64,000 bases of DNA, taken from the NCBI RefSeq assembly GCF_030144855.1, contig NC_082721.1, positions 27,404,001 through 27,468,000 of the forward strand. Reading direction: 5' to 3'. This DNA comes from Hypanus sabinus (lineage: Eukaryota). Below the pieces are notes generated by a model, which had not been told where the DNA came from, made no database searches, and worked only from the letters and a program-made list of their open reading frames with translations. How positions within the stretch are numbered: position 1 is the stretch's first letter; each line of letters opens with the position of its first letter. Made by a program: the position numbers and the translations under genes. Below, in pieces: positions 1 to 64,000 of this stretch.

Positions 1-419
1 GGATGCCATCAACTCTCTTCAGTTCAGTGAAGAAAGTTCAAGGCTGACCCAGATCATTCTCAACCCAAATGTTACATTTAACTATATTGATCACACATCA
101 ATGAGCCATTTTGGAAAAAATTGCTTTGTTCTAACCCTGCCTCAAGTCAGTGGTAGTGGAACTCTCAGCCACTTCCCAATTACTCCCAGATGCCTGCTCA
201 CCTTGTTCACTCTGCAAATCCAAGCTCACTCAAACTTCTTATATCCTATGACACCAATTTAACCACCACCCAAGCTTTGACACAAGCTAATAACTAGTTA
301 AAAGCAGGGTGAAACCCATCACAGCTTGGGTTTCGGAGTTCACTTCAAGCTCTGTCTGTAAAGAGTTAGTATGTTCTCCCCATCACTGTGTGTTTCCTCT
401 TGGGTGCTCTGGTTTAGAT

Positions 420-880
420 CACAAGACGTAGGAGCAGAATTATGCCATTCGACCCAGCTGATTTATTATCCCTCTCAACCTCATTCTCTGCCTTCTCCAA
501 TAATGCCCTGACTAATCAACCTATCAACCTCCTCTTTAAATATATCCAATGACTTGGCCTCCATAGCCATCCATGGCAATGAATTCCACAGATTCACTAC
601 CCTCTGGCTAAAGAAAATTCTCCTCATCTCTGTTCTAAATTATCCTCCTCTGTTCTGATGTGCCCTCTCGTACTAGACTCACACACTATAAGAAATGACT
701 TCCCCACATCCACTCTATCCAGGCCTTTCAATATTCGACTGGTTTCAATGAGATTTCTCCCACCACCCCATTCTCCTGAACTCCAGTGAGTACAGGCCCA
801 TAGCCATCCAACGCTTCTCATACGTTAACCCTTCCATTCCCAGAGTCATTCTCTGAACCTTCTCCAGACCCTCTCCAATG
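420..880 (-). mobile_element. CR1-type LINE 3' fragment
   Basis: ORF pieces GLYSLEFRRM and KGLDRVDV are typical of the CR1 ORF2 C-terminus; the CR1 3' tail motif is near 420-450; boundaries approximate. Confidence 0.8.
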
Positions 881-959
881 CCAACTTGGAACTGGAGCCC
901 CAGGTCAGTAGGGAAGGATTGGACCAGATAGTAAATAAAAGTATTGAAAGTCAAAATTG

Positions 960-3470
960 AAATAACAAGTATGACAGGTCGGATAGTTTGAAGTGTGTAT
1001 ACTTTAATGTTAAGAGTATTATGGGTAAGGGTGATGAACTTAGAGCATGGATCAGTACGTGGAACTACAGTCTTTCAGTCATTACTGAAACTTTGTTGAG
1101 AGAGGGACAGGAACGGGTGATTAATGTACCAGGTTTTTGAAGTTTTAGAAAAGATAGAGGTGGAGGTGCACAATTAATCAGGGACAATGTCACAGCTGCA
1201 CTCAGAAGAGAAAGAATGGAGGGTTCAGACACAGAGTCCATTTGGGTAGAACTCAAGAATAGGAAGAGTGCAATCACACTGATGGGACTGTACTACAACC
1301 CCCTAACAGACACATAATCAGATTAAGAAAATGTGCAACAATAATAGGGTTGTTGTCATGGGGACTTTCTTAGTGCAAGGGGTTAGATGGAGCAGAATTT
1401 GTTAAGTGTATCCAGGAAGGTTTCTTAAGTTGATATATGGACCATCCAACAAGAGGAGGGGTGGCTGAACTTTCAGTGGGTGAACAGTTAGGGAAGAGTG
1501 GCCATAAATCCTTCTCTTTCAGGATAGCTTTAGATAAGGTTAGGTATGGTTCTTGTGGGAGTGTTTTAAATTGGAAAAGGGCAAATTAGAAGGGCATTAG
1601 CCAGGAACTAAGAAGCGTTAATTGGGAACACCTTTTTCTGGCAAGTCTACATCAGACATGTGGAGGGTGTTTAAAGATCAATTGCACAGAGTACAGGAGG
1701 GGTATGTTCCTGTTAGAAGGAAGGACAGGGATGGAAAGATAACAGAACTGTGGATGTCCAGAGGGGTGATGAATTTAGTCAAGAAGAAAAAGGAAAAGTA
1801 TGTAAAGTTTTGGAAGTCAGGATTAAATGATGCACATGAGGAGTATAAAAATGCCAGAAAAGAACTAAAGAAGGAAATTAGGAGAGCCAGGAGGGGCATG
1901 AAAAGTCTTTGGCAAGTAGGACTAAGGAGAATCTCAAGGTATTCTATACACGTATAAGAGGATAACTAGGGAAAGGGCGGGACCACTCAAAGATAAAAGG
2001 GGTAGCATTTGCTTAGATGCAAAGTACGTGAGTTAAGTACTTAATGAGTATCTTGCTTCAGTATTTACCTAGGAAAAGGATATGGAGCACCAGGAGATCA
2101 GTTCAGCATATATAAATATGTGAGGGCTTTTAGAGGTCAAGGAGGAGGAACTGTTGGGCCTTCTAAGGAGTATTAAGGTGGACAAGTCCCCAGGGCCTGA
2201 TGAGATTTACCCCAGGCTACTGAAGGAGGCAAGAGACGAGATGAGATTGCAGGACCCTTGACCAGTATCTTTGTGTCCTCTCTAGTTATAGGCGAGATCC
2301 CGGAGGATGACGAGTGGCTAATATTGTATCTCTATTTAAGAAGGGAACAAGAGAAAATCCTGGGATCTATAAACCAGCAAGTCTCATATCAGTTGTGGGG
2401 TAATTGCTGGAGAAAATTCCAAGGGATAGGATATATGAGCATCTGGAAACCCACCGCCTAATTCAAGCACGGCTTTGTGTGGAGCAGATCGTGTCTTACC
2501 AACTTGATTGAGTTTTTTTGACAAGGTGACAAGAGAGATTGATGAAGGTAGAGCAGTGGATGTTGTTTACATGGATTTTAGTAAAGCACTTGACAAAGTC
2601 CCTCATGAGAGGCTAATCCAGACTAGGATTCATGGAGTCTGCTGTTTGGATTCAGAACTGGCTTGTACATAGAAGGCAGAGGGTAGTGATTGAAGGGACC
2701 TATTCAAGCCGGAGGTCTGTATTTAGTGGCATTCTGCAAATAGCTGTGCTGGGATCTCATCTGTTTGTAATGTATACAAGTGATCTGGGTGGGTTAGTAA
2801 ATTTGTGGATGATACCAAGATTGGTGGAGTTGTGGATAGTGGAGAAGACTGGCAAAGATTACAACACGATATAGACTAGTTGGTAGGGCAAATAAAAAGA
2901 GACAGCACATAAAAGGACAAGGTCCTAATATACCTTTTTATCTTGGTTGTTAAGCAGAGAGACCTAGAGATCCAAGATCATGGCTCCTTGAAAGTGGCTA
3001 CACAGGTCGATAAGGTGGTTCAGAAAGCTCATGGAATACTTGCTTTTATTAGTCGAGGCACTGAGTTCAAAATTCAGGAGGTTATGCTGAAACTTTATAA
3101 AACTTTGGTTAGGCCACATCTGGAGCATTGTGTACAGTTTTGGTCACCCCACTACAGGAAGGATGTGTAGGCTTTGGAGAGGGTGCAGAAGAGGTTACCA
3201 GGATGCTGCCTGGTTTAGAGGGCGTGTACTATCATGAGAGGCTGGATAAACTTGTGTTTTTTTCTCTAGAGCACAGGAGGCCAAGGGTAGATCTGATAGA
3301 GGTTTACAAGACAATGAGAGGCACAGATAAAGTGGACAGAGAATATGTGTTTGCTAGGGTTGAAATTACCAGGAGGGATTAGTGTTTGGGTGGTTTTGAT
3401 TTGCTTTTTAGCTGGTTCAGTACAACATTGTGGGCTGAATGGCCTCTCCTTTGCTGTACTCTTTGATGTT
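960..3470 (+). mobile_element. Degenerate CR1 LINE ORF2 (endonuclease to RT)
   Basis: APE-like start (…NVKSIMGKGDELRAW), KSPGPD, DFSKALDKVPH, LYKTLVRPHLEHCVQFWSPH; many stops and frameshifts. Confidence 0.85.
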
Positions 3471-3474
3471 CTAT

Positions 3475-4160
3475 CCTTTCTTAAATAAGGGGCCCAAAAC
3501 TGATCAAATATTTCAAGTGTGGTCTGATCAATGCCTTATAAAGCCTCAGCATACATCCTTACTCTTGTATTCTAGCCCTCTCGAAATAAATGCTAACATT
3601 CCTTACCACCACTCAACCTGCAAGTTAACCTTTAGGAAATCCTGTGCAAGGATGCCAAGTCCTTCTGCATTTGATTTTTGAAATTTTTTCCCATTTAGAA
3701 AATAAACTATCCATTTATTCCTTCTATCAAAGTTCATGACTATACATTTCCCTACACTATATTCCCTCTGCCACTTCTTTGCCCGTTCTCTAAATCTGTT
3801 TAAGTCCTTCTGCAGGCTCCCTGCTTCCTCAACAATACCTTCCCCTTTGCCTATCTTTGTATCATCTGCAAACCTCACCACAAAACCGTCAATTTTGTCA
3901 TCCGAATTGTTGACATATAATGTGAAAAGGAATAGTCCCAATACCAACTCCTGCAGCCAGAGTAGGCCCCCTTTATCCCCATTCTTTATCTTCTGCCAGT
4001 CAGCCAATCTTCTACCCATACTAGCATATTTCCTGTAATACCATGGGCCCTTATCTTGTTAAGCAGCCTCATGTGCGGCACCTTGTCAAAGGCCTTTTGA
4101 AAATCCAAGTATGTTCTCTGACTCTCCTTTGTCTAGCCTTTTGATATTTCCTCCAAGAAT
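3475..4160 (-). mobile_element. CR1 LINE RT fragment
   Basis: ORF 3603-4019 contains LFTLYVN…RFADDTKIG…LQKDL. Confidence 0.85.
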
Positions 4161-6878
4161 TCTTGTTTCTTTCCACGGTCCAAAGATGTGCCAGTTAGTA
4201 GGTCATAGTAAATGTGATTAGGCTAGGATTAAATAGGTGGGTTGCTGGCAACGCAGTTCATTGGGCCGCAAGGGCCTGCTCTTGTTCTAAAGGAATAAAA
4301 TACACTAACACACCCTTTCTTTCAAATCTCTCATGGTCCAACATCCTGCCTTCCTCGATCTCTTTACCCTCAGAGCTACTGGTCACTCTCAACATGAACT
4401 CATGACTTCGCTTGTTGTCTCTGGAAGTTCCTTGCAGTTAAAACTGCACAGGGAACAGCTGGAGTGTCAAAACACGTGCTTTTCTATGACGCCTGGTGCG
4501 ACTTCAGTACGTCCAGAAGAATTTAGAATTAAAACATTTTTGGAGATCAGTGACAGTCATTATTATGCTGAAAATACGACAGCTGATCTGCACAGAGAAA
4601 GCTCACACAAAGATGCCAAGTGGCAAGATAACACAACAGCTGAATTCCCCACATGGATGAAAGCCCTGCACTGAGAAACGACACTATAAATTTACCAGAC
4701 AATTCTTACGTCTAGATCTTTGTATTAATCATGGTCAAAATCACGGTTTAAAGACTAGCAAGTCCTCAGGAGCTGAAAGCTGCATTAAAGTTTCTAAAAT
4801 AAATGGCATCAAAAGGAGTGGATTTATTGTTTATGATGACTCTAAATTCCCCAGATTAGTCCTAACAGATTAGAAAACTGTAAACATAATACCAGGAATC
4901 AATAGAGGAAGAAGGAAGGCCACTGGGGACCATTTGCCAGTTAGCCTAAAGTATGTTGGCCTGAGAAGAATGCTTGGATGCATTACAAAGAAATGGTAAC
5001 AAGTTACCAAATTTTTTTTTAATCTTAGTCGACATGAAAGAAATGTGGCAATTTTTGTATGTTTCTTTGAGCAGGTTAAATGACCGAAACAATGGACGTA
5101 GTGTATTTCGTCTCAAAGGACAATTGATAAGGTACTACACAGAACTTCACTGTCCCAGGCATTAGTGGTAACATAATCATCTATTACAGACAGAAAACAA
5201 TCGGATAAATGGGTCACTTATAGACAGGTTTAAACTAATGAGGTGTCACTGGAATCAGAGCTGTGGCCTCAGCTATTTCAAAATCTATATTACATTTTAA
5301 AATGAGGGAAAGGTTGTGAAACAAGTATGTTGTGTCAAAGCTTGTAAGGATATAAAGAAAGCAATCAGATTCCAAAAAAAAATCACAAATAAAATCCAAT
5401 ATCTAAAGCAGAAAATGCTGGAAATACTCAATGAGTCAAAAAACATCTGTGGGGAGAGGAACAGATATTCTTATACAAGATACACAAGGTTATCCTGCAG
5501 GTATGCAATTTTCAATTAGGAATGCAAATGGGTGCAAACCTTAATTACCAGACAGAGCACAAAAATAGAGACATTCCCTTACAACATTACCTGGAGTCAT
5601 ACATACAATTTTGCTCTCCTTATTCAAGAGGTATTTGCTTTGGAAATAGTACAGGAAAGGATAATTAGATTAATTTTAATGGTAACTAAAAAGCAGAGAC
5701 TGAACAGATTAAGCCTAGCTCTCTCGAGTCTGTAAGAATTTACAATAATTTTATGTCAAAGTACAGGATTTGGTGGGGATTTCATAAGAAGGGTTAATGT
5801 TGAGGATGTTTCTTCTAGTGGGTCCAGTGGAAAATCTGGAATGGGAGGGAATATTCTCAGGATTAGAATCTCTTGTTTAAAACATGAGAAATTTCCTTTC
5901 AGCAGGTTGTGAAACTTTGGAATTTCCTACCTCAGAGAGTTGTGAATGCTGAACCATTATGTACAAGGGAAATTCAGATGGATAATTGGGCAATCAGTGA
6001 TCATAGAGACCAGGCAAGAAAATGGATGGGGTGGGACTGGATCAGCCGTAGCTTTATAAAACGGCAGAGGAGTATTAAAGGGCAGAATGGCATATGCTCG
6101 TTCTGAATTCTTAGAAATACCCAATTAGACAACAGCTCTGCCACCTGGTGGCAGCAAGCTGCAACTGCAAATGTTAAAAAACTGACCTGAAGTAATAATA
6201 ACACTGTGGAGCTGGGAGTTGCATCAGTGGGTTTTCTGAACTGCCATCTGCTTACGGGTGCTCAGTAGGAGGTGCCTCTCAGATGTTTGTGTGCCACTGA
6301 GAACCTGAGCTAAAAATACATCCTAGCTACAAGAACAAACTTGCTTTTGTATACAACAGTGCTTTCACAACCTGTAGATGTCCCAGAGCACGGCATGGCC
6401 AAGGAATTGCGTTCAATTGCAGTCATTATTACACAATACATTTCTATTTTGCAAGATTGAGAAGAAAATAAATTAATATTTTTCTCCTGATGATGACAGT
6501 GGGAAGAACTCTCCCACTATTGTTCAAAACTCTCTAAACATGGAGGCAAATGATCTATCACTTTGTCAGAAAGGCCACACTACTGAAAGTGTAGCATTTG
6601 CTCTGTCTCTGATTTAGGCTGCTCATACCCTGGGAGGGTTTCCAGGACAGCGTTTCATTTTTTACTACATATCCCTAGGATGCTTGAGAGACTACTGTAG
6701 AGGGAGCTTTACCATGGGAGTGTCTACCAGTACTGTAACATACTGGGAGGGAACAGCTAACTGAGAACAGAGCAGAGTTCAGAACCGGGATCACAATACC
6801 CGGTGTCAATCGAGCACAGATAAAAAGGTATATAAAACCAGTACAAGATTGGCGGGGCCTCAGGATCAGTTGACATAC

Positions 6879-7037
6879 CTTTCGCTGTTCCTTCCTCATC
6901 ACATGCTTGTCATCGTCCTTCCAGTAGGCATCCTCGAGCTCCCGCTGCAGCTTTGCGTCAGCCGCTGCCTTCAGCTCTGCTTTCCGTGCCCTGGCAGCCG
7001 CTGACTTGCTGTTTTCTCCCTGGAACTTCTTGGGCAT
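6879..7037 (-). CDS. CCDC124: Coiled-coil domain-containing protein 124, first coding exon (exon 6879-7055)
   Basis: MPKKFQGENSKSAAARARKAELKAAADAKLQRELEDAYWKDDDKHVMRKEQRK (53 aa) is nearly identical to the vertebrate CCDC124 N-terminus; acceptor ctttttctccAG before 7055; donor AAG|GTATGT after 6879; no downstream exon recognised in the window. Confidence 0.95.
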
Positions 7038-7107
7038 CCCGTCTGTTACCACCGGCTGGAGAAAAAGAGCACAGGAATTAGAGCAGAAACACCAGGGGTA
7101 TGGAGGC

Positions 7108-7211
7108 ACAGGCACACACCAGAGACACACACAGAGATACAGGCACACACCAGAGACACACACAGAAATACAGGCACACACCAGAGACACACACAGAGAT
7201 ACAGGCACATA
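7108..7211. repeat. 31-bp CA/GA-rich tandem repeat (about 3.3 copies)
   Basis: Repeated unit acaggcacacaccagagacacacacagagat. Confidence 0.85.
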
Positions 7212-8334
7212 CCTGGATTTTAAAACAACGATGCACAAATGGGTGATGCAGTTTAAAAAATGCAGCCAGAATGAATCAGCAGCATTTGTACAGTGAAGGA
7301 CAGAAAACAGTCTATCAAACAGATTGGGATACACCACAGGATGTAGTAACGTCCAGAATCCAAAACCCCCTGTGGTAATCCCCAGGGTGGTTTCAAGAAA
7401 TTTCAGTTTTTGAACTTTGAAGAAAAGGGAAGCAACAGCAAACTGCTACCAATCAGAAATGAGGCCGCGGCTGGACAGCTGCCTTCAGTTCTGGACACGG
7501 CACCTCAGGGAGGATGTCAAGGCCTTGACATAGGGCAGAACAGATTCAACAGGATGTAAGCAGCAGTGAGTGATCAGAAATATAAATTAACCTCAAAATG
7601 ATTTTAAATTATTTGATTAAAGAATCAAAGTCATTGAGTCAGAGAGATTCAGCATGGAAACTGATCCTTCAGCCCAGAGTTCACACGAACCATCAAGCAC
7701 CAACTTTTATGCTTACTATACCCCTGCCCAATTTATTCCCCCACACCATCATGATTCCACCTAAACACAAGCAGCAATGTACATAGACAATTAACCACTC
7801 AATCCTCATCTTTGGGACACGGGGAGGAAACTCAATCCCAGAAGAAATCCACATGGATGCAGGGAGAGTCCAAATCAGACCATATCTTCCTTTGGTCAGA
7901 GTTCAATCTGGCTCTCTTGCACTGTGAGCGAGTGGTTTTACTAACGATGCCACTGTGCTACACCAGATACCTGGGATGTAACAGATGTGTCATGAGGGGA
8001 ATACCAATCTATCAAGCTGTTGACTGCAGTTACCAGGCTGGCATTCCATCCAAGTCAAGAGATCAGGCTTCCAGTAAACGGAGCACAAAACCCAGTTCAA
8101 CAGTACTGTCGAGTGCAGAGGGAATGCTGAATTCCTGGATGCACCATTCTTTGAATTAAACAATTAATCAAAACCCATCAGCCTTCACAAAATTACAGTG
8201 CCCACAGCGCTCAGAAGAAGCAGAAGTGGTAGAAGCATTTTGGATAGAATTTATCACACATTAGAACATGGGGCCAAAAAATAAATTCAGCTTTCCATTT
8301 TGTTACAGGTCCAGCGAGCCGCATGATCAGACAG

Positions 8335-8555
8335 CACAGTAACGTAGTGCTCTACAGTACCAGCGACACAGTAATTCCTGCCGCTGAGAGGAGTTTGTAC
8401 ATTCTCCACGTGACCACGTGGATTTCCTCCAGGTGCTCCGGTTTCCTCCCACAATCCAAAGGCGTGCAGATTAGTAGTTAACTGGTCACATGGGGTGTAA
8501 TTGGGCAGTGGGGCTCATCGGGCTGAAAGGACCTGTACTATGCTCTATCTCCAAC
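8335..8555 (+). mobile_element. V-SINE/HE1-like SINE
   Basis: Core motif gtttgtacattctcc…gatttcctccaggtgctccggtttcctcccacaatccaaa. Confidence 0.7.
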
Positions 8556-8706
8556 TTAAAATGAAAAATCTTTCCAACATTTGCATCCGGTGGTTGCAGG
8601 GTAGATGTCAACACTTAATAGGTACGTGAATGAGCTGGGTATGGAGGGCGATGGTCCAAGTGCAGGTTGACGGGACTAGGCAGTTTAAATGGTTCACACA
8701 GACTAG

Positions 8707-8862
8707 TAAACACAAAGTACACTGCAGATGCTGTGGTCAAATCAAGACGTACAAACACGCTGGATGAACTCAGCAGGTCGGGCAGCATCTGTTGGAAGTG
8801 AGCAGTCAACGTTTCGGGCCAAGACCCTTCGTCAGACCTGCTGAGTTCATCCAGCTTGTTCA
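8707..8862. mobile_element. Short Penelope-derived insertion with inverted repeat and hammerhead core
   Basis: 11-bp TSD acacagactag (8696-8706, 8863-8873); inverted pair ctggatgaactcagcaggtc / gacctgctgagttcatccag; minus-strand CTGACGA…GAAAC. Confidence 0.75.
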
Positions 8863-8999
8863 ACACAGACTAGATGGGCCAAATGGACTGCTGTAGTGTT
8901 CTGTGACTCTACAAGGCAAAAGGAAGTACTGAGATGGAGTAGATTCGACTTAACTAGTTCAGTGCAGCTCTAACAGACAAGAACCTCAAAACAACCCAG

Positions 9000-9660
9000 G
9001 ATTGACTTTCTGACCAGTCAGTAAGGCTAGGTGGCCACACTTCCACCACAATTATTCTGAAGTCTGGTGCTCCACAAGATTGTCCCCTGCTCTACTCCCT
9101 GGACACTGCGTGGCTGGACTCAGCTCCAACTCCATCTACAAGCTTGCAGATGATAGCACTGTAGTGGGAAATAAGGATGCGTCGGAGTACAGGAAGAGAG
9201 TTTAGTGATATGGTGTCGTGACACAATATCAACAAAGGAGCTGGTCATTGATTTTAGAAGGGCGAGGAGGTGCACATGCTCCTGTCTACATTAACAGTGT
9301 TGAGGTTGAAAGGCTGAGAGCTTCAGGTTCACCAATAGGCTGTCCTGGTCTAATCACGTTGACATTGCTACCAAAAAAAGCTTACCAATGCTTCTACTTA
9401 CTCAGGAAGCTAAAGATGGCATGTCCCCATTGACTCTTACCAATTTTTATCCAAGCACCAAAGAATGCATTCTGTCTGGATGCATAATGGCCTGGTATGG
9501 TAACTACTCTGCAAGAAACCGCAGAGCTGTGGACCTGGTTCAGCACATCACAGGAACCACCTCCCCTCGACTGGCTCTGTCTCCAGTTCCCACTGCTACA
9601 GTGAAGCCTCCTGCATGATCAAAGATCCCACCCACCAGGACATTCTCTCTTCTCCTCGCC
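9000..9660 (+). mobile_element. Rex1/Babar-like LINE RT fragment
   Basis: Remnants of GAPQ, KLADDST and ECILSGCIMAWYGN motifs. Confidence 0.7.
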
Positions 9661-9664
9661 CCGT

Positions 9665-10230
9665 AAGACCAGAATTAGGCCCATCGAGTCTGCCAAACCA
9701 TTCCATCAAGGCTGATTTATCATCCCTCTCAATCCCATTCTGCTGCCTTCTCCTCGTAATCTTTGACACCCTGACTAATCAAGAACCTATCAACCTCCAC
9801 TTTAAATACACCCAGTGACTTGGCTTCCACAGCTGTCTGTGGCAATGAATTCCACAGATTCACTACCCTCTGACAAAAGAAATTCCTCCAAATCACTGTT
9901 CTAAATGGACAGTCCCTCTATTCTGAGGCTGTGTGCTCTGGTCTTAAGACTCCCCCGCTATAGGAAGCATCCTCTCCATATCTACTCTATCTAGGCCAGC
10001 ATGTGTTTTCTTAGATAAGGGACTCAAAACTGCTCAAATATTCCAAGTGTGGTCTGACCAATGCTTATAAAGCCTCCGCATTAAGTTCTTGCTTTCATAT
10101 TCTAGTTCTCCCAAAATGAATGCTAACTTTGCGTTTGCCCTCCTCACCACCTGCAGGTTAACCTTTAGGGAAATCCTACACGAGGACTCCCAAATTCCTT
10201 TGCACTTCTCATTTAACTTTCTCTCTGATT
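9665..10230 (-). mobile_element. CR1 LINE 3' fragment
   Basis: Similar to the CR1 3' ends at 420-880 and 24900-25480. Confidence 0.75.
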
Positions 10231-11191
10231 AGAAGTTTCAAAAACCTGATCTGATTGCACCAGGTTCAAGGACCGCTTCTAACCCACTATTGGCAGACTT
10301 GTGAACAGATCACTGGTTTGGACTCCCAGCCTCACAATCTACCTTGTTACATTACTGCACTTTATCGTTCATCTGCAATGCTTTTACACTTCAGAATCAG
10401 TTTTAATATCGCCAGCATATGTCATGAAATTTGTTAAATTTACAGCAGCAATGTATGATAAGTAGAACATAGAAATTTAAAAACAACTGAATTATAGTAA
10501 ATATGTGTCTATTAAACAGTTAAATTAAATCAGTAGTGCAAAAAAAACAAATAAAACAGTGGTAAGGTAGAGTTCATGGGTTCAATGTTTATTTTGGAAT
10601 TGTGTAGCGGGGACGGAGGGAAGAGGCTGTTGCTGAATCATTGAGTGTGTCCCTTCAGGCTCCTGTACTTCTGTCCCAATGGTAACAGTGAGAAAGGACA
10701 TGTCCTGGGTGAAAGGGGTGCTTAATGATGGACGCTGCCTTCCTAAAGCGCTGCTCCTTGAAATTGTCTTGGAAACCCATGACGGAGCTTTGCAAGCTTC
10801 TGCAACTTACCTCGATCTTGTGCAGCAGTGCCCTCCCACCCCACCCGACGGTGATTCACTCTGCATTGTTTAACCATATTCTGGGTAATGATTTAACCTG
10901 TAGAAACAGTGTGCAAGATAAGCTTTTCTCTGTATCCTTGTACATTTGACAATAATAAACCAATTCCAATCACTCACTGCACCTGATGCGTGGCACCCGG
11001 AATACTGCCCACCAACAAAAGACACTACAGTTACTCATCTGAGCTAGAACACACTCTAAACCCACCCTCTCTGCCAGTCTCACCAGCAATGCCCACGGTA
11101 TGAGATTATTTAAACAAATTCACACAAGCACTTCAAAAGGGAGAAAACACAGATCTGAAGTGAGAAATCCAAGTCAACCCTCTCTGTAAAC

Positions 11192-11266
11192 CAGGGGTTC
11201 AACCTTTCTTGCCATGGACCAATACCGTAATGCAAGGAGTCCGTAAGCCCCAGGTTGAGATCCCTG
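11192..11266. mobile_element. Tiny hAT-type MITE
   Basis: Termini caggggttcaacct…aggttgagatccctg; imperfect 8-bp TSD ctgtaaac / ttctaaac with central TA. Confidence 0.6.
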
Positions 11267-12479
11267 TTCTAAACCAATGTCATAAAGACAGTACAACTGA
11301 TGTTTACCTTTCCACATTTTTAGAAATCTAGAGGCTGGGAAACTCATTCAGCCGTCAGGCCTGAGTGCAACGGGTCCCTTGACTTACATACCTAACTCAC
11401 GTTTGTAGAAAACATGCTTCCTAATCGATGATGGACTTAATGCTGTCACATGTACCGAGATATAGCGAAAAGATTTTATTTGCGTGCAATCCAGCCAGTG
11501 CTTTAGTACATCAAGGTTGTACAAAAGGAACAAAAATGCAGAATATAGTGTTTACAGTTACACAAAAGGTGTAATGACAGCCCCCATTGAGAGATCAAGA
11601 GTTCATCTTTAGTGTACTAGTCTATTCAAGAGCTTAATTGCACTCAATTAAGGACCAACTACCCTACCCAACTACCAACTACCTCATGTCATGTCTCCAT
11701 CTAATGATACAAGGGAACGGGAAAATATAATAAAGAATAAGATGATAGATCAGGAGTGACAAATGTTTAAGGAGATATTATGTAAGTAGCGGCAGAAGTG
11801 CATTTTCTGCTGAAGAAGAAAACATGGCTAACTGAGTTAAAAGTTACATTGAATTGAAAGAAAAACTATATAATGCTGGTTAGTGCCAGACAAGAAAAAA
11901 AAGGAAACTTTTACACATTAAAAAGATGATTAAAATATTTAAATATGGACATGAAAACAAAAAATGACTCAAAATAAAACAAGAGCTTCTACAGGGATAT
12001 AAAGATAGAATAAGGATTTAAACTTTTGTCCCTTTAAGGAAAAGATTTGGGACTTAATAATAGGAACAAGAAACAGAAGACATTCTCAATAATTATCTTG
12101 GGTATTCCAATAATGAAAGACAATAATGATAGAACTTAAAGACCATAAACAATAAGATTATAACACACAAGAGCAGAATTAGGCCATTTGGACCATTGTC
12201 CGCTCCGCCATTCATTCACGTCTGATTTATTATCCCTCTCAACCTCATTCTCCTGCCTTCACTCCATAACCTTTAATGTTCTTCCTAACAAGGAAGCTGA
12301 TTTGATCTCCACACCCATTTGTGGCAATGCACTCCACAGACTCACCACCCACTGGCTAAAGAAACCCTTCCTCATCTCTGTCCTAAGGGCTGCATCCTTG
12401 TGTTCTCAGAGTTAAAATAAACTCTTATCACGAGAAACAAACCCTGCTTGGCAAACTAAGGCCATCAAGTGCCCTGAAC

Positions 12480-13115
12480 CCGAGAAGAGAAGAGGTAGGA
12501 GGCCAGGGTGGGGAATAGGAGGGGGAAGGGGAGAAAGTAAAATTACCAGGAAAAATTGATGTGCATGCCATCAGGCTGGAGGCAACCTAGACAGAATATA
12601 AGATGCCTTTAGGGGCAAAAGTGGAATTTCCCGGTGGCCAATCATCTTAATTCCTATTCCAACATCTTGGTCCATGGCCTCCTCTTTTGCTAAGATGAGA
12701 CACACTCTCAGGGTGGAGGAGCAACACTTCATATTCTATTTAGGTGGACTCCAACCTGATATCAGAACACCAACAACTTTTTCCAGTAAAAACTTCTTTC
12801 CCCCTTCCCTCTTCTTCTATTCCCACTCTGACCCTTTACCTCTTCTCCTCATCTGCCTATTGCCTCTCTCAGTGCCCCTTCTTCTTTCTTTTCTCCCATG
12901 GTCCACTCTCCTCTCATATCAGATTCCTTCTTTTCCAGCCCATTAACTTTTCCACCCACCTGGCTTCACCTATCGCCTTCTAGCTAACCCTCCTTCCCCT
13001 TCTGTCTTGGCCAGAAATGCCGACTATCCATTCATTTCCCTAGATGCTGCCTGACCTGCTGAGGTCAGTATATTGTGTGTTGCTTTGGAATTACAGCATC
13101 TGCAGACTTTCCTGT
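12480..13115. mobile_element. Penelope-like element 3' fragments
   Basis: EEQHFIFYLGGLQP C-terminal motif, a pyrimidine-rich tail and the pLTR motif gatgctgcctgacctgctgag. Confidence 0.7.
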
Positions 13116-13149
13116 GTGTAGGAAACTATACAGTTGTTTACCTAACGTT

Positions 13150-14540
13150 GTCATTGGGGAAAATCTCTCTCCTGGAGGAGGTACTGGTAGTACATTTGGA
13201 AAATAACAAGATTATCAAAGAGAGTCAACATGATTTTATGAAGGAAAACTTGCTAGATTTGTTTGAGGAACTGCCAAATAGGGTGGTCAACGGGGAGATG
13301 AATCGATGTAGAATATTTGGACTTCCAGAAGGTATTCAGAGAAAAATGCCACATTTAAAAGGTTATTACAAGAGATAAAAGTGCATGGTGTTGGAGGCAA
13401 CAGGTTGACATGGATAGGAGAGGAGCTAATTAACAGAAAACAGTTGAGATGAGTGGGTCATTTTCCCCATAGGTAATCAGTACTGGACATTATCAACTTG
13501 GATGAACAATCCTAGGCAAATTTGCTGACTTTACAAAGATGGATGAGTTAGAACATTACAACAAGAACACAAAGTGCCTTTAAAAGTATTTAGACAGGTT
13601 AAATGAACCTGTGAGCTAGATTAAAATGCGGGGGAATCAGGTTATCTGCTATCCAAAGGAAGAATGAAGAAACAAATTATTACTTAAACAACCCAAATCT
13701 ACATCAGGGATCAGTACAGAGGGATCTGGGACTCCCGGTACAGAAAACACAAAATGTTAGGACCCAGCTGATTAAATAATTGAGAAGGACAAAAGGGCAT
13801 TGCCTTCATTGAAAGGGATAAGGATTACAAAAGCAGAGAAGTGTTGATGCAACTTCACAGGGCTGGTGAAACCATTTGTATGGTTCTGGAGGCAGTACAG
13901 AGGAAGGACATTAGGTTGGACCCTGGGAAGAAAGGATTGACAAACGAAGAAAAATTGAACAAACTGGGCCTGTATTCACTACAGCATGCAAAAGAGATGA
14001 TCATGTTAAAACAGAAGATTCTGAAGACGACACTGTTTCCTTTGTGATGCATCTAGAATAAGAAGACAGTTTCAGGAAATGATGTTACTTATTTTAGAAG
14101 GAGATAAGGAAGAATTCCTTCCCTTTGAGAGTTATGAATCTTATGCTGTGAAGAGAGGGTCATTTTAGCATATTCAAGGGATAGTTCATAAGCCAGCCAG
14201 TGGTATAGTGGCATCAGCACCGAACTTTGAGGCAAGTGGTCCCCGGTTCGAATCCAGCCAGTTCCTTGCTCACTTTCCACTCGTGCTGAGTTGAATGTTG
14301 AGCAAGCAACTTGGCCTTGTAAAAAGCAGATAAAATGCTAAAGAAACAGCAAGTTTGCCACCCAATGTGCAACGAGGCGCGGAGAGGAATAACAAAGAAA
14401 TAGTTCAGCAGACGTTAAAACTATGGAATCAAAGGATGCGGGGAAATAAAGAATGAGTGATATTAAGCCCATGAATGGTGCAGCAGGTTTGAGCAGGAGG
14501 AGGGGAGCAGTCAGGCAGGCCTATTCCTGCTCCTGTTTCC
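13150..14540 (+). mobile_element. Old degenerate CR1 LINE, interrupted by a SINE
   Basis: SQHDFMK, DFQK and KLGLYSL remnants. Confidence 0.65.
14192..14395 (+). mobile_element. tRNA-derived SINE
   Basis: Pol III A box TGGTATAGTGG and B box GGTTCGAATCC followed by a non-tRNA body. Confidence 0.7.
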
Positions 14541-15339
14541 CAAGTTATTATTATTGGTCAGTACAGACATGATGAGGTGATAGGTCTCCTACTGTGCTTA
14601 TGAATCCTGTAATCATTTTAAATATAATTAGCTCACTGATTAACCTAAACTTAAAGTGAGAAACGAGCCTGGTTCAGGCTGCATCAGTCAGAGCAGAAGG
14701 GAACAGGTAGAGACTGGGAAGGTGCAATGTGGTGTGAAGGCAGTTCCAATTCTAAAGCTCGCCAACATTAAGCAGGGTCTGGCTGAGGTCAGGCTGTGCT
14801 GGATAAGCTGGTACTATTGACACATCCTGGAATGAAACACGGCAAGACAGGGCAGGGCCCAGAGTACAAAAACACAGGATTTGGAAATCCATACTCCAAT
14901 GCTCTGCATAGCACGTAGATTGAACGGTCTGAGTCATGACAAAAATAGAAAAGTGAAACATGCAGTACAGGAGGCACTCAATCCATCATGACTTTACTCT
15001 CTGAAACAGCTCTCCAGCTAGTCCCAGTACCAGCTCCTTCCTCAGGGCAGCAACTTCTCTCTTTCTGGGTTTTGTCCAACTCCCCCTCAACAAAGTTTGT
15101 TTTTATCATCTGAACATAACATGGGCTTTATATAGGTGCACAAACATATCAAAGTGTATATGGGAATCCGTTATTGCTGAATGACTGGAACATTCCTCGA
15201 GGTTGAAACACTCAAATGACTCACAGTGGAACAAGATGACTGAACTTGCACAGTGCATGTTAGGTCATGGGCAGATGACTGCAGCATTGTGGGTGGAGAA
15301 CTAGAGACTAGAAAGGTAGGTTTAGTTTTCAAGGACCAG

Positions 15340-15755
15340 GTTCTCCCCTTCCACCACCGACACTGCCCTCATCCATGTCTCCTCCATTTCCTGTACATCT
15401 GCCCTCACTCATGCTCCTACCATCATCACAGGGATAAGGTTCCCCCTGTCCTTACATACCACCCCACGAGCTTCCATATTCAACACGTTATTCTCCATAA
15501 CTTCCGTCATCTCCAATCCAAATGCACCACGTAGCACAACTGCCCTCCGCGCCCCCCCCCCCCCCACTTTCCATAGGGATCGCTCTCTATGTGACTCCCT
15601 GTCCACTCGTCCCTCCCCTTGATTTCCCTCCTGGCATGTATCCCTAGAAGCATAACAAGTGCTACACCTGCCCCTACAACTCCTCCCTCACCATCATTCA
15701 GAACCCCGAACAGCACTTCCAAATGAGGTGACATTTCACCTCAGAGTCTGCCGGG
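15340..15755 (+). mobile_element. Penelope-like element, left part (host of the Gypsy insertion)
   Basis: PPVLTYHPTSFHIQHVILHNFRHLQ motif; sequence resumes colinearly at 20138. Confidence 0.75.
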
Positions 15756-15969
15756 TGATGCACCATCAATAACTCACTCTGAGACGTAAGGCGAGATATC
15801 GGCTTTTATTGACTGGAAGAAGGAACCAGGAGTGAGTGTCCATCATACTATGTCCTGGAGACTGAGGCCGAGCGTCAGGCCTCAGATCGCCTTTATACAG
15901 GGGCCTGTGGGAGGAGCCACAGGAGCAGTCAGCAGGGGGCGTGTCCAGACAGGCACATAGTTCACCACA
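15756..15969 (-). repeat. 3' LTR
   Basis: Direct repeat of 19924-20137; preceded on the minus strand by PPT AAAGGGGGGGTGAA. Confidence 0.97.
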
Positions 15970-16014
15970 TTCACCCCCCCTTTGTTTGAAAGAGTCCCCA
16001 TGTGGCGAAGTTTC

Positions 16015-18694
16015 TTACAAGTCAAGTCTATCAGGTGGTCGAATCTGTCGCTGCGATCTACATAGCACCGGCTGTGATCGCATGGATGCCGGCGACATTG
16101 GTGATTGCACAGGGGACAGAGGTTGCGCTTGTTCCTGCCCACTAGGCGCTGGTGATCCCTCACGCATGTGCGAGGCGCCTGGTATAAATGCGTACGAAAC
16201 GCCCGGTATACAAGTGTCGTGAGGAGTCTGTGTAGGGCCTGGTGAGTACGGTGTCACCTCTGGTGCAGGGTTCATAGTTACCGGAGAGCCTTCAGGGTAG
16301 TGGTCTGCTGCACCTGCGGGTGCCAGGTCGCGGATGGAGACCGTGTCCTCCCGCCCATCAGGTAAGACCACGTAAGCATACTGGGGGTTCGCATGTAGAA
16401 GGTGAACCCTCTCTACCAGCGGGGAGTATTTATTGCTCCTCACGTTTCCGGAGCAGCACTGGCCCCGGGGACATCAGCCAAACTGGTAGGGTGGTCCCAG
16501 TGACAGACTTCCTGGGAAAAGAGAATAGGCGTTCGTGAGGGGTGGCATTGGTGGACGTACATAACAGAGAGCGGATGGAGTGCAGTGCCTCAGGGAGTAC
16601 CTCCTGCCATCGAGAGACCGGCAACCCTTTTGACTTAAGGGCTAAAAGTGTGGCCTTCCACACTGTGGCATTCTCCCGCTCCACCTGGCCATTACCCCGG
16701 GGATTATAACTCGTGGTCCGACTGGTAGCAATGCCCCTAGCTAGCAAGTACTGGCGCAGCTCCTCACTCATAAAGGAGGACCCTCTATCGCTGTGGATAT
16801 AGCAGGGATACCCGAACAGAGTGAAGAGCTGGCGCAGGGCTTTTATGACGGACGTGGCAGTGGTGTCGGGGCAGGGGATGGCAAAGGGGAACCGTGAGTA
16901 CTCGTCGATAACACTGAGAAAATAGACATTGCGGTCAGTGGAGGGAAGGGGGCCCTTAAAGTCAACACTCAGTCGTTCAAAAGGGCGGGTGGCCTTGACA
17001 AGTTGTGCCGTGTCAGGACGGTAGAAGTGCGGTTTGCACTCAGCGCAAATTTGGCAGTCCCTGGTCATCGTCCTGATGTCCTCCAGGGAGTATGGCAGGT
17101 TCCGAGCTTTCACAAAATGGTAAAATCGGGTGACCCCTGGATGGCAAAGTTGTGCATGAAGGGTGTACAGCTGGTCGAGCTGTGTGCTAGCACATGTTCC
17201 CCGGGATAGGGCATCAGGGGGCTCATTGAGTCTGCCAGCCGGTAAAGGATATCATAGGTGTAGGTGGAGAGTTCTATTCTCCACCGCAAAATCTTATCAT
17301 TTTTGATTTTGCCCCGCTGTTGGTTGCTGAACAGGAACGCAACCGAGCGCTGGTCGGTCAGCAAGGTGAACCTTTTGCCAGCAAGATAGTGCCTCCAGTG
17401 CCTAACAGCCTCCACTATGGCCTGGGCTTCTTTCTCCACCGCGGAGTGCCGAATTTCGGAGCCTTGGAGGGTGCGAGAAAAGAATGCTACCTTCCTGATT
17501 GAGGGTAGCAGCCAGAGCAAAATCAGAGGCATCACACTCCACTTGGAAGGGAGCGGTCTCGTCCACGGCATGCATCGTAGCTTTGGCAATGTCCTCTTTA
17601 ATGCAGCTGAAGGCCGCGCGGGCCTCAGCAGAGAGGGGAAACGAGGTAGACTTGACCAGGGGGCGTGCCTTGTCTGCGTAATGGGGGACCCATTGGGCGT
17701 AATAGGAAAAAAACCCCAGGCACCGTCTGAGGGCCTTGAGAGTGGTGGGAAGAGGGAGTTCTAACAGGGGGCGCATACGTTCGGGATCAGGGCCAATAAC
17801 CCCGTTTTCCACGACATACCCAAGTATAGCAAGGCGGGTGGTTCCAAACACACACTTGTCCCTGTTATAAGTAAGGTTCAGAGCTGCGGCCACTTGGAGA
17901 AATCGTTGGAGGTTGGCGTCGTGATCTGGCCTGTCGTGACCACAGATGGTGATGTTATCCAGATAGGGAAATGTGGCCTGCAGTTGGTACTGGTCCACCA
18001 TCCGGTCCATTTCCCTCTGGAAGACAGAGACACCATTCATGACACTGAAAGGGACGCGCAGGAAGTGATAGAGCCTGCCGCCCGCCTCGAAGGTGGTGTA
18101 GGGGCGGTCCTCTGGGCAGATGGGGAGCTGGTGATAAGCGGATTTCAGATCTATTGTCGAGTACACCTTGTACTGAGCTATCTGGTTGACCATATCCGCG
18201 ATGCGGGGTAGGGGGTACGCGTCAAGCTGCGTAAACCTATTGATGGTTTGACTATAGTCCACCACCATCCTATTTTTCTGCCCAGTCCGAACAACAACCA
18301 CCTGGGCCCTCCAAGGGCTTGAGCTTGGCTCAATGATCCCCTCCCTGAGCAGCCGCTGCACCTCCGACTGAATGAAGGCCCTGTCCCCCGCGTTGTACCT
18401 CCTGCTTTTAGTTGCCACAGGCTTACAGTCAGGGGTCAGGTTGGCGAACAGCGGTGGGGGAGGGACCTTGAGAGTGGAGAGGCTGCAAGTGGTGTCGGTA
18501 GCACAGCTGTCGGCCTGGTTCTGGATGGGATGTGTGTGCCCGTGTGTGTGTGTGTGGTCAGTAGCAGGGTATGTGAAGAAGTCCCACAAAACTGAGGATT
18601 CCTGACAGTGAGTGGTGGGAGGGGCCCGTCGTATACCATAGTCACACTTTCGAGATGGCTCTGGAAGTCCAGCCCCAATAGCACGGGTGCGCAC
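16015..18694 (-). pseudogene. Gypsy pol (RT, RNase H, integrase) split by frameshifts
   Basis: RMVVDYSQTINRF, DLKSAYHQ, YLDN, ECDASD, EKEAQAI, TDQRS, SVDFKGP…IDEYSRF…HSDRG…NGQVER, and C-terminal GPVLLRK…ANPQYAYV. Confidence 0.92.
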
Positions 18695-19897
18695 AGATCA
18701 GGCATGACCAGCAGCTCAAAGTTCCGATATTCTGTGCCTTGCACCACCAAAGTCGCTACACAACCCGCCCGGATGTCTGCGGACTGCGACCCAGAAGCCA
18801 AATGGAACCTCCGACTTACCGGCCGCGTTGCAAGTCCGCAGTGTTGCACGTTGCAGTGCTGCCCGTGTCAAACAGGCATCTAGTCCGGTGCCCCTCCACC
18901 CGGATGTCCATCATGGACCTTGCAAGCTGGTGTGGGGCGCTTTGGTCGAGGGTTACAGTGGCCAGAGTTGAATCGCCGTCTTGGTACCCGGTAAGCATCG
19001 GAGGGTCGGGGGCGGGGCGTGCTGACGCCGACAAAGTTGGCTGCCCACATCCGGGCATGCAAGATGGCGGCCCCCACGTCTCACCTGCAGCGCTGCACTC
19101 CGCTCGAGGTTGAGACTTACAGACCTTGGCGAAATGGCCCCACTTTCCGCAGCTGGAGCAGGTCGCTTCTCGCGCTGGACAGCGTTGTCGAGGGTGTTTT
19201 TTTGGCCACAGAAATAACAAAGCACAGGCATCTGACGGGCTGCCGCTGTGGTCGGGTTCGGGGAGCTCGTGGAATCGCGACTGGCAGCGGCGTTGGCGAA
19301 TTCGCTCCCAGGAGCCGGCGGTGGCGGGGTCTGAGGTGTCCATGGAACCGGTGGGGAATCGCGCGACTGGACAGCGTCAGCATTATGTAAAGCAGCTTCC
19401 AGAGCGTTGGCCTTCTCGATCGCCGAGCGTAAGGTAAGGTCGGCATTTTCCAGCAGACGCTGGCGTATGTACACTGACCTCAGTCCCGTCACAAAGGCGT
19501 CTCGCACCAGCAGCTCCGCATGCTGTTCTGCCGTGAGCGTCTTGCAGTCACAAGCTCGGACGAGTGTCTGTAGTGCTCGGAGAAACTCAGCGCACGATTC
19601 GCCAGGCCGCTGTTGCCGGGTAGCTAAACGATGTCTTGCGTAGACGGTGTTCACCGGCCGCAGGTACTGTCTTTTGAGGGCGTCCAGTGCCCCATCGTAG
19701 GTCGGCAGGTCCCGGATAATGGAGTAAACTTTGGGGGTGACCCTCGAGAGTAGGATTCTGTGCATAACAGCGGGTTCAGTTGCACGAACCTCCTCCAAGT
19801 ACGATTGGAAGCATGCAAGCCAGAGTTCAAAAGCGAGAGCTGCGTCAGGGTCTTGAGGGTCCAAATCCAACCGGTCCAGACGCAAAACGGTTTCCAT
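18436..19897 (-). pseudogene. Gypsy gag and aspartic protease (frameshifted)
   Basis: Gag ATG at 19897; zinc knuckles CYFCGQK-HPRQRC and CSSCGKWGHFAKVC; protease LFDTGST and LLGLDF. Confidence 0.9.
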
Positions 19898-19923
19898 GTT
19901 TTAAAACTTCCAGTCAATAAAAT

Positions 19924-20137
19924 TGATGCACCATCAATAACTCACTCTGAGACGTAAGGTGAGATATCGGCTTTTATTGACTGGAAGAAGGAACCAGGAG
20001 TGAGTGTCCATCATACTATGTCCTGGAGACTGAGGCCGAGCGTCAGGCCTCAGATCGCCTTTATACAGGGGCCTGTGGGAGGAGCCACAGGAGCAGTCAG
20101 CAGGGGGCGTGTCCAGACAGGCACATAGTTCACCACA
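19924..20137 (-). repeat. 5' LTR
   Basis: 214 bp; minus-strand TATAAA at 20060-20065 and AATAAA at 19973-19978. Confidence 0.97.
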
Positions 20138-20565
20138 CTGGGGTCACCTACTTCCCAGTGCTCCTGGTGTGGCCCCCTCTGGTGCAAACTGGGGGACCAC
20201 CGGGTTGAGAATCTTTGCTCTGTCCGCCGAAAGTGGCTGGATCTCGCTGCATCTACCCATTTCAATTTGACCCCATTGCTTTTCAGACCTCCTTGACTGC
20301 CATAATGAGGCCACACTCGGACTGGAGGAACAACACCTTATACCCTGTCTGGGTAGCCTACAACCTGATGATATGAACATCGATTTCTCCAACTGCCAGT
20401 AATTTCTCCTTTCTTCCTCCTTCTCTTTCCCAATCTTCTTACTCTGGGTTCTGCCCCCTTCTTTTCCAGTCCTGATGCAGGCTCTCGTCCCAAAATATTG
20501 ACTGTTTATTTCCCTCCATAGATGCTGCCCGACTCGCTGAATCCCTCCAGCATTTTGTGTGAGTT
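20138..20565 (+). mobile_element. Penelope-like element, right part
   Basis: GIY-YIG region remnant, EEQHLIPCLGSLQP, and a degenerate pLTR (cctgatgcag…gatgctgcccgactcgctga). Confidence 0.75.
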
Positions 20566-23226
20566 ACACTAGAAAGAATGGATTGGGATAGCCAAGTGTA
20601 CAAAGGTATGTACGAGACTCTCAGCAGAAGAAGAGTTGAGACAGTTAAGAAATGGGCAATATTACAGAACTGGAAATACAGTAAGTAGTCTTAATATTAG
20701 CATGTTACTGAAGCTTTAAAACTCAGAAACAAAATATGTGAAGGGAACAAACACTTGGATTTAGTCTGCCTATTACTTGGACAAAGGAAATTCTCCACAG
20801 CCACTACTACTGGCAAGGAGTTTGACAATTTAAGAGATAGTGAGGTGACAAAAGGTGGAGAGGGGGTGCAGTAAGAGCTGAGTTTAGCCAGTGTACATGT
20901 GGAAGCCGGCGCTGTGCTTTAAGATAATTTTACCATAAGCGGTACACAGAAAATAATCCATTGCTGGCGGTTCTCTGCCTGTAATGGGAAACCCAAGAAT
21001 GGCACTGGGACAGCTTCTCGACCCGGTCTCACACAGACAGCCTCTGGTGGTGATGGTGTGATCAACCGAGTCGAGGGCTGCAAGCATGGCCAACCTCTCT
21101 GTCACAATCACACAGGGTATTAATCAGTGAGAGATCAGAGCTCCTCCTGGGGACGGAGGGTTCAAAAGTCACCTGGGTGACGGGGGATGCACCACCGTCA
21201 GCACTTTGAAAACAAAAGCTCAGCTTCTGTGTACTTTGTTACCAATACACGTTAAACCCAAAGCTTTGGACTGTTATGTCACTCTGTAAATTATCACTTA
21301 CATGTGACTTATCTAACTAACTGTGGCTGGGCCCAGTAACAGGAAATAACGCACTTTCACTCCTGCAAATAAAACCTGGAGGCTTACAAAGATATTTTTT
21401 TCCACTTTTGCTTTGTCTTTTATTTTCCTCTCTTCATTTCACTACAACTCAAATTGCTCTTCATGTACTCTTTCCTTTTCTATGCCCAACTTTAAATGGT
21501 TATGAGATAGATTGCTGGCCCCATCCATCAGAATTTCCAGAAACCTTGTATTCCTTGGCAGTTCTCTGCAATGTTGCCACACTTAGTTACAGGTGAGGAA
21601 TGAATCAACTAATGGGAGTACATGGCTCCAAAAACATTCCCACCCTCGATGATAATAGAACTAAGGCTGAAGCTTTACTGCCATTAGAATGCAAGAAAAG
21701 AGGAGTGGGCCACTTGCCCACCACTCGGTACGATTACGATTGATCTGACCCACATTTCTTCTCTTCTTCTCTTGTTCTGTGCACATTCCCTTTAGCGCCG
21801 ACCCCTCCCCGTTCCTTGACCTTTGATCAATTTATTTCACATCTCTTTAAATACCCCCTATGCTCTGTCCTCCAAAACCCTCCTAAACAGAAAAATCCAG
21901 GTTTACCATTTGGTACAACAAAATCATAGAAACATAGAAAACCTACAGCACAATACAGGCTCTTCTGTCCACAAACTTGTGCCGAAAATGTCCCTACCCA
22001 AGAGATTACTAGGCTAAAATCATATTTAAAAATGTTTTAAATTCTCATCCTCCACCCCAATTTTGGAACAAAGTCCACTCATTCTAGGTCCCCTCACTGC
22101 AGAAATATCTTGACATTTATCCTATCATGCATCCTCAAGATCTACATGTTTCAGTAAGATCACCTCTTTCTTCTGAATTCCAAAAAAGATCTAACTTCTT
22201 TAGCTGCTCCCTCTCATCCCAGTCACGATCAGCCAAAAGAGCAAATGATTACCTATCACAGCTTCCTACTAAGATCCTGAACAATAAAAAAGCCTAACTG
22301 ATTCGCTCTATGTGCAATCAAAAAATGTTTCCATTCAGAAAGGGGTCAGACAATGTCTCAAAGTGGTGGACATTTATGCTCCAAAACTAGCCACTTTTCC
22401 GACCAAAGTCAGAATACAACAAAGAAAGTACTAGAGACGGAAATGGACAGTCAACATCTCAGGTCAAGACCCCTCATCAAGAATGGTTGCAGATGAAAGG
22501 GAATGAGCTGAAATGAGTTGTAATGAAATTAAGGACTGGATATAACATGCGCATCTGCCTAGCCGTGTCAAAAATTGCCTAGGTATGCCCTATTCATAAA
22601 AAGCAGGGCAAATCCAAACAAATTAATTACTACTGAATCAGTCCACCATCAGTCAACTACGTGAAAGAAGGTATCATTGATCATGATATCAAGTGGCATT
22701 GTTCACAATAACAGCCTGAAGATAATCACATAACATTATTGTGCAGAGATACAAGATTTCGATCCAACAATGATGGATAGATAATAATTAGACATTGCCA
22801 TCCCTCTTTAGCGCTACTTTTTTTTTAAAAAATTGTCAATTTATCATTAAAGTAGTAATTTTATGTATTGGTACCATAAATTTCACGACATACAACAGCG
22901 AAAATAAATCTGAGACTGATTCACCCCTCTAGGACTGTCATCCTTTCTCCAAGCAAACTCTCACACTGCCCCCCCCCCCCCACACTCAGCTCCACACTAA
23001 GTTTATAGCTTAAATGTTACATTCACATCTCCTATCAGACTAGAATCCCAATACATAAATCCAGAAAAAAATGCAGCCGTAGGGTTGGCACAGAGACTTG
23101 GACCCAAGAGAGCTCAGAAAGGAAATTAAATTGTATTTTCATCTCCATTCCTGTCAAACTGGATCAGTTTTACCTCACTGTAACTGACCAAGGCAGCCCA
23201 TGCCTAGAAGGGTCTATTTCACTCAC

Positions 23227-23500
23227 CAGCCCCCGCACCCCTCTCCTCCACCAACACTGGAAGCCAACACATTAACATCGACGTTAATTTCCATCTATTC
23301 AAAGGCTTCATCAAAAAATTACTTACCAACCCAAACGCCTCAACATTCAGCCCCGCAACAGATCCCTCTATCTGACGCCTCCTGATGACGACAAGGACCT
23401 GTCTCTTCCACTGCCAGTGCACAAGTCACGTCTCATTCAGTTATTTTTCCAGACATCTTCTCAGCATGTAAGATATCCTATTTGATATCCGTCCAATCAA
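23227..23500 (-). promoter_or_regulatory. Candidate non-coding first exon and proximal promoter of CCDC124
   Basis: Two consensus minus-strand donors, TTG|GTAAGT (exon end 23327) and CTG|GTGAGT (exon end 23227), in unique CpG-containing sequence; the ATG exon has an acceptor so an upstream exon is required. Confidence 0.45.
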
Positions 23501-23604
23501 CTAATTGCTTTGAAGAAACAAAACGGCTCATAATGTGGGGTCCTGAGGAAACTTGAAAATCCAGCTCCGCTTTGAGGCTTTGGTTATCTTGACGGCCATG
23601 CTGA

Positions 23605-23891
23605 TGAGGGGAAGATGGGGCGCGGACATGTTAGTGAGGGGAAAATGGGTTCGCGGACATGTTAGTGAGGGGAAAATGGGTTCGCGGACATGTTAGTGAG
23701 GGGAAAATGGGTTCGCGGACATGTTGGTGAGGGGAAAATGGGTTCGCGGACATGTTGGTGAGGGGAAGCTGGGTTCGCGGACATGTTGGTGAGGGGAAGC
23801 TGGGTTCGCGGACATGTTGGTGAGGGGAAGATGGGTTCGTGGACATGTTGGTGAGGGGAAATGGGTTCGCGGACATGTTGGTGAGGGGAAG
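23605..23891. repeat. 31-bp minisatellite, 9 copies plus a partial copy
   Basis: Unit TGAGGGGAAAATGGGTTCGCGGACATGTTRG. Confidence 0.95.
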
Positions 23892-24274
23892 AGCGACAAG
23901 GCGCTGTGCGACGTTGAGGAGGGCAGACCGTAAAGATGACCTTATTTATCAGGGGCAAAGTGACAATGAGCTGTTTGTGAAAATTAAAGAACAACGGTTG
24001 CTGGAAATTTAAAATAAAAAGAGAAAGTGTTATGTTAAAGACACTCAGCTAGTTGGGCAAATTTACTCAACTTCACTTGCCCCATCACTGAAATGTTCTC
24101 AAAACATATGGGTTCACTATTAAAGACTCTCATCTAAGGTTTTCTATAGTCATTGATTATTTATTATTATTATTTATTTTTTCTCAGATCAGGCTGGTAA
24201 AATCTGAGGTATGGGCATAGCCAAGCATGCTCATTTGTCAATTGCTAGGAACTAGAAAACTGAGGAGATTACAA

Positions 24275-25482
24275 TTAGGATAGATAAAGGGGATGCAGTG
24301 GATGTTGTATATTTGCAATTTCAGAAGGCCTTTGACAGAGTGCCATACATGAGGCTGCTTACCAAGTTAAGAGCCCATGGTATTACAGGAAAGCTATTGA
24401 CACGGTTAGAGCATTGGCTGATTGGTAGGAGGCAGCGAGTGGGAATAAAAGGATCCTTGTCTGGCTGGCTGCCAGTGACTAGTGGTGTTCCGCAGGGGTC
24501 GGTGTTGGGACCACTTCTCTTTACGCTGTATATCAATGATTTAGATGATGGAATAGATGGCTTCGTTGTCAGGTTTGCAGAGACACGAAGATTGGTGGAG
24601 GGGCAGGTAGTGTTGAGGAAACAGGTAGGATGCAGAAGGACAGACAGATTAGGAGAATGAAATACAATGTTGGAAAATGCACGGTCATGCACTTTGGTAG
24701 TAGAAATAACTGTGCGGACTATTTTCTAAACGGGGAGAAAAATCCAAAAATCTGAGATGCAAAGGGATCTAGGAGTCCTTGTGCAGAACATCCTAAAGGT
24801 TAACTTGCAGATCGAGTCAGTGGTGAGGAGGGCAAATGCCATGTTAGCATTCATTTCAAGAGGTCTAGGATACAAGAGCAGGGATGTGATGCTGAGGCTT
24901 TATAAGGCACTGGTGAGGCCTCACCTTGAGTATTGTGAACAGGGCCCTTCATCTTAGAAAAGATGGGCTAGCATTGGAGAGGGTCCAGAGGAGGTTCACA
25001 GGGATCATTCCAGGAATGAAAGGGTTATCATATGAGGAAAATTTGATGGCTCTGGGTCTGTACTCGCTGGAATTCAGAAGGATGAGGAGGGGATCTCATA
25101 GAAACCTTTTGAATGTTGAAAAGCCTAGACAGAATGGATGTGGAAAGGATGTTTCCCATGGTGGGAGTGTCTAGGACAAGAGGGCACAGCCTCAGGATAG
25201 AGGGGCGCCCTTTCAAAACAGAGATGCGGAGAAATTTCTTTAGCCAAAGGGTGGTGAATTTGTGTAATTTGTTGCCACATGCAGCTGTGGAGGCCAGGTT
25301 GTTGGGTGTACTTAAGGCAGAGATTGATAGGTTCTTGATTGGACACGGCATCAAAGGTTACAAGGAGAAGGCCAGGAACTGGGGTTGAGGAGGAGAAGGA
25401 AAAAAGATCAGCCATGATTGAATGGCAGAGCAGATTCGGTGGGCCAGATGGCCTAATTCTGCTCCTATGTCTTATGGTCTTC
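24275..25482 (+). mobile_element. 5'-truncated CR1 LINE (RT and 3' tail)
   Basis: FQKAFDRVP…SGVPQGSVLGPLLFTLYINDLD…YKALVRPHLEY; tail ctcctatgtcttatggtct. Confidence 0.92.
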
Positions 25483-26529
25483 TGATCTTTCGGACTATTC
25501 TAGTGCTGTTTAGTTATTGTGGCTTTCTGAAGATTTACATAGATATTACTCTGTAGCCCTAATAGTTTAATACTATTATGCAGTCCCTTCGGGATGACAC
25601 GAGTTGTAGATATTACTAGTGGGACAATGTATACCCAGATCATGTTCCATAGTCTGTCAATTTCCTCTTCTAATTCAGCATATTTCTGGTGTTTTTCACT
25701 TCTGATTTCTGTATGTTCTGTGTGTTTGGAATAAGTTGTTCTTGCTTTTTATTTTGTGTTATATCCAGACATTTATTATGGACTATTATTATTATTATTT
25801 ATATTTTTATATTTTCACAGCTTGTTGTATTTTGCACACTGGCTGTCCGCCCTGTCAGTACAGTCTTTCGTTGATTCTATTAATGATTTATCAAGTATGC
25901 CCACAAGAAAATGAATCTCAGGGTTTATATACGGTGACAGGTATGTACTTTGTCACTAAATTTACTTTGAACTTTGAATTCTCCGTGTGGGAATATTTCT
26001 GCTCTACTTTCTTAGGAGTTTGCATAGATTCAGCATGTCACCAGAAACTTTGACAAATGTTTATAGACACACAGTGGAGAGCACCCTAACCGGTTGTATT
26101 GTGGCCTGGTATGGAAACACCAATGAAAATAAACAGAGCAAAATAGTTAAGGTAGTGTTCAGAGGTTCATGGACCATTCACAAATCTGATAGCGGGGGGG
26201 GGGGGGGGGAAGGGGGGCGAATCTGTTCCGAAAACGTTGAGTTAAAACTAATCTAATAACCACACAGCTCATTGTAAATACTGGGTTGGCACAGGCGATG
26301 TGTGAAGGGAAAAGACTACGGAGAGCCCGGTCTATCCCCACCAATGAGTACGTTTACACGGTGTGTCACCTGAAGAAAGCAGCGTTCTTCATCAGATACC
26401 AGCCTTGCCCCCTTCTAACTTCTGTCACTGGGGAGGAGATACAGAGGCCTTCACAAAACAAGGTGGACAAGCAACCAGCGTGCAAAAGAAGACAAGTTGT
26501 GCAGATACAAACAAACAATAACCATATAA

Positions 26530-26823
26530 CAATCACAGCACGGAAACAGGCCATCTCGGCCCTCCTAGTCCGTGCCGAACTCTTAATCTCACCTAGTCCC
26601 ACCTATCCGCACTCAGCCCATAACCCTCCACTCCTTTCCTGTCCATATACCTATCCAATTTTACCTTAAATGACACAACTGAACTGGCCTCTACTACTTC
26701 TACAGGAAGCTCATTCCACACAGCTATCACTCTCTGAGTAAAGAAATACCCCCTCGTGTTTCCCTTAAACTTCTGCCCCCTAACTCTCAAATCATGTCCT
26801 CTCGTTTGAATCTCCCCTACTCT
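26530..26823 (-). mobile_element. CR1 LINE 3' end
   Basis: TRGHDLRV…FFTQRVIAVWNELP. Confidence 0.85.
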
Positions 26824-27671
26824 CAATAATAATAACAACAAACAATAATAATAAAAAGAACATAAATCAGAGCAGCAGGATACAATACAACCAATGGATG
26901 AATATGAAACATAAGTATCTGGGACATAAAGAAAATAGACCAGAGTGTGATAAGGGGAAAACTTTCCACAGAATTTACTTCCAGGCTTAAGAAAATCTGC
27001 CAAACAGACCTCAAAAGTAAAAAGTAAAAAGGCAATAAACACTTTCACTATGCCCATATTAATGTATTTTTTTGTCATAGTATCTTGGTCTAAAACCAAC
27101 CTGAAAAACTTACAACAAAAAATAAGAAAAATGACAAATTTCAGAAAAAGTACTTAGATTAACACTAGCTAGGACAGAAGGAGGAAGCGGAATAACAATT
27201 ACACAACAGTTGGATAAAACATCTAAGAATATATTTTCATCAACAAAAACAGGGTTCAGCACCCCACGTGAGATTACACAATTCTGATAAGAAATTCACA
27301 CCACTGAAATTAAATGAAAGCACAAGCCAGAAAAATGCAGAAATCATCATTATGGAAGAAAAATTCATCCAATGAACAGCACGACCCTCCACGGAAGACA
27401 TCCCGATGATCTGAGCAGGCTAGATGTTGACAAGGAAGCTTCGAACTGCCCGGCTCAGAGTTGGAGACCTCTTCCCAGAAACAGAAGGGTTCCTCGTGGT
27501 AATACAGGGCCAGGTGGTTAACACCAAAATTATCACCAAAATATGTAATAAAAAAACAACAAATTGAAGACAATAAATGCAGAAAATGCCAAGAGAAACC
27601 AGAAACAACCTAACACATAACAGGATCCTGCAGCAGTTTAACTGAAGCTGATTACTGACACAAGCATAATC

Positions 27672-28465
27672 AATTGAATTGAATTGACTTTATATCCTTC
27701 ACATACATGAGGAGTAAAAATCTTAATGTTATGTCTCTGTCTAAATGTGCAATGTGCAATTTATAGTAATTTATGATAATTTATAATAAATAGAGCAGCC
27801 AAGGTAACATGGAAATAAACTCAAATCAGTGTGAGTTAATCAGTCTGATGGCCTGGTGGAAGAAGCTGTCCCGGAGCCTGTTGGTCCTGGCTTTTATGCT
27901 GCGGTACCGTTTCCCAGATGGTAGCAGCTGGAATAGATTGTGGTTGGTGTGACTCAGGTCCCCAATGATCCTACGGGCACCTTTTTCACACCTGTCTTTG
28001 TAAATGCCCTGAATCATGGGAAGTTCACAACTACAGATACGCTGGGCTGTCCGCACCACTCTCTGCAGAGTCCTGCGATTAAGAGATGTACAGTTCCCGT
28101 ACCAGGCAGTGATGCAGCCAGTCAGGATGCTTTCAAATGTGCCCCTGTAGACAGTTCTTAGGATTTGGGGGCCCATACCAAACTTCCTCAACTGTCTGAG
28201 GTGAAAGAGATGCTGTTGTGCCTTTTTCACCACACAGCTGGTGAGCACAGACCACGTGAGGTCCTCGGTGATGTGGATGCCGAGGAATTTGAAGCTGTTC
28301 ACCTCAACCCCAGATCCACTGATGTCAATAGGGGTTAGCCCGTCTCCATTCCTCCTGCAATCCACAACCAGCTCCTCTGTTTTTGCGACATCGAGGTTGT
28401 TTTCTTGAAACCACTGTGTCAGAGAGATGTCTTCTTCCCTGTAGGCCACCTCATTATTGTCAAGT
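27672..28465 (-). mobile_element. Rex1/Babar-like LINE 3' part
   Basis: KTEELVVD…FKFLGIHITEDLTWS…ESILTGCITAWYGNC…RLRDSFFHQAIRLIN; short tandem tail aattgaattg. Confidence 0.88.
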
Positions 28466-28914
28466 GGCAACCGTGATTCAACAATATCTTGCTTTAAAAT
28501 ACAAACTCTTAAAGGACACCAGACCTGACTATAACTACAACCGTGATTCAGTTTCAGAGTCAGTTTTCTATATTTCGACCAATCCATTATTACAGATCAA
28601 AGAATCCATAATAACCGTCCTGATATAATATTACAGGATAAACAAACAAGAGCAACTTACTGAATAGATACAGCCATTCCAAATGTACGTAGCACACAGA
28701 AATCAGTAAGAGAAAAACACCAGAAATACGCTGAATCAAAAGTGGAAATTGAAAGACTATGGAACATGAACAGAGTGTACAGTGTCCCAATAGCGATAAT
28801 TACAACTGCCATCCCAGAGTCACTACACAATAGCATCAAACAATTTGGGCTACACAGTAATATTTATGTAAATTTTCAGAAAGCCACAATACTAAACACC
28901 ACCAGAATAGTATC

Positions 28915-29385
28915 GGATATGTCCAGACATGGCCTCCTCTACTGCCATGATGAGGCCAAACTCAGGGAGGAGCAACACCTCATCTACCGTCTGGATAGAG
29001 TCCAGCCTGGTGGTATGAACATCGAATTCTCCAACTTCTGGTAATTCCCTCCCTCTTCCTTCCCCCATCCCAGTTTCACTCTGCCTCCTCCTCCAGCTGC
29101 CTATCACCTCCCTCATGATTCTGCCTTCTTCTACTACACAATGCTTCACCTTACAGTCCTTCTTCACCTTTCCTGCCTATCCCCTCCCCCACCCCTTGAT
29201 CTTTCCTCTGATTGTTTTTTCTCCTGGCACCTACCAGCCTTCTCCTTCCCACCCTCCCCCCACCTTCTTTATAGGGCCCTTGCCCTGCTCCTTCTTCAGT
29301 CCTGATGAAGGGTCTCGGCCCAAAACGTTGAATGCTCGTTTCCACGGATGCTGCCCGACCTACTGAGTTCCTCCAGCTTGTTTGT
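28915..29385 (+). mobile_element. Penelope-like 3' fragment with pLTR
   Basis: EEQHLIYRLDRVQPGGMNIEFSNF; cctgatgaagggtctcggcccaaaacg at about 29301. Confidence 0.8.
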
Positions 29386-30462
29386 ACCACCAAAATAGCC
29401 TGTAAGCTCCTAGCAACTGACAAAAGAGTGTGCCTGGCTATGCCCGTACCTCAGGTTTTACCAGCTTCAGCTAGGAAAAATTACAACAATAATACTAAAT
29501 AATAAATGCTGCTGAGAATATGAGTTGTAGATCCCTTTGTAGGCTACCTCATCAAGTAGCCCGTGGACTATCGGAAAACCTGGTTCTGGACCTGGAAGGA
29601 GACAAAGCAAATGGAATACGTGGCTGGAAGATAAATGCAGCAGAAAGTGTGGGACTAATAGATGTGTGACGCCGTTTCATGGCAGTCAAGGAAACATCTC
29701 ACAGCTCCAGCACTCCTGACCTCCAGCGTTGTCTTCTCCATCTTTCCTCTCACATCCCAACGATGTACTGACGGTTTGGATAATTGGCTAATGCAAACTG
29801 CCCTATGAAGGTGGGTGTTAGGAGAATTGAGGATATTAATGGACATGTGTGAGAAAACAGCTTTCTTGGAAGTAGATGAAGAATGAGTTTTCTCTGGGCA
29901 CTAGCATTCATTTGATGGGTCAAATGGCCTATTACAGCAGAAAGCAGCATGAGGATGCTGGTAATGTCTGTGGGGGAAAAAAGTAGAACTAAGTTAATAT
30001 TGCATATGGTTAATTTTTTATTAGTTCTGATACAAAGAGGATAAAATGAGTTATACTAAATTGTAATATTTGATACAGAGCGTCAAAGGTTGAAACGGGT
30101 CCGACTAAAATTAGCTGATCTACCTCAAGCCTAGTATTGGCTTCTTTTGATCAATCAAATATATTTCCCTTGCCTCGCCAATTTAAAACCTTTTCTCTCT
30201 TTTCCTGTTCTGATTAAGAATTTTCATCCTGAAGATATTAACATTCGTTCCTGCCGGAAATGCTGCATACATCCGCTTGTTTTAACATTTATCAATCCGC
30301 AAATCATGTTGGCAATGTTCCTATCTTTAAGTCGCGTATAATTTCTCCTGGAAAATAAATGTGTTTGTAGGTTATTGAAAGACTTGGTGTCATTCTTCAG
30401 ATTTTTGTTTTGGCCAAAATATATAATTTTTTTTCAATTTGCTGGTTTCGTTCAGATACTTT

Positions 30463-30476
30463 CACTTCCGCCCCGC
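30463..30476 (+). promoter_or_regulatory. ETS (CACTTCCG) site overlapping a GC box (CCGCCCC)
   Basis: cacttccgccccgc at the edge of a CpG-rich island, about 150 bp upstream of the 30615 ATG. Confidence 0.55.
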
Positions 30477-30614
30477 TGACTGAGGCATAAGTAGAGCGTC
30501 TGTATGGATAAACTTTATTAACAACAGTCTTTTGCCCCGCACTAAGATGGTGTCCATCTCAATAAACTTTATTGACAACGGTTTCGGTTTCCCTATCGGC
30601 GAGTGGACAGAAAA

Positions 30615-30938
30615 ATGGAGGAAGATATCAGCAAGGTTGATGGACCAGAGGGCGCCAATAGGCCGCCCTGCAGCAATGATACCAAGAGGCACAAAGAGAT
30701 GGAGAACGTGGCCCTGCAGAGCAGCCTCAACAGAGAGGTCCAGCAGGAAGAGCAGAAGCCGAGGCAAGAGGAGAAGGAGGGCAAGGATGGGCCGGAGCTC
30801 ACGCAGACCGACCACCTCAATAAACGTCTCCTCACCTCCTTCCTGGAGAAGATCAACCAGCCCAACTTCAGCTTCCCCAACCTGCTGCAGCTCGGTAACT
30901 TGCCTGAAGACTCCAACAAGATGCTGGAGGATTGGTGA
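30615..30938 (+). CDS. Uncharacterised small acidic protein (107 aa), apparently single coding exon
   Basis: Strong Kozak context AAAATGG; GC3-rich codons; CpG island; no TE motifs; helical motif ELTQTDHLNKRLLTSFLEKIN; AATAAA at 31531 and 31552. Confidence 0.65.
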   Translation: MEEDISKVDGPEGANRPPCSNDTKRHKEMENVALQSSLNREVQQEEQKPRQEEKEGKDGPELTQTDHLNKRLLTSFLEKINQPNFSFPNLLQLGNLPEDSNKMLEDW

Positions 30939-31974
30939 GTCCGTGGGAAAGCCTGGCACCAGCACCAGGGAGGGCCGAACATCAGATTTCCCGACTAGAC
31001 CAGAGTGGGTTTCCTGGAAACACCTAAATACATTCTTCTATGTTGTCCACTTTAAGATGAGACTACGGCCTACACCCTATCAATTGCAACACCGTTTATA
31101 AACTATTACGTTCGATATTGATCAGAAATTCGACAGCAAAGTGGCCACAACTATTGGCTTTCTGGTCCAAATTGAAGAACTGGTCGGTGTGATGGATTCC
31201 CATTCTTCTTCGATGATGTCCAAAACCTGATTCCCTTCATAGCCTGGGCCAATGGATACTGTGGTTGAAAGTTTGTACGAAAATAGTTTAAAATTAACAA
31301 GGGTTTGGAGTCTTGCCTGATTTTTGTCTTTCAGTTCTTGGTTTACGTTTATGTTTTCATAAGCAAATCTGAAAGTTGCTAAACGGCCAAAATTCACAAT
31401 TGATGTTATGTCTCACATTTGAAGCTTTCCACCCTGTCAAATTTACAATTTAAAGTAACGTAGTGCAAAGTCTGTTTTTCAGAGGATGCTAATTGAATAA
31501 TCAGTTGGAGGAATGTTTATCATTTGAAGAAATAAAGGTTTTAGAACATAAAATAAATAGGAATTGGTGTCCACCATTTAGCCCTTCAAACCTACTCCAC
31601 GATTCTACAAGGTCATGTCTGATCTTCTCCCTCAATGCTATATTCCTGCCATTGCCTCACATTTCTTGATTTCTGTAATACCTTTAAAAAAAACCATGTC
31701 TGTCTTGAATATTATCAACGAATTGGGATGGAGATTCCAATGACTCACCATTCTCAGAGGGGATTTTTTTTAAAAGTTCAATCCCAAATAGCTTGCCCCA
31801 CATTTTAAGGTTGTGATCCTTATTCTGTTTTTTTTTGCTATGGAAAACACCGGCACCCTTTAGACCCCCAGAAGAATGTGTTGTCATTTCTGAACAAAGT
31901 CTGAAGAATAGAAGACAAGCCATATTTGCTGAACACCCGTGCTTTGTCATACCGATCTCCCAGTTGAATGTCAT

Positions 31975-33290
31975 TTCAATTCACCTTCCCATTCCCAAAC
32001 CGACCTGAAGTCCTCGGCCTTCTCCATTTCCATGGTGAGGCAAGATACAGACTAGAAGAACAACACCTCATATTTGCTGGGAAGTCTACAATGCAGCAGT
32101 GAGGACATTGAGTTTTCCAGTTTCAGGTAATTCCCCCCCCCCCCCTTTCTGCTTGTCACATTTTTGTTCTTTTCCCCCAGTATCTCCATCACCCGATTTT
32201 TGCACTCTCTATGTCCCACCACCCACCAGAACCCTCCCCCATCTGGTGCCACCATCCTCTTCTCTTCCACTTAACTGGTTCCCTGTATTACCTTTATGGA
32301 TTCCAGCACTGGTAGCCCTTGTATTCCACTTAGTCACCCTCCAGCCTCTAACTCAACATTCACCCTGCCCTCCCTCCACCTGCCCTTTGTCACACCTGTC
32401 ACCCACCCACTTGTCTCTCACCTCTACCACTCCCTCTTCTCCAGCTGGCTCCATCTACCCATCTTCCTTCACCCTTCCTTGACACACCTTTGCCTTGCCC
32501 CTCTCCTCGTCACACCGCCTATCTTCCCTTTCATCAGTCCTTGCACAGGGCATAGACCAGAAACATTGACACGGTGTGGACCTCCAGCGGTTTGTACATT
32601 TTGCTTTCCTCGTGACGGATTAATGGTCCTAGGGACCAACCTTAGATCTGTCCTGCAGTCACCCTCTAAAATGCCTGCTTCTGATTTCCTGACCCTAACT
32701 GTACACAGTACTACAGGTGCAGCATCACCAGGCCTCAGGTAACTTGGATCTCTTGTCTCTGTACTCAGTCCTGTATCAATAAAAGCTAACATACCATCAG
32801 TCATGTCAGTCCATGGCCTCCTCTATTGCTGTGACGAGGCCACATTCAGGTTGGAGGAGCAACACCTTGTATTCCGTATGAGTAGCCTCCAACCTGATGG
32901 CATAAACATTGATTTCTCAAACTTACAGTAATTGTTCTTCCCCATTCCCCATCTCCATTTCCCTCTCTCACCTTATCTCTTTACCTGCCTATCACCTCCC
33001 TCTGGTGCTCCTCCCCCTTCCTTCCATGGTCTTTAGTCCACTCCCTTCAGATTTGTCCAGCCCTTTGTCTCTTTCACCAACCTCCCAGCTCTTTACTTCG
33101 CGCCTCCCCCTCTCCAGCTTTCACCTATCCCCTACCAATTTGTGCTTCTTCCTCCCCCCCACCTTCTTACTCTAACTTCTCAACTCCCCCCCCCCCCCCC
33201 CGTCCTGATGAAGGTTCTCAGCCCGAAACGTCAACTGTTTATATATTTTCCTGGCCTTTTGAGTTCTTCCAGCATGCTGTGTGTGTTGCT
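31975..33290 (+). mobile_element. Cluster of Penelope-like 3' fragments
   Basis: EEQHL motifs near 32055 and 32855; hammerhead core ctgatga…gaaacgtc at 33205-33232. Confidence 0.7.
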
Positions 33291-35628
33291 TACAATTTTC
33301 CTTCCTAACTAACAGCTGCATCCACATACTAGCTTTCAAAGGCTGTGTGCTGCAAATTCAGATCCACTGGCTCAGCAGCATTTCCAATTAGCTTCATTTG
33401 TCACGTTACGTTGAAACATACGGTGAAATGTGTTGCTTGCTTCAACTCAAATCAGTGAGGATTGTGCCACACTTCCGGTGCCAATGTAGCATGCCCACAA
33501 CTTACTAACCCTAACCATGGGCGTCTTTGGAACGTGGGAAGAAAGCAGAGCACCTGGGGTGAATGTGCAGACTCCTCACAGGCAGTGGCAGGAATCGAAC
33601 CCTGACTGGTGATCACTAGCACTGTGAAACTGTTACACTAACTGCTATGCCACCATACCGCCCCGTAATTTCTCAGTATTGTTTTAAATACTCAAGATTT
33701 CAGAACAAAATGCTAAAATGTTAGTGGTGACAGAAGAAATGTGGGTGCTGGAATCTGAAGCAATAGCGGTCTGCTGAAGGAACCCAGCGGGGGTTGAGGG
33801 GGGTGGGTAGGGAAGGGTGTGCTTCAGGGTTTTTGACCATTCCTCCCCCACCCAATAGATAGTGCTTGACCTGCTGCGTTCCTTGAGCAGACTGCTGTTT
33901 TTCTTGCAAAAAATGCACGTGGTGGGATGAAGAAGTACCCTTTTATGCGGTGGAGGCACAACACAGAAAGGGATCCTTCAGTCCACCAAGTCAGCTCCAA
34001 CCATTCACAATAATACTTGACCCCCCGCCCCATTCCCGTCCCCTCCCAGTTTCCACCAGTCACCTACGAGTGAGGACTGACCTCCCAGCTTGCCTGCCTT
34101 TGGGATGTGTTTGGAAAGTGGAGAATGTGGAGGAAACCCACACTGTGACAGAAGAACATGCAGATTGCACACGGACAGCGGGGGGTTGAGACTTGGGTAG
34201 TAGCTCTGCCCTCTACACTACTTGCTGTCCAAACTGCACTGTTTGAAGGGTGATAAAGTAGATTCAATTGGGCTGAATTTTTCAGTTCCATGGCATGTTT
34301 ATCCACCTAAATGTACACAAGCTTAAGATCTCAGAGCAGGCATATCCAAACATGGAACTCCTCAAATAAAATAATCTGTCTCTAGAACTGACTCTGGTTA
34401 CCTACCAGGCCAACTAGAACCTTAAGACTGGTAGATCCTTGAACTAGGAGAATTTTCAGGGCTTTGGAAGTAAGTGGCAAGCTTTCACAGAGCCAGCACA
34501 GGTGAATGGGCTGAAGGGCTCCACAGCGGTATAGTGGAAGAAATAAATGTTTGGTTTGTGAATGGGCTTTCAACCGAACTTGTCCTGGCTGCTGGTGACC
34601 TTCTTGAGAGGTGGGGAGTACTCCTGTGCTTTATTCGAAGTAAAATTTATTATCGGAGTACGTAGTGGGTATAAAGGCTTTGGGTTGAGTCATTTAACAG
34701 AGGGATACGCAAATTCTTACTCTCCCTTGCAGGCAAAGTATTCGTGTGACTGGTCTAATTGTGTTTTTAGTTCAAAGGTCTCCCAGGCAACCGGTAGGCC
34801 AGCCTTTTGTCAACAGCCAGTGGGTGAGTGTCATTGGCAACCAGGAGTGTATTATAACTGAGCCCAGTCGCATCATAGAGCTTGTGGCAATCTCCCATTG
34901 CGGTGGTCATCAAAAATCACGTCTGGTGGCTTTACCCCCCACCTTCCCTCCAAAAATAACACCTGCTGATAGCATTATTAGACCACCTCTCTCATAATAT
35001 AAGTAACATTTCAAAAATATATTACAAACTGAAGTATTTTAAAAATTCTGTTTTATTGGGATATTTTGCAATGTAACTTTAGAGGTGGCACTTGTGTTAA
35101 CTATCCAGTAGCTTTCACAGTGGACCAGGGAATAAACAGGGTCATTTATTGGACCAGAGGAATTCTGATTGAGGTGTTGAACATCATCAATGGTGATTTG
35201 CTGGAGTAAACAGGGAGAAACGATTTCCATTGGTAGAAGGGTTCATGACCGGGGGACACGGGTTGAAAGGGATTGGCAAAAGAACCAGAAGGGAGAGAAA
35301 GAAATGTTTTACACGGTGGGTTGTTGAAATCACAATGCTCTGCTTGGCAGTGGATGCAGTTTCAAGAAAAAGAACCTCCTGCACGGAACTCGATAAATTC
35401 TTGAAGGGGAAAATTGTGAGGGCTTAGGGAGTCTGTTCCCTAAAGCCAGTCATTGACTCTCTCCCTAATGGCCAAGGATACTCTACACTATCTTATTCAT
35501 TGAATCTCCTACCAGACCCACGGACGACATTCTCCCGTAGAATCTTTTGATGGCAAACTGTTAAAATAATCAGACTTTTCTGTGTGCAGAGATTGCCCAG
35601 TGCCCCAGGCGTGGTCTTTGGCTCTCAG

Positions 35629-35803
35629 CTACAGTGATGTGCCGTTGTTATGGTCCAGCTTCTGTTGAAGGTTCATCAGTCTCTGCTCCAGCAGTTGCTG
35701 CTGGGCAGCCTGGCGTTCAGACATGGCATCCACCTGTGACTCCAGTTTGCTCAGCTGGTTCTCGTACTTTTTCTTGGTCCTTCTGAAGGCTGCGCACAAG
35801 TTG
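35629..35803 (-). CDS. USHBP1: USHBP1/MCC-like, last coding exon
   Basis: NLCAAFRRTKKKYENQLSKLESQVDAMSERQ…NNGTSL* aligns with the MCC-family C-terminus; acceptor tttctttgtgcAG. Confidence 0.88.
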
Positions 35804-35832
35804 CTGCACAAAGAAACCATGCATTTTAATCA

Positions 35833-36077
35833 CAAACACGAGAAGTCTGCAGATTCTAGAAATCCAAAGCAGCACACACAAAAATGCTGGAGGAACTCAA
35901 CAGGCTGGGCAGCATCAATGGAAATGAATAAACAGCTGACATATTGGGCCTGGACCTTTTTCCAGGACTGAGCTCAGTCCTAAAGAAAGGTCTTGGCCCG
36001 AACCGTTGACTGTCTATTCAGTTCCATAGATGTTGCCTGGCCTGCTGAGTTCCTCCAGCACTTTGTGTGTGTTGCTT
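35833..36077. mobile_element. Palindromic Penelope pLTR-derived insertion
   Basis: 13-bp perfect TSD tgcattttaatca (35820-35832, 36078-36090); inverted arms of about 105 bp around palindrome aggactgagctcagtcct. Confidence 0.85.
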
Positions 36078-36319
36078 TGCATTTTAATCAGGCTGTTGCT
36101 TAACATGAACAGTTAATTCACTGAAAACTTGTGGATGAGTGTGGAGATAGTTTAAAAAAATACCCTGGAATGAACCAGGGGCCAGAATACGAGTTCCGGG
36201 CAGAGTTGTGTTTCAGCTGTCCAGAGCCCATTTAGACCATTGTGAAGAGTGGGGTAAGTTTTTGGAATCTCCTGAAGGAGACTGTAGTTGAAGGGGTGTA
36301 CAGAATATTAAATTATCTT

Positions 36320-37560
36320 TATTCTTCCATCCTTCACATACATGAGGAGTAAAAATCTTTACATTACGTCTCCATCTAAATGTGCAATGTTCAATCATAG
36401 TAATTTATAATAAACAGAACAGTCAATGTAACATAGAAATACACTCAAATCAGTGTGAGTTAATCAGTCTGATGGCCTTGTGGAAAAAGCTGTCTTGGCT
36501 TTTATGGTGCGGTACCGTTTCCCGGATGGTAGCAGCCAGAATAGATTGTGGTTGGGTGACTCAGGTCCTCAATGATCCTACGGGCCCTTTGGACACATCT
36601 GTTCTTGTAAATGTCCTGAATCGTGGGAAATTCACAACTGCAGTTGCGCTAGACTGTCCGCACCACTCTCTGCAGAGTCCTGCGATTGACTGAAGTACAG
36701 TTCCCATACCAGGCAGTGATGCAGCCAGTCAGGATGCTCTCAGTTGTGCCCCTGTAGAAAGTTATTAGGATTTGGGGGCCTATATCAAACTTCCTCAACC
36801 GTCTGAAGAGAAAGAGGTGCTGTTTTGCCTTTTTCACCACACAGTTGGTGTGTACAGACCATGAGAGATCCTCAGTGATGTGGATGCTGAGGAACTTAAA
36901 GTTGTTCACCCTCTCAACCCCAGATCCATTGATGTCAATAGGGGATAGCCTGTCTCCATTCCTCCCGTAGTCCACAACCAGCTCCTTTGTTTTTGCGACA
37001 TCGAGGGAGAGGTTGTTTTCTTGAAACCACTGTGTCAGAGAGATGACTTCTTCCCTGTAGGCCACCTCATTATGGTTTGAGATAAGGCCAATCAATGTAG
37101 TGTCATCTGCAAATTTAATTAGCAGATTAGAGCTGTGGGTGGCCACAGAGTCATGGGAATACAGAAAGTAAAGCAGGGGACTCAGTACGCAGCCCTGAGG
37201 GGCTCCTGTCTTGAGAGTTGGAGGGGTGCCAGTGCTCTGACAGGAAGTCCAGGATCCAGCTGCACAAGGCAGGGTGAAGGCCAAGGGCTCTGAGCTTCCT
37301 GACGGGCCTAGATGGAATTATAGTGTTGAATGCTGAACTGTAGTCCAAAAACAGCATTCTCTCATAAGTATTCTTCTCCAGATGTGTAAGGACGGTGTGT
37401 AGAGCTGTGGCTATTGCGTCTTCTGTCGATAAGTTGTGTCGGAGAATTGTAAGGTGTCCAGTGTGGGTGGTAGCAAGCTCCAGGTGTAATCCTTGACCAG
37501 CCTCTCAAAGCATTTGCTTACTATTGAGGTGAGTGTGACAGGACACCAGTCAGTTATTCC
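36320..37560 (-). mobile_element. Rex1/Babar-like LINE RT
   Basis: [48 protein letters not shown]. Confidence 0.9.
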
Positions 37561-39098
37561 AGGTTGGAAGGGGTTAAAAGTTATTAACACTGGTTGCACA
37601 GTCTGGATTTATATCCAGAATGTTGAAAGATGAAAGGGGCTGATTAATGAGCTAATTGGGTAGATAGATCACTCTCTCTGATTTCAAATGGAAGTCGTTA
37701 ATAAGGGAACCAGCCAGGCTGCTGGTAGATCTTGGCCTGAGTGACTCATTCACTCATTGATTAGTTTAATAGATTTTGTTGGGTAATGAGGATAAATGCT
37801 ACCTAACAAAAGAGAGTAAATAATCTGGAGATACAAGACTATAGATGCTGCAATCTAGTGTGGAAAAAAAATAAATGAACATGATCTAATTGGAAAGCAA
37901 AAAAAAAACTTTTGATCTTGGAAACCTGAAATTAAAATAAAATTCTGGAAATGTTGGTCAGGGAGCATCTGTGGAGAGTAAAACAAACGTAATTGTTCTG
38001 ATCAATAATCTTCAATCAGAACTAGGAGAAATTAGCAAACAAGCATATTTTAAGTTGCAGAGATAGAGAGGATGAAGAAATTATCTGTGTTACGGTGCAA
38101 ACCTCGAGCAATGAGAGACTGAAGAGTGTCAGGTGAGAGGGCAGTGAAGTCCTGTAAATGGCAACTAATCTGTCTGCAGGAGGTACAGATAGGAAAGGAT
38201 GAATCAACCCGGTAACTCTTCTGCCCTTTACTCTCACTCATTTTCAATTTAGAAATCAAAAATGGTGGGAAAATAGATTGAGAATAAATTGGCAAGAAGT
38301 AAAATAAAGGCAGTAAGAATCTAAATATGGGTGAAAATAAAGTGAACATTGGTCCCCTGAAAGTGAGACTGGGGAATCAATAAAGGGGGAAAAGGGAGTA
38401 GCACAGACTGGACTGATACATCTTACCTATCTTGAAAGTAGATGCTACTTAACGTATCCCAATAATAATAGAAAACCCAGGGGCAATGTGGCAGGATGTA
38501 CTTAAAATGATCACGATCACAAATAGCAGATAAACTAATGGGACTGAGGGCCGACTCGTCCTCTGGACCTGATGAGTCAGCTGGTCGACATCTCTAAGTC
38601 TTAAAAGAAGTGGCGTCTTAATGGTGGGTTTTTTGATTGGACTGGTTCTCATCTGAATTCAGAAGCATGGGGCATCGTCACACTGAAACATGAGATTGAT
38701 TGTGGACTCTTATAGTAACCACACTGGTGTTTGGAGAATCTGAAGTTAGAGGTCAGTGACAGAATAAGGGGCTTCCCGTCTGACAAGGAGGGGTTGATCC
38801 TCTCAGGTGGTCATGAGTATTTGGAATTCTCTGTCCCAGAGAGCTGTGAAGTGTCAATAACTGAGTTATTATTTAACTGAATAGATGTTGAATTGTTATT
38901 TAACATTTTATTGAAATCAACGGTTTTTATCTACAGGGAAAGACTAGAACTGTGAGGAATAGGCAGGAAAGTGGAGTCTAGGCCAGGGTAAGGTCAGCCA
39001 TGATTTTAGTGAACTCAAACGGTTGTTTGACCCATTCCAGCTTCTTACGTTCCTATCGTGCATTAAACACCCCCATTTTAGTTGTTGTTCCCTCGTAC

Positions 39099-39221
39099 CT
39101 GTGCGTATTCTTCAGCTCAGTGGCCAGCTCCTCAGACCGGTACTTTTGGGTATTGTTCTTTTCTATTAGCCTGCCAAGTGATGTAGTCAACTCCTCAATA
39201 TGATCTCTTAGGTGCTTTTCT
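39099..39221 (-). CDS. USHBP1: USHBP1/MCC-like exon
   Basis: (R)EKHLRDHIEELTTSLGRLIEKNNTQKYRSEELATELKNTH(S), compare MCC REKKLKARVQELVSALERL; AG/GT sites; phase 2-2. Confidence 0.88.
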
Positions 39222-39344
39222 CTGTAAAACAATTAAGATTGGATTTTCCCTGAAATACTTTGCAACAGATCAAGTTAAAGAACAGCTGCTTTTAGTGAAT
39301 AGATGTCATCGAGTCACTGCAACAAGCAGGGGCAAACAAACTTT

Positions 39345-39815
39345 CTACAGAGGCACAATTGAGAGCATCCTGACTGGCTGCATCACTGCCTGGTATGGGA
39401 ACTGAATTTCCCTCAGTTGCAGGGCTCTGCAGAGAGCCCAGTGCATCTGCAGATGTGAACTTCCCACTATTCAGGACATTTACAGTGACAGTTGCATAAA
39501 AAGGGCCCAAAGGATCATTGGGGACCCGAGTCACCCCAACCACAAACTGTTCCAGCTGCTGCCATCCAGGAAACGGTACTGCAGCATAAAAGCCAGGACC
39601 AACAGTCTCCAGGACAGCTCCTTCCACCAGGCCATCAGACCGATGAACTCATGCTGACACAATTGTATTTCGAAGCTATATTGACCGTTCTATTGTATAT
39701 CTTACTGTACACACTATTTACTACAAATCATTATAATTTGCACATTCAGATGGAGATGTAACGTAAAGATTTTTACTCTTCACATATGTGAAGGATGTAA
39801 GAAATAAAAGTCAAT
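39345..39815 (+). mobile_element. Rex1/Babar-like LINE 3' fragment
   Basis: Same family as 27672-28465, opposite orientation. Confidence 0.8.
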
Positions 39816-40631
39816 AAAGCTCTTCAGCTCATCTAGTCTATGCCGAACTGTTATTCTTACTAGTCCTATCGACCTGCACCTGGAACATGGCCTTCCGTAC
39901 CTCTCCCATCGATGTACTTACCAAACTTCTCTTAAATGTTGCAATCAAACCGACATACAGCACTTGCACTGGCGGCTCATTTCACACTCGCACCTCTCTG
40001 AGTGAAGAAGATAACCCCTCAGGTTGTCCTTAAGTATTTCACCTTTCATCCTCAACGTATGACCACTAGTCCTAGCCTCACCCAATCTCAGTGGAAAAAG
40101 CCTGCTTGCATTTGCTCTATCGACAACCCTCATAATTTTGTATACTACTATCAAATCTCCCCTATGCTCCAAGGAATAAAATCCTAAACAATTTAATCTT
40201 TCCTTATGAGTTCCTCGAGTTCTGACAAAATCTTTGTGAATTCTCTCTGTTCTCTTTCAATCTTATTGGTATCTTTCCTGTAGGCAGGTGAACAATGCCT
40301 TGTACAACTTTAACATAACATGCTAACTCCGACAGTATGCCCTAGATATCTGTGAAGAAGGGTGTGACACCTCAGCATTGTATCATCAAATGCTCCAAGA
40401 CACATCCGGACACCAGACAGCAATGGATGCAGAGGCAACTCTAAACCTGGCACAAACTGTGGAGAGGAGAATGGTGTTTTTCCAACAACATTTTCTGGTA
40501 GGTTAGAGGAAAGGAAGAGATTTTAATTTTGAAAATGAAGAACGTCATTTAATACATTATAAGTTGCTGGATGCGGGATGCTTTTGGGAGAGACGAAAGA
40601 TGCAAGCAAGCTCCCTCCCCACCCAGGTTAC

Positions 40632-40753
40632 CTGCTGCAGATCTGCTGGAACTGTCTGGATTGAGGAAGTTTATTGTTAAACCTTAAACTGTGGAAAGAT
40701 CCAGAGAATCTCCTGCTGACTTGGGTGAGACTGGGGCTCTCCCAGTTGATCAT
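40632..40753 (-). CDS. USHBP1: USHBP1/MCC-like exon (low-conservation linker)
   Basis: Open 122-nt segment MINWESPSLTQVSRRFSGSFHSLRFNNKLPQSRQFQQICS(R); CAG acceptor and CAG|GTAACC donor; supplies the phase 0 to 2 bridge required between its neighbours. Confidence 0.65.
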
Positions 40754-42423
40754 CTGGCATTTAGAGACAGCCCCCTTCCTTGGTCTCCCTCTCCTGTTCC
40801 CAGTCCTAGCCCCATTAAATCAGCCTATTTATTTATTTAGAGATCCAGCTCGGAATCAGCTTCTTCCAGCCCAATGAGCCTGTGGTAACCAGTGTGACCA
40901 ATTATCTGTTTACCCGTACACTTTTGGAATGTGGGAGGAAACCAGAGGAAATACACATGGAGGACGTACTCACTCTATGGGTAGAGGCTGAATTGAAACC
41001 CGGTTGCTGGCACTGTAACAGTATTATGCCAAACTTACAGAAGCCCAAGGAGCTTCTGTACGGGAAGGTTCTGCGTTTTCTGAAGGAGTGGGCAGTGAGT
41101 GGCCTTAACCCCACGTAAAGGGCTCCCTGTGGTTTCTGTCCGTGGAAGCCTAGAGAGCAAAATGGACTGGGTCATGTTATCAAACGTTCTGCTCCTCGGT
41201 GCTGAGATGGTCATCCTCCCCCGCCTGCACGATGTGGGGTGGAGGCGACGTTAACCATCACCCCAATCCTGTCCATTTTTGCCATCTTCTGATGCCAGCT
41301 CTTCTCCAGCTGCTGTGGGAGAATGACCTGACAGGGCACTTCACTCTGCATTCCGGATGTCCGCACGCCACACGTCCCGGACGAGACCCAGGGCCAAGCT
41401 ATTAGAAGCCGGAGCAGATTGAAATGAGCTACCTCGGTCTTCAGGCCGCCAGTTTCACCGTTGCTGTTCCCTCTACCCCACACCAGAAGCAGTAGTCCTG
41501 GGGGTAAAGCCAGAGGTTGGAAAGTGGGGGAGGGCCTAACTGAAAGGAAGACATGTAGGAAAACAAGAGATTTAGAGGTGAATCTCAAGTAAGTGGTGTG
41601 CCCTAATGAGCAGGTAGAATGTGAGCTTACCCTGAGTAACCCCAGGACATTTTACCCTGTGAATTCTGTACTTACGGCAAGGAGACTGCTGTGTGTTCAG
41701 ACACCAGCTCCGCCTCGCATGTTGCTGACTTGGTTTCCTAAAATTAGAGCAGAATCAAACAAACTTCAGCAGGATTGGCACAGAGAATGTAAAATCCTGA
41801 TCTAAAAAAAATTATTCTCTCTTTGCTACTGCCGGACTTGGAAGGGAGGTTCCAGTTCCCATCAGGTTACTGGTCCAGCCTGCACTCACAGTGCTTAGAA
41901 GAGTGAGAAGTGATTTCACTGGTGCACACGAGGATCCGAGTGGATGCTGAGATGCTCCCTCCCCAGGCTGGGGAGTCTGGGGTCATGGGCATACTTAGGG
42001 TAGGGAGGGCAGCCACTCGGGGCTGAGAATTTTTTCTGATGGTAGTCCGTCTTTGGAATTCCCTCCCTCACTGACCCGGGGTGCTCAGTTCTATGAGAAC
42101 ATTTGAGGCTGAGGCTGTTAGATTTTTGGACAGTCACGGAATCAAGGGAAGTGGAATTGTGATTTCAGATCTGGCGAAGTCATACTAAACGCCAGCTGAA
42201 TAACTCCATTCCGCTCCTATTTCATAACTTCCTCAGTGACCACCATACCCGTGGCTTCAGGAGTGAACACTGACCCCAGCAGAGTGTCAGTGGTCACTGG
42301 ATTGTGGTCAGGAGCAGGAACACAAACATTCCATATTTAAGGTATCTGCACAGACTGGTCAAAGTCCTTGTATCTATAGACAAAATTCTTGCACTTTGAT
42401 GGTGACTCTATCCTTGGACATAC

Positions 42424-42603
42424 CTGCCTAACGCAGCCTGTCCTGGGGTCCTCCTGCAACCATTCATCCCGCTGTTCTTGCCAGTGTGTAAGGAGGAGCC
42501 TTATGGCTTCATCCTGATGGTCTTGAGATTGCAGCTTCTGCTCCAATCTTCTCTTCTCCTTCTTCATCCAACTCAGTTGACTTTTTAGCCAGGACATATC
42601 TTC
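42424..42603 (-). CDS. USHBP1: USHBP1/MCC-like exon
   Basis: EDMSWLKSQLSWMKKEKRRLEQKLQSQDHQDEAIRLLLTHWQEQRDE, compare MCC EEMAELKAQLYLLEKEKKALELKL; phase 0-0. Confidence 0.9.
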
Positions 42604-43175
42604 CTGATAGTCACAGTGATCCAGGGAGATGGAGAATATATTACTATTGGGTTGTTTGACCATAGAATGCATAAGACAATGATTACTGAACCTCTATGGT
42701 GTTACTTCAAACCTCAACTGGCCACTGAACTAGCCTTGATCTGGCTGTCACTGTCTTCCACTCCTTCTGGCAGATGTCAGCTGTGGTTCAGTGAACAGTA
42801 TTCTGCCTCACACCTATGTTAGAAAGTTGTGGGTTCAAAACCCACCAAAGGCTCCCGCCTACAGTCTAAGATTAATGGTGCCTCTGAGGGAATTAATATA
42901 CTCTCAGATCATATTAACTGAGATTTTAAACTGAGGCCACAGTTCAAACTTTCAGATTTGATGGCCAATATTTTATTCAAGAATAAGATGGGGCCTGCTC
43001 CTATGCTGTAATATTTTATAACAAGAGGAGGCCATTCAGATCGACAAACCCTGACCTCCTATTGAGTTACATTATGGGTAATCTGAATTTTAAACCCATT
43101 TAACCAACTTTGTCTTATAACTTGTAGAATCCCCTTACAAAAAAAAAGCCGCTGCCTGCCAGTCCAGCCACTCAC

Positions 43176-43441
43176 CCGGACAGCCATCAGATCTTGCTGC
43201 AGGTCTTCCTTCCCTTTATTCTGTTGCTGAAGCATCCCAGGAAAACGTGAGCAGAACCCAGGTGAGGGTAGATCCCGCACCACTGGCATGACCTCGCTGT
43301 TTCCACTTTGCTGGTAGCGCTTCAGATTGGGTGAAATGTCCCCCAGATTGATGATGGTCTGTTTCATGGCAGTGTAGCTCTGCCTTAGTTTGACAATTTC
43401 TCCTCTCAGGCGGGCAATACTGCTGTCAACTTCTGGCTCAC
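43176..43441 (-). CDS. USHBP1: USHBP1/MCC-like exon
   Basis: EPEVDSSIARLRGEIVKLRQSYTAMKQTIINL…KEDLQQDLMAVR; acceptor ttctcAG, donor CGG|GTGAGT; phase 1-0. Confidence 0.88.
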
Positions 43442-43569
43442 CTGAGAATTTTAAAAAAAAGGTAGTAGACCATTCTCCCCTCATGCCTGTACTGTCATCC
43501 AATCAATTCATGACTGATCTTTTATCTCAGTGTCATTCTTGTACACATACACCATTTCCCTCAATTTTC

Positions 43570-44465
43570 TTAAAAAAAATGGTGACAAATCAGCACATAG
43601 GAGAGAGATTGAAAATCTGGCTGCATGGTACCACAACAGCCTCTCGCTCAATGTCAGCAAGACCAAGGAGCTGATTATTGACTTCAGGAGGAGAAAACCA
43701 GAGGTCCTCATCAGAGGTGGAGAAGGTCAGCGATTTTAAATTCCTTGGTGCTACAATTTCTGAGGAGCTGTCCTGGGCCCAGCACACAAGTGCCATTATG
43801 AAGAGAGCATGGCAGCAACTCTACTTTGAGAATTTTGCGAAGATTTGGTATGTTATCTAAAACTTTGGCAAACTTCTAAAGAAGTGTGGTGGAGAGTATA
43901 TTGACTGATTGCATCATGGCATGGTATGGAAATACCAATGTCCTTGAATAGAAAAGCCCATAAAAAGTTGTGGACACAGTCCGGGTCATCACGGCTAAAG
44001 CCCCTCCCACCATTGAGCACATCTACACAGACCTCTGTCGCAGTAAAGCAACATCCATCATCAAAAATCCCCACCACCCAGGTCAAGCTCTCCTCTCACT
44101 GCTGCCATCAGGATGAGAGTACAGAAGCCTCAGTACTCACATTACCAGGTTCAGGAACAGTTATTACCCCTCAACCATCAGGCTCTTGAACCAGAGAGGA
44201 TAATTTTACACACTGAACCGTCCTCACTGCCTATGGACTCACTTTCAAGGACTCTTCATCTCATGTTCTCGATATCTATTGCTTATTTATTTATTATTAT
44301 TTTTCTCTTGTATTTGCACAGTTTGTTGTTCTTTGCACGTTGGTTGTTTGCCCTGCTGGGTGCGGTCTTTCATTGTATTATGTTTCTACTGTGGATGCCT
44401 GCAGGAAAAAGAATCTCTGGGTTGTATATGGTGACATATGTAAATTGATAATAAATTTACTCTGA
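43570..44465 (+). mobile_element. Rex1/Babar-like LINE 3' part
   Basis: SLNVSKTKELIIDFRR, FKFLGATISEELSW. Confidence 0.8.
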
Positions 44466-44519
44466 ACCTATCCATCTCTACCATGAAAATATACTTTGTG
44501 GTCAGGTCACGATATTAAA

Positions 44520-45060
44520 TACATCTGTACACCTGCTCGATAATGCAAAACTAATCAGCCAATCATGTGGCAGCAACTCAATGCATAAAAGCATGCAGAC
44601 ACGGTCAAGAGGTTCAGTTGTTGTTCAGAAAAAAACATCAGAATGGGGGAAGAAATGTGATCCAAGTGACTTTGACTGTGGAATGATTGTTGGTGTCAGA
44701 TGGTGTGGTTTCAGTATCTTAGAATTTGCTGATTTCCTGGGATTTTCACGCATGTCTCTGGAGTTTACAGAGAATTGTGTGAAAAACAACAGAAGTCCAG
44801 TCAGCAGCAGTTCTGTGGGTGAAAGTGCTTGTTAGTGAGAGAGGTCAGAGGAGAACGGCCAGACAGGTTCAAGCTGACAGGAAGGTGACAGTAACTCAAA
44901 TAACCACACGTTACAACAGTGGTATGCAGAAAAGCATCCCTGAACGCACAACATATTGAACCTCAAGTGCATGGGCAACAGCAGCAGGAGACCACAGGCA
45001 TACAGAAATATACTCAGTGTCTCTACACCCTGAGATCTAACAAAGTGGCCACTGATTGTA
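44520..45060 (+). mobile_element. Tc1/mariner-like internally deleted DNA transposon
   Basis: Transposase N-terminal remnant GKKCDPSDFDCGMIVGVR…ADFLGFS; right TIR-like ctaacaaagtggccactga. Confidence 0.7.
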
Positions 45061-46159
45061 CATTCAATAACTGCATCTCCACTGCACGCTTTATAGAGAC
45101 TGGCAAAGTTCACTACCCACTTAGTGAAGAAATTTTTGATCTCTATGCTTCTCTAAGTGCGGCCTCTTTACTATTGATATCACTCCGCCGCTGGCAGCTC
45201 TGCCTGTTAAGCAATTTTCTCCCTTTATTTCTTTCCCTTTCTCTCTTCCCACTGACGCTCTAAAATCTTGCCCTTATGCCCAATCCTTTGGTTGGCTGCC
45301 CAGGGCTCAGTATCAAACTTTGATCGTGAAGGAGTCATAGTCGTAGACTCACAGAGCACTAAGCACAGAAACGGGCCACTGGGCTCATCTATTCCATGCC
45401 GAATTGTGATTCTATTGTCCCTCAGCTGGACCATAACCCTCCCATCCATGTACTTACCCAAATTTCTCCTAAATATTGCAATCAAAGCTGCATCCAACAA
45501 TTCCACTGGCAACATGTTTCACACTCGCACCATGCTCTAAGTGAAGAAATTCCCCTTAAATATTTCACCTTTCACCCTTAATGTATCACCTCTAGGTCTA
45601 GTCTCACCCTACCTCAGTGGAAAAAGCCTGCTTGCATTTATCTTGTCTATACCCCTCATAATTTTGTATACTCCACCCCCTCATTCTCCTATGCTCCAGG
45701 GAATAAAGTCCTAACCTATTCAACCTTATCCTATAACAAAGCTATTCAAGTCCTGGCAACCTCCTTGTAGATGTTGTCTGTACTCTTTCAATCTGACTGA
45801 TATCAGGTGACTGAATGTTACCTCATATCTCCACCGACCACTGAACTAGCCTTGATCTGCTTGTCACTGGGACGCCAATTCAGGATGCATCAACTACGTA
45901 CCACTCCCTCACTCAAGTATCTGTGGGTCAGTGAGCGGCATATTAGCTCACATCTATGGAAGTTGTGGGTTTACACTCCTCCGAAAAACCTCAGCCTGCA
46001 GTCTACAACCAAAGGCTTCTTAAATTTGTAAACTGCTCAGAGCATGGGAGGAACTGGCTAACATGGCCGAGTGATCTGAGAGCTGTGATGACAGGGTTCC
46101 CTTAGCCCCAGCTTCCTAAGTGTGGTCAGCCCCACTATTCACCCAAGCAAATGTATCAC

Positions 46160-46230
46160 CTGCGTCTGGTTGTCTTCCTATGGTTTCAGCCTTGACCAGA
46201 AGTTTTCCATAGGCCTCGATGCAGTCGTCA
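46160..46230 (-). CDS. USHBP1: USHBP1/MCC-like exon
   Basis: (S)DDCIEAYGKLLVKAETIGRQPDA(G), compare MCC YSEQCIEAYELLL; acceptor ttttttatAG; phase 2-1. Confidence 0.88.
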
Positions 46231-47524
46231 CTATAAAAAACCGATTTACAAAGAGTCATTTCTAGAGAAAGTGAACTGAAATGAAGTACTTGAACATATC
46301 TAAACTGGAAGCACCAGGCAGCTCTGGTTTGCTAATATCTTGTTCTGTTTCATTCAGAGTATAGACCATGTCTAGAACATAGTTAAAGCATAGTACTGTT
46401 CTTCACATAATAAATAATTTTTAAAAATCAGATACTGTAATAAAAACAACTACAACCTAAAATAGCTATTTTTAAAACTTCTCTTTCCCACTTCAGAGTC
46501 TCCGACCTGAAATATTAACATTGTTTTTCTTTCCACAGACACTGCCTGGCCTGTTGAGTATTTCCAGTACTTTCTGTTTCTATTTCAGATTTCAAGCATC
46601 TGTAGTTCTTTTAATAAACTTTTCATTAACTGACCTCCATATTTCTTGGCTGGGCCTTACTTGAAGGCAGCCTGGTCCACAGCAGTGTTAAACGTTGCCT
46701 GTTCATTGAACACCTGGGCCAGATCTACTGTTCTCACCTCTGTATTGCAGGAGGATGGGAAAACACTGGAGAAGTGCAAAGGGTGATAGCAGAAACAAGA
46801 AGTTGTACTTACCAAACAAGTTCAAACAAGAGGGGTAGTTTCTCTTGCAAGATAAACAATGATCCAAGAAGGATCTGTTAGATTATGAAGGGGAACAATA
46901 GGATCGATGAAGAGCTCTTTCTATCATGGGAGTAACCAGAAACCAAAAGCCATTAACTATAGGTGAAAACTTTTTAAAAACAGACGTCAGAAATAGAAAA
47001 TGTTTGAAATACTCAGCAGGTCAAGCTGAATCTGTGGGAGGAGAAAAAGAGCTAATGTTTCAAGTCAAAGATCTGAAGAGAATCGTCCACCTGACAAAGG
47101 TTCTTGATCCTAAAATGTGAACTCTGTTTCCCCTCCTACAGATACAGCCTAACCTGATGAGGATTGTCATTTCGGAAATGTGATTTTTTCCTAAATCCCC
47201 AGACAGAAATTCAGGAAAAAAAAATCCTTTTCTTGAGAGAGCCAGAAAAATGTGGCACTCAGGGGGCAGTGTCGAGTTCCTGAGCCTCAGCACCTATCCT
47301 GGGCCCACCATGTTGATGCAATCATGGTGAAGGCATGCCAGCGGCTGTAATTCATTAGGAGTTTGAGGAGATCTGGTGTGTCACCAAAGACTCAAGCAAA
47401 TTTCAATAGATGTTTCACTTGGCTATAGGGGACCAGTCCGTAATCTGTTCAGTATTATATTTACCTCCTTAAACCATTTACCTCAAATTGAAGGAGGTAG
47501 TGGAGGGAGAGAGAGCTCTATAAC

Positions 47525-49550
47525 AAAGTCATAGAAAACTACAATGCAGAAACAGGCCACTCAGCCTATTTAGTCCATGCTGAACCATTTAAACTGCCTA
47601 GTCCCATCGACCTGCACCCAAATCATAACCCTCCATACCCCTCCCATCCATGTACTTATCCAAACTTCTCTTAAATGTTGAAATCAAAATTGCATCCACT
47701 GGCAGCCCATTCCACACTCTCACGTCCCTCTGAGTGAAAGAGTTTCCCCTCACCCTTAAAGATTTCACATTTAATCGTTAACCCATGAACTTTAGTTGTA
47801 GTTCACGCAACCTCAGTGGAAAAAGCCTGCTTGCATTTACCCTGCCTATACCCCTCATAATTTTGTGTGCCTCTATCAAATCTGCTCTCAATCTTCTATG
47901 TTCTAGGGCATAAAATTCTAACCTGTTCAATCTTCCCTTATAACTCAATCCCTCCAGTCCCAGCAACATTCTTGTAAATTTTCTCTGTACTCGTTCAACC
48001 TTATTTACTTCTTTCTTGTAGGTAGGTAAACTGTACACAATACTTCAAATTAGGGCTACTGTGCCTATTGTCTTGTTTATTATTTATTTATTAATTATCA
48101 TACTGCCCTGCACTGTTTTGTGCACTTTATGTAGTCCTGTGTAGGTCTGTAGTCTAGTGTAGTTTTTGTGTTGTTTAGTGTAGCCTTGAGTTGTCTCACT
48201 TAGTCTAGTGTAGTTTTGTGTTGTTTCATGTAGCACCAGGGTCCTGGAGGAACGTTGTTTCATTTTTACTGTGTACTGTACCAGCAGTTGATGATTGAAA
48301 TGACAATAAAAAGCGACTTGACTTGATTTTCCAATGTCTCATACAACTTCAAAATAATAGCACAACTCCTGTCCTCAATATTTTGATCTATGAAGGCCAA
48401 TGTGTCAAAGGCTTTCTTTATGAACCTATCTACCTCTAATGTCACTTTAAATGAATTATGGACCTGTCTTTCCCCTATCCTTTTGTTCTACTGCACTCCT
48501 CAGTGCCCTACCACTCACTGTGTAAGATCTAGACTGGTTGGTCCTCCTCACACTTGTCTACATTAAATTCCATCTGCCATTTTTCCAGCTGGTCCAAATC
48601 TTGCTGCAAGCTTTAATAGTCGTCCTCGCTGTCCACTACACCCTCAATCTTAGTGTCATTTGCAAATTTGCTGATCCAGTTAACCACATTATCATCCACA
48701 TCATTGATATAGATGACGAACAACAATGGACCCAGTACCAATCCCAGTGGCACTACAATAGTCACAGGCCTCCAGAGAGGCAATCATCCTCTACCACTCT
48801 CTGGCTTCTCCCACAAAGCCAATGCCTAATTTAATTTACTACCTCATCTTCAATGCAAACAACTGAACCTTCTTGACCAACCTCCCATGTGGGACCTTGT
48901 CAAAAGCCTTGCTGAAGTCCATGTAGACAACATCCACTGCCTTACCTTCATCAAATCTCCTAGTAACTTACTCAAAAAACTCCATAAGATTGGTTATACA
49001 CGATCTACCGTGCACAAAGCCATGCTAACTATCTCTAATCAGTCCCTGTCTATTCAAATACACATGTTTCCAGTCCCTTTGAATACCTTCCAATAACTTT
49101 CCCTCTGACTCACTGGCCTATAATTCCCTCGCTTATTCTTAGAGCCTTTCTTAAACAGCGGAGCAACATTAGATATCCTCCCGTACTCTAGTACCTCACC
49201 TGTCACTGAGGATGATTTCTATTTCTCTGCTAGAACCCCTGCAGTTTCTGCACTAGCCTTCCACAGGGTCTGAGGGAACGTATTGTCCACCCTAATATAC
49301 CTCAAGACAACAAACACCTCCTCCTCTGTGATTTGTATAAAGTCCAGGACCTCGCTGCTGCTTCGCCTCATTTATAGACTCTATGTCTGTCTCCTGAGTA
49401 AAGACAAATGCAAAAAATCCATTATGATTTCCCTCATCTGGCTCCATGCACAGCTTACTATTCTAATCTTCCAGAGGACCAATTTTGTCTCTTGCAATGC
49501 TTAAGCTCTTAACGTGTCTGAAGAATCCGTTAAGGTTCTCCTTTATCTTG
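47525..49550 (-). mobile_element. Degenerate CR1 LINE with an internal insertion
   Basis: ERVQRKFTRML; minus-strand DFSKAFDKVPH and KFANDT motifs. Confidence 0.8.
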
Positions 49551-49615
49551 TACAATCTGTGCATAGAAGTTTCAAACCCTTACAGGTTCACAGTTTGAGG
49601 GGCAATCGGTCTCAC

Positions 49616-49756
49616 CTGTACTGCACAGCAAGGCTCAGTGCAGTGCTGTTTGATTCGTGCTTTCCCAGTAAAATGGTCAGCCTCTCGCAGTCACCCTTGC
49701 ACTCCTGAAGAACCCCGGACAGCAGGTTATTGCGTTCCTTCCACTCATCGATGGAA
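49616..49756 (-). CDS. USHBP1: USHBP1/MCC-like exon (conserved family domain)
   Basis: SIDEWKERNNLLSGVLQECKGDCERLTILLGKHESNSTALSLAVQY(S); the SI…LLS.VLQ..KG.CE pattern is closer to USHBP1 than to MCC as I recall them; phase 2-2. Confidence 0.92.
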
Positions 49757-50429
49757 CTACAGAAAGAAAAGGGGCAAAGCAGCCATCAAAATGGACATCT
49801 TTCACCCCTCCAAGTCACCTTGACTGGAGACATCCCGCCCTACAAACTACCTTTTCCCAAAGCTCCATTCTGGAAAGTGCTAATAGGACTATTAAGAGAA
49901 AAATGTCATGCCATCTTAAAAGTTTCTTCCCTGTGCAGTTAATCTGATCAACCATCTTAGTTAGCCTCCACTCCCACCTCACTCTATCTATTACTGTCAC
50001 TGCACTGCTGTTTGCATGCCAGTATTTACGTATTTATGCACATTTTATTCCACCTCAGCATTCTAACTTTATTTTTATATAATTCTTTACTCTTTATAAT
50101 AGTTGAATGTTGTTTTTTGTTGCGTGTTGCATCCTAACCATCACACCACAGAAAGTTTCTAATCCATAAAAATGTATGCAAATGGTAAACAAAATTGATC
50201 CTTGTTCCTCGATGAATTTTGCAGTAAAGGCACATGGGAAATGGCCGGGATAGCTCCCTCCAACATCTTAAGGTAATAACTACCAGCCATGCCAAAAATA
50301 TCCACATCCAAGAATGAAATGATTAAACTATCTTACTCCAAATTATTCATCAAGAAAAATACAAGAGTGGGTGAGATTCCAAAGTACATGGTTCATTGGG
50401 ATTTTTACAATGTCGGTCCAATGGCTTAC

Positions 50430-50578
50430 TTCCTCAGCTGATCCACTTCCATTTCTGAGTCTTGAATCCTGACTCCGACCACATTGGATTCGTGTGTTAG
50501 AAGGAATCGGGAGAACTCCTGCACACCTGAACAATTCTGGAATGACTGCATCAATCGTTCAAGGGCAAAGCCAGGATC
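50430..50578 (-). CDS. USHBP1: USHBP1/MCC-like exon
   Basis: DPGFALERLMQSFQNCSGVQEFSRFLLTHESNVVGVRIQDSEMEVDQLR(N), compare MCC HSLQDCSNIQEIF…EFEVETERLN; donor GTAAGC; phase 0-2. Confidence 0.88.
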
Positions 50579-50800
50579 CTGCAGTGGAGATGAGGGCAGG
50601 GATGAAGATGCTGATTCTCAAATGGAGGAAGAACCCCTCTTACAGAGACCAACACTACCCACTGCTTTGGATCAGGTCTGGGGAGTATCCATGGCAACAG
50701 CACCCCAGACTGGTGTGCAAAGCTATGATCGTCATCTATAGAATGGAATTCACAGATGCACACCTGGTTAAGTATTGAAACCCTGTACCCTGAGAATTAC

Positions 50801-50926
50801 TTTGTGCACTGACGCCTCGATCTCATTGCCGATGGTGTCAGATCCAGGGCTGCCCGTAACCCTGGGAGGTGAGGAGTCTCTCTCAGTCCGCTGCACGTTC
50901 TGGAGCGACGACAGCAATTCATCAGC
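50801..50926 (-). CDS. USHBP1: USHBP1/MCC-like exon
   Basis: ADELLSSLQNVQRTERDSSPPRVTGSPGSDTIGNEIEASVHK; phase 0-0 using donor AAA|GTAATT; the donor choice is inferred from phase. Confidence 0.75.
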
Positions 50927-51469
50927 CTAATGCAGGGACAAAAAGGATCAGGATGTAATCAAATGGAATATCTCTGCTGCCCAGTCAAGAGCACAATAAA
51001 TGCATGCAGCTAGACACAAACATGCACAAAAACTACCTCTTATGCACATACATAGATGCTTGTAAACACTTCTGTGAACAACTATCACCCACAAGCATGT
51101 GCACATATGCACACATAAACATAATACACTGCTAGAAATAAAAAAAACAATCCAAAGCCATGAAGGACTGGTTTTAACAGAGTACAGTACAGGCCCCTAA
51201 GCCCACAATGTTGTGCCAACTTTTTAACCTACTTTAAGATCAATCTAATCTTTCCTTCCCACACAGCCCTCCATTTTTCTTTCATCCATGTCCCCTTAAA
51301 TGTCCCTAATGTATCTGCCTCTACCATCGCCCCGACATCATGTATCATGCATAAAATGCATATAACTCTGACATCGCACCTCTACTTTCCTCCAGAGTTA
51401 TGCCCCCTCATATTAATAATTCCCACCCTGGGAGAAAGGCAATTGATGCACACACATCAGCCACTGCGC

Positions 51470-51775
51470 AGAGTAAGTTTTACTCTCTATATAGCTTCAG
51501 CTGTCCCTGTTCTGTGAATGATTGATGGGATATTGATAGGGAGCTTCGCTCTGTATCTAGCCTCTGCTGCCCCGTTTGCAATATTTGATGGGTCCGTTTA
51601 GATGGAGGTTGACTCCATAACCGCAGAGTGATTGATGGGATTGCATATAGGAAGCCTTGCTCTGTATACAGCTCATGCTGTCCTTGTCCAGGGACAAGAA
51701 TATTTGATGGGTCAATGTACAGGGAGTTCCGCTCTGAATCTAACTCAAGTTGTACCTGGTCTGGGAGCGTTCAGC
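51470..51775. repeat. Degenerate ~63-bp tandem repeat (about 5 copies)
   Basis: Recurring gggagcttcgctctgtatcta…gctgtccct…tttgatggg units. Confidence 0.6.
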
Positions 51776-51979
51776 ATTGATGCTCTTTTTCTGGTACAAG
51801 CTCATGTGGAAAGTTAAGCTTTTGTTTCTTGAATGGATCAAGTATACCTAAGATGTTCTGGAGTACTCTGTAAGTTACTGGACCCTTTCAAAGTACAACA
51901 GAGCAGGCACCGATCCCAACCATTGGGAGCCAGGAGCCATGTTGGCTGGTGGGGGGGGGGGGGGGCAGAGTGCACTCAC

Positions 51980-52186
51980 CTTTAGACGGAGCTTGTCCCT
52001 CTCCCGTTGAATCCTGCCAACAGCCATCATGGTAGACTGCAGCTCCTGCTCCCTCCCGTGGAGCTGGTCTCTGAGCTGCTGGTTCTTCTCCCTCAGGCAC
52101 TCCATGTCCAACTCCCACTGCGTCCTCTCCTCCCGTAGCTCCGGGCTCAGGTCGATGTCCAGCTCCCGTTCCACTTCCTCGATTGT
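51980..52186 (-). CDS. USHBP1: USHBP1/MCC-like exon
   Basis: TIEEVERELDIDLSPELREERTQWE…RERDKLRLK, compare MCC TVEEIEGVLGRDLYPNLAEERSRWE; donor AAG|GTGAGT; phase 0-0. Confidence 0.93.
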
Positions 52187-52728
52187 CTGTGCGGTGGAGG
52201 AGAGGTTATGGCAGACATGGTAACATGGATATACTGAGCGAGGGTGGGGGCTACTAGGTAACGCATTCACTGAACCTTAGGGTGTCCTGCATATCTCTCT
52301 ACTGCTACCTCCCTCGCACCATGACTCAATGACGTCTGATTTAGAGACCCATGTGAAAGCACATTCCACATTCTTACCAGTCACTGTGGGACCAAACTGC
52401 TACTGAATTTCACGTTAGTGACTGGGTAACAGTTACGTCCTTTTGTTCCAGACCCCACCGTAGGAGGAAACAGTTTCTCCACAGTTGTCCAATCAACTGA
52501 ATTAATCAACTTAAATAGATTTCTCAGCTCTCCTTTTTTACTCGGCTTCAACAACAACATTAGGACACAGACAAATTCCATCCTCGGAAGTAGTCTTTTC
52601 CCAATGACCATTCCCTGATCCACCATCCAGTCTCTGAGACAACCTCCATGGTCTGTATCAATTCCCATGGTCTACTCTGTGGACAAGTGTCTAGCTTTTG
52701 GGGCAGCGGTTGGTTTTTGGATCCCTAC

Positions 52729-52877
52729 TTGAGCGACCAGCTCCCAGCGTGCAAAGGTAGCCTCCTCTTCCTCAGAGATGTCACCACGGCGTGGGATTTC
52801 AGCTTTCCACGTGTGCACGGTGTCCTCGATTTCCGTCAGCACCTTGTGCAGAGCCCCCGAGAGGTCGCAGGGTTCAC
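52729..52877 (-). CDS. USHBP1: USHBP1/MCC-like exon
   Basis: (G)EPCDLSGALHKVLTEIEDTV…WELVAQ, compare MCC CSDLNSELQRVLTGLENVV; phase 1-0. Confidence 0.88.
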
Positions 52878-53449
52878 CTGCAGAAGGAAATGGAGCAGCA
52901 GTGAGCATGGGTGGTATTGATTGAGACTCGTGCTTCTGATCAGTGCCCTGCACAGTGGGCCGCAATCTCAAGTCAACGAGCCTTGCATTTATACACCTCT
53001 AGGTATCCTCAGGACGTTATGAAACTAAATTAGACACCAGGCTGCTAAAGGGGTTGTTAGGGCTGAAAACCAAAATCTTGGATGAAGTATTTGGTTTCAA
53101 GGAGTATGTTAATTAAGGAATTGGTGGAGAGAGGATTAGGGAGGGAATTTCAGAGCCTAGGGCTCAGGCAGATGAAGACACAGTCACCATTCAAAGAGCA
53201 ATTATTGTATGTGAGCAGAGCTTTCAGTTTGATTTTTTGATTTTTTGGATGTGGACATCAAACAAAAAGCCAGCATTGCTTGTCCGTGTCTAAGTAGTTG
53301 GAGGCAATGATGATGAGCTGCCTTTTCGAGACCCTAGAGCCCATCTGGTGATGATGTTCCCATGTACTGTTAGTTAGGGATTAGAACAGAGCAGGGAGCT
53401 GGTAAAGCTTATGGAGGGCCAGAGCATGACTACACGTAAACAGCTCTGT

Positions 53450-54045
53450 AGGTGCTGGAAGTATTGATCAACACAAACTCAGCAAATCAGGAAGCATCAA
53501 TGGAATGAAATAAACTATCAATGTTTCGGGCCTAGATACATCATCAGGAAACACACACAAAATGCTGGTAGAACGCAGCAGGCCAGGCAGCATCTATAGG
53601 AAGAAGCATAGTCGACGTTTCAGGCCGAGACCCTTCGCCAGGACTAACTGCAAGATGAGATAGTAAGAGATTTGAAAGTGGGAGGGGGAGAGGGAGCTCC
53701 AGAATGATAGGAGAAGACAGGAGGGGGAGGGATGAAGCCAAGAGCTAGAAAGGTGATTGGCAAAAGGAATACAGAGCTGGAGAAGGGAAAGGATCATGGT
53801 TCGGGAGGCCTAGGGAGAGAGAAAGGGGGAGGGAGCATCAGAGGGAGATGGAGAGCAGGCAAGGAGTTATTGTGAAAGGGGCAGTTCCACCAGCATTTTG
53901 TGTGTGTTGCTTGTATTTCCAGCATCTGCAAATTTCCTCGTAAATACATTATCAGGAGTCCTGATGAAGGGTCTTGGCTTGAAATGTCAACTGCTTACTT
54001 GTCTCCATGGCTGCTACCTCATTTGCTGAGTTCCTCAAGCATTCA
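53450..54045. mobile_element. Penelope-like fragment nested in a palindromic pLTR element
   Basis: 14-bp TSD atacatcatcagga (53536-53549) / atacattatcagga (53944-53957); hammerhead-like cores. Confidence 0.75.
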
Positions 54046-54189
54046 GAACATGATTAAGACTGAGTACGCAGCGGCCCCTTGTTACTGGGGCACCATGCCA
54101 GTCCAGACACTTGAGCTGATTATACTCTCTGATGTTGTACCAGAGGTGACATTCAATACCTAGTACTCAGCAATGCTTTTCCTACTAAC

Positions 54190-54332
54190 CTGCTAGTAAT
54201 GAGGTTGGACAAGGCGGTCCAGGGCAGTGGGAATCTGTGGAGAGGCCCTGGTCTGGAAATTGACACATCCTGCTCTCTGGGTATTGGTTGTCACTGAGAT
54301 CAGAGCAAGTTTCCAGATATTCATCATCTACC
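54190..54332 (-). CDS. USHBP1: USHBP1/MCC-like exon
   Basis: (R)VDDEYLETCSDLSDNQYPESR…SLLA(G), compare MCC REEDEYSELRSELS; acceptor ttctccttgcAG, donor GTTAGT; phase 2-1. Confidence 0.85.
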
Positions 54333-54349
54333 CTGCAAGGAGAATAAAA

Positions 54350-54730
54350 CCATAAGGTATAGGAGCAGAATGAGGCCATTTGGCCCATCAAGTCTGCTCT
54401 ACCATTTCATCATGGCCAATCCAATTTTCCTCTCGGCTCAATCTCCCGATTTCCCCCCAGATCCCTTCATACCCTGACCAGTCAAGAATCTAATAACCTC
54501 TGCCTTAAATACACATAAAGACTTTTGCCTCCACAGCAGGTGGCAAGGAATTCCACAGATTCATCACCCTCCGGCTAAAAAAATTCCTCCTCATCTCCTT
54601 TCTAAAAGGACGCCCCTCTATTCTGAGGCTGTGTCCTCTGGTCTTCAACTCTCCCACCACAGGAAACATCTCCACATCCAACTCTATCGAGGCCTTTCAC
54701 CATTCGATAGGTTTCAATGAGATCACCCCA
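54350..54730 (-). mobile_element. CR1 LINE 3' fragment
   Basis: GDLIETYRMVKGLDRV and the CR1 tail. Confidence 0.8.
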
Positions 54731-55364
54731 AATAAGTGGTTTGAGGAACCCGCAAGTGACCGAGGCCAGGTTAATGAGCAGCCAGATGGTCCAGAAGGAA
54801 AACGGAAGGAATAACACATCTGAAACAGTAGGTGGAGGAACGTCATACAGCTTGACCCTGCTGAGGTTAACAGCTACCATCTATGGGCAGGGGATAGTGG
54901 TCGTCCAGCTGTAGTCAAACTTGTCTAGTCACTCCATGCTGACTTGGCCCTCCTGACTGGCCACTCAGAGCCAATTACGCCAAGCAGGTGGCAAGCAGAT
55001 ACACGGAGTGAGAGTAGCAGACCTGACATGATCTCGTAGAATGTTGGAACAGTCTGAAGGGACTAAGTGACCTCATCTTCTTATATTTCAGCAGCTGTGC
55101 ACTTCAGGAAGCATCTCACTGGCTGGAAATCTTTGAAAGGAATGCAAAACATGTTGCAGAAATGCATCTTCTTAAATGATTGACATTATCTGTCAATAGG
55201 GGCGATGGAGAATTGCCCATCTGTTTGATCTGTTTGGGGGGCGGTTGCTGGAATGAAAGGTGGGAGCTTCAAAGCTTTCTCGATAGCTGATTAATTGAAA
55301 GGAACTCTCCTTACTGCCATTCACAGTAACAATGGGAAAATCAGGAATCCTTAGCTAGGCCTAC

Positions 55365-55513
55365 CTGCTGGTGGTGAGAGTCAATCTGTCGATCTTTCTG
55401 TTCAGCTTGAGAATAACAACAAGTAACTCTGTGATCTGCCTCTCATAACGCAGGATAGCCACTTCCTCTTGCTCGTCCTCCTCATCCTCCTCCTCCTCCT
55501 TCAATACCCCCAG
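55365..55513 (-). CDS. USHBP1: USHBP1/MCC-like exon
   Basis: LGVLKEEEEDEEDEQEEVAILRYERQITELLVVILKLNRKIDRLTLTTS(R), compare MCC LRYEERITELHSVIAELNKKIDRLQGTTIR; phase 0-2. Confidence 0.9.
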
Positions 55514-55836
55514 CTGTGAGACAGAACAAAAGGGGTCAAGTAATGTTCACAACACAAAATGTGTAAGATTTTGAGTGCCCTGGACACTGTACATAGAATG
55601 ACTTTTTTTTCTTTCTTTCAGGTGGTCAATCTTTAGGAGTATAGATTTTGGTTAATTAGTAGTGGATGGGGGGGGGGTGAAATAAAATTATTTCATTGAA
55701 TGAATGGTGAAGCTCTTTTACTCACTGTCAGAGAGGCTAATGGAGGTAGAAATCCTCATTAAATGGAAGGCCGACTGCCTTCCTTTTGTGGGGTCGATGT
55801 TCCTGATCCAATTTGTTGTGCGAGGGGAGTGTTTTT

Positions 55837-56000
55837 GGGGGGGGAGAGAGAGGGAGGGGAGAGGGAGAGAGAGAGGGAGGGAAAGGGCAAGAGCGGGGGG
55901 GGGGAGTGGAAGAAGGAGGGAGGGTGTGGGAGAGGGAGGAAGTGTGAGGGAAGAGGGAGAGGGAGGAAGGGAGAGGGAGGAAGGGAGGGTGGGGGAGAGA
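55837..56000. repeat. Polypurine (G/A) low-complexity tract
   Basis: About 160 bp of almost pure G/A on the plus strand. Confidence 0.9.
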
Positions 56001-56553
56001 ATTTCATTTTGTAGAGCTTTCACATACTAGTATTGGGTGAAAACTACAGGCAACAGAGTTGTTCTTGAAACAATAGCACTGCTATGATGTTGGAATATGA
56101 CAGGTCCAACATAGTAAAATAATGTGATTTATTGAGATGATGAAGCCGGAGTTGTTTGTTCTCTTTAAAACAGAGAAGATTTTAGGGTGAGGTTTTCAAA
56201 TAATGAGGGGTTCTGCCAGATTAATTTGGGTTTGGAGCGGCAGGGGGGGTTGGTGACAAGGATTTGGAGTGATTGGTAGGAGGAGGGGGATGAATAGAAA
56301 TGCAGTGAGTGATGTGGAACATGCCGCTTGCACAGGCAGGGGAAGAGGTTCAATGCGAACCTTCAAAAGGAGCTGAAGAAGGAGTTGAGGAACACCCTGA
56401 CTGAGAGAGCACGGCATAGAAACAGGCCCAATCTGTCCGCCGTGATCACCAAGTACTGATCCACACTAATCCCATCTACCACCATTTGATCTGCAGCCTG
56501 TTATGTCTTCAGGGTCAGTTTGAGTGACAGAGAGTAACACTATAAGACCATAC

Positions 56554-56589
56554 CTCCATTCCTGAGCAGAAATTCCAACTCCTTTCGTT
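56554..56589 (-). CDS. USHBP1: Candidate 36-nt exon of the USHBP1-like gene; may contain the start codon (ATG GAG)
   Basis: Strong acceptor cctcctttacctttctccAG, donor GAG|GTATGG, open in phase 0 (NERSWNFCSGME); ggaATGG Kozak context. Confidence 0.5.
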
Positions 56590-57629
56590 CTGGAGAAAGG
56601 TAAAGGAGGGGTTGGCCTTTTATGGATTCTTGCTGTTTGTTGCTCTGCCCGGGTGTCACTCTCTTATGGGTTGCAACCTCAATTTAGAGGTTTGTTGAGT
56701 TTGTGAAACAAAAGGCTAGTTGTTGGCCGTCCCTGGGATTTCCTGTCTCAGCGAAGCTCGGAAGCGCCCTTCCTCTGGTGCTGCTTTCAAGTCAACAATC
56801 TCTGGATTTTAACATCCTCTTTCAGATTAACCCTCAAAGAGCAAGGGGCAACACATGAGGAATTGCCGAGTGAGTAGAGTTACATGACATGTACTGCACA
56901 GAAACATCATTCTTCGAGCTGATGTACTATATATGGCGTGCATGAGTTTTGTGAAACTCCTCCATTCAAACCCTAAGCTTCCAGTTACCATTCACTTCAA
57001 TTCTCCACCCCCCTGCAGTCTGACCTCTTTGTCTTTGGCCTCTTAGACAATTCCAATGAAGCCCAACTTGAGTTCAAGGAACAGCTTCATTTCTTCCAAG
57101 TAGGCACATCAGACCTTAGGACTAAACAATGAATTCTGATATCCTGCCTTTTCATTTTGGTCACATTAAACCTATTCTAATAAAATACTCTCCCTCTACT
57201 AGATGAGTATTTCCCTGCACTTTCTCTTGTTATTTCAGGTTTCAGCATCTGCAGGATTTTGAATTTGAACATATCATGTGACTTCTCTGCTCCATGCCTA
57301 TCCCACACTAATCTTCTCCCTTCCCTTCACATCGTCACTACTGCCTCCTATCCCTTTCCCCTCACGTGTTTATTCAACTCAAGCTACAACACACGGTTTG
57401 ATCCTCGCAGCCCGGGGATGTGGACCTGGAAGAAGATGCAGGCATCCTCCCAATGGATTTGAAGCATTTTGCAGAGACAACTTCGGCAGCGCATCTCTTG
57501 CACATTGAACTATGACTCACAAGTACGCAGCAGTTTTGGAATCACTTCCTTTGAGTAGACCATGACTTTAAATCTTGATCTTTGATCTCCCTGTTTATTA
57601 GCCAGCCAAAGGTAATCCATAGATCATTA

Positions 57630-58920
57630 CACCATAAGATTTAGGAACAGAAATAGGCCAATTAACCCATTGAGTCTGCTCCATCATTTCATCCTGGTTG
57701 ATCCATTTCCCTCTTAGCCCCAATCTCTCACCATCATGCCCTGACTAATCAAGAATCTATCAACTCTGCCTTAAATATACCCAGTGACCTGGCCTCCACA
57801 GCCACCTGTGGCAATGTATCCCACAGATTTACCACTCTCTGGCTAAAGAAATTCTTTCTAATCTCTGTCTAAATGGACGTCCCCCAATTCTGAGACTGTC
57901 CTCTGGTGCTAGACTCCCCTTCTATAAAAAACATTCTCTCCAAATCTACTCTATTGAGGCATTTCAACATTTGATAGTGTTACATACCCCAAAACTGGGT
58001 TGTCAAACCAGCAGAAATGGAACACTCGTTGGAGTCTGTAGTTACTAGAAACTAATAAAGTTTATTAGTAAATGAAGTAATACAGTACACTAAATGCAAG
58101 GATATAAATGTAACAGGTAAGCAATGATAATATACACATATACGTAGAAATATAGGAATCAGCCAAGCTCTATCGGTCTCGGAGTAAATGATCAGTCTTC
58201 AAGTGAAGCAGAGTTCAGTTCAGTTTAGTCTAGTTCAAGGTAGTTGTTGTGGTACCATTGGAGAAAGTGAGATATAGCTGAAATTTCAGGCAAACCTTCC
58301 GTTGTCTTCTTGTCCCGTTGTGGTCACCGACTGTGACCCCTCCATTCCAGGTGCGACCGTTCTTCCGTGGTGAACCCGTCACCCAGCCAAGGGTGGACAC
58401 ACAACAGGTCCCCACTGTTCGTACCTTTACACCCTGTAAGCCTCTGGCCGAGTCCCGCGAATCAGTCCTGCAAACTCCCACCAACTTGTGGGGGCACAGT
58501 GCTCTCTCCAGGGTCTTGTGACGTGTCTGCCTGTGTCTTAGCAAATCCGCTATTTTATTCCCTCCCCCCACCCCGATGGGGTACCACCAGTCCATCAAAC
58601 TTCACCACTTCCTGTTGTCTCAGTAACGAGCAGTTCATGTTCAAAGCAGAATGTCCGTGGCAGTATCAGTGCAGACGCCAAAATACTGAATATTTTCTCT
58701 CTCTCTCTCTCTCTCTCCCTCTCTCTCTCCCCTTTATTGGCAGCATCCATTCTGCAGCTCTGTTTGGCTTCACACATAACAATAGGTTTCAATGAGATCC
58801 CCCCCCCCCATTCTTCTGAATTGTAGTGAGTACAGGCCCAGAGCCATCAAACACTCCCCATCTGATAAACCCTTCAATCCCAGAATCGTTTTTGTGAACC
58901 TCTTTTGAACCCTCTCCAAG
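57630..58920 (-). mobile_element. CR1 3' fragment interrupted by a solo LTR
   Basis: CR1 sequence caacatttgatag|gtttcaatgagatcc is continuous across the insertion. Confidence 0.8.
57978..58781 (-). mobile_element. Solo LTR (804 bp)
   Basis: Termini TGTTA…TAACA; perfect 4-bp TSD ATAG (57974-57977, 58782-58785); orientation is tentative. Confidence 0.85.
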
Positions 58921-59805
58921 ACGTCAATGACAAGCTCTAATCCTAGCAGGTGGCTCCCAAGAAACTGGATAATTTCCAGGTTTTAAAGGGGTTCATTGAG
59001 AATATTAATTGTTTGGGGTTGGTGTTGTGATGTGGTGGGAAAGGGCTTCTGGATTACAAAGAGAAAGGACTCCACAGATCAAGTTCCATCTGTGGAAAAG
59101 AAAATTAATGTTTCAAGTTGATGACCTTTTGTCAGAACTGAGAGAACTTTGAATTAAAATTTTGTTTTTAGGTGCAAAGGAAGTGGGGAGAGCAAAAGGA
59201 AAGATCTGTGTTAAGTTGGAGACCAAAAGAAGCAGTGCTAGTGCTGGTGATTTAGTGATGAAAGTGGAGGTGATGCCTGCTGGACAAGGTTGGTAAAGGT
59301 GGGTAAGAAACTAAAGGTATGCCTGCAGGATGTATGTATAAGAAGGGAAGTATGAAATCTGAAATTAGCAGAAGAAAGAAACCCGAATGCTAGAAATGTA
59401 CACGATTGAAAAGAGAGATTAAAGTTGTTGAATATATCATTCACTCCCAAGGGCTGTAACGTGCCATGCTGGAAGACCTTGAACTTATGTTGTGCTTCAG
59501 TGGAATCAGTAAAAAATGAAAGATAGAAAGGTCAGAACAGGAGTGGGATGGAAAATCAAAGTGACAAGACAACCAGGAATTCTGGGTCTCTCATAATGCC
59601 AATGGCTTCCTCAGATGAAGATCACACCATGGACATGATACACAGGTAGTCATTTGGCTATCTGGCAGGAAGGCAGGTGTTGCTTCTCCAGCAGTTCTCT
59701 GGGAAGTAGATGTAAGAGTGAACCAAAGAGTTGGGAAGGGAATGATGCCATCTAGCTGCTGAAAGGGGGAGGGGATGGAAGAAATAAACTATTAGAAATT
59801 ATGCA

Positions 59806-61890
59806 GTTGTGTATTTAACATTTCAGCAATATTTGAGCAATTTTGTATACATATTGGTTGATTAAGCATCCTTGCTCATTTAAATAATTAATTACAGGTT
59901 ATCTGTCAAATACGTTAAATGCATACGTCATCACGCTGCCACATGATGCGTGCGAGCCTCCACCAAGTTACACCCGCATTCCCAGACTCCTGGGTTTCTC
60001 CTTTGACTTAGTTTAACGTTGGCGGCAAGGTATTTTTAGAATGAACCCGACACAGCTGCCGACCTGTTAAAGTGCATTGAGACGCTCAAACTAAAAGAGA
60101 AATGCAGCAAGTAAAAATAAAATCAGCCCAGCACGTGCAGAGTCGGTCTTTGGAAGGGAAGACACGATCAAGTTAAACAAAAAAGGTAGTAACTGGAATA
60201 ATTCAGGGTTCATAAAGAGTGAGTACAGACAGACAGACATACTTTATTGGTCCCAGGGAAATTGGGTTTCGTTACAGCCGCACCAACCAAGATAGTGTAG
60301 AGATATAGCAATATAAAACCATAAATAATTAAATAATAATAAGTAAATTATGCCAAGTGGAAATAAGTCCAGGACCAGCCTATTGGCTCAGGGTGTCTGA
60401 CACTCCGAGGGAGGAGTTATAAAGTTTGATGGCCACAGGCAGGAATGACTTCCTATGATGCTCAGTGTTACATCTCGGTGGAATGAGTCTCTGGCTGAAT
60501 GTACTCCTGTGCCTAACCAGTACATTATGGAATGGATGGGAGACATTGTCCAAGATGGCATGCAACTTGGACAGCATCCTCTTTCCAGACACCACCGTCA
60601 GAGAGTCCAGTTCCATCCCCATAACATCACTGGCCTTACAAATGAGTATCGGATGATAATCACTTAATAAAAGCAGAAGTGGCTGGATACATCAGAAAGA
60701 TGAGTTTGATTAATTGGTTCATGTGTACTGAGCTATTGGAACAGTATTTTGAAGCAAATGAAATAACCAAACAGAAACGAGTACCAATTTTGCCAAATGC
60801 ATTGGATATAAAGGCTTAGTTTGCTTCTACACTTGACTACTCCAACCAAACCACTGCTCTTGTCAAAGTAATGCAGGAACACTTAAAACCAAAGCCATTG
60901 TTGATTGCAGAACGCTGTAGATTTCATAAGTGCAATCGAAAGGAAGGTGAGTCCAGTTCAGCATAGATGACTGAATTGAAGAGATTATCTAAGCATTGTC
61001 AGTTTGGTAGTGGACTTAATGATACACTAAGAGATCGTTTAGTTTGTGGAATCTTAAAAGAAAGCATTCAAAAACAGCTCCTAACTGAGCACAACTTACA
61101 TTTAAAAGAGCAGTGAAGATTGCTGTATCAATGCAAACAGCAGACGGAGATGCAACTGAGTTGCAGTCAGGAACGAAAGTGAGCATGAACAAAGTTGCAA
61201 CTTCTAAACAGAAACCATCCTGGCCGAACAAATTGTGTTACCTCAATGGCAGGCACTCACATATACGAAACAAATGCAGATTTATAGGTGAAACTTGCAG
61301 AAAATGCAACAAAGTAGGATGCATAAAGAGTATGTCAGGCAGACAAAAGTACAGAGACCGCTTAGGGAAGACAAAAAGTTAAAAAGTCAAGTTGCAGTTT
61401 CAAAAAGAGCTCTGATCTGCATGCTGTTGATGAAAAATCTGATAATGATGAGAGTGACCCAGGACTAAGGAGCCTTACCATTTACAATGTGAAAACTAAC
61501 AATAGGCAAGCAATATGTCGTCCACTAGAGGTGAACTGCAAATTAATTAAAATGGAATTGGACTCTGGTTGTGCTGTTTCAGTCATTCCTCAAAATGAAT
61601 TTGAGTGGCATTTCAAAGATACTAAACTGAAGCCTGCAGATATCCAACTAAGGACTAACACTGGAGAAAAGACAATTGCTGTGGGAATGACATTTGTAAC
61701 AGTGAAATACAACAACCAACAAGCCACATTGTGTGTGGTAAGAACAGAAGGACCAGCATTGTGGGGGCACGATTGGCAGAAAAAACTACAATTTGATCGG
61801 AGATCCATCTACCATTTACATGCCACAGGGTCTGCAATGAACCCAACTGAGAGTGAATTAAGAAAGATACAGGATGATGCCACAACTGTC
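59806..61890 (+). mobile_element. Degenerate Gypsy element: LTR-like region, PBS-like site, gag, protease
   Basis: PBS-like TGGCGGCAAGG at 60020-60030; gag remnants EQYFEANEI, LRDRLVCG and CRKCNKVG; protease KMELDSGCAVSVI…ALWGHDW. Confidence 0.8.
60225..60640 (-). mobile_element. LINE 3' fragment inserted in the Gypsy leader
   Basis: ILDNVSHP…SFLPVAIKLYNSS C-terminus; (acag)n tail at 60225-60238. Confidence 0.75.
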
Positions 61891-61929
61891 TCCATGCCAA
61901 TGAACCTTCGCCCAAACGAGAGCAAACAG

Positions 61930-62279
61930 GTGTTGGTGCTAACCTCCGTGCCTCTGGATGGAAGGCATATTGGACCAAGCAACAATCATGCTGCTCAAAG
62001 GAAGCACGTACGTGACGAAAGCACTGGCCCAACTACAACAGTTTTCGTAGTCAACCTGTCTGCGAAAGCTTCTGATACGTTAATCAGGCAGATACTTGCA
62101 AAATGGGACTTGGTTTTAAGCTGGAAGAGAGTTCAAGAAGCTTCAGGAAAGTTGCAAGCATCTGGCTTTTGTGAGTGTAAAGAACCAGACTCTATTCTGA
62201 GTGCATTAAGGTTATTGGATGACCTTCAAATGGGAGACAAAAAACTGCTTGTTAAAGTAGATGCAAAGACCAGCTAGAT
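61930..62279 (+). pseudogene. RBM25: Processed RBM25 fragment (RRM domain) in frame with the Gypsy protease
   Basis: GPTTTVFVVNLSAKASDTLIRQILAKWDLVLSWKRVQEASGKLQASGFCECKEPDSILSALRLLDDLQMGDKKLLVKVDAKT closely matches RBM25 (GPTTTVFVGNISEKASDMLIRQLLAKCGLVLSWKRVQGASGKLQAFGFCEYKEPESTLRALRLLHDLQIGEKKLLVKVDAKT); no introns. Confidence 0.92.
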
Positions 62280-64000
62280 CAGGCACGGGCAAACTATGGC
62301 CCGTATGCGGCCCGTTAAGCTTTTTAATCCGGCCCGCAGAACTTGATGAAATTATATTAATAAACCTTGTTAACGTTTTTTCCCCACAATTCTGGCGTTT
62401 TCCCAATAGATGACGCCCTCTGTATATACATTGACCTTTGTTGAGGAGCGGCATATTACTCCACATTTGCGCTTTACTCTTTGACCTCTCACCCCTTCTG
62501 TAAAGATGAGTGGAGCTAAGAAAAGAAAAGTGGATAGAGAATGTCGGGTGTTTAATAAGGAGTGGACAACTAAATATCTTTTTACCGAACACCGATCAAC
62601 TGCTGTATGCCTGATATGCCAAGAGACTGTGGCGGTTTTTAAAGAATATAATATCAGCCGTCACTTTGCCACAAAACATGCCAACTATGCTAGCAACCAG
62701 TCAACGAAAGAACGAGAAGCTAATGCTCAGAGGTTGGCAGCTAATTTACAGGCTCAATAAAATTTTTTTCACCGTCAAACTGCCATTCATGAGTCAAGTA
62801 CCAAGGCGAGTTTTATGCTGTCATTCAAATTAGCAAAGGCCAGCAAGCCTCTGTCTGAAGGTGAGTTTTTAAAAGAATGTATGGTGGAGACAGCAGGTGT
62901 ATTGTGTCCGGAGAGCAAAGACAAATTTGAAAAATCAGTTTATCACGCAGGACAACGACTCGCCGTGTGGAACTGATAGATGAAGATATAACCAGCGACT
63001 TAAATAAAAAGGCAGAGTCGTTCACGTTATATTCATTAGCACTGGATGAAAGCAACGATGTAAAAGACACTGCTCAGCTCCTCATTTTTATCCGAGGAAT
63101 TAACAATACTTTTGAAATAACGGAGGAGTTTTTGACAATGGAGTCTCTGAAAGGAAAAACACGGGGAGAGGACTTGTATGACCGGGTGTCTGCTGTCATC
63201 GAAAATATGAAGCTCCCTTGGAGTAAACTTATCAACGTCACCACAGATGGATCTCCTAATTTGACGGGGAAAAATGTCGGCCTGCTGAGGAGAATACAGA
63301 ATAAAGTGAAAGCTGAAAATCCTGACCAGGATGTTATTTTCCTTCACTGCATCATCCACCAGGAATCTCTATGTAAATCGGTATTACAGCTGAATCATGT
63401 TGTGAATCCTGTCGTAAAACTTGTCAACTTTATACGTGCAAGGGGACTTCAGCACCGTCAGTTCATCACGTTCCTGGAGGAAACTGATGCGGATCACCAG
63501 GACCTACTTTATCACTCCCGTGTCCGCTGGTTAAGTTTGGGCAAAGTGTTTCAACGAGTATGGGAGCTCAAAGAGGAGATCGGTGCATTTTTGGAGTTAC
63601 TGAGGAAGGCCGGCGAATTTCCTGAGCTGAGCAACAAGAGCTGGCTTTGTGACTTTGCGTTTGCTGTGGATATATTTTCACACATGAATGAACTGAACGT
63701 GAAGCTACAGGGGAAGGATCAGTTTGTGCATGACATGTTCACAAACGTGAAAGCCTTTAAATCCAAGCTGGCTTTTTTTTCCAGGCAAATTTTGAATAAG
63801 TTATTCACTCATTTTCCCACACTAGCCACACTGGAAGAGGCCGGTGCAAATGTGAAAAAATACAGCGAGTCACTGGATGCGCTGCACAGAGAATTCTGCC
63901 GTCGCTTTTCTGATTTTGAAAAAAATGACAAGTCACTTCAGTTGGTGGCCTGTCCCCTGTCACAAGATCCTGAAACAGCACCAGAGGAGCTACAGCTGTA
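62280..64000 (+). mobile_element. hAT (Buster/Charlie, GTF2IRD2-like) DNA transposon, running off the window
   Basis: Left TIR CAGGCACGGGCAAACTA; flanking 8-mer agcTAgat; transposase from 62506 with NLS KKRK, BED finger CLIC…H…H, LALDES, TTDG, HCIIH and RWLS; stop at 62758 and a frameshift near 62930. Confidence 0.93.

Follow-up and report, generated by a model that had tools for sequence, protein, structure and literature searches.

In the available portions of the papers cited here, self-priming of reverse transcription is worked out only for the retrotransposon Tf1, in which the RNA's initial 11 bases serve as primer after a cut by RNase H (PMC7175516). A three-duplex structure is common to the Tf1/sushi chromoviruses (PMC10085805, PMC4600332), self-priming has been predicted for Tcn1 and for the TAR copia elements (PMC6317226), and further elements without a tRNA site have been described (PMC5445492, PMC6934838). 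About half of the Tf1 cDNA retains a single-stranded tail at the primer site (PMC11042837). Like Tf1, Tf2, Tj1, the Tf1/sushi chromoviruses and plant Tcn1 (PMC7175516, PMC10085805), the element that we describe here is of the Ty3/gypsy type, has a primer site complementary to its own LTR and not to a tRNA, and would depend on a cut that frees the primer. Whereas the primer of Tf1 consists of the first 11 nt and is held in a 'pretzel', the corresponding LTR arm is here 13–20 nt long, lies, for the subfamilies of the host genome, about 23–48 nt from the predicted start of the RNA, and ends in a poly(A) hexamer. Unlike the Tf1/sushi elements, ours has no chromodomain, and its reverse transcriptase (RT) falls in a clade separate from the SH3_Tf2-bearing elements of the host genome. 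The TAR elements (Houba, Osr-1) are likewise predicted to self-prime outside the chromoviruses, so that independent origins are already accepted (PMC6317226), but they are plant elements of the copia superfamily, and the available text of that paper makes no link to a poly(A) signal. For HIV-1, a stem-loop (the poly(A) hairpin) is proposed to suppress the poly(A) signal of the 5' LTR, much as the stem described below may do (PMC12789967). The stem of HIV stays local to R/U5 and its primer is a tRNA, whereas in the present element it is the primer site that would act as the masking partner. In the literature searched, which excluded subscription journals and the Repbase and GyDB entries, no self-priming is described in a non-chromovirus animal gypsy clade, and the available passages of PMC3601003, PMC5341516, PMC6238403 and PMC8556966 hold nothing on the priming of the clade treated here.

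The window, by which we mean the whole 64,000-nucleotide stretch of Hypanus sabinus DNA analysed, carries on its minus strand an element of 4,382 nt (~4.38 kb) with two LTRs (Table 1). This is a young Ty3/gypsy LTR retrotransposon. The LTR pair has 1 mismatch in 214 nt, the target duplication is 5 bp long with one mismatch, and the hallmarks of the group are present (TG...CA LTRs, a polypurine tract and a short target duplication). The seven open frames of the window copy follow the gypsy order gag–protease–RT–RNase H–integrase by Pfam, with the gag and protease matches lying under the curated cut-offs, and in other genomic copies the frame is uninterrupted, with about 1,327 aa. Gag begins with an ATG at 19897, 9 nt away from the stem discussed below. 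The 4.04-Gb host genome holds 7,031 candidate family copies, and the 150 of these that were scored have a gag identity of 93–100%. The closest named proteins are from stingrays and devil rays. About 90 aa of the window element's gag are also found inside a protein of a devil ray whose annotation is telomere bouquet protein 1 (P0026), reflecting either a gene-model artefact or exonisation. Two family members (L397, L398) sit in contigs filed as bacterial genomes; these contigs are probably animal DNA in bacterial bins. Elsewhere in the window, a tandem array with a 31-nt period lies at 23577–23886.

Table 1. Features of the element, in window positions.
Feature	Position	Strand	Remark
TATA box (TATAAA)	20060..20065	-	32–34 nt upstream of the initiator (Inr) in most copies of the own-genome subfamilies
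Hairpin between TATA and Inr	20030..20053	-	confound for Inr stops in the young family
Initiator-like motif; predicted start A 20031	20027..20033	-	from TATA spacing and stops of antisense extensions
5' LTR	19924..20137	-	214 nt, TG...CA
LTR arm, putative 3' end of self-primer	19972..19987	-	poly(A) hexamer at its end
RCC directly past arm, candidate cut-site mark	19969..19971	-	conserved, 19/22 representatives
GGT in loop, candidate RCC partner (short second helix)	19930..19932	-	GGY in 19/22 loops; weak in single copies
Spacer, one base, between LTR end and primer site	19923..19923	-
Primer-binding site, arm complement	19907..19922	-
gag-protease-RT-RNase H-integrase region	16015..19897	-	several broken frames in window copy
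Polypurine tract	15970..15983	-
3' LTR	15756..15969	-	own arm copy at 15804–15819, without primer site downstream
Left target-site copy	20138..20142	-	matches 15751–15755 at 4/5
Right target-site copy	15751..15755	-

A preliminary description of this locus had reported that no tRNA-type primer-binding site follows the 5' LTR and that the sequence there is instead a perfect 16-nt complement of a stretch inside the LTR, closing a 49-nt loop. Both statements hold. A single A separates the CA of the LTR from the primer site, where TGG is absent, and the arm and the primer site are complementary at 16/16 positions with 49 nt between them. This pair is the longest perfect inverted repeat among the 31 pairs in 15600–20300, and the stem that it forms is present both in the minimum free energy (MFE) fold and in the centroid fold of the 181-nt leader (−60.2 kcal/mol, z −3.69, 0/200 shuffles as good). 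The arm terminates in AATAAAA. Compared with the three-duplex pretzel, the predicted leader fold has inner loop helices and shows no pairing of the loop with sequence 3' of the primer site. The second, 7-bp hairpin that had been proposed (attgatg/catcaat) is there in the sequence, but it does not appear in the predicted fold and was not seen in distant families.

A primer site matching a host tRNA or tRNA fragment would point away from self-priming. Against 44 distinct host tRNAs, representing 11 anticodons, the best match of the primer site was 6 nt, or 1 nt if anchored at the 3' (CCA) end, and a search of 19700–20200 against Rfam returned nothing relevant (1 match, E 3.5). As a control, 6/6 DUF7041 elements read in the host genome have a TGG site and only 4–6 nt of self-pairing. 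The SH3_Tf2-bearing elements of the host genome (L251–L257) are also without a TGG site; in L254, one of the six that were read, a complement of 11 nt lies 187 nt upstream, and in the rest the complement is 5–8 nt long. It is nevertheless conceivable that half a tRNA, or another tRNA fragment, is the primer and that the match to the LTR is a by-product, given that half-tRNA primers are known in copia lineages (PMC6317226, as far as available) and that the tRNA sample covered only the 11 anticodons. We regard this as very unlikely, in view of the short matches, of the Rfam result and of the fact that the primer site changes along with the LTR arm inside one genome. Because the site is complementary to the element's own LTR and not of the tRNA type, elements of this clade will appear to have no primer site in tRNA-based annotation.

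The arm and the primer site are strongly conserved among close copies. A stem of at least 16 nt was present in 30/30 of the closest copies, and among 45 distinct young copies we found distinct substitutions in 0/16 columns of the arm and 1/16 columns of the primer site, as compared with 20 substitutions in the 49 columns of the loop and 64 in the 136 columns upstream. In older subfamilies of the host genome, 7–8 letters are altered jointly in arm and primer site, and at least 7 paired arm/primer-site variants exist within this one genome. The comparison was extended to 80 metagenome loci, 11 of which were dropped for want of a gag start or upstream DNA, and the 69 usable ones were clustered together with 31 own-genome loci at 75% gag identity, giving 16 families. 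In 14/16 families, with gag identities as low as 36%, at least one member shares the register of the helix; on our reading, it is present in 57/69 usable metagenome loci, 29/31 own-genome loci and 2/2 further loci. Among 22 representatives, which were picked for showing the helix and seven of which come from one family, so that the counts are not independent, the mean pairing of an arm with its own primer site is 14.1 nt versus 4.9 nt across families, and at least 12 nt is reached in 10/462 of the cross pairings. CAA precedes the primer site in 21/22 of the same representatives, and the conserved RCC and GGY (Table 1) recur among them, the GGY against 9.4 in shuffles. For several full-length relatives we could confirm the LTR ends as well as duplications of 5 bp.

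For single A+T-rich loci, the helix score is frequently no better than the best of 20 shuffles; the case for the helix rests on its fixed register and not on single-locus scores. The preliminary description had proposed testing related families for compensatory covariation, and in diverged relatives the pairing is indeed conserved with changed letters. We conclude that the pairing of arm and primer site is real and conserved, and that it very probably functions in priming. Two loci at the base of the clade have no helix, their basal branching having weak support in the RT tree. In one of the two (L102:1–30) a TGG stands one base after a CA, the putative LTR end; this element may use a tRNA primer and represent the ancestral state. 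In a set of seven loci (L031, L042, L052, L056, L059, L033, L036), one stem position occurs in four arm/primer-site combinations (two paired, one wobble, one mismatch), and all four are expected if heteroduplex primer sites segregate.

With regard to lineage, RT identity is 54–64% to most of the distant relatives, 43–48% to two long branches, and about 25–32% to the SH3_Tf2-bearing and DUF7041 elements of the host genome. In an RT tree of 34 rows, from which RT matches of <170 aa were left out, 22 rows form a clade with support 100/100, apart from 5 SH3_Tf2 and 7 DUF7041-type rows; these are stand-ins from the host genome labelled by Pfam domain, with no named Tf1 or sushi sequence included. 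From their domains, we take the SH3_Tf2-bearing stand-ins to be 'sushi-like' and the DUF7041 stand-ins to be 'CsRn1-like'. A pol search retrieved 1,285 proteins among 7,999 candidates, and the 120 relatives listed include many single frames of about 1,200 aa. In agreement with the preliminary description, which had seen no chromodomain, none was found by Pfam in the 7 open frames of the window or in the Pfam lists of these 120 relatives. By chromodomain, RT grouping and position of the primer in the predicted RNA, the clade appears to lie outside the Tf1/sushi group. Named relatives among the matches listed come from sea anemone, nematodes, mussel and catshark, and the Atlas annotation of the clade reads only 'retrotransposon gag'. 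These elements, 4.0–4.5 kb long with frames of about 1,200 aa, resemble Cigr-1 of Ciona, which we take to be a 4.2-kb single-frame gypsy element with a Mag-like gag. The Mag and MolGy clades of gypsy are named in the available passages of PMC6238403 and PMC8556966, in which primer sites or PBSs have 0 occurrences, and the RT motifs that we sought in 4 of the 5 supplements of PMC6238403 for naming the clade gave no match.

Next to the conservation of the helix, the position of the arm relative to the RNA 5' end matters for how priming could work. In the subfamilies of the host genome, the distance from Inr to arm ranges from about 23 to 48 nt. Because the TATA–Inr spacing is fixed (Table 1) and the Inr–arm spacing is variable, we predict the start at the A of the initiator, 44 nt upstream of the arm. 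The TATA box thereby lies upstream of the arm as previously described, while the distance from start to arm, put at about 50 nt in the preliminary description, is 44 nt. The fixed TATA–Inr spacing, together with the copy scars at Inr described below, supports the earlier proposal that the pairing arm is downstream of the start and not at the RNA 5' end. In the host-genome group, the arm would thus be internal to the predicted RNA; in most of the distant families, neither TATA nor Inr was seen. RNA evidence was taken from small shares of 17 runs, as Logan contigs, four of which were compared with the element. The contigs of these four runs revealed neither RNA ends nor the strand. A primer built by splicing is unsupported, as no splice joint inside the LTR was present in them.

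We put the probability at roughly two in three that reverse transcription is primed by the element RNA's own 5' fragment, after a predicted cut near the 3' end of the arm. In this model, deduced from the DNA, the RNA would start at 20031 and carry the arm 44 nt inside. The arm would pair with the primer site, which is present only behind the 5' LTR, so that AAUAAA would be hidden at the 5' LTR and stay free at the 3' end. An enzyme, by analogy with Tf1 presumably the element's own RT/RNase H, would cut either where the arm ends or as much as about 6 nt within the arm's A-run. The front fragment of roughly 60 nt would then prime about 50 nt of minus strong-stop DNA, and this DNA would jump to the RNA 3' end by way of the short piece of R that remains behind the cut. 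Plus-strand synthesis would then copy the primer and, meeting no modified-base stop, could reach the primer 5' end. If the primer is an element RNA that extends beyond the duplex, this copying can run past the 16 nt of the primer site, and the resulting tail, being complementary to the LTR, may give rise to many fold-back and mis-transfer copies.

Aberrant copies of this kind are indeed common. About 2,200 exact junction matches were found in the host genome for the young, abundant family, and an exact pattern in which antisense LTR follows the LTR end and the primer site has 276 matches versus 1,923 for the normal junction; reversed control patterns gave 0 places. We read the first 90 loci of the 276, which contain 91 junctions. 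The extension reaches the LTR start and then passes into host DNA in 45/91, goes past the LTR start in 22/91 (clearly so in 14, into the polypurine tract and 3' internal sequence), and ends at LTR position 100 or higher in another 22/91, four of which merely have a primer site that is 3 nt longer; the remaining 2 end in between. The copies L289, L335, L347 and L349 are otherwise normal, and their primer site, longer by 3 nt, is still complementary to the LTR, possibly reflecting a replicating sub-lineage or slippage. Extensions to the LTR start (45/91) need only fold-back of plus-strand DNA, and the 14 that clearly run past it require a 3' arm or longer DNA as template. Plain inversion of the whole interior after insertion was seen in 0/5 long cases read at 10 kb.

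Other extensions stop inside the LTR. In the young family, 5/9 stops between LTR positions 6 and 139 fall at 103–111, around the Inr at 107 (p 1.4e-4 versus uniform), which had been named as the expected stop site before the stops were counted. In this family the foot of a hairpin lies at the Inr, with a DNA fold of −9.3 kcal/mol in the window copy versus −1.7 to −5.4 kcal/mol in six older copies, and for this reason the older subfamilies were searched too. Here the Inr is 40–45 nt from the arm end, and 30 of 32 extended places were read. Twenty of the 30 continue into U3. Of the rest, one has no extension, in one an insertion intervenes, and two end no more than 10 nt from the arm; among the 6 that remain, 4 stop within 3 nt of the Inr and are followed, as judged by eye, by sense internal sequence. 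Leaving out far ends that lie about 10 nt or less from the arm, or that reach or pass the LTR start, we count 15 internal stops in both sets combined, and 9 of these are no more than 4 nt from the predicted start, 40–60 nt upstream of the arm end. Alternatively, a plus-strand end that anneals to a second, intact RNA could produce the Inr stops, as could the −9.3 kcal/mol hairpin in the young family. Read-through copies show no excess of scars at Inr (9/84 versus 17/97 ordinary LTRs).

The other end of the putative primer was sought in rearranged copies with a sense-U5 tract. Copies whose sense LTR is complete (beginning at LTR position 20 or lower) were set aside; of the other such tracts, 17/52 begin at LTR 160–170, around the arm end at 166 (p 3e-9, for an interval chosen after the data were seen), and 1/52 begins at LTR 100–114, near the start site. 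Several junctions retain 3–6 nt of the A-run or show microhomology, which maps the putative cut to a few bases and not to a single bond. A second cluster of junctions (12/52) lies at LTR 177–185 (window 19953–19961), in the inner loop hairpin and approximately at the expected position of the poly(A) site. With stops at the Inr and junctions at the arm end, the copy scars agree with a primer that has the RNA start as its 5' end and the arm as its 3' end, and with a template ending at the arm.

The same scars bear on whether the primer might instead be another copy of the arm, either that of the 3' LTR or a short LTR transcript acting in trans, trimmed to the duplex and placed on an uncut 5' end. 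Such a primer would be expected to produce the same covariation, the Inr would likewise be the 5' end of a short LTR transcript, and the 14/91 extensions that pass the LTR start and enter the polypurine tract and the 3' internal region speak for it. On an uncut 5' end, however, tracts of minus polarity should reach the start site, whereas the tracts begin there in 1/52 and at the arm end in 17/52; a primer from the 3' LTR has no end at the Inr, where 9/15 internal stops fall; and the conserved RCC directly past the arm fits a recognised cut better than trimming. We therefore consider another arm copy an unlikely primer. The preliminary description had left the source open between cleavage and the 3'-LTR copy, and it is cleavage of the 5' copy that agrees better with these counts, the 3'-LTR copy less so.

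The poly(A) signal offers a further function for the stem. AATAAA or ATTAAA lies in the arm, in at least one member, in 11/14 families; two of the others have minor variants and one has none. A pattern search for the poly(A) site in the host genome returned a single place; this is a solo LTR whose A-run is internal. Masking of the 5' signal is attractive because the partner of the arm is found only behind the 5' LTR and because the hexamer is so frequent in the arms; judged from these sequences it is plausible, though not universal, one family being without an arm hexamer. In L119 and L127, both of this family, the helix is 15–17 nt long and the arm has no poly(A) hexamer, and in L081, of another family, the hexamer is in the loop.

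Could masking be all that the stem does? Hiding the 5' signal, or regulating gag translation, might suffice for its conservation if some host RNA or protein provided the primer. The frequency of the hexamer at the arm end, the occlusion of the HIV-1 5' signal by a stem-loop as described in the available part of PMC12789967, and the distance of 9 nt between stem and ATG are all in keeping with this. A masking stem, on the other hand, has no need for a partner placed exactly 1 nt past the CA of the LTR, as it is in 21/22 representatives, nor for the helix that L119 and L127 keep without a hexamer in the arm or that L081 keeps with the hexamer in the loop, and an outside primer would need to follow many unrelated primer-site sequences. 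To us this makes a purely regulatory stem quite improbable.

Priming by the RNA's own 5' fragment, which remains our preferred reading, can be stated more broadly, and we do so tentatively, at somewhat less than even odds. A large animal gypsy clade may have acquired self-priming independently of Tf1, with one helix that hides the 5' poly(A) signal and in which a cut at or within this signal yields a capped leader of 40–60 nt as primer; the cost would be that about 1/8 of LTR/primer-site junctions in the host genome are fold-back or mis-transfer products, fossils that map the start and the cut. The suggestion of a distinct self-priming system is sustained to the extent that this would be a variant of Tf1-type self-priming, and not a new category. 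If true, an internal primer would operate in an unrelated and widespread animal clade, with the cut placed by structure and not by the RNA 5' end, and priming would be tied to the choice of poly(A) site. Since the family is young and abundant, the predicted start at 20031, the cut near 19971 and the strong-stop DNA of ~50 nt are testable in tissue RNA.

Lastly, the extended junctions point to the source of a group of inverted-LTR mini-elements. Six of these (L272, L306, L312, L338, L340, L351) are 378–404 nt long and combine a full LTR with the primer site and with U3-R in inverted orientation. All 6/6 mini-elements checked have a 5-bp target duplication and two U3 ends, and because of these duplications they look like integrase products of a fold-back.

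Follow-up and report, generated by a model that had tools for sequence, protein, structure and literature searches.

A large, old family of Gypsy retrotransposon derivatives carrying spliced RBM25 sequence in place of pol in the stingray Hypanus sabinus

Background

Acutely transforming retroviruses carry gag-onc fusions, in which host cDNA lies in frame with the viral polyprotein, pol has been lost and a helper is needed. The stingray element described here shares these traits, with the frame kept at the 5' join only, and differs in that no env or infection step is evident, amplification took place in the germline and there is no sign of selection on the cargo. The underlying mechanism, long terminal repeat (LTR)-mediated retroposition, is already known. 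LTR-mediated retrocopies are described from zebrafish, chicken, mouse and human, and the microsimilarity where their templates switch has a median of 6 bp (Tan et al. 2016, PMC5131818). In the available parts of that account such retrocopies, like the stingray family, hold partial mRNA in place of the internal ORFs between LTRs, lack poly(A), show microsimilarity at the switch points and pass through further rounds of copying as non-autonomous elements; they are mostly young and occupy few insertion sites, whereas the stingray capture is present in at least 763 copies and has been diversified by deletion. Maize Bs1, as portrayed in the same parts of PMC5131818, is likewise an LTR element with pieces of host mRNA and switch points common to all copies, but is found in a plant, with one to five copies per Zea species and three donor genes.

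Vertebrate counterparts are CrocERV29 with KIT-ligand and CrocERV31 with nectin3 (PMC4299795, in which v-Kit and v-Src are also mentioned), old LTR elements that each took up a host mRNA once, multiplied and are found across species. In the sections of that source at hand they are retroviral ERVs of nine and six copies, with the cargo in a separate ORF under purifying selection, whereas the stingray family is of Gypsy type, has its cargo fused behind the protease in place of pol and shows no detected selection. In Pseudocercospora fijiensis a mobile element has likewise multiplied a housekeeping gene, leaving hundreds of dead copies, although the histone H3 case outlined in the accessible text involves a hAT DNA transposon in a fungus and inactivation by RIP (10.1101/550798), and host gene capture is described as widespread in gymnosperms in the portion of PMC13477047 available. 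Against these systems, what is new is that a capture has multiplied so far in a vertebrate genome and that its cargo replaces pol in frame. The copy number is about 100-fold above those given for Bs1 and the crocodilian ERVs in the excerpts cited and is unusually large for captured host cargo. LTR-mediated mRNA capture has here gone beyond a handful of loci and formed a repeat family spread over the genome. No report of an RBM25-carrying LTR retrotransposon in rays or sharks was found in the mainly open-access literature searched; Repbase and Dfam may hold the family.

Structure of the window copy

The window, the whole 64,000-nucleotide stretch that was analysed, corresponds to G000:C35:27,404,001-27,468,000 of the 4.04-Gb Hypanus sabinus genome and contains the 5' portion of the element, the remainder of which was read in the adjoining sequence L031 (Table 1). 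An earlier note on this DNA had claimed a 262-codon frame running from a retroviral-type protease into RBM25, and this frame is real: positions 61489-62279 of the plus strand translate to 262 codons plus a stop that contain ELDSG and ESELRKIQDDATTV (the stop-to-stop extent is 303 codons, 61366-62277), and protein searches match the 5' half to proteins with a retroviral-type protease (Pfam RVP) and the 3' half to RBM25 proteins, with 70% in the case of an RBM25-like protein from Heptranchias. Pfam RRM_1 was found at residues 185-253 of the translation (P0001) with E=0.003, below the Pfam cut-off. Among the protein matches listed (64 of 64, the best 120 of 186 and the best 150 of 2,107) none spanned both halves. 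The switch to RBM25 does occur near the start of reverse transcriptase (RT), although at 61878 rather than at about 61890 as first placed. The frame stops where a small deletion next to the target site of the hAT has shifted the reading, and this stop does not mark the end of the cargo, as RBM25 sequence resumes beyond the hAT insertion.

Table 1. Features of the window copy, with positions in the window or, for the parts beyond it, in L031
Feature	Position	Strand	Remarks and basis
5' LTR	59805..60017	+	Decayed, about 215 nt; alignable with each LTR of natural copy L038
Primer-binding-site-like motif directly 3' of LTR	60019..60030	+	Sequence; similar motif after 5' LTR of other copies
Later insertion of very high-copy repeat in leader	60226..60646 (right end approximate)	.	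Gap relative to L038
gag	60670..61488 (start approximate)	+	Broken by stops and frameshifts; three-frame translation; 76% DNA identity to L038
Aspartic protease and linker to first RT-region residues	61489..61877	+	LDSG at 61558-61569; protein matches
5' switch point, 7-nt microhomology TGCCACA	61878..61884	+	Host exon end compared with 20 RT-bearing copies
Captured spliced RBM25, first part	61878..62279	+	84% to host exons
RRM within captured RBM25	about 62032-62270		
8-bp hAT target-site duplication	62272..62279	+	Second copy at L031:976-983; sequence
Later hAT-type DNA transposon (Spin-doc zinc finger) splitting cargo	62280..64000, ends L031:975	+	Pfam zf-C2H2_12
Rest of RBM25 cargo, beyond window	L031:976-1250		About 275 nt
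Gypsy integrase tail, beyond window	from L031:1251		
Polypurine tract, beyond window	L031:1555-1569		
3' LTR, beyond window	L031:1570-1820		

The LTR pairs of mapped copies show that the family LTR is about 255 nt long with TG...CA ends. In the leader of the window copy, the runs of four other organisms show joints that skip 60226-60711 and very high depth at the inserted repeat. This insertion sits before gag, which is disrupted instead by the stops and frameshifts visible in three-frame translation, a broken gag having been noted from the sequence at the outset. The cargo within the window comprises the end of RBM25 exon 2, a 48-nt exon (with 6 nt deleted here), exons 3 and 4 and most of exon 5. 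No poly(A) follows the RBM25 part when the copy is read through the hAT right end to the 3' LTR, and only two of the five positions match between the 5-bp flanks of this copy. With its TG...CA LTRs, primer site and polypurine tract, and with the 5-bp duplications and the parental domain order of the family, the window element is classed on sequence features as a non-autonomous Ty3/Gypsy LTR derivative.

The hAT element that splits the cargo (window 62280-64000 and L031:1-975) is full-length at about 2.7 kb and looks younger than the Gypsy copy; it has terminal inverted repeats, an open stretch of 356 codons and an 8-bp target duplication without mismatches. An NCBI model of Hypanus sabinus, XP_059848386.1 ('GTF2IRD2-like'), is 100% identical over part of the fusion frame and splices window 61838-62080 (linker and RBM25) to about 62950-63860 (hAT transposase); it is probably an annotation artefact and less likely a transcribed chimera. 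About 1.2 kb past the 3' LTR begins a coding-like stretch, high in GC and in Gln, Pro and Ser codons, that runs to a GT donor (L031:3050-3750) and is probably the first exon of an adjoining host gene.

Size and structure of the family

When a 511-nt query across the junction was compared with the genome, all 40 scored relatives covered it nearly end to end at 80-83%. A 25-mer of the 5' junction had 763 dispersed genomic matches at up to two mismatches and its control none, which bears out the proposal of an amplified capture family with one shared junction and flanking LTRs. Two corrections raise the copy number, to about 1,620 on the basis of the 88 exact matches among the 763, or to about 1,500 on the basis of the 27 of 53 otherwise-found copies that match. 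The corresponding junction of the RT-bearing parent was matched 1,692 times and a 25-mer upstream of both 2,507 times, and the ratio of the two junctions implies that about 30% of the family carries RBM25. Thirty loci picked by the upstream motif led to RBM25 in 11 cases and to RT in 19 (nine and 16 as classed by script, with five rows classed as 'other' assigned by reading), and no other cargo occurred at the same 5' junction in these 30 loci. For detailed comparison, 147 loci were reduced to 121 distinct copies, three being left out for want of a junction match and 23 as duplicates.

Of about 68 long loci, 12 allowed both ends to be mapped. These copies are typically 2.7-3.2 kb long (n=12) and have LTR pairs with a median identity of 0.78 (10 of the 12), and a 5-bp target duplication with at least four of five matches lies outside the LTRs in seven of the 12, as opposed to one of 132 cross-copy pairs. 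The order of parts is LTR, gag, protease, RBM25 mRNA, integrase tail and LTR, in keeping with the non-autonomous gag-PR-RRM Gypsy element that had been postulated. In 20 RT-bearing relatives, tblastn of P0089 with Pfam domains gave the order PR-RT-RNase H-IN for the parent family, with the integrase core kept in six of them, and no intact helper element was identified among the family copies examined. Most of the RT-bearing relatives (L198-L217) are internally deleted, and several of these deletions reach the purine-rich acceptor, ahead of the integrase tail, that the RBM25 capture also used; this acceptor is a recombination hot spot. Two copies on C1 (L109 and L110), which lie about 5.8 Mb apart in opposite orientation, have one insertion of roughly 700 nt in common at an identical cargo site, reflecting segmental duplication or copying after insertion.

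Donor transcript and extent of the cargo

The host RBM25 gene is located on C16 near 113.70-113.75 Mb. It was found with the protein P0065, a search based on the PWI domain having led to other loci, SRRM1-like ones among them, and its exon limits were set at AG/GT. Window DNA matches four separate exons of this gene at 84-90%, spaced 1.9-4.4 kb apart, so that the region is indeed multi-exonic in the host, as the earlier note stated for vertebrates. Over the family, the cargo corresponds to host coding positions 147-1218, about 1,070 nt from nine exons. It opens with the last 10 nt of coding exon 2 and the 48-nt exon, continues through exons 3-8 and stops early in exon 9. The eight intervening introns (1.1-6.1 kb) are missing and host intron flanks had no match in any of the 121 copies, which substantiates the mRNA origin first suggested by the intronless form in the window. 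The captured stretch is internal coding sequence without the 3' end of the gene, and stands in place of RT, RNase H and most of integrase.

The in-frame 48-nt exon (G000:C16:113706119-113706166, in L092) agrees at 13 of 14 residues with the beginning of the Heptranchias RBM25-like protein, and its motif is absent from all other RBM25 among 329 fetched proteins, the fetched fish and tetrapod RBM25 lacking the exon. Its capture shows that it had become part of a spliced mRNA, presumably one made in the germline, and the copies preserve an old splice form of RBM25 that includes an exon of sharks and rays. They will also confuse the annotation of RBM25 and the mapping of reads in these genomes.

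An integrase tail was found within 1.7 kb in 101 of the 121 copies, which were taken as complete cargoes. Nearly half of these (48 of 101) are 540-640 nt long, and exon 7 is kept in 17 and exon 8 in six; the frequent loss of these exons shows that the purine-rich 3' part of one long capture was shortened repeatedly. Of the 101 complete cargoes, 100 span the RRM, in a sample partly picked by RRM likeness. L235, one of the 11 cargo copies selected through the upstream motif, has lost the cargo from the 5' junction through the whole RRM.

Junctions and mode of capture

In the 20 RT-bearing relatives, the linker found behind the protease of the window copy continues past TGCCACA into RT, L144 showing GATGATGCCACAGCAGTG, and the end of host RBM25 exon 2 reads TGCCACAACT. 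The 7 nt TGCCACA hold the same codon phase in the Gypsy linker and in exon 2, and this shared phase accounts for the in-frame fusion at the 5' join. At the 3' junction a 9-nt microhomology, GAGAAGAAA, is common to RBM25 exon 9 and the integrase tail, where the join is out of frame and occurs in all three phases across copies (28, 19 and 14). The chance of such sharing in random pairs is 6e-4 for 7 nt and 5e-5 for 9 nt. These junctions fit the microsimilarity-dependent template switching set out in the available parts of PMC5131818. The template-switch capture of a host mRNA by a Gypsy element put forward in the earlier note is thus upheld by the two microhomologies, the lack of poly(A) and the single shared junction, the switching itself being deduced from these traces.

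The alternative, that a LINE-made processed pseudogene of RBM25 landed in frame in a Gypsy copy by chance, would account for the intronless cargo, since processed pseudogenes share this property, but is extremely improbable. The cargo stops short of the gene's 3' end, poly(A) is absent from 121 copies (none has a run of 12 A), pol is replaced rather than interrupted, and the cargo junctions show microhomology at both ends and no target duplication of their own. A junction common to 763 places, together with the replaced pol, refutes the retrocopy reading, for which a unique junction ending in poly(A) with its own duplication had been expected.

Coding capacity and selection

Along the junction frame, the commonest codon is never a stop for about 375 codons upstream (the other frames have 52 and 37 stops), nor across 203 cargo codons. 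The form that spread had, on this consensus, one gag-PR-RBM25 frame, so that the burst would have come with production of a fusion protein. Non-synonymous to synonymous rate ratios calculated per copy, with 21% of alignment cells masked, were 0.92 for gag, 1.02 for the protease, 1.09 for the RBM25 cargo and 1.07 for the RRM. Among gag variants at a frequency of 25% or more, 24 were non-synonymous (N) and 18 synonymous (S), giving a dN/dS of 0.50 (p=0.021) from which recurrent CpG-type changes are not fully excluded; this hint of gag constraint suggests that the frame was probably used. Linked shared variants numbered 3 N:4 S in gag, 4 N:0 S in the cargo and none in the RRM, and cargo constraint at p<0.01 was found in none of 96 copies. 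The dN/dS check proposed for the copies therefore gave no purifying selection on the cargo (about 1.1), at low power because a single burst leaves few lineage-shared changes (four in the cargo, none in the RRM), together with the hint in gag. A former signal of gag-protease constraint in linked variants (dN/dS 0.64, p=0.014) was dropped as it stemmed from misaligned rows, and the analysis was redone with the masking given above; frequency-binned N/S counts drift with mutation bias and were left out as evidence of selection.

In the window copy, the counts are 33 N:12 S in the RBM25 part (dN/dS 1.12), 26 N:14 S in the protease (p=0.19) and 61 N:20 S in gag. All parts of the element decay neutrally, with dN/dS about 1, the window copy included. 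Its stop-free stretch across the junction reaches 303 codons, against a maximum of 301 and a median of 73 in the 121 other copies. Domestication was considered as the reason for this long frame and rejected on the cargo and protease counts, and in view of the neutral dN/dS the stretch is best read as the chance tail among about 1,500 copies.

It is very unlikely that the fusion protein mattered, that is, that Gag-PR-RBM25 was translated and its RRM released or displayed so as to aid packaging or RNA handling in the manner of gag-onc proteins. The stop-free consensus frame, the presence of the RRM in nearly all complete cargoes and the gag variants are what such a role would lead one to expect, but the cargo and RRM ratios exceed 1, no single copy shows cargo constraint, and L235 lacks the RRM altogether. 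The phase of the 5' join is explained by microhomology, the 3' join is found in all three phases, and no listed protein match spans both halves. The earlier suggestion that the protease released an RNA-binding domain with a role is not borne out, given these joins, the cargo dN/dS of about 1.1 and the four of four linked cargo variants that are non-synonymous; protease release of the RRM, as read from the sequence, would be possible in principle and is unsupported.

Origin and amplification

The evidence is probably best explained by a Gypsy derivative whose pol was replaced by RBM25 mRNA, captured once through two microhomology-guided switches and spread by enzymes of the parent with the cargo as a passenger. 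RBM25 mRNA would have been co-packaged with a Gypsy element, and two microhomology-guided template switches would have placed about 1,070 nt of spliced RBM25 where RT, RNase H and the integrase core had been, likely in a single event. Enzymes of the RT-bearing parent family then likely mobilised the derivative in trans to about 1,500 places, and it presumably spread because LTRs, primer site, gag-PR and purine tract were kept at about 2.8-3 kb. Cargo-free deletion derivatives of the family appear to have spread in the same way, and the cargo was most likely a passenger.

Several observations count against the passenger reading, which depends on a selection test of low power. The derivative makes up about 30% of the family, a share for which no measurement here accounts, and complete cargoes retain the RRM almost without exception, exons 7 and 8 being mostly lost. 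The 303-codon stretch of the window copy, its two-of-five flank match and the lack of an identified intact helper likewise weigh against the explanation preferred here. It is unlikely that a replicative advantage from the captured splicing factor, through a Gag-PR-RRM fusion or RNA camouflage, drove the capture to about a third of the family; if true, this would represent an oncogene-style transduction selected in the germline.

With the same origin, RBM25 sequence may have helped at the RNA level, either by blunting piRNA silencing, since the element carries the essential mRNA of a splicing factor in sense orientation and any silencing aimed at it would strike the host gene as well, or by purine-rich exons that improved export and stability. 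The large share of the family derived from one capture points in this direction, the neutral dN/dS is compatible with it, and the available portions of two studies describe higher copy numbers of Drosophila telomeric elements with captures (PMC13534243) and epigenetic conflict caused by capture in maize (10.1101/777037). Such help is nevertheless quite unlikely, as the same portion of the maize study gives no gain in copy number (10.1101/777037), the most purine-rich part of the cargo is the one most often deleted, and cargo-free deletion derivatives are widespread too, by occurrence rather than by copy number. Since the parent family, cargo-free derivatives, cargo copies and donor gene coexist in one genome, a benefit of capture or divergence of the donor can be tested across rays.

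Age and spread

The RBM25 capture family is real, old, dead and very large. A tree of the 84 copies that occur in both alignments, built after 21% of the cells had been masked, is star-like, with a terminal length of 10.5, an internal length of 0.36 and a shortest tip of 0.099. Host RBM25 and the commonest codons of the copies are separated by 23 synonymous differences on 171 sites and 12 non-synonymous ones, and the synonymous distance among the copies themselves is about 0.10. The host-copy divergence being about equal to that of the copies, the family would appear to have spread soon after capture.

Twenty runs from ten organisms contain 11-23% of the words of the stretch. Family sequence is present in all four runs that were compared in detail, from four other organisms (X1, X2, X9 and X13), and position 62063 of the cargo is covered by about 100 contigs in each. 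The LTR and leader of the window copy are matched by single contigs of X1, X2 and X13 with 10, 12 and 32 differences, respectively, over about 370-410 nt, far closer than its paralogues (about 80%). Contigs of the flank in X2, X9 and X13 reach 30, 29 and 22 letters into the LTR, short of the threshold of 31 letters set for bridging, and the flanks of X9 and X13 differ from each other by about 8.5%. Together these contigs indicate that the window insertion predates the splits from those organisms.
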